Source of the DNA: Nostoc sp. DedSLP01
Lineage (GTDB): Bacteria; Cyanobacteriota; Cyanobacteriia; Cyanobacteriales; Nostocaceae
Length of the DNA stretch: 21,343 nt
Direction of reading: 5' to 3'
NCBI GenBank assembly: GCA_034530875.2
Contig: JAVRCJ020000072.1
Location: 1 to 21,343 of the forward strand
Shown here piece by piece: positions 1 through 21,343 of this stretch (position 1 is its first letter; each line of letters opens with the position of its first letter). Below the pieces are notes generated by a model. The model was not told the origin of the DNA. It did not search any database and saw nothing but the letters and a program-made list of their open reading frames with translations. The position numbers and the translations under genes were made by a program.

Positions 1-76
1 TTGACTCCACAACTCCATGTGTCTCAAATCACGCTCTCTACTCTACTGCCTGATTTTTAAACCCCTACCCTTGAAA

Positions 77-237
77 GGGGAGGATGGGGAGGTGTGGGAG
101 GGTCTGGGAAGATGGGGAGGTGTGGGAGGTGTGGAAGGAATGGGGAAGTGTAGGAAGCATAAATTCTCTTTCTTCCCTCACTTCTCCATCTCCCCACACT
201 CCCCACACTCCCCACACTCCCCACACTCTCCATCTTC
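77..237. repeat. Short tandem nonamer repeats (CCCCACACT-type) arranged as two inverted blocks
   Basis: A G-rich degenerate block (ggggaggtgtgggag...) at about 77-157 is followed by the complementary C-rich block (ccccacact repeated) at about 170-237. The two blocks can fold back. Typical of STRR-like repeats in heterocystous cyanobacteria. Confidence 0.8.
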
Positions 238-266
238 GCTACTCCCTGCTATATGCAGAACAATCA

Positions 267-509
267 TCAAAATTTCTCTGGTACAAACATTACGAAAAAT
301 AAATAAATACAAAGTCCTACTGTCACCAGTGCTAGCAGTCCGACTCCCCAGGCTTGACTGCGAGAAAGTTGTTCGCTTGTGGCAGCATAAACTATAGGTG
401 CAACCACTAAGTTAAAGCACATTGCTAGGAATAAATACAGTGGCAGCTTTTGTTTACAAGATTGAGACCAGATTTCAGTAATTGCTTCTAGTAACTGGGA
501 TTTTTTCAT
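267..509 (-). CDS. kdpF: K+-transporting ATPase subunit F-like small membrane protein with N-terminal extension
   Basis: 80 aa with two hydrophobic segments. The C-terminus GLCIYLFFVMFVPEKF matches the KdpF signature (YL...PE[KR]F). Confidence 0.7.
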   Translation of the reverse strand: MKKSQLLEAITEIWSQSCKQKLPLYLFLAMCFNLVVAPIVYAATSEQLSRSQAWGVGLLALVTVGLCIYLFFVMFVPEKF

Positions 510-636
510 CTACCTGGTGCATGACGATTATTTATTCTTTGTATATGCTTTAAGAAGTATTAAAAATAAGCTCCTATTTTTCGGCATCTGTATCTAGCCA
601 ATTGTAGTTATTAAACTGACAAGCTTGAGAAATTTA

Positions 637-1032
637 ATGATGAAATCATTTTTTATCCCCTTAGCCGTTTTGATGAGCGCGATCGCTCTCCCTCAGAGTG
701 CTTATGGTAACCAAGAGGATGTCCCAATTGCAACAGGCGATCGCAATCAGGCTGAAGTTTTATTGACTCAACCTGCCACCATTAATAGTACATGGAGTAA
801 TTTTGCCGGAAAGCCTAGCCTTCTTAGACCTGCTCCTCAATCAATTTCAGCAGTCCAAGATCCAGAATGTCAAAAAATCAACCCGCTGGAAATCCTCAAT
901 AACCCGGAATCTTTCTTTAGGGAATGTCAAAGGCCAGCAAGTGCCCAAAGTCGGCAAAATTCTGAGCCAATTGAGTATCTCAAGGTTCCCAAACTGGATT
1001 CTGGCATTAAACTCACAGTTACTCAGTTTTAA
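637..1032 (+). CDS. Hypothetical exported protein
   Basis: The ORF has an N-terminal signal-like segment (MMKSFFIPLAVLMSAIALPQSAYG), two Cys and a C-terminal beta-strand ending in F. The start is ambiguous (625 TTG, 637 or 640 ATG). Confidence 0.65.
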   Translation: MMKSFFIPLAVLMSAIALPQSAYGNQEDVPIATGDRNQAEVLLTQPATINSTWSNFAGKPSLLRPAPQSISAVQDPECQKINPLEILNNPESFFRECQRPASAQSRQNSEPIEYLKVPKLDSGIKLTVTQF

Positions 1033-1434
1033 TACAGAAAATGTACGAACATATTAACATAATTCATAATTAAAAAAGGTTTCTAACCTAGTACTTAACA
1101 ATCGCAGCGCCTTTTCCAGTGGAGCTTAAATTCCCAGTTGCAGCATAATTATGAGTTATTAGTTATAATAGAAAATTTTCAAAAAATAATTATGCTAGTC
1201 TAATTCCTTTAGATCGTAAGCTCTGACTCTGGTCTAAAGGATAGCACCCCAATCAAAAGCATTTATTGATGAAAATCTGAAAACAAAATTTTTCTAGTAT
1301 TTTAGCTGGCAATTTAACCTATTCATAACTGTGGGTTTTACGCATCTATCTTTAGTAAGTATTTTGTCAAACTTAGTAGATAGATTACGTATCCCTTAGT
1401 CGTCCGTGAAGGTAATTTTTTTAGCTTCAATAGA

Positions 1435-1623
1435 ATGTTCTTAGGGATTGTGGCTGTTGCAGTCTTGCCAACGATTATGCTTGGTGTTAATGTGACGTCT
1501 GTTACTACTTTTAGTGCAAAAAATGTCAGCAGCAGTAATTACATTTATAATGCCAGAACTAATGCAGATATCTACGTGCAGTATGAGTCTGAATATCTAG
1601 CCTTGATACCAATAAATTTATAA
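1435..1623 (+). CDS. Possible small hydrophobic/exported protein upstream of the sigma factor
   Basis: 62-aa ATG ORF with a hydrophobic N-terminus, ending 22 nt before the sigma start. No recognisable domain, so it may be spurious. Confidence 0.3.
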   Translation: MFLGIVAVAVLPTIMLGVNVTSVTTFSAKNVSSSNYIYNARTNADIYVQYESEYLALIPINL

Positions 1624-1645
1624 GGTTACATAGGAGTGAATAAAC

Positions 1646-2665
1646 ATGAGCAACTTAACATCTCCACAAACCGAAGTTCAAAATACCAAGAAAAAAACTT
1701 TAGTTGCAGATAAAAAAGCTCGAACTTCAGATGATATTGTGCGTATTTATCTGCAAGAGATCGGGCGTGTAGATTTGTTGACTCGTGAGCAAGAGATTAT
1801 TTTTGCCGAGCAGGTGCAGCAGATGATGAATTTATTAGCTGCTAAAGAAGAATTAGCCCTGAAACTAAAGCACGAACCCACACTGCAAGAATGGGCAGAT
1901 AACGTAGAGTTAAGTGTTGAGGTGCTAAATCAACAGCTAAGTCAAGGACAGCAAGCCAAGCAGAAAATGATTCAAGCTAATCTCCGCTTAGTGGTAGCTG
2001 TGGCGAAAAAATACCAGCATCGCAACCTGGAATTTATGGATTTAATCCAAGAAGGAACTTTGGGTTTAGAACGAGGAGTAGATAAATTCGACCCTGCCCT
2101 TGGTTATAAATTTTCTACGTATGCTTATTGGTGGATTCGTCAAGGAATCACAAGAGCGATCGCTCAGCAAGGACGTACAATTAGATTACCAATTCACATT
2201 TTTGAAAAGCTAAATAAAATTAAACGGGTACAGCGAGAATTATCTCAAAAGTTGGGTCGCGTTCCCAGCACTGCTGAAATTGCCGAAGCCTTGTCTTTGA
2301 CGCCCGGACAAATTCGTGAGTGTTTGTATTTAGCCCGCCAACCGTTTTCTTTAGAAGCGCGAGTCGGCGAACAACAAGATACAGAATTGCAAGACATATT
2401 GCAAGATGACGGACTTTCTCCTGAAGACTACGCCGCTGAAGAATCACTGCACCACGATTTAGAAGACTTATTGTCAAAGCTGTCTCCCCAACAACGAGAA
2501 ATATTAACTTTGCGTTTTGGTCTGACAGATGGCCATGAACTTTCTTTAGCACAAATTGGCGATCGCATGGGTATTAGTCGAGAACGAGTGCGTCAGATAG
2601 AACAAAAAGCTCTCAGTCTTCTAAGACGCCAAAAGGAACAAGTGCGGAGTTATTTAGCAAGCTGA
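1646..2665 (+). CDS. Group 2 sigma-70 factor (RpoD/SigA family, SigB/C/D/E-like)
   Basis: Region 1.2 DIVRIYLQEIGRVDLL, region 2 ANLRLVVAVAKKY / DLIQEG / GYKFSTYAYWWIRQGITRAI, and region 4 HTH ISRERVRQIE. No region 1.1. GGAG RBS at about 1633. Confidence 0.93.
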   Translation: MSNLTSPQTEVQNTKKKTLVADKKARTSDDIVRIYLQEIGRVDLLTREQEIIFAEQVQQMMNLLAAKEELALKLKHEPTLQEWADNVELSVEVLNQQLSQGQQAKQKMIQANLRLVVAVAKKYQHRNLEFMDLIQEGTLGLERGVDKFDPALGYKFSTYAYWWIRQGITRAIAQQGRTIRLPIHIFEKLNKIKRVQRELSQKLGRVPSTAEIAEALSLTPGQIRECLYLARQPFSLEARVGEQQDTELQDILQDDGLSPEDYAAEESLHHDLEDLLSKLSPQQREILTLRFGLTDGHELSLAQIGDRMGISRERVRQIEQKALSLLRRQKEQVRSYLAS

Positions 2666-2826
2666 GGCTGTTTTGGGGTCAGAATTCAAAATTGTGGAAA
2701 AATCAATATTTGTATACCCAAATTGACGATGAATTCGCCAATTATGAATCCTGGCTCCTGTTAGCATAGTGGGGCGTAGCATATTCTGAATTTTGATGGA
2801 AAACCTCAAGAATTTCCAAAAATGAT

Positions 2827-3321
2827 ATGAGCAACTCACAAACAGTACAACAATTGCAGGCGCAATGGGTAACGCCAGAAAACTTTGCACCTTACGGACA
2901 AGTCATTTTTGCGAGTCACGATGGCAAAACTTATGATAGCGAAGATGCAAAATTAAATTTACAAAATGGAATTCCGCGATTTTATATTATGCGGTTGCAT
3001 AAAAGAGGGCGCAACTTTCATAAAATTACTCGCCACGTCCAATGCACTCAATGTTTGGGTTCTTTGGAAGGAAAAGATTGGTTAATTGCCCTTTGTCCGC
3101 CGAATAATGATGTCAACGAACCAGCATTAGATAAAATTGCTGCTTTCCGCATTCCTGGCAATTGTTTTATTAAATTAAATGAGGGAACTTGGCACGCCGG
3201 GCCATATTTTGAACACGAGACTGTGGATTTTTATAATTTGGAACTAGCCGATACAAATGTGGTAGATCATTTCACTCATGATTTCCTCAAGAGTCATCAG
3301 TTAGAGTTTGAAATGGTCTAA
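2827..3321 (+). CDS. Ureidoglycolate lyase/hydrolase-like cupin protein
   Basis: N-terminal TPENFAPYGQVI, RH..CTQ and GTWHAGP motifs characteristic of the AllA-like cupin family. Confidence 0.8.
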   Translation: MSNSQTVQQLQAQWVTPENFAPYGQVIFASHDGKTYDSEDAKLNLQNGIPRFYIMRLHKRGRNFHKITRHVQCTQCLGSLEGKDWLIALCPPNNDVNEPALDKIAAFRIPGNCFIKLNEGTWHAGPYFEHETVDFYNLELADTNVVDHFTHDFLKSHQLEFEMV

Positions 3322-3355
3322 CAAATTGATGGTTTTGTGTAAGAATTTTAATGTA

Positions 3356-3467
3356 ATACCAATTCTGTATGAAGATGCACATAATCAAGACCCCCCTGTA
3401 GTCCCCCCTTGCCAAGGGGGGACGGCGTAGCCGGGGGGTAAAATGCAGCTTCACAAAGAAACGGTAT
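3356..3467. mobile_element. MITE-like element with 24-bp imperfect terminal inverted repeats and an internal GC-rich palindrome
   Basis: Left end ATACCAATTCTGTATGAAGATGCA (3356-3379) versus the reverse complement of 3444-3467, ATACCGTTTCTTTGTGAAGCTGCA, gives 19/24 identity. TA dinucleotides lie at both ends. There is an internal GTCCCCCCTT-GCC-AAGGGGGGAC hairpin. Confidence 0.7.
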
Positions 3468-3554
3468 AAGTTGTAAGAGTGGAAATTTAACCACTAAAAA
3501 TTGAAGCTTAGATACAGTGGTAACGTCCATCGCTCTCAAAGCAAGATTGTCGCT

Positions 3555-4610
3555 ATGAGCAACTCAACTCCATTAGATGATAATAAAACTCTCCCTAAGA
3601 AGAAAGGGCGATCGCTTCCTCCAAAGCTGATTATTTGGTTGGGAATGTTTGTCTGGACAACTATGTGGCGGATAATGATGTCAAAGCTTGCTCCTACAAA
3701 TAAATCGGGAGCATATATTCGTCCTAGCAGCCAGTTTCGCAACTTCATCAGCACCGAAGAGGGAAACCCTTACCAACCAGCAGCAGGACGCTATCGGCTT
3801 TATGTTGGGTTGGGTTGTCCTTGGGCGCACCGAACTTTAGTAGTGCGATCGCTCAAAAAACTCGAAGCGGTAATATCAGTATGTATCGTGTCTCCTTCTC
3901 CCATTGATGGCGGTTGGGTATTCAATGAAGAAGAACAAGGTTGTCGCACGTTAGTTGAATTTTATCAGCTGGCAGAACCCGGTTACACCGGACGGGTTAC
4001 AGTTCCAATTTTGTGGGATAGTCAAACAAAAACTATAGTTAATAATGAGAGTTCAGAAATTATTGTCATGCTCAACTCTCAATTTAACGAGTTTGCCAAG
4101 AATCCCACATTGGATCTTTATCCACAAGAACTTAAAGAAAAAATTGACTGGTGGAATGATAAAATTTACCACGCAGTAAATAACGGCGTCTATCGCTGCG
4201 GCTTCGCCCAAAGCCAAGAAGCGTACAATCAAGCGTGTAATGAAGTGTTTACAACACTCGATGAAATTGAAATTGCATTAGAGAATAATCGCTATCTATG
4301 TGGCGACAATCTCACCCTTGCAGATGTGCGTTTATTTACTACGTTATTTCGTTTTGATAGCGTCTATTACAGCTTATTTAAATGTAATCGGCGACGCATT
4401 CGAGACTATCAAAATTTGGGAGCTTATCTCAGAGATTTATATCAGCTTCCAGGTGTTGCTGACACTTGCGACGTAGAAACTGTGAAACGAGACTACTACG
4501 GTAACTTGTTCCCACTCAACCCCGGTGGAATCATTCCCGATGGCCCTGATATGTCGTATCTGAATCAACCACATAATCGCGATCGCATTGCCAAAGTGAA
4601 TGCTTTATAA
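3555..4610 (+). CDS. Glutathione S-transferase family protein, glutathionyl-hydroquinone reductase (YqjG/ECM4/Xi class)
   Basis: GRYRLYV..GCPWAHR active-site motif, plus RVTVPILWD, IVNNESSEI, NNGVYRCGFA and LFTTLFRFD motifs. ATG at 3555 preferred over TTG at 3501. Confidence 0.92.
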   Translation: MSNSTPLDDNKTLPKKKGRSLPPKLIIWLGMFVWTTMWRIMMSKLAPTNKSGAYIRPSSQFRNFISTEEGNPYQPAAGRYRLYVGLGCPWAHRTLVVRSLKKLEAVISVCIVSPSPIDGGWVFNEEEQGCRTLVEFYQLAEPGYTGRVTVPILWDSQTKTIVNNESSEIIVMLNSQFNEFAKNPTLDLYPQELKEKIDWWNDKIYHAVNNGVYRCGFAQSQEAYNQACNEVFTTLDEIEIALENNRYLCGDNLTLADVRLFTTLFRFDSVYYSLFKCNRRRIRDYQNLGAYLRDLYQLPGVADTCDVETVKRDYYGNLFPLNPGGIIPDGPDMSYLNQPHNRDRIAKVNAL

Positions 4611-4658
4611 GCTACATTGATAAAAATACCTCGATGGCTGCATAACAAAGTTGGCGCG

Positions 4659-5546
4659 ATGGCGAACCAAATTAATCGAGTTGCAATTGTTGGTGGAACT
4701 CATGGTAATGAGTTTACAGGGGCTTATTTAATCCAAAAATTTGCCCAGTTTCCCGAATTGATTGCTAGAGGAAGTTTTGAAACGGTGACTCTGTTAGCAA
4801 ATCCTCGCGCTTTTGCAGTAGTCAGGCGATATGTAGATAAGGATTTAAACCGCTGTTTTCTCAGGCAAGATTTAGAAGATCCCACTCTTAACACTTACGA
4901 AGAACTGCAAGCTAAATCAATTCAAAAAAGCTTAGCATTAAATGGGGATAAACAAGCAGATTTCATCTTAGATTTGCACAGCACTACATCTAATATGGCT
5001 CTGACGATTATTTTAGTAAATACTCATCCCTTAAACTTGAAGCTGGCTGCTTATTTGAGCGAAGTTAATCCTTTGGTTAAAGTTTATTACTCAAATTTTA
5101 AATCTGTTGCAGACAATCCATTTGTAAATTCTCTATCTGAATTAGGCTTTGCAATTGAAGTTGGCCCCATAGCTCAAGGTGTTTTAAAAGCAACGCTGTT
5201 TCAACAAACTGAGGAACTGATTCATCGGATTTTAGATTATCTAGAACGATTGAATCAAGGTGAAACTACAGTAACTAACGAAACATTAACTGTTTATCAT
5301 CATTTATCTGTTGTAGACTATCCAAAAAAACAGGATGGTACAATCTTTGGCATGATTCATCCACAGCTTCAAGACAAAGATTATTACCCTTTGCATCGAG
5401 GAGAACCAATGTTTTTAACTTTTGATAACAAAACAATTGTTTATCAAGGTGAATCTACTGTTTGGCCTGTTTTTATTAATGAGGCAGCTTACTACGAAAA
5501 AGGAATTGCAATGGCTTTTACTAAAAAAGAGCAATTAAAAATTTGA
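4659..5546 (+). CDS. Aspartoacylase (M14-like Zn deacylase)
   Basis: GGTHGNE, DLNR, DLHST, IEVGP and FINEAAYYEK motifs. ATG at 4659 is the likely start. Confidence 0.92.
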   Translation: MANQINRVAIVGGTHGNEFTGAYLIQKFAQFPELIARGSFETVTLLANPRAFAVVRRYVDKDLNRCFLRQDLEDPTLNTYEELQAKSIQKSLALNGDKQADFILDLHSTTSNMALTIILVNTHPLNLKLAAYLSEVNPLVKVYYSNFKSVADNPFVNSLSELGFAIEVGPIAQGVLKATLFQQTEELIHRILDYLERLNQGETTVTNETLTVYHHLSVVDYPKKQDGTIFGMIHPQLQDKDYYPLHRGEPMFLTFDNKTIVYQGESTVWPVFINEAAYYEKGIAMAFTKKEQLKI

Positions 5547-5640
5547 CTGTATGCAATAAGGAATAGACTTTTTGCCAATAGTTTAGAACTGTTGTAGTGC
5601 TTTATTACTAATATATATCTTTCGTCAAAGGAATAAACTA

Positions 5641-6264
5641 ATGGTAAATATATGTCAACAATTTCTGGAAAAGCATAGCCAAATCTGGCAAGAAGCGACA
5701 GTGCATCCTTTTCTCGAGCATTGTAAATTAGGAATAATTCAACCTCAGCAATTCAATACTTGGTTGGTGCAAGATTATCTGTTTGTTATAGATTTTACGC
5801 GTTTAGTCGGACGAATATTAGCCATTGCGCCTTCACATCATTTTGATGTAATTCTAGCTGGATTAGCGGCACTCAAAGATGAACTAATTTGGTTTAAAGA
5901 AAAAGCTGTATCTCGCCAGCTGAATCTGGACGCCCAAAAACAATCTGTTTGCATACAATACTGTGAGTATATGCACAACCTTGCTTTGATGCCATATCCA
6001 GTTCAAGCAACTGCTTTTTGGACAATTGAGTTGGCTTACAATCAAGGTTGGCAATTACCAGGTGTGATACCGGAACCCTACAATGAGTTTTCACAGCGAT
6101 GGGGAAATGCAGGCTTTACAGAATATGTAAAGCACTTAGAAAAACAAGCTGATGAAGCATTGCAGACTGCATCAGTAGCAATTCAGCATCAAGCAGAAGA
6201 AGCCTTTTTGAAAGTTAGCAAATTAGAAAAAGATTTTTGGCAAATGGCTTTTTATGCTGCATAG
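5641..6264 (+). CDS. TenA/THI-4 family protein (TenA_E-like, no catalytic Cys)
   Basis: HPF, WLVQDYLF and EKDFWQMA motifs. FWTIELAY stands where TenA_C proteins have the LPC motif. Confidence 0.85.
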   Translation: MVNICQQFLEKHSQIWQEATVHPFLEHCKLGIIQPQQFNTWLVQDYLFVIDFTRLVGRILAIAPSHHFDVILAGLAALKDELIWFKEKAVSRQLNLDAQKQSVCIQYCEYMHNLALMPYPVQATAFWTIELAYNQGWQLPGVIPEPYNEFSQRWGNAGFTEYVKHLEKQADEALQTASVAIQHQAEEAFLKVSKLEKDFWQMAFYAA

Positions 6265-6291
6265 TTATTTGCTTGAAAAGCACTTTATTCT

Positions 6292-6576
6292 CTATCCATC
6301 ATAAAAACTATCGACTCTCATTTCTCGCCAGATATCGGAAGCCTGCCAGCCTGAGTTACCAACAGATTGCACTAAAGGATTGTCACGTACTGGAATATAA
6401 TTAGGTTCTATATACTCCTCGCTGATTGGTGGATACTCTGTAGCGATCGCTGGTTTCTCTTCAAGCACTGGTTCGGAAGAATCAAAGGTTTCAGCTTGAA
6501 GAATCTGGTCTTCTGCTTCTTCCATTTCCTTCATCTTCTTCAGGGTGAGCTTTTCAGATTTTTTGATGATTTTCAT
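6292..6576 (-). CDS. Hypothetical acidic, probably disordered protein
   Basis: 94-aa ATG ORF with a Lys-rich N-terminus, a Glu/Pro-rich middle and an aromatic C-terminus. Convergent with tenA. Confidence 0.6.
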   Translation of the reverse strand: MKIIKKSEKLTLKKMKEMEEAEDQILQAETFDSSEPVLEEKPAIATEYPPISEEYIEPNYIPVRDNPLVQSVGNSGWQASDIWREMRVDSFYDG

Positions 6577-6846
6577 ATATTCTAAAGGTTTGGAAAAGTG
6601 GTCATAAAAAAAGAGAATCTGAGCGTTGATTCTTCAAGAGACTGATGTCGCCTTTAAAAAAGGTTCAGCCAGATCTATAGTATGCTGTGATAAGGTTGAG
6701 TACTGAACAATTGGACAGAATAATTACAATACACCAAATTTGTGGAAAATACGAGTGCCTGCTGAAGAATTTATAACAATAAATGTTGCGATTTGCTGTG
6801 TTTATATGACAATCTCATCATCTTTAGCTGTCTTTTGGCGAATTAG

Positions 6847-6852
6847 TATAAT
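6847..6852 (+). promoter_or_regulatory. Consensus -10 box TATAAT upstream of the putative structured RNA
   Basis: Exact TATAAT at 6847-6852 in intergenic DNA. No clear -35 box. Confidence 0.4.
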
Positions 6853-6858
6853 TTTCGT

Positions 6859-7132
6859 GTAAGTAGAGCTTTAGTTAAGCTAAGTTAACGAAGGATTCGC
6901 TGATTTGTGAATTTGGGGTCGGCGTGGCTTCAAATTGCACGATTCCCACTGGTTCAACGATTTGATGATTGTATTCCTCTGCTTACTCTGGCGATCGCAT
7001 TGTTATCGGGTGTTCGGAAACAGTCGTACCCTAATAGTTGTTGGCTGAGAGGAAATTAACCCAAGGTTTATATTAGACTTTTTGCGAAAGAGGAGCAAAC
7101 GGTAAGAAAAAACCCTTTGCTCCTCCTATTTT
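6859..7132 (+). ncRNA. Putative structured RNA (or highly folded small-ORF mRNA), family not recognised
   Basis: Consecutive stems pair only on the + strand because they rely on G-U pairs: 6893-6900/6907-6914, 6915-6921/6940-6946, and a long hairpin at 6974-7054. The region is bounded by TATAAT and a terminator hairpin. Ends are estimates. Confidence 0.5.
7090..7132. terminator. Hairpin, probable bidirectional intrinsic terminator
   Basis: GAGGAGCAAA (7090-7099) pairs perfectly with TTTGCTCCTC (7116-7125) and is followed by CTATTTT. It lies downstream of the convergent CHAD gene. Confidence 0.7.
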
Positions 7133-7177
7133 AGAAAACGTTTGTTAGTCCCATCCTTGCCGAACAAAAACTAACTT

Positions 7178-8161
7178 TTAATTGATAACTCCTGAAAGTG
7201 GGTGCAGTATTGTTAAATGAAAGCTATGCCTAGTTTCAGTTTTCAGATATCTTTCTTGTAAAGGTTGCCACTGCTGCCACGACTGGTAACGATTTTCAGT
7301 TAATAAATTAGCAAGAGTAGGTAGCTGAGTTTGAATTTCTGACTTGAAAATATCTCCTAGCCACTCATCTAAAACAGCGCTATCTTGCATAGTACCCAAA
7401 ATTTCTTGGATATTTTTGACTTCCATAATATAAGCTGCGTAAGACTCGCCATATAACTCAGTAAATAACTCCATCTGGTAGCGTATGCGTTTAGCTTCTT
7501 TTCGCAAACTATGGAGAATTTCACCTTCAGTTGCCAATTGTTGTTCTATCTTTTTTCGTTCCCAGTTTTTGTGGACTTTTACCTCTGATTCCACAAATTC
7601 TGTACCAATTAGCCAACCCGGATGCAGTAAGAAATTACTCAGTTCTGGTAAAAGTAAATCTGGTAGTACTTGCTGAATAGTAACAGACGCCAAAGGTTCA
7701 TAACTGGGTTTTTCTAACCACTTTTCCAATGCCTCTTTTAGAGACTTATAAGGTTCATCTTTTAAAGTTTTCTGTACGCTTGAGAGGACATCTTCCCGTT
7801 GTTTAGCTAACGCTGTAAAAGCTGTTTGTAGAGATTCCTGTTCTTTGCGAGGTAAATTTGGTTTGTAATTGTTTTCTAAACTTTCTTTAAGTACGTCTAA
7901 ATCTCTCAGGCTACCAAGACGACGAGCTATTTTACCGATATTTTTATCGCTGACTGGTTTGGGTAAATCTATCGCTATCCCAAACCTAGTTACAGCGGTG
8001 CGTAGGCGCCGCATTCCTACCCGCATTTGGTGCAGTGCTTCTGGATCTTCATCTTTCTTCACCGATTTTTCCCACTTCAAGGTTTTCTTAAAGTGTTTTT
8101 GAATCGCTTCGTAAGCGTAGTCTCCTAGAGTTTTTACTGTGTTTTGAGTTGCTAATTTCAT
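7178..8161 (-). CDS. CHAD domain-containing protein (polyphosphate-binding family)
   Basis: DPEALHQMRVGMRRLR, LGSLRDLDV, LHSLRKEAKRIRYQME and QEILGTMQD motifs. Confidence 0.92.
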   Translation of the reverse strand: MKLATQNTVKTLGDYAYEAIQKHFKKTLKWEKSVKKDEDPEALHQMRVGMRRLRTAVTRFGIAIDLPKPVSDKNIGKIARRLGSLRDLDVLKESLENNYKPNLPRKEQESLQTAFTALAKQREDVLSSVQKTLKDEPYKSLKEALEKWLEKPSYEPLASVTIQQVLPDLLLPELSNFLLHPGWLIGTEFVESEVKVHKNWERKKIEQQLATEGEILHSLRKEAKRIRYQMELFTELYGESYAAYIMEVKNIQEILGTMQDSAVLDEWLGDIFKSEIQTQLPTLANLLTENRYQSWQQWQPLQERYLKTETRHSFHLTILHPLSGVIN

Positions 8162-8598
8162 GATGGATATTAATTAGATATTTAATCAGATTCTTGAATA
8201 ATAACATTAGTTAAAAAATGCAGCTAATTTGAATATTTTATTAAATTCGGTTCGGAAAGTAGCATTTTACTCATTTAAATAGTTGTTTTTTGCCAATTAT
8301 AAACAATAAATTATCGTTAGGACTTTATCGAAATAAATAATACTTTTTATAGATTTTTGATTAAATTTCAATTTAACATCATAATAACATCATTGATGTT
8401 TTCCTAACAATACAGATGATTCCAAATGTCAAACTGGCATTTGTTTAATCAAGTTTTATTTACTTTTATAGCTGATTTGAAATAAGACAGAGAACATTTA
8501 TAGGACTGCTGCTTGATTTTTGGGACGCTAGGTATATTTTTTCCTGTTCTCTTTTAAAGCGATAATTACTGATGAGCTTTCTTAGAATAAGTCTACTT

Positions 8599-10593
8599 TT
8601 AAAACATTCTCTTAGCTTTTACAGGAATCTCGATCGCAAACTTTGTACCTTGCCCCACTGTGGATTCACACCAAAGATTACCGCCATGCTTTTGAGTCAC
8701 AATTTGATAGCTGATAAATAAACCTAAGCCAGTGCCTTTGCCAACTGGCTTGGTAGTAAAAAAAGGATCGAATAGTTTAGAGCAAATCTCTTGGGGAATG
8801 CCTATTCCATTGTCAGAAATTACAATCGTTACTTGGTTTGTATCGAGTTGACGAGTCTGAATGTGGATAGTATTTAGATTGATTGACATCTCTTGAAACG
8901 ATCGTCCTTGATTAGATTCCTCTAATGCATCCACAGCATTGCTCAACAGATTCATAAACACTTGATTCAGGGAGCTAGCATCGCATTCAATCGGCGGTAA
9001 CTCACCATACTCTTTAATAACCTGAATTTGTGGGCGATCGCTTGTTGCTTGCAACCGATGTTGCAAAATCACCAAAGTACTATCAATTCCTTGATGAACG
9101 TCCACTTCTTTCCATTCTGATTCATCCAAGCGCGAGAAGTTCCGTAGCGATAAAACAATAGTACGGATGCGCTCGGTACCGCTTTTCATCGACTGAAGAA
9201 TCTTGGTGAGATCTTCTCGTAAAAAGTCCAGTTCGAGTTTTTCTAGTTCTGTGTGCAAGGCTTGGGGTGGATTTGGATAATGCTGTTGGTAAACTTGCAA
9301 TGCTGCAAGCAGATCTTGGGTATACTCAGAAACATAAATTAAGTTGCCATGAATGAAATTCACCGGGTTATTGATTTCATGGGCAACCCCTGCCACCATC
9401 TGTCCCAATGCAGACATTTTCTCACTCTGAAGCATTTGTAATTGAGTTTGTTTGAGCGTTTGTAGGGTTTGCTTGAGAGTTATATTCTTTTCATTTAATT
9501 CTTCAGTTCTCTCTTGCACTCGAACTTCCAAAGTTTCATTGGTTCTTGCTAATTCGGCAAAAGCTAAACGCAACTTATTTTGTGCTTGCGATCGTTCTGC
9601 AATTGTTGCTGTCAGCACAAGAATAGTGAGCGTAATCACGCCAATAAACGATTGCAATTGAATAAAAGATTGGTTCAGGTCTTCACTTGCAAAACCACCT
9701 TTGCCATTGACAGTTGCGATCGCCGCGATCGCAGCCACAATAAAAGTTAATACCGTTGCACCCGGTTGCCCAAAGCGAAAGGCACACCAGATCAACATCG
9801 GAATCAACATATACTCTAAGTGATATCCTTCACCAAAAGCAATTTTGCTGATGAAAATGACCAATCCCATCAGGATAACTGCCTCTACTACGATTAACCA
9901 AAATCTTAAACTGCGTAAGTTTGCTGCCAAGTATCGAATATAGGAGACATTTTCAGAATCCCCTGACGTTGAATTCAAAGATAACCATTGCCAGATTCCA
10001 TGTCGGTTTTTTTGAATAAATTGCCCCCAACTAAGCAAAATCGGAGTGACGATAACAATTCCCGAAACATTAGAAATCCACCACGTTAACCAAACTGTCC
10101 AATACGCTGTCCAAGGAACTTTACCACTCAATGCCAAGCAAGCCACTCCCACACTTGCATTGATATTCGGCCCCACCATACCCGTTAGGAACAAAAATTT
10201 GAACACGTCGCTGACACGTTCCAAAGGATAACGCACCTTGGTAGTTTTCCGGAGCAGAAAGCCACCCAACAAAGTCCCTAGAGTTGTTCCGATGGCAATT
10301 CCGAAAACTGGCAGCGTTGAAATCGCTAGGGAAAAGAAACTGGTTAGATCTCCAAATGCCCAAAAGTTAGCGAAAAATGAACCCAGAAAAACCCCGTACC
10401 CCATCCAGTTGCCAAACAACAGAACAGCACCAGCAGCAATTCCATCCGGGGGCCAAACTGGAGTCACATCTTGAGGTGTAGAGGCCAGATGACGCGAAAT
10501 TTCAGCCATTCCATAGTAAGCGATCGCCAAAAGAACGATGCCTCCGATTTGCCTTAGCACTTGAGGTAATATAGGCGATTTTTGTTCAATCAT
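8599..10593 (-). CDS. MASE1-domain membrane sensor histidine kinase
   Basis: MASE1 motifs (TPVWPPDGIA, WLTWWISN, WCAFRFG), a coiled coil, H-box VAHEINNP, N-box NQVFMNLLSNA, and DNGIG / FDPFFTTK / GTGLGL boxes. Confidence 0.93.
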   Translation of the reverse strand: MIEQKSPILPQVLRQIGGIVLLAIAYYGMAEISRHLASTPQDVTPVWPPDGIAAGAVLLFGNWMGYGVFLGSFFANFWAFGDLTSFFSLAISTLPVFGIAIGTTLGTLLGGFLLRKTTKVRYPLERVSDVFKFLFLTGMVGPNINASVGVACLALSGKVPWTAYWTVWLTWWISNVSGIVIVTPILLSWGQFIQKNRHGIWQWLSLNSTSGDSENVSYIRYLAANLRSLRFWLIVVEAVILMGLVIFISKIAFGEGYHLEYMLIPMLIWCAFRFGQPGATVLTFIVAAIAAIATVNGKGGFASEDLNQSFIQLQSFIGVITLTILVLTATIAERSQAQNKLRLAFAELARTNETLEVRVQERTEELNEKNITLKQTLQTLKQTQLQMLQSEKMSALGQMVAGVAHEINNPVNFIHGNLIYVSEYTQDLLAALQVYQQHYPNPPQALHTELEKLELDFLREDLTKILQSMKSGTERIRTIVLSLRNFSRLDESEWKEVDVHQGIDSTLVILQHRLQATSDRPQIQVIKEYGELPPIECDASSLNQVFMNLLSNAVDALEESNQGRSFQEMSINLNTIHIQTRQLDTNQVTIVISDNGIGIPQEICSKLFDPFFTTKPVGKGTGLGLFISYQIVTQKHGGNLWCESTVGQGTKFAIEIPVKAKRMF

Positions 10594-10898
10594 CTGGTTA
10601 GTGGCTGCTTGATTTTAAAGTTACTTTCTAAACATAGAATGCCCTTTTTTCTGAAATCCAAAACATATAATTATCAGTCTTGATGTAGAATTTAAGTTTT
10701 TCTAATACAAATTCAAAAATAAGAAAACCATATAAATTTAGGGTTTGAAGATTTACATCTGTTGCTTAGTTGTTGGAAATTTTACATATAATTTTCAACT
10801 ATTTTTTCTAGAAAAATAAACTAAAAATAATTATATATAAATCAAAAATTAATCATTTTTGGGAGACTTTTGTTATTTGTAATTGAGAAGATTTAATC

Positions 10899-11120
10899 GA
10901 ACTTCCAAACAATAAATGTCTGCTTCTCAGGTAGCCGAGACAGCTCAACCCATAAGTAGTAGTCATTTTTATTAAGTCCAGTTAATCACTGATGATTAAT
11001 GCATTGCAAAAACGCCAAAAGCCTATTTTCCCCTGCTCCCTGCCCCCTATTGCCTGCTCCCTACCCACTGCGTTCTAAATGATAAGTCTTGAACCAGACA
11101 CGATATTATTTCTTGGAGTT
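10899..11120. repeat. Degenerate, possibly nested MITE-like repeats with internal heptamer repeats
   Basis: gaacttccaaacaataaatgtc at about 10900 resembles the end of the 16491 element. An inner imperfect inverted repeat spans about 10970-10996 / 11079-11105 and encloses ccctgct/ccctgcc heptamers. Confidence 0.4.
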
Positions 11121-11336
11121 ATTTAAGTCCGAGTATAAATAACATCCCTCATAAGATAGATAATTTATCCTAAGAAAGCCGCAAATTTAACAGGATTTTT
11201 ATTACTACGATAATTTTTGTCAATATCAAAAGCTCTAGTATAAAACAGCAAGTAAGGCTAAAATAGGATGTTAATTGCCTGGTAGAGCAATTACTGCTTC
11301 ATTAACTTAAAATTTGGCAATTGGCAATTATTAGGC

Positions 11337-11370
11337 CAGGTAAACCGAACAAACTTTTCGGTTTAGCCTG
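11337..11370 (+). promoter_or_regulatory. Stem-loop in the leader of the exported-protein cluster
   Basis: CAGG-TAAACCGAA / TTCGGTTTA-G-CCTG inverted repeat ending about 38 nt before ATG 11408. Confidence 0.45.
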
Positions 11371-11407
11371 TCAATTCAAGTTGGCAACTATTGGGTATCA
11401 ACAAATA

Positions 11408-11635
11408 ATGTTTAAACGTCGCACAATACTAGCTGGTCTAGCTGCGCTTAGTTTCACTTTGGCCATTGGTACAAAAGTCTATGGACAAACGGCTACCGGG
11501 CCAGATGCTTGGGAGACTGTCTATAACGAAGCAGTTGCCGGGGCAACAAACATAATTTCAGTTCCGCTGTTGGGTTCCTTATTATCAAATATCCTGCAAA
11601 TAGTCTTCAACTTCGCAGGTTTTTGGGGCGGTTGA
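11408..11635 (+). CDS. Small exported protein with twin-arginine-like signal peptide
   Basis: 75 aa from ATG 11408. The signal MFKRRTILAGLAALSFTLAIGTKVYG is followed by a mature region of about 49 aa with an amphipathic/hydrophobic C-terminal helix. Confidence 0.65.
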   Translation: MFKRRTILAGLAALSFTLAIGTKVYGQTATGPDAWETVYNEAVAGATNIISVPLLGSLLSNILQIVFNFAGFWGG

Positions 11636-11790
11636 CCCTGTGTTTCATACTCAAACAGAGAAACAGTTCAAGTAGAGACTTCTGCCATCTGATTTTTGGT
11701 AATTGCTGCGATCGCCTGACCATATCATTTATCGGTCAACGCATATTATCCCATAGCCCAATATTCGATAACCCGTGAGGAGTTTTTTCT

Positions 11791-13059
11791 ATGTTCAAAC
11801 CTCGCGCAATTTTTAGCGCCTTAGCTGCGATTGTCATTGCTACACAGATATATATACAACCCGCCGTCGCTGCTGGAGGGACATGTAACCCAACTTCGCT
11901 TAACCTACCTGTATGTCCAAGTACGGCATCATCAGACACAGCTACTTTCATTGACCCAACTGCCACAATTACCAATCCAACCAATATTACTTTGGGCGAA
12001 AAAGTCTACGTCGCACCATTTGCCACGTTAGACGCTACTAGTGCCTCCATTAGCATCGCTGCAGATTCTAACGTCCAAGACCAAGTAAGCATTACAGCTT
12101 CGGGAAGTGGAGTACAGATTGGAGAGCGAGTAATTATGGCACACTTGGCCACCATCAAAGGTGCAGCCAAAATCGGTACTCAAGGTTCAACTGGGCCTTT
12201 TACTAACTCAAACACCAATACTGTGTTCAACAACGACATTCCAGAGACATTTTTGGCCTTCAATTGTGAAATTGACGGTGCAACTGTAGAAAGAAACACA
12301 GTAGTCAACTTCTTGGCGCGGGTTGGACCTGGTGTGACCTTACCTGCTGGTAAAGTTGTCCTGCCAGGTAAAAACGTCACAACTAACTCACAAGCTAGTA
12401 ACGGCAGCTTAGGGAAGGTGACAAACTTGACAGAAGCGGACGTTGCATTGATGGAAGGTATCATCGAAGTCAACGAAGCATTTGCCAAAGGTTACACAGA
12501 GTTAGCCAGAGCAGACTTGACAAAGGTAAAAGGGATAAATCAAGCTCCCGTCACAGCTTTTAACAGCGGAGGAGTACCTAAATTAGCTGGGGTTGAAACC
12601 CGCAATCCAAACTTCCGTAACCGGATCATCGGCAATGTAGTTCTGGAAGATTCTTTCACAAGCCTCAACTACAAAATAGGTAATAGAATTTCCCTGCGTG
12701 CTGATGAAGGTGAACCTTTTAACGTCGGGCAAATTTTTGGTATGGCTAACGATGTTGTGTTTCACGCTTTAGAAACAACTAGCTTGACTGTTGGCGATTA
12801 TATTGGTTACGGGCCTCGCGCTCTGGTTCATGGTGGTAGACAGGTTGTCAATGGTGTTGCTGACGGCCCGGAAACCAGCTTAGGTGATTATATAGGTCTA
12901 GGGCCGGACTCCGTTATATTCCGCTCAGTTATTGGCAGCAAATCAGCAATTGGTAAAAAAAGCGCAGTCTTCAACTCTACATTACCTTCCAGAACGTATG
13001 TCCGTTCTAAAGTCATCTATGCTGACAACGGCAACCTAATTTCATCTGTGGAATGGTAA
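11791..13059 (+). CDS. Secreted tandem gamma-class carbonic anhydrase-like protein (two left-handed beta-helix domains)
   Basis: GAGGAG RBS and a signal peptide ending AVA. Hexapeptide repeats. Cam/CcmM-type motifs: FIDPTA, SNVQD, MAH and EVNEAFAKGY in domain 1; LRADEGEPF, FHALE and LVHG in domain 2. Confidence 0.85.
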   Translation: MFKPRAIFSALAAIVIATQIYIQPAVAAGGTCNPTSLNLPVCPSTASSDTATFIDPTATITNPTNITLGEKVYVAPFATLDATSASISIAADSNVQDQVSITASGSGVQIGERVIMAHLATIKGAAKIGTQGSTGPFTNSNTNTVFNNDIPETFLAFNCEIDGATVERNTVVNFLARVGPGVTLPAGKVVLPGKNVTTNSQASNGSLGKVTNLTEADVALMEGIIEVNEAFAKGYTELARADLTKVKGINQAPVTAFNSGGVPKLAGVETRNPNFRNRIIGNVVLEDSFTSLNYKIGNRISLRADEGEPFNVGQIFGMANDVVFHALETTSLTVGDYIGYGPRALVHGGRQVVNGVADGPETSLGDYIGLGPDSVIFRSVIGSKSAIGKKSAVFNSTLPSRTYVRSKVIYADNGNLISSVEW

Positions 13060-13092
13060 TAGCAATTTGCTGTGAGGTTGCATATTATCTTA

Positions 13093-13145
13093 ACCCCTCC
13101 CAACCTCCCCGCAAGTTCGGGGAGGTGTAGCAGCCGGTGGGGTTA
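13093..13145. repeat. GC-rich palindromic dispersed repeat
   Basis: ACCTCCCCG..CGGGGAGGT hairpin inside CCCC...GGGG ends, the same architecture as the core of the 3356 element. It is preceded by tagcaatttgctgtgaggttgca, which resembles that element's left end. Confidence 0.6.
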
Positions 13146-13169
13146 TTTCTATTGAACTTTTACAAAGTT

Positions 13170-13721
13170 ATGAATTTGAAAATATTGTCGCTAGTGCAAT
13201 TACAATGCCTACGCTTATTTATGCTGTTCACTTTGATATTGGGGCTAATATTGAGTTTTGATGGCAGTTCATCTATAGCTGCACAAAAGGATGGTCAACT
13301 TGGTATGAATCCTGTAAATACTGGCATTACCTCTAATCAGCCTCAAGTGGTACAACCTCCTGTCACCGGACTTGTTTCTACATTGTCTGATGAAGTTCAA
13401 GAATTACCAGATGAGTTAATTCGCTGGTCAACCTACTGGCAGCTTTGTTGGGAACCATATCCTGAAGCGAGAGAATATGAGCTGCAAAAGGTGCTTTCAG
13501 AAGGCAAATCACCAAAGTTGCAACGTCAAAGCGATCGCTGCTTTCGCATACAAGCTGCATCCAATGAAAATCAAAAATCACAAGGATTGCTCAACCGTGA
13601 ATTAATCTTGTTGATGCATAAGATTCAGCTTGGCTACCGAGTGCGAGCTATCTTAGATGGAAACCGCGTCAGTGAATGGTCTCCAGTAATGGCAGTAGGT
13701 GCAACTACTGCGCTTGAATAA
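13170..13721 (+). CDS. Hypothetical exported protein, possibly fibronectin type III-like beta-sandwich
   Basis: Hydrophobic signal-like segment LFTLILGLILSF..SIAA. The pattern LCWEPYPEAREYEL ... YRVRAILDGNRVSEWS resembles the FN3 W/Y/YxVxA/SxWS signature. The start is uncertain (13137, 13170 or 13221). Confidence 0.7.
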   Translation: MNLKILSLVQLQCLRLFMLFTLILGLILSFDGSSSIAAQKDGQLGMNPVNTGITSNQPQVVQPPVTGLVSTLSDEVQELPDELIRWSTYWQLCWEPYPEAREYELQKVLSEGKSPKLQRQSDRCFRIQAASNENQKSQGLLNRELILLMHKIQLGYRVRAILDGNRVSEWSPVMAVGATTALE

Positions 13722-13728
13722 AAAAGCA

Positions 13729-13762
13729 GGAAAGGGAAAAGGAAGGATCTTCCCTTTCCCCC
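13729..13762 (+). terminator. Hairpin after the three-gene exported-protein cluster
   Basis: GGAAAGGGAA / TTCCCTTTCC inverted repeat starting 8 nt after the stop at 13721. The U-tract is weak. Confidence 0.5.
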
Positions 13763-14144
13763 TGCCTCTTATCCTCGCAATGTCAACAAGCCTCTTCGAT
13801 CTAAATTTGAAGGTTTGAATCTGTTACTAAATTTTAGATAATTGGTATAAAAACAATGCACTAATTATCTATGTATTTATTTCTAAGCTCCTATAAAAAA
13901 GCGACTTAAAATCTAAAGTTAAAACATTACGTAATAGCTAAGTTATATGTATTAAATAAAACTTAAGTTGTATGCCAAAAGGTTGAATGTTATTTATCAA
14001 TATTTATACCCACAGAATAATGAATATCAATAATTAATTTAGCAGACTTACTTATAGACATTAATGGTTTTGAATACCAATCAAGTAAGGGGTTTTACTG
14101 TTCAAACAGTTAAACAACTTTCACTAATTTCAAGGAGTTATATT

Positions 14145-14453
14145 ATGTCAGACACTAGCAACCGTGGCTTTGCCTCTATGGATGAGGACAAGCAACGCGA
14201 GATTGCCAGCAAAGGTGGACAAGCTGCTCATGAGAAAGGTACAGCTCATGAGTTTACCTCCGAAGAAGCTCGTGAAGCCGGACAAAAAGGTGGACAAGTT
14301 GCTCATGAAAAAGGTACTGCCCATGAGTTTACTTCCGAAGAAGCTCGTGAAGCCGGACAAAAAGGTGGACAAGCTGCCCACGAAAAAGGCACTGCCCATG
14401 AGTTTACCTCCGAAGAAGCTCGTGAAGCTGGACGTAAGGGCGGGAGTTCGTAA
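14145..14453 (+). CDS. KGG-repeat general stress protein (GsiB/YciG/Con-10-like hydrophilin)
   Basis: AGGAG RBS at 14133-14137 before ATG 14145. RGFASMDEDKQREIASKGG motif plus repeated HEFTSEEAREAG[QR]KGG. Confidence 0.93.
   Translation: MSDTSNRGFASMDEDKQREIASKGGQAAHEKGTAHEFTSEEAREAGQKGGQVAHEKGTAHEFTSEEAREAGQKGGQAAHEKGTAHEFTSEEAREAGRKGGSS
14211..14435 (+). repeat. Three tandem 75-bp coding repeats
   Basis: The 25-aa unit KGGQAAHEKGTAHEFTSEEAREAGQ occurs three times. Differences between copies are almost all synonymous. Confidence 0.95.
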
Positions 14454-14500
14454 TACTTAAGTAACGAACTAATCTAATAGTTTTTGAACTAATTAACTGG

Positions 14501-14540
14501 CAAGTCTCGTGTTGTATTTTACAGCACGAGGCTTGAATTT
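14501..14540 (+). terminator. Stem-loop downstream of the KGG gene
   Basis: CAAGTCTCGTGTTGTA-TTT-TACAGCACGAGGCTTG, a 16-bp stem with two G-U pairs on the + strand. Confidence 0.7.
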
Positions 14541-15112
14541 ACATGAAATTTGTCTCCATACTCAAGCTATAAAATACTGAACGACTGATGGGCTATTTCT
14601 ACAACAAGGCGATGCAGCATCTACACTTGCGTATCTTATTTTTCAATAGAAGGCGGAATGTTTCAAGAGAGAGCAATTTAAACAGTTGAGTTTGATATAA
14701 TTCTCAATCAAACTGTTGGAATAGTCACTTTGTCTCATCAATTAAGCGCGTGAAACTGAACAGTCTTTGATTGGAAAAATAATGTCAAGATTGCAACAAT
14801 TAGGGAGTAAACTACTACTGTTTGATTCGGTAATACCCTCTAATTAATCGCTACAAATTATCGAATCTGATTTTAAAATAAAGTTATAGCAATCCTAGAT
14901 AGCAAAAGATAGTTTGTAAAGATTGCTGTTTTAAGTAAGGGGACATAATTAAATGTAAAATCCAAACCAGAAAAACCTTTTACTGTTGAGGGTTTTACCT
15001 CCTGCCTCCTGCCTTCTACTTAACAAACACCACAGAACTCGAAGAACGTCAAAAGCAGAGAAATCAGAAAAGTAATTGCAGATATTAGCTAGAGAGATAA
15101 CGGAGAGCGATT

Positions 15113-16180
15113 TTGCTGAATACAATCAAAGAGCCTGTATCAGGAAACCCATCAACAAAAGCAACAAGGTTGTGGATGCCCGAACAGGTAATGTTTACTC
15201 CTGCTGCTTTAAATGAGCCTTGGGGACAAAAGATTTTTGAGCGCGTGCAGTCACTTAACTTACCAATAAAAGAGTTACCACATAACCGTTTGACTGGGTT
15301 GCGTGGTGAAAGCGATCGCCAAACTTATGATATCGCCAAGCGTACTATGGCAGTTGTCACTGCACCGCCTAGCCACTTCAAACTCAGTCCAATTCCACCA
15401 TCGGCTGACTGGCAATTTCATATTGCTGAGGGTTGTCCAGCACATTGCCAGTACTGTTATTTGGCTGGGAGCTTATCAGGCCCTCCAGTGATTCGCACTT
15501 TTGCTAACTTATTGCCAATCTTAGAGAACTTAAGCACCTACGAAAAACCAGAACAATTAACAACTTATGAGGTTAGCTGCTATACCGACCCACTCGGAAT
15601 TGAGCATTTAACAGGTAGCCTTGCTGAGTGTATCCGTTATTTTGGGACTCGTAGCAATGCACATTTACGTTGGGTATCAAAGTTTGACGCGGTGGATAGC
15701 TTGCTTGATTTACCTCACAATGGTCATACCCACTGTCGTATGAGCGTCAATGCTGTACCTATTTCGGGAAGGTTTGAAGGCGGTACTGCATCTGTAAGAT
15801 CGCGACTTGAGGCGTTGCGTCGTTTGGCTGATAGTAAATATCGAATAGGATTGGTAATTGCACCCATTATTCTTATAGATAATTGGCAAATACACTATAG
15901 CGAATTGTTCGACTTAATTAGCGAAGTTCTTGATGTCAACTGTAATCTGACTTTTGAGTTAATTTCACACCGCTTTACACCAAACTCAAAAGAGATTTTA
16001 CAGACTTGGTATCCACATTCCAAACTAGAGATGGATGAAGAAAAACGCATTATTAAGCGCAATAAGTTTGGTGCGATTAAGTATGTTTATGATGCTGAGA
16101 CAATGAACATCATGAAGCGCTTTTTTCAAGGTGAGATTCAACAGCGTTTTCCAAATGCCAAGATTTTATATTGGACTTAG
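15113..16180 (+). CDS. splB: Spore photoproduct lyase family radical SAM protein
   Basis: CxxxCxxC motif GCPAHCQYCYL. YEVSCYTDPLGIEHLT aligns with the SplB H-donor Cys region. ELISHRFT and KFG..KYVY motifs present. TTG start with GGAG upstream; ATG at 15176 is an alternative. Confidence 0.88.
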   Translation: MLNTIKEPVSGNPSTKATRLWMPEQVMFTPAALNEPWGQKIFERVQSLNLPIKELPHNRLTGLRGESDRQTYDIAKRTMAVVTAPPSHFKLSPIPPSADWQFHIAEGCPAHCQYCYLAGSLSGPPVIRTFANLLPILENLSTYEKPEQLTTYEVSCYTDPLGIEHLTGSLAECIRYFGTRSNAHLRWVSKFDAVDSLLDLPHNGHTHCRMSVNAVPISGRFEGGTASVRSRLEALRRLADSKYRIGLVIAPIILIDNWQIHYSELFDLISEVLDVNCNLTFELISHRFTPNSKEILQTWYPHSKLEMDEEKRIIKRNKFGAIKYVYDAETMNIMKRFFQGEIQQRFPNAKILYWT

Positions 16181-16192
16181 TTAGTATAGCAA

Positions 16193-16284
16193 GAGGCAGA
16201 AGGCAGGAGGCAGTCCCGATGAAACAAGTTTCATCACCAAGTATGAAAGTGGCTTTCCCCTACTCCCTACTCCCTACTCCCCAC
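16193..16284. repeat. Heptamer short tandem repeats (AGGCAG[AG] and CTACTCC types)
   Basis: gaggcagaaggcaggaggcag at about 16193-16213 and ccctact repeated about three times at about 16258-16284. Confidence 0.75.
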
Positions 16285-16490
16285 TTACACGCCATTTATT
16301 GTAATATCTGCTGACTCAAAAATACTTTGGACATAATCTTTGAATAAAGTACTAAACACAGCGATTCTCCTTAATTTTTTACTGCTGGTAGGTACTTTCT
16401 TCAGCTTACCTGCTTTGTATATGAATTACACACCTAGGGGTCAGCAGTACAGACAAGGTTTAACCCTTCTCTGTACAAAAGTTAGCCGTT

Positions 16491-16608
16491 AGGGACTTCC
16501 AGAAATTAAATTATCCACTTTTCAGAGTGAAGGCGACGCTCCTAATTCTTCCTCCTCTGCTTCCTCTGCTTACACAACGATAGGATATTTTTTTATTTGG
16601 AAATCCCT
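16491..16608. mobile_element. MITE-like element with 26-bp imperfect terminal inverted repeats
   Basis: AGGGACTTCCAGAAATTAAATTATCC versus the reverse-complemented right end AGGGATTTCCAAATAAAAAAATATCC gives 20/26 identity. TA dinucleotides lie at the boundaries and cctctgctt repeats lie inside. Confidence 0.7.
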
Positions 16609-16649
16609 TATTATTCTCCCACTCGCTTTTTCAAGTTAGTTTTGGATTG

Positions 16650-17054
16650 TTAAAGATTTGTAGAGATTGCTTGTACGGGACAAGTGGGAATACACTGTTC
16701 GCAAACTATACAACGCGATCGCGTGAATGTTAATTTATATGTCTCTGGGTTGAGGGTAAGAGCTTCTGTAGGACAAACCCCAGTACACAAACCACAGTGA
16801 ACACAGACATCTGGATCGATGGCAATTTCGCCTAAACTATGAGAAACATTCACATGGCGCGATCGCATCCACTCGATCGCTGCATCTAATTGATCGATAT
16901 CTCCAGATAGTTCCAATACCAGTTTCCCAATTTGATTTGGAGCAACTTGGGCGCGGATAATATTGGCGGCAACGTTAAATTCTTTAGCCAACACGTAAGT
17001 GACTGGCATTTGCACGGCGCGTTTCGGGAACGTGAGGGTTACTCGTTTTTTCAC
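16650..17054 (-). CDS. NIL domain plus 2x[4Fe-4S] ferredoxin
   Basis: N-terminal NIL domain (FNVAANIIRA..GKLVLEL) and two cluster motifs, CVHCGLCTGVCP and CIVCEQCIPTCP. GTG start. Confidence 0.93.
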   Translation of the reverse strand: MKKRVTLTFPKRAVQMPVTYVLAKEFNVAANIIRAQVAPNQIGKLVLELSGDIDQLDAAIEWMRSRHVNVSHSLGEIAIDPDVCVHCGLCTGVCPTEALTLNPETYKLTFTRSRCIVCEQCIPTCPVQAISTNL

Positions 17055-17424
17055 AGGTTTAAGACAAGCTTTTTTTCTGTTGTAGCGTAAGAAAAGTTTT
17101 ATGACTTCAAAGATTGTTAATCAGTTTGGGGGTGCAAGATATTGATTTTTGCTTACGATATACCACAGGATGGATATTTTATACTTACTTCTAAAGAATA
17201 CTTAATAATTAAATCCACTTGTCTAGCTTGCTTCAAACACTTGAAACCGAATATGAAAAATGATTCAAGGTAAAATAAATATTGATATTTATTAATGACT
17301 ATTAACCTGGAAGAGAAATGTTGAGGAAAATGCTTTAAAATTCAACATTGATATTAATTATCTTGCTATTAAAAATTTTAGCTGTTTATTTGTTTTGTAG
17401 ATTCCTGCTTAGAAAAGTTTTAAA

Positions 17425-20400
17425 ATGAAAATTTTAGTTGTAGAGGATGATGAGTTAAATGCCTATGCACTCAGTGCTGTTTTGAGTAACCAAAACTATG
17501 CTGTTGAAGTTGCCAATGATGGTGATGTTGCTTGGGAGTTGATCCAAACTTATGATTTTGATTTAATACTCTTGGATGTAATATTGCCGAAGTTAGATGG
17601 CATCAGTCTTTGTCGGCAAATTCGGTCTCATGGTTTGCAAGTGCCGATATTATTATTGACAGGGCGCGATAGTAGTCATGAAAAAGCGATCGGCCTAGAT
17701 GCAGGTGCAGATGACTACGTAGTTAAACCTTTTGACGAAGAGGAGTTAGTTGCTCGTGTTAGGGCATTATTGCGTCGTGGAAGCGCAACTTTACAACCCG
17801 TACTAGAGCGTGGTGATTTGCGGCTAGATCCTAGTACCTGTGAAGTCCTCTATGCAGGAAATCTGCTGTCACTCACTCCAAAAGAGTATGCTCTATTAGA
17901 ATTATTTTTGCGAAATAATCGCCGAGTGTTTAGCTGTGGCATGATTTTAGAACATCTTTGGTCTTATGAAGATACTCCACAAGAAGAAGCTGTTCGTACC
18001 CATATCAAAGGGTTACGACATAAACTTAAAGCTGTAGGAGCGCCCACTGATTTTATTGAAACAGTTTATGGTATAGGTTATCGTTTGAAACCACTGGAAG
18101 AGGGGGTAAAGATTAGGGAGCAGAGGGGCAAAGGAGCACAGGAAGCAGGGGAAAAATTTTTCACTCCTCAATCCCAATCCTCAATGCCTAATGCCCAATC
18201 ACAGCAGCAAACACTAATGGCTGTTGCCGAAATTTGGCAACGATTTCAAGGACGGGTAGACGAGCAAGTGAAGGTGCTAGAGGAAGCGATCGCAGCCTTA
18301 AATAAAAATACTCTCAATCCTCAATTGCAAAGCCTTGCAGTGAAAGAGGCGCATACATTGGCTGGATCTTTAGGTACTTTTGGCTTGACTCTAGGCTCAA
18401 AATGGGCACGTAACATCGAGTTACTGCTCAGTTCTAGTCAAACTTTTAGTGTATCTCAGATTACCAACCTGGAAACTTGGGTAAAGTTATTGCGCCGAGA
18501 AATTCAGGAAAAAGACGCAGCTGCAATATCTGCGCTGCCGACTAAACAAGTATTAGAAAAGGCGACACCAACCTCAGAAAATGCTCTTGGCACAGAAACT
18601 AAAATATTAGTTGTAGACGACGATCCCAAAATTCAGGCATTCTTGCAAACCTTGCTGAGTCCTTGGGGACTCAAAGCGATCGCTCTTGAAGATCCGCGTC
18701 AGTTTTGGGAAACTTTGGAAGCAGTCGCACCAGATTTACTGATTCTAGATGTGGAATTACCATTTACAAATGGTATTGAACTTTGCCAATTAGTACGCAA
18801 CCATCCACACTGGGGTGAGTTACCCATCCTTTTCTTCACAGTGCATAGCGATCCCGAAATAGTAAATCAGGTGTTTAGTATTGGTGCTGATGACTTTGTT
18901 AGCAAACCGATTGTGGGACCAGAACTAGTAACGCGAATTGTCAATCGTTTAGAACGGCTAAAATTACGGCAACGCATAACGCAGGGTAATAGGGGAGCAG
19001 CGAAAGAACACCCGGAAACTCCTTTGTTGGCGTCAGAACGTCCCCGTATGTTTGCATCTTCCTCATCTTTGAACCTTCAAGCTATCAATGAATTAGAATT
19101 GAGAGTTGCAGAGCGTACCGCTGAATTAATTAATGTAAATCGACAGTTGCAATCACAACTTGATGAACGCCAGCGCACACAGGAAGAACTACGCTTTTCT
19201 CAAGAGCGATTTGCAAGGATTTTAGATATTGCTGATGATGCAATTATTTCCATCAACGGCTTGCAAAAGATCACTTTATTTAATAAAGGAGCAGAGAAGA
19301 TTTTTGGCTATTGTGCCGACGAAGTGATTGGGCAAGGTCTTGACATCCTTTTGCCACAGCGCTTTTCCCAGGTGCATCACAAGCATGTGGTTGACTTTGG
19401 CCAATCTCCTAATGTTGCTCGTAGGATGGGAGAACGGCGTGAAATATACGGTCGCCGCAAAGATGGCACTGAATTTCCAGCAGAGGCTTCCATCTCTAAA
19501 ATTGATATAATTGAAGAAATATTTTATACTGTTATTTTAAGGGATATTACTGAGCGAAAACAAATCGAACGGATGAAAGATGAGTTTATTTCTGTTGTCA
19601 GTCATGAGCTGCGTACACCTTTAACTTCAATTCACGGTTCTTTAGGAATGCTAGCGAGTGGTTTGCTACCAACAGATTCAGAACAGGGAAAACGCTTACT
19701 ACAAATTGCCACTGACAGCACTGAACGCCTAGTACGCCTAATCAACGACATCCTAGACATCGAGCGCATCGAGTCAGGTAAGGCGAAAATGGAACCAGAA
19801 ATCTGCAATATCGTTGATTTAATTGGTCAAGCGGTAAATGTCATCCAACCTCTAGCTGATAAAGCAGGAGTAAAGCTATCGATTTCGGATGTCTGTGGTC
19901 AAGTATGGGCAGATTGCGATCGCATTGTTCAAACCCTGACTAACCTATTGAGTAACGCCATCAAATTTTCATCTCCTCGGTCTACAGTTTGGTTGGGAGT
20001 AGAACAACAAGGAGATGAAGTTTTATTAACGGTCAAAGACACTGGACGCGGTATCCCTGCTGACAAACTTGAAAGTATTTTTGAGCGTTTTCAACAAGTT
20101 GACTCTTCTGATTCGCGCAATCATGATGGTACTGGTTTAGGTTTGGCAATTTGTAAGAGTATTATGCAACAGCACGGTGGACGCATTTGGGCTGAAAGTG
20201 TGTTAGGCGAAGGCAGCACTTTTTACATTACTCTGCCCTTGATTAATACTTTCCAAAATACAGATTTACCAGACTCTTCTAAGATTCAGGTTAATTGTAA
20301 CCCTCATAAAGCGATCGTAGGTAGGGAATCTCATCTAAGTTGTATTAGTGGGGTAAATAAACGATTTTCACAAAACTATCTTTTACACTCACTCGAACAA

Positions 20401-20847
20401 GTGTTAGCTCAATCTTCAAAGCGAGTCCGGATTCTAATTGTTGAAGACGATACTGATTTAGCTCAACTGCTCATTACTTTGTTTGAAAAGCATAAAATCG
20501 AAACCTTCTTAGCCAAAACGGGACGGGAAGCAATCCGCTTGAGTCAAGAAGTGAATCCTGACTTAATGATTCTCGACTTGATCCTGCCAGAAAGTGATGG
20601 GTTTGCAGTCGTGGATTGGCTACAGCAGCACAATCATCTTTGCAATACATCAGTACTAGTTTATTCAGCGAGGGATTTAGATGAGTCAGATCGCAATCGA
20701 TTGAAGTTAGGACATACAGAATTTTTGACCAAGGGTCGCGTGACTAGTCAGGAATTTGAACAACGGGTGATGGAATTACTTCAGCGAATTACTCACAGCC
20801 AACAAGAGGATAGCACTGATGACAACAAAGCAAATTCTAGTGGTTGA
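17425..20847 (+). CDS. Hybrid response regulator/histidine kinase: REC-wHTH(OmpR)-Hpt-REC-PAS-HisKA-HATPase-REC
   Basis: MKILVVEDD..LLDV (REC), LTPKEYALLE..IETVYGIGYRL (winged HTH), AHTLAGSLGTFG (Hpt), ILVVDDD..ILDV (REC), PAS/PAC RRKDGTEFPAE..RDITERK, H-box SHELRTPL, NLLSNAIKF, GTGLGL, and a terminal REC ILIVEDD..ILDL. Confidence 0.95.
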   Translation: MKILVVEDDELNAYALSAVLSNQNYAVEVANDGDVAWELIQTYDFDLILLDVILPKLDGISLCRQIRSHGLQVPILLLTGRDSSHEKAIGLDAGADDYVVKPFDEEELVARVRALLRRGSATLQPVLERGDLRLDPSTCEVLYAGNLLSLTPKEYALLELFLRNNRRVFSCGMILEHLWSYEDTPQEEAVRTHIKGLRHKLKAVGAPTDFIETVYGIGYRLKPLEEGVKIREQRGKGAQEAGEKFFTPQSQSSMPNAQSQQQTLMAVAEIWQRFQGRVDEQVKVLEEAIAALNKNTLNPQLQSLAVKEAHTLAGSLGTFGLTLGSKWARNIELLLSSSQTFSVSQITNLETWVKLLRREIQEKDAAAISALPTKQVLEKATPTSENALGTETKILVVDDDPKIQAFLQTLLSPWGLKAIALEDPRQFWETLEAVAPDLLILDVELPFTNGIELCQLVRNHPHWGELPILFFTVHSDPEIVNQVFSIGADDFVSKPIVGPELVTRIVNRLERLKLRQRITQGNRGAAKEHPETPLLASERPRMFASSSSLNLQAINELELRVAERTAELINVNRQLQSQLDERQRTQEELRFSQERFARILDIADDAIISINGLQKITLFNKGAEKIFGYCADEVIGQGLDILLPQRFSQVHHKHVVDFGQSPNVARRMGERREIYGRRKDGTEFPAEASISKIDIIEEIFYTVILRDITERKQIERMKDEFISVVSHELRTPLTSIHGSLGMLASGLLPTDSEQGKRLLQIATDSTERLVRLINDILDIERIESGKAKMEPEICNIVDLIGQAVNVIQPLADKAGVKLSISDVCGQVWADCDRIVQTLTNLLSNAIKFSSPRSTVWLGVEQQGDEVLLTVKDTGRGIPADKLESIFERFQQVDSSDSRNHDGTGLGLAICKSIMQQHGGRIWAESVLGEGSTFYITLPLINTFQNTDLPDSSKIQVNCNPHKAIVGRESHLSCISGVNKRFSQNYLLHSLEQVLAQSSKRVRILIVEDDTDLAQLLITLFEKHKIETFLAKTGREAIRLSQEVNPDLMILDLILPESDGFAVVDWLQQHNHLCNTSVLVYSARDLDESDRNRLKLGHTEFLTKGRVTSQEFEQRVMELLQRITHSQQEDSTDDNKANSSG

Positions 20848-21205
20848 TAACGAGCAATACATTCAAGAAGTTGCCAAGATTTGCTTGGAAACAGTCGCAG
20901 GCTGGAAAGTAGAGACAGCGAGTTCTGGAAAAGAAGGCATAATTAAAGCCGAGACTTATCAACCAGATGCGATTTTACTGGATGTCATGATGCCCGATAT
21001 GGATGGTATTACAACATTTGAAAAGTTGCAAGCCAATCCAGCAACCAAAGCAATTCCTGTAATTTTATTAACAGCCAAAATCCAAGCTTCCGATCGACGT
21101 CGTTATGCACAGATGGGAACAATCGGTGCGATCGCTAAACCTTTCAATCCCATAGAATTAGCTCAACAAGTAGCACTAGCACTAGGCTGGAGCTTGGAAA
21201 AGTAA
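20819..21205 (+). CDS. Single-domain CheY-like response regulator
   Basis: ILVVDNE, LLDVMMP, LTA and KPF motifs. Overlaps the kinase 3' end by 29 nt. Confidence 0.93.
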   Translation: MTTKQILVVDNEQYIQEVAKICLETVAGWKVETASSGKEGIIKAETYQPDAILLDVMMPDMDGITTFEKLQANPATKAIPVILLTAKIQASDRRRYAQMGTIGAIAKPFNPIELAQQVALALGWSLEK

Positions 21206-21271
21206 CTTGCAAATAGCAAGGTTGTAGCTTTGTTAAGCCAGCAACCTCAGTTTTCGCTGAAGCTAAAAACA

Positions 21272-21308
21272 AAAACCCCCAAGCAAATTGAAGAAGGCAA
21301 GGGGGTTT
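21272..21308. terminator. Hairpin downstream of the response regulator
   Basis: AAACCCCC ... GGGGGTTT inverted repeat about 65 nt after the stop codon. Confidence 0.55.
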
Positions 21309-21343
21309 AAGTTGGAAAAATTAACCTGGCATCGAGCTATTTT

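Follow-up and report, generated by a model that had tools for sequence, protein, structure and literature searches.

What becomes of an active site that lies between subunits when the protein that carries it is encoded as two domains of one chain? In Cam, the gamma-class carbonic anhydrase (CA) of Methanosarcina thermophila, three sites lie where subunits meet, and at each of them one subunit supplies two His and its neighbor the third (PMC8290278). The window analyzed here (the whole stretch of DNA, 21,343 nucleotides, from Nostoc sp. DedSLP01) contains a gene at positions 11791..13059 of the forward strand, on which every gene and feature below lies unless stated otherwise. From its open reading frame, homology and structural model, the gene encodes a two-domain gamma-CA-like protein of 422 amino acids (aa; P0001), referred to below as the anhydrase. 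The locus raises the question of how many metal sites such a chain can build, and from which residues.

A two-domain chain with a predicted export signal

Translation bears out that the protein has exactly three His, at positions 118, 325 and 347, as pointed out in a previous reading of this DNA made without database searches (the sequence-only reading). Besides Cys32 and Cys42 there is a third Cys at position 159; that reading passed over it, and it shows no conservation. Residues 1–27 (11791..11871) form a predicted signal peptide, again as proposed before, with a mean hydropathy of 2.8 over residues 7–17; by hydropathy, a comparable N-terminal stretch is found in 187 of 204 full-length homologs. 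(Most Nostocales homologs have a signal peptide that exceeds the one in the window by four residues.) Cys32 and Cys42, which delimit a short loop (11884..11916), had been suspected of forming a disulfide. This is likely: the two Cys are present in 203 and 205 of 218 homologs, respectively, and as a pair they rank second in covariation (z 10.7).

Domain 1 (11920..12513), delimited by superposition on Cam and by conservation, is a beta-helix followed by a C-terminal helix. Domain 2 (12523..13059) comprises a Cam-like N-terminal segment, in which F257 takes the position of Cam Trp19, and a beta-helix with an invariant C-terminal Trp but no terminal helix. In the AlphaFold2 model, a long helix likewise follows the first half and none follows the second. 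The genome (8.57 Mb) has a single copy of the gene. Two ORFs on the opposite strand (11736-11984 and 12180-12488) also recur across loci, but this recurrence is only a shadow of the conserved anhydrase gene, and they were rejected as genes.

The catalytic residues are divided between the domains

The sequence-only reading had aligned both halves to Cam by eye. Each half separately matches Cam in phmmer searches (E 3e-7 for half 1 and E 3e-7 for half 2), and with hhalign both align to the N-terminal domain of the CcmM encoded in the same genome at a probability of 98% (E 2e-14 and 5e-14). The direct profile match between the two domains is weak (probability 19%, E 0.0012), each half being nearer to CcmM than to the other.

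With Cam numbering taken from the Cam chain sequences in the alignments, domain 1 retains N94, Q96 and D97 (12070-12081), H118 (12142-12144) and N228 (12472-12474), equivalent to Cam residues 73, 75, 76, 117 and 202. Gone from this domain are the Arg59 motif, His81 (now T102) and His122 (K123). Domain 2 retains R303, D305 and E306 (12697-12708), H325 (12763-12765), E328 and H347 (12829-12831), equivalent to Cam 59, 61, 62, 81, 84 and 122. These assignments all agree with the by-eye alignment. So do most of the losses it had listed for domain 2, namely those of Asn73, Gln75, His117 (P342) and the terminal helix; the loss of Asp76, on the other hand, is only partial, since 100 of the 218 homologs have Asp at the corresponding position (320) and another 103 have Asn, so that one or the other is present in 203. 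The phmmer alignments to Cam slip around His117 and His122 because of insertions; in alignments to 1v3w, 3kwd and the CcmM of this genome, H118 and P342 fall on His117, and K123 and H347 on His122. The linker just past the domain 1 helix aligns with the N-terminal segment of Cam (3ou9), a resemblance that had been recognized previously.

In no single domain are His81, His117 and His122 found together, and the ligand set is complete only across both. The second-shell equivalents of Arg59, Asp61, Glu62, Asn73, Gln75, Asp76, Glu84 and Asn202 likewise occur once each, divided between the domains. On this residue pattern, three Cam-type sites are excluded for the anhydrase.

The reciprocal loss is conserved

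Is this division peculiar to one strain? A first homolog search gave 569 proteins among 8000 candidates, and a second, with an actinobacterial member as query, gave 423. Conservation was scored in 218 proteins of at least 385 aa, taken from 237 among the matches listed and 42–100% identical. The ligands are nearly invariant (H118 in 217 of the 218, H325 and H347 in all), as are Q96 (217), D97 (216), N228 (218) and R303, D305 and E306 (218 each); E328 is present in 192. At the mirror positions 102, 123 and 342, His occurs in 0, 1 and 0 of the homologs, i.e., once in 654 cases. The reciprocal loss, whose conservation had been proposed as a check, is thus family-wide among these full-length sequences, and metagenome loci follow the same pattern with a few motif changes. 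Certain features do count against a catalytic reading: E328, the Glu84 equivalent, is Ala in 24 of the 218 homologs, the Tyr200 position is Glu in 161, and the long acidic loop of Cam is missing.

Named homologs come from Nostocales, Geodermatophilus, Blastococcus, Quadrisphaera, Hymenobacter, Acidimicrobiales and Acidobacteriota. Most of them are annotated as acetyltransferase or hypothetical.

A single predicted site between the domains

Do the two partial sets come together in one chain? The monomer prediction envisaged in the sequence-only reading was made with AlphaFold2 for the mature chain (103 alignment rows) and reached, for the whole chain, a pLDDT of 96.3 and a pTM of 0.93, which indicates a confident arrangement of the domains. 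Domain 1 superimposes on Cam with Z 23.2 and rmsd 1.4 over 165 residues, and the best structural matches are all Cam entries; domain 2 was assigned the gamma-CA fold by sequence and by the strand pattern of the model. No solved two-domain gamma-CA chain was found among the fold matches listed.

Conservation is concentrated on the faces that would form the site. In the 103 rows, over which the entire protein has a mean entropy of 1.32 bits, the mean for the His117 corner is 0.38 bits in domain 1 vs. 2.05 in domain 2; for the His81/122 edge it is 0.42 bits in domain 2 vs. 1.77 in domain 1. Mean-field covariation, calculated from 487 rows at a shallow effective depth of 191, recovers the rung-to-rung pairs of the beta-helices. 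It yields a sole inter-domain pair with z of at least 7 among 36,108, N158-L345, which lies on the conserved, site-forming faces; the best inter-domain pair on the opposite faces reaches z 3.8. The faces were set by hexapeptide register alone, but after the pair list was known, and together with the low depth this makes the covariation supporting evidence only. Covariation between H118 and H325 (z 4.1) was set aside as evidence, as it reflects a clade of His-less relatives (see below).

The earlier proposal that the two domains form one complete site thus gains support from the family-wide reciprocal loss and the neighbor-subunit split of residues, as well as from face-specific conservation, one covarying pair and a confident fold as one unit. 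A single predicted metal site between the domains is very likely, and the reaction at that site is probably CO2 hydration.

A linked partner gene

The gene downstream of the anhydrase (13170..13721), absent from the sequence-only reading, encodes an exported-type, 183-aa protein, here called the partner, that was defined by its linkage, its model and its matches to fibronectin type III (FN3) folds. It has a hydrophobic N-terminus, a linker and a predicted fibronectin-III-like beta-sandwich with an inserted helix. The domain is modeled with a pLDDT of about 98, and the top 50 rows of its fold matches are mostly FN3, at middling Z scores of 7.2–8.6 and an rmsd of about 3; an Atlas comparison also points to the fibronectin type III fold. 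The partner matched no Pfam family and no PDB sequence, and none of 52 members gave an fn3 Pfam match.

How tight is the linkage? It was scored with a profile of the partner (alignment A3), at least 700 bases downstream being counted as enough flank. The partner is matched in 77 of 79 genome loci, including 75 of 75 with that flank (L073 has a remnant only), and in 33 of 54 metagenome loci. Of the 31 metagenome loci with enough flank, 27 have it (L117 as an upstream fragment) and 4 do not. At the Geodermatophilus locus L077, the partner gene overlaps the stop codon of the anhydrase. Among 251 genomes of the same family as the Nostoc strain, with subfamily carriers defined by an anhydrase E below 1e-100, the anhydrase is found in 54, the partner in 55 and both in 53; in one genome (G485) the anhydrase is accompanied by no more than a partner remnant, and two (G050 and G586) have partner fragments and no anhydrase. 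Six genomes of this family that have only a more distant subfamily have no partner. The genomes of this family are related to each other and do not count as independent cases, yet the link between anhydrase and partner spans phyla. With the thresholds applied, one or the other gene was detected in 6 genomes of a phylum-wide sample of 401. An intact anhydrase beside a mere partner remnant was seen at L073 and L139, possibly one case seen twice. Sequence identities of the two proteins correlate over 36 loci (Spearman 0.44), but this is confounded by kinship and was not used. No fusion of partner and anhydrase was found among 150 representatives.

A lipobox-like Cys pattern is present in 26 of 44 partner homologs and absent from the partner in the window. 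Two near-identical anhydrases (L116 and L118) carry a lipobox of their own and have no partner, and other members carry a DUF4214, FG-GAP, Ig or copper-amine-oxidase N-terminal domain in fusion. These self-lipidated members and surface-domain fusions suggest that anchoring is the need they share. The partner may thus anchor or complete the anhydrase, and it bears on the question of what occupies the third position of the ancestral trimer. Whether it physically binds the anhydrase is an even call.

Upstream gene and surroundings

Upstream of the anhydrase lies a gene (11408..11635) for a small, exported-type protein of 75 aa, also new relative to the sequence-only reading and recognized by HMM matches across loci and by its codon-position pattern. 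Its product begins with a signal-like stretch that recalls the one in the anhydrase, continues with a brief conserved segment and ends in an amphipathic tail. HMM matches are found in 72 of the 79 genome loci (L001–L079) and in 0 of the 54 metagenome loci, all of them in cyanobacteria. In 43 copies of the same length, mismatches by codon position number 600/357/1026, the third positions varying most. The resemblance to the start of the anhydrase suggests a local duplication; in some loci, the two starts agree at about 55% over a short stretch.

Scans of the window for promoters and terminators remained at chance level (10 vs. 8.6 and 5 vs. 2.8, respectively). G+C-rich inverted repeats lie in the gap between anhydrase and partner (13104-13127) and past the partner (13728-13763). 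Just downstream, at 14064-16180, the window encodes a KGG-repeat stress protein and a spore photoproduct lyase; the KGG gene is close to the anhydrase–partner cassette in only 2 of 79 loci. The cassette is interrupted in places: an insertion separates the two genes in L138, the 3' end is partly duplicated in L137, L059 has a second copy that is incomplete, and L070 has a split frame. Together with the patchy distribution, these interruptions hint at frequent gain and loss.

Relatives and evolution

With a profile of the family, 898 representatives were matched at E ≤ 0.001, 166 of them at E ≤ 1e-30. They include two exported single chains of ~825 aa with three Cam-like repeats and complete ligand sets (P0423 and P0400), which are natural single-chain trimers; in P0400, the third repeat lacks the helix. 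A second two-domain subfamily (L135, L136 and P0422) has the same His split but still has Arg59 and Asp61 in domain 1 and the Asp76 equivalent in domain 2. Its members at L135:3089-4270 and L136:2863-4053 are exported, cyanobacterial and less degenerate, with no partner nearby, and both two-domain subfamilies co-occur in some genomes. In P0403, P0418 and P0452, a module of this second subfamily forms the N-terminus of a chemoreceptor with a four-helix sensor, HAMP and MCP signaling domain, a candidate device for CO2 or bicarbonate taxis.

More distant two-domain representatives of at least 340 aa number 89, or 76 when 13 with a gap at a His site are left out. Of these, 49 keep the three His, 21 have none and 6 have one or two. 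The His-less relatives (P0348, P0350, P0353, P0358 and others) keep the Arg/Asp salt-bridge residues and the C-terminal Trp. The four His-less proteins included in a domain tree form one clade, so the 49/21 split does not represent 70 independent events. Since this clade keeps the fold and the salt-bridge residues, the scaffold can serve something besides metal catalysis.

Did the split arise only once? In a quick, unrooted tree of 56 domains, with the halves cut using a profile of the same anhydrase family, the 24 first halves all fell into one group and the 24 second halves all into another, with support of 99 each, a sequence-based result that is consistent with a single origin of the split. 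The relatives form a series, whose order we infer, from the intact single-chain triple via the half-split pair and the fully split pair to the His-less pair.

Comparison with known systems

Cam itself (1qrl, 1qrf and 1thj) shares with the anhydrase the fold, an export signal, the RxDEG and NxQD motifs, the three His, Glu84, Asn202 and the N-terminal, Trp19-type segment. It differs in being a homotrimer of single domains with three sites, whereas the anhydrase has two domains with half a set each and one predicted site. The long acidic loop is found only in Cam and the linked partner gene only with the anhydrase. The Cam equivalog NF040597 is the best family match, but at 69.7 bits it falls far below the cut-off of 380.

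A parallel in residue arrangement is the gamma-CA module of plant complex I, to which the anhydrase had already been likened. In the account of that module in PMC8290278, a heterotrimer has one complete metal site of three possible ones, to which one subunit contributes H130, N99, Q101, D102 and Y207 and a second one H107, H135 and R86, and the division of residues between the contributing units is identical to that seen here; the same account gives no direct evidence of activity for this site. The plant module differs in consisting of three separate beta-helix polypeptides, located in the matrix and bound to complex I, whereas the anhydrase is a fused, exported-type pair with no third beta-helix gene nearby.

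The N-terminal domain of CcmM (3kwc) is cyanobacterial and Cam-like, and both halves of the anhydrase align to it, as described above. However, CcmM is carboxysomal and homotrimeric, with a single such domain plus Rubisco-binding repeats, and the genome has a separate CcmM. The anhydrase has no Pfam match to the Rubisco small-subunit-like repeat and scores 55.5 bits vs. 550 for NF053794, and its neighbors in the window include no ccm genes. The CcmM–CcmN complex (7d6c) offers, by its entry title, a precedent for a partner on a gamma-CA-like trimer.

The external cyanobacterial CAs EcaA, EcaB and CahB1 would share with the anhydrase an extracytoplasmic place and the presumed reaction but belong to the alpha and beta classes (PMC10096703); section 4.3 of that review names only these two classes and leaves the role undefined. 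The CAs up-regulated in Nostoc punctiforme bear ordinary EC 4.2.1.1 labels in the supplement rows of PMC11890772. In the genome studied here (G000), six matches to beta-class CAs were found, along with a CcmM bearing catalytic residues, and none to the alpha class. A gamma-CA of Nostoc commune, NcoCA, has reportedly been characterized, to judge from reference titles. In the literature covered, with most subscription papers outside its scope, no description of the split two-domain architecture or of the partner was found.

Proposed mechanism and alternatives

The architecture, the reciprocal residue pattern, the conservation of that pattern and the gene linkage are direct observations. Building on them, we favor, as a reasonably likely reading, an exported CO2-hydrating enzyme whose two domains would enclose one metal center between them and which the partner probably fixes to the envelope. 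The chain would be exported and the C32–C42 bond made outside the cytoplasm. The His117-type corner and C-terminal helix of domain 1 would pack on the His81/His122 edge of domain 2 as neighbors do in Cam, so that H118, H325 and H347 ligate one Zn or Fe. Q96, N94 and N228 from domain 1 would orient the metal-bound water and CO2; R303 would bridge D305 and D97 and bind bicarbonate, and E306 and E328 from domain 2 would shuttle protons. Both outer faces, being without ligands and conservation, would form no second or third site. The partner would bind at or near the vacated third position and tether the enzyme to a membrane through a lipid anchor or its N-terminal helix. The physiological role, presumably equilibration of CO2 and bicarbonate at the cell surface, is the least certain step.

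Could the inter-domain metal site be real but serve another purpose, such as binding or sensing bicarbonate or CO2, or hydrolyzing a small substrate, e.g., COS? Losing two of three sites would be odd for a rate-limited enzyme, E328 is variable, the His-less clade persists, and a related two-domain module is fused to the chemoreceptors P0403, P0418 and P0452. The genome, moreover, is already equipped with the six beta-class genes and with a CcmM in which catalytic residues are present. Nevertheless, nearly the whole Cam catalytic set is kept, unlike in CamH-type proteins, and the best family match, far below its cut-off as it is, is the Cam equivalog; a non-hydrating site is rather unlikely. 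The least probable reading takes the database name at its word and sees an acetyltransferase or an inert hexapeptide-repeat scaffold. Most named homologs do carry the label, and there are weak LpxA/LpxD/GlmU profile matches, but the acyltransferase-type matches all stay under 25 bits, behind Cam and CcmM, while the invariant residues are those of an anhydrase and the best structural matches are all Cam. The predicted export also makes the use of acyl-CoA unlikely.

The site might also be formed in trans, by domain 1 and domain 2 of different chains in a dimer or ring, with further chains in the third position and the partner merely a chaperone or a co-regulated gene. Proteins of the gamma class normally form oligomers, and on the outer face of domain 1 the lower rungs keep D162, R177, G179, N195 and T197. 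In the second subfamily, domain 1 retains Arg59/Asp61 and domain 2 the Asp76 equivalent, which is what a second interface would require. The monomer, however, is modeled at a pTM of 0.93, and the linker has about the length found in the natural single-chain triples. Covariation between E226 and A256 ties the domain 1 helix to the segment directly past the linker, and the upper rungs are variable on both outer faces, all of which makes an arrangement in trans improbable.

Implications

That this gamma-class variant is real, broadly distributed and built around a single composite site is well supported, and it is tightly linked to a partner for which no description was found. The subfamily is present in about a fifth of the sampled Nostocales-type genomes (54 of 251) and also in actinobacteria, Bacteroidota and Acidobacteriota. 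More tentatively, a gamma-CA may here have left its trimer to become a fused pair with one site, an unrelated fibronectin-III-like lipoprotein replacing the third subunit and serving as anchor, and relatives preserving the steps, including pairs that are metal-less or wired to a chemoreceptor; we regard this fuller scenario as possible but doubtful.

The family is a clear example of how the duplicated halves of an enzyme whose active sites lie at interfaces can undergo reciprocal loss. With one site in a single chain, each catalytic residue could be mutated on one side only, which is impossible in homotrimeric Cam. If the favored reading is true, these proteins would constitute an extracytoplasmic gamma-class CA family concealed under an acetyltransferase label, and could serve as a soluble model of the plant complex I module, which has one site and unproven activity.
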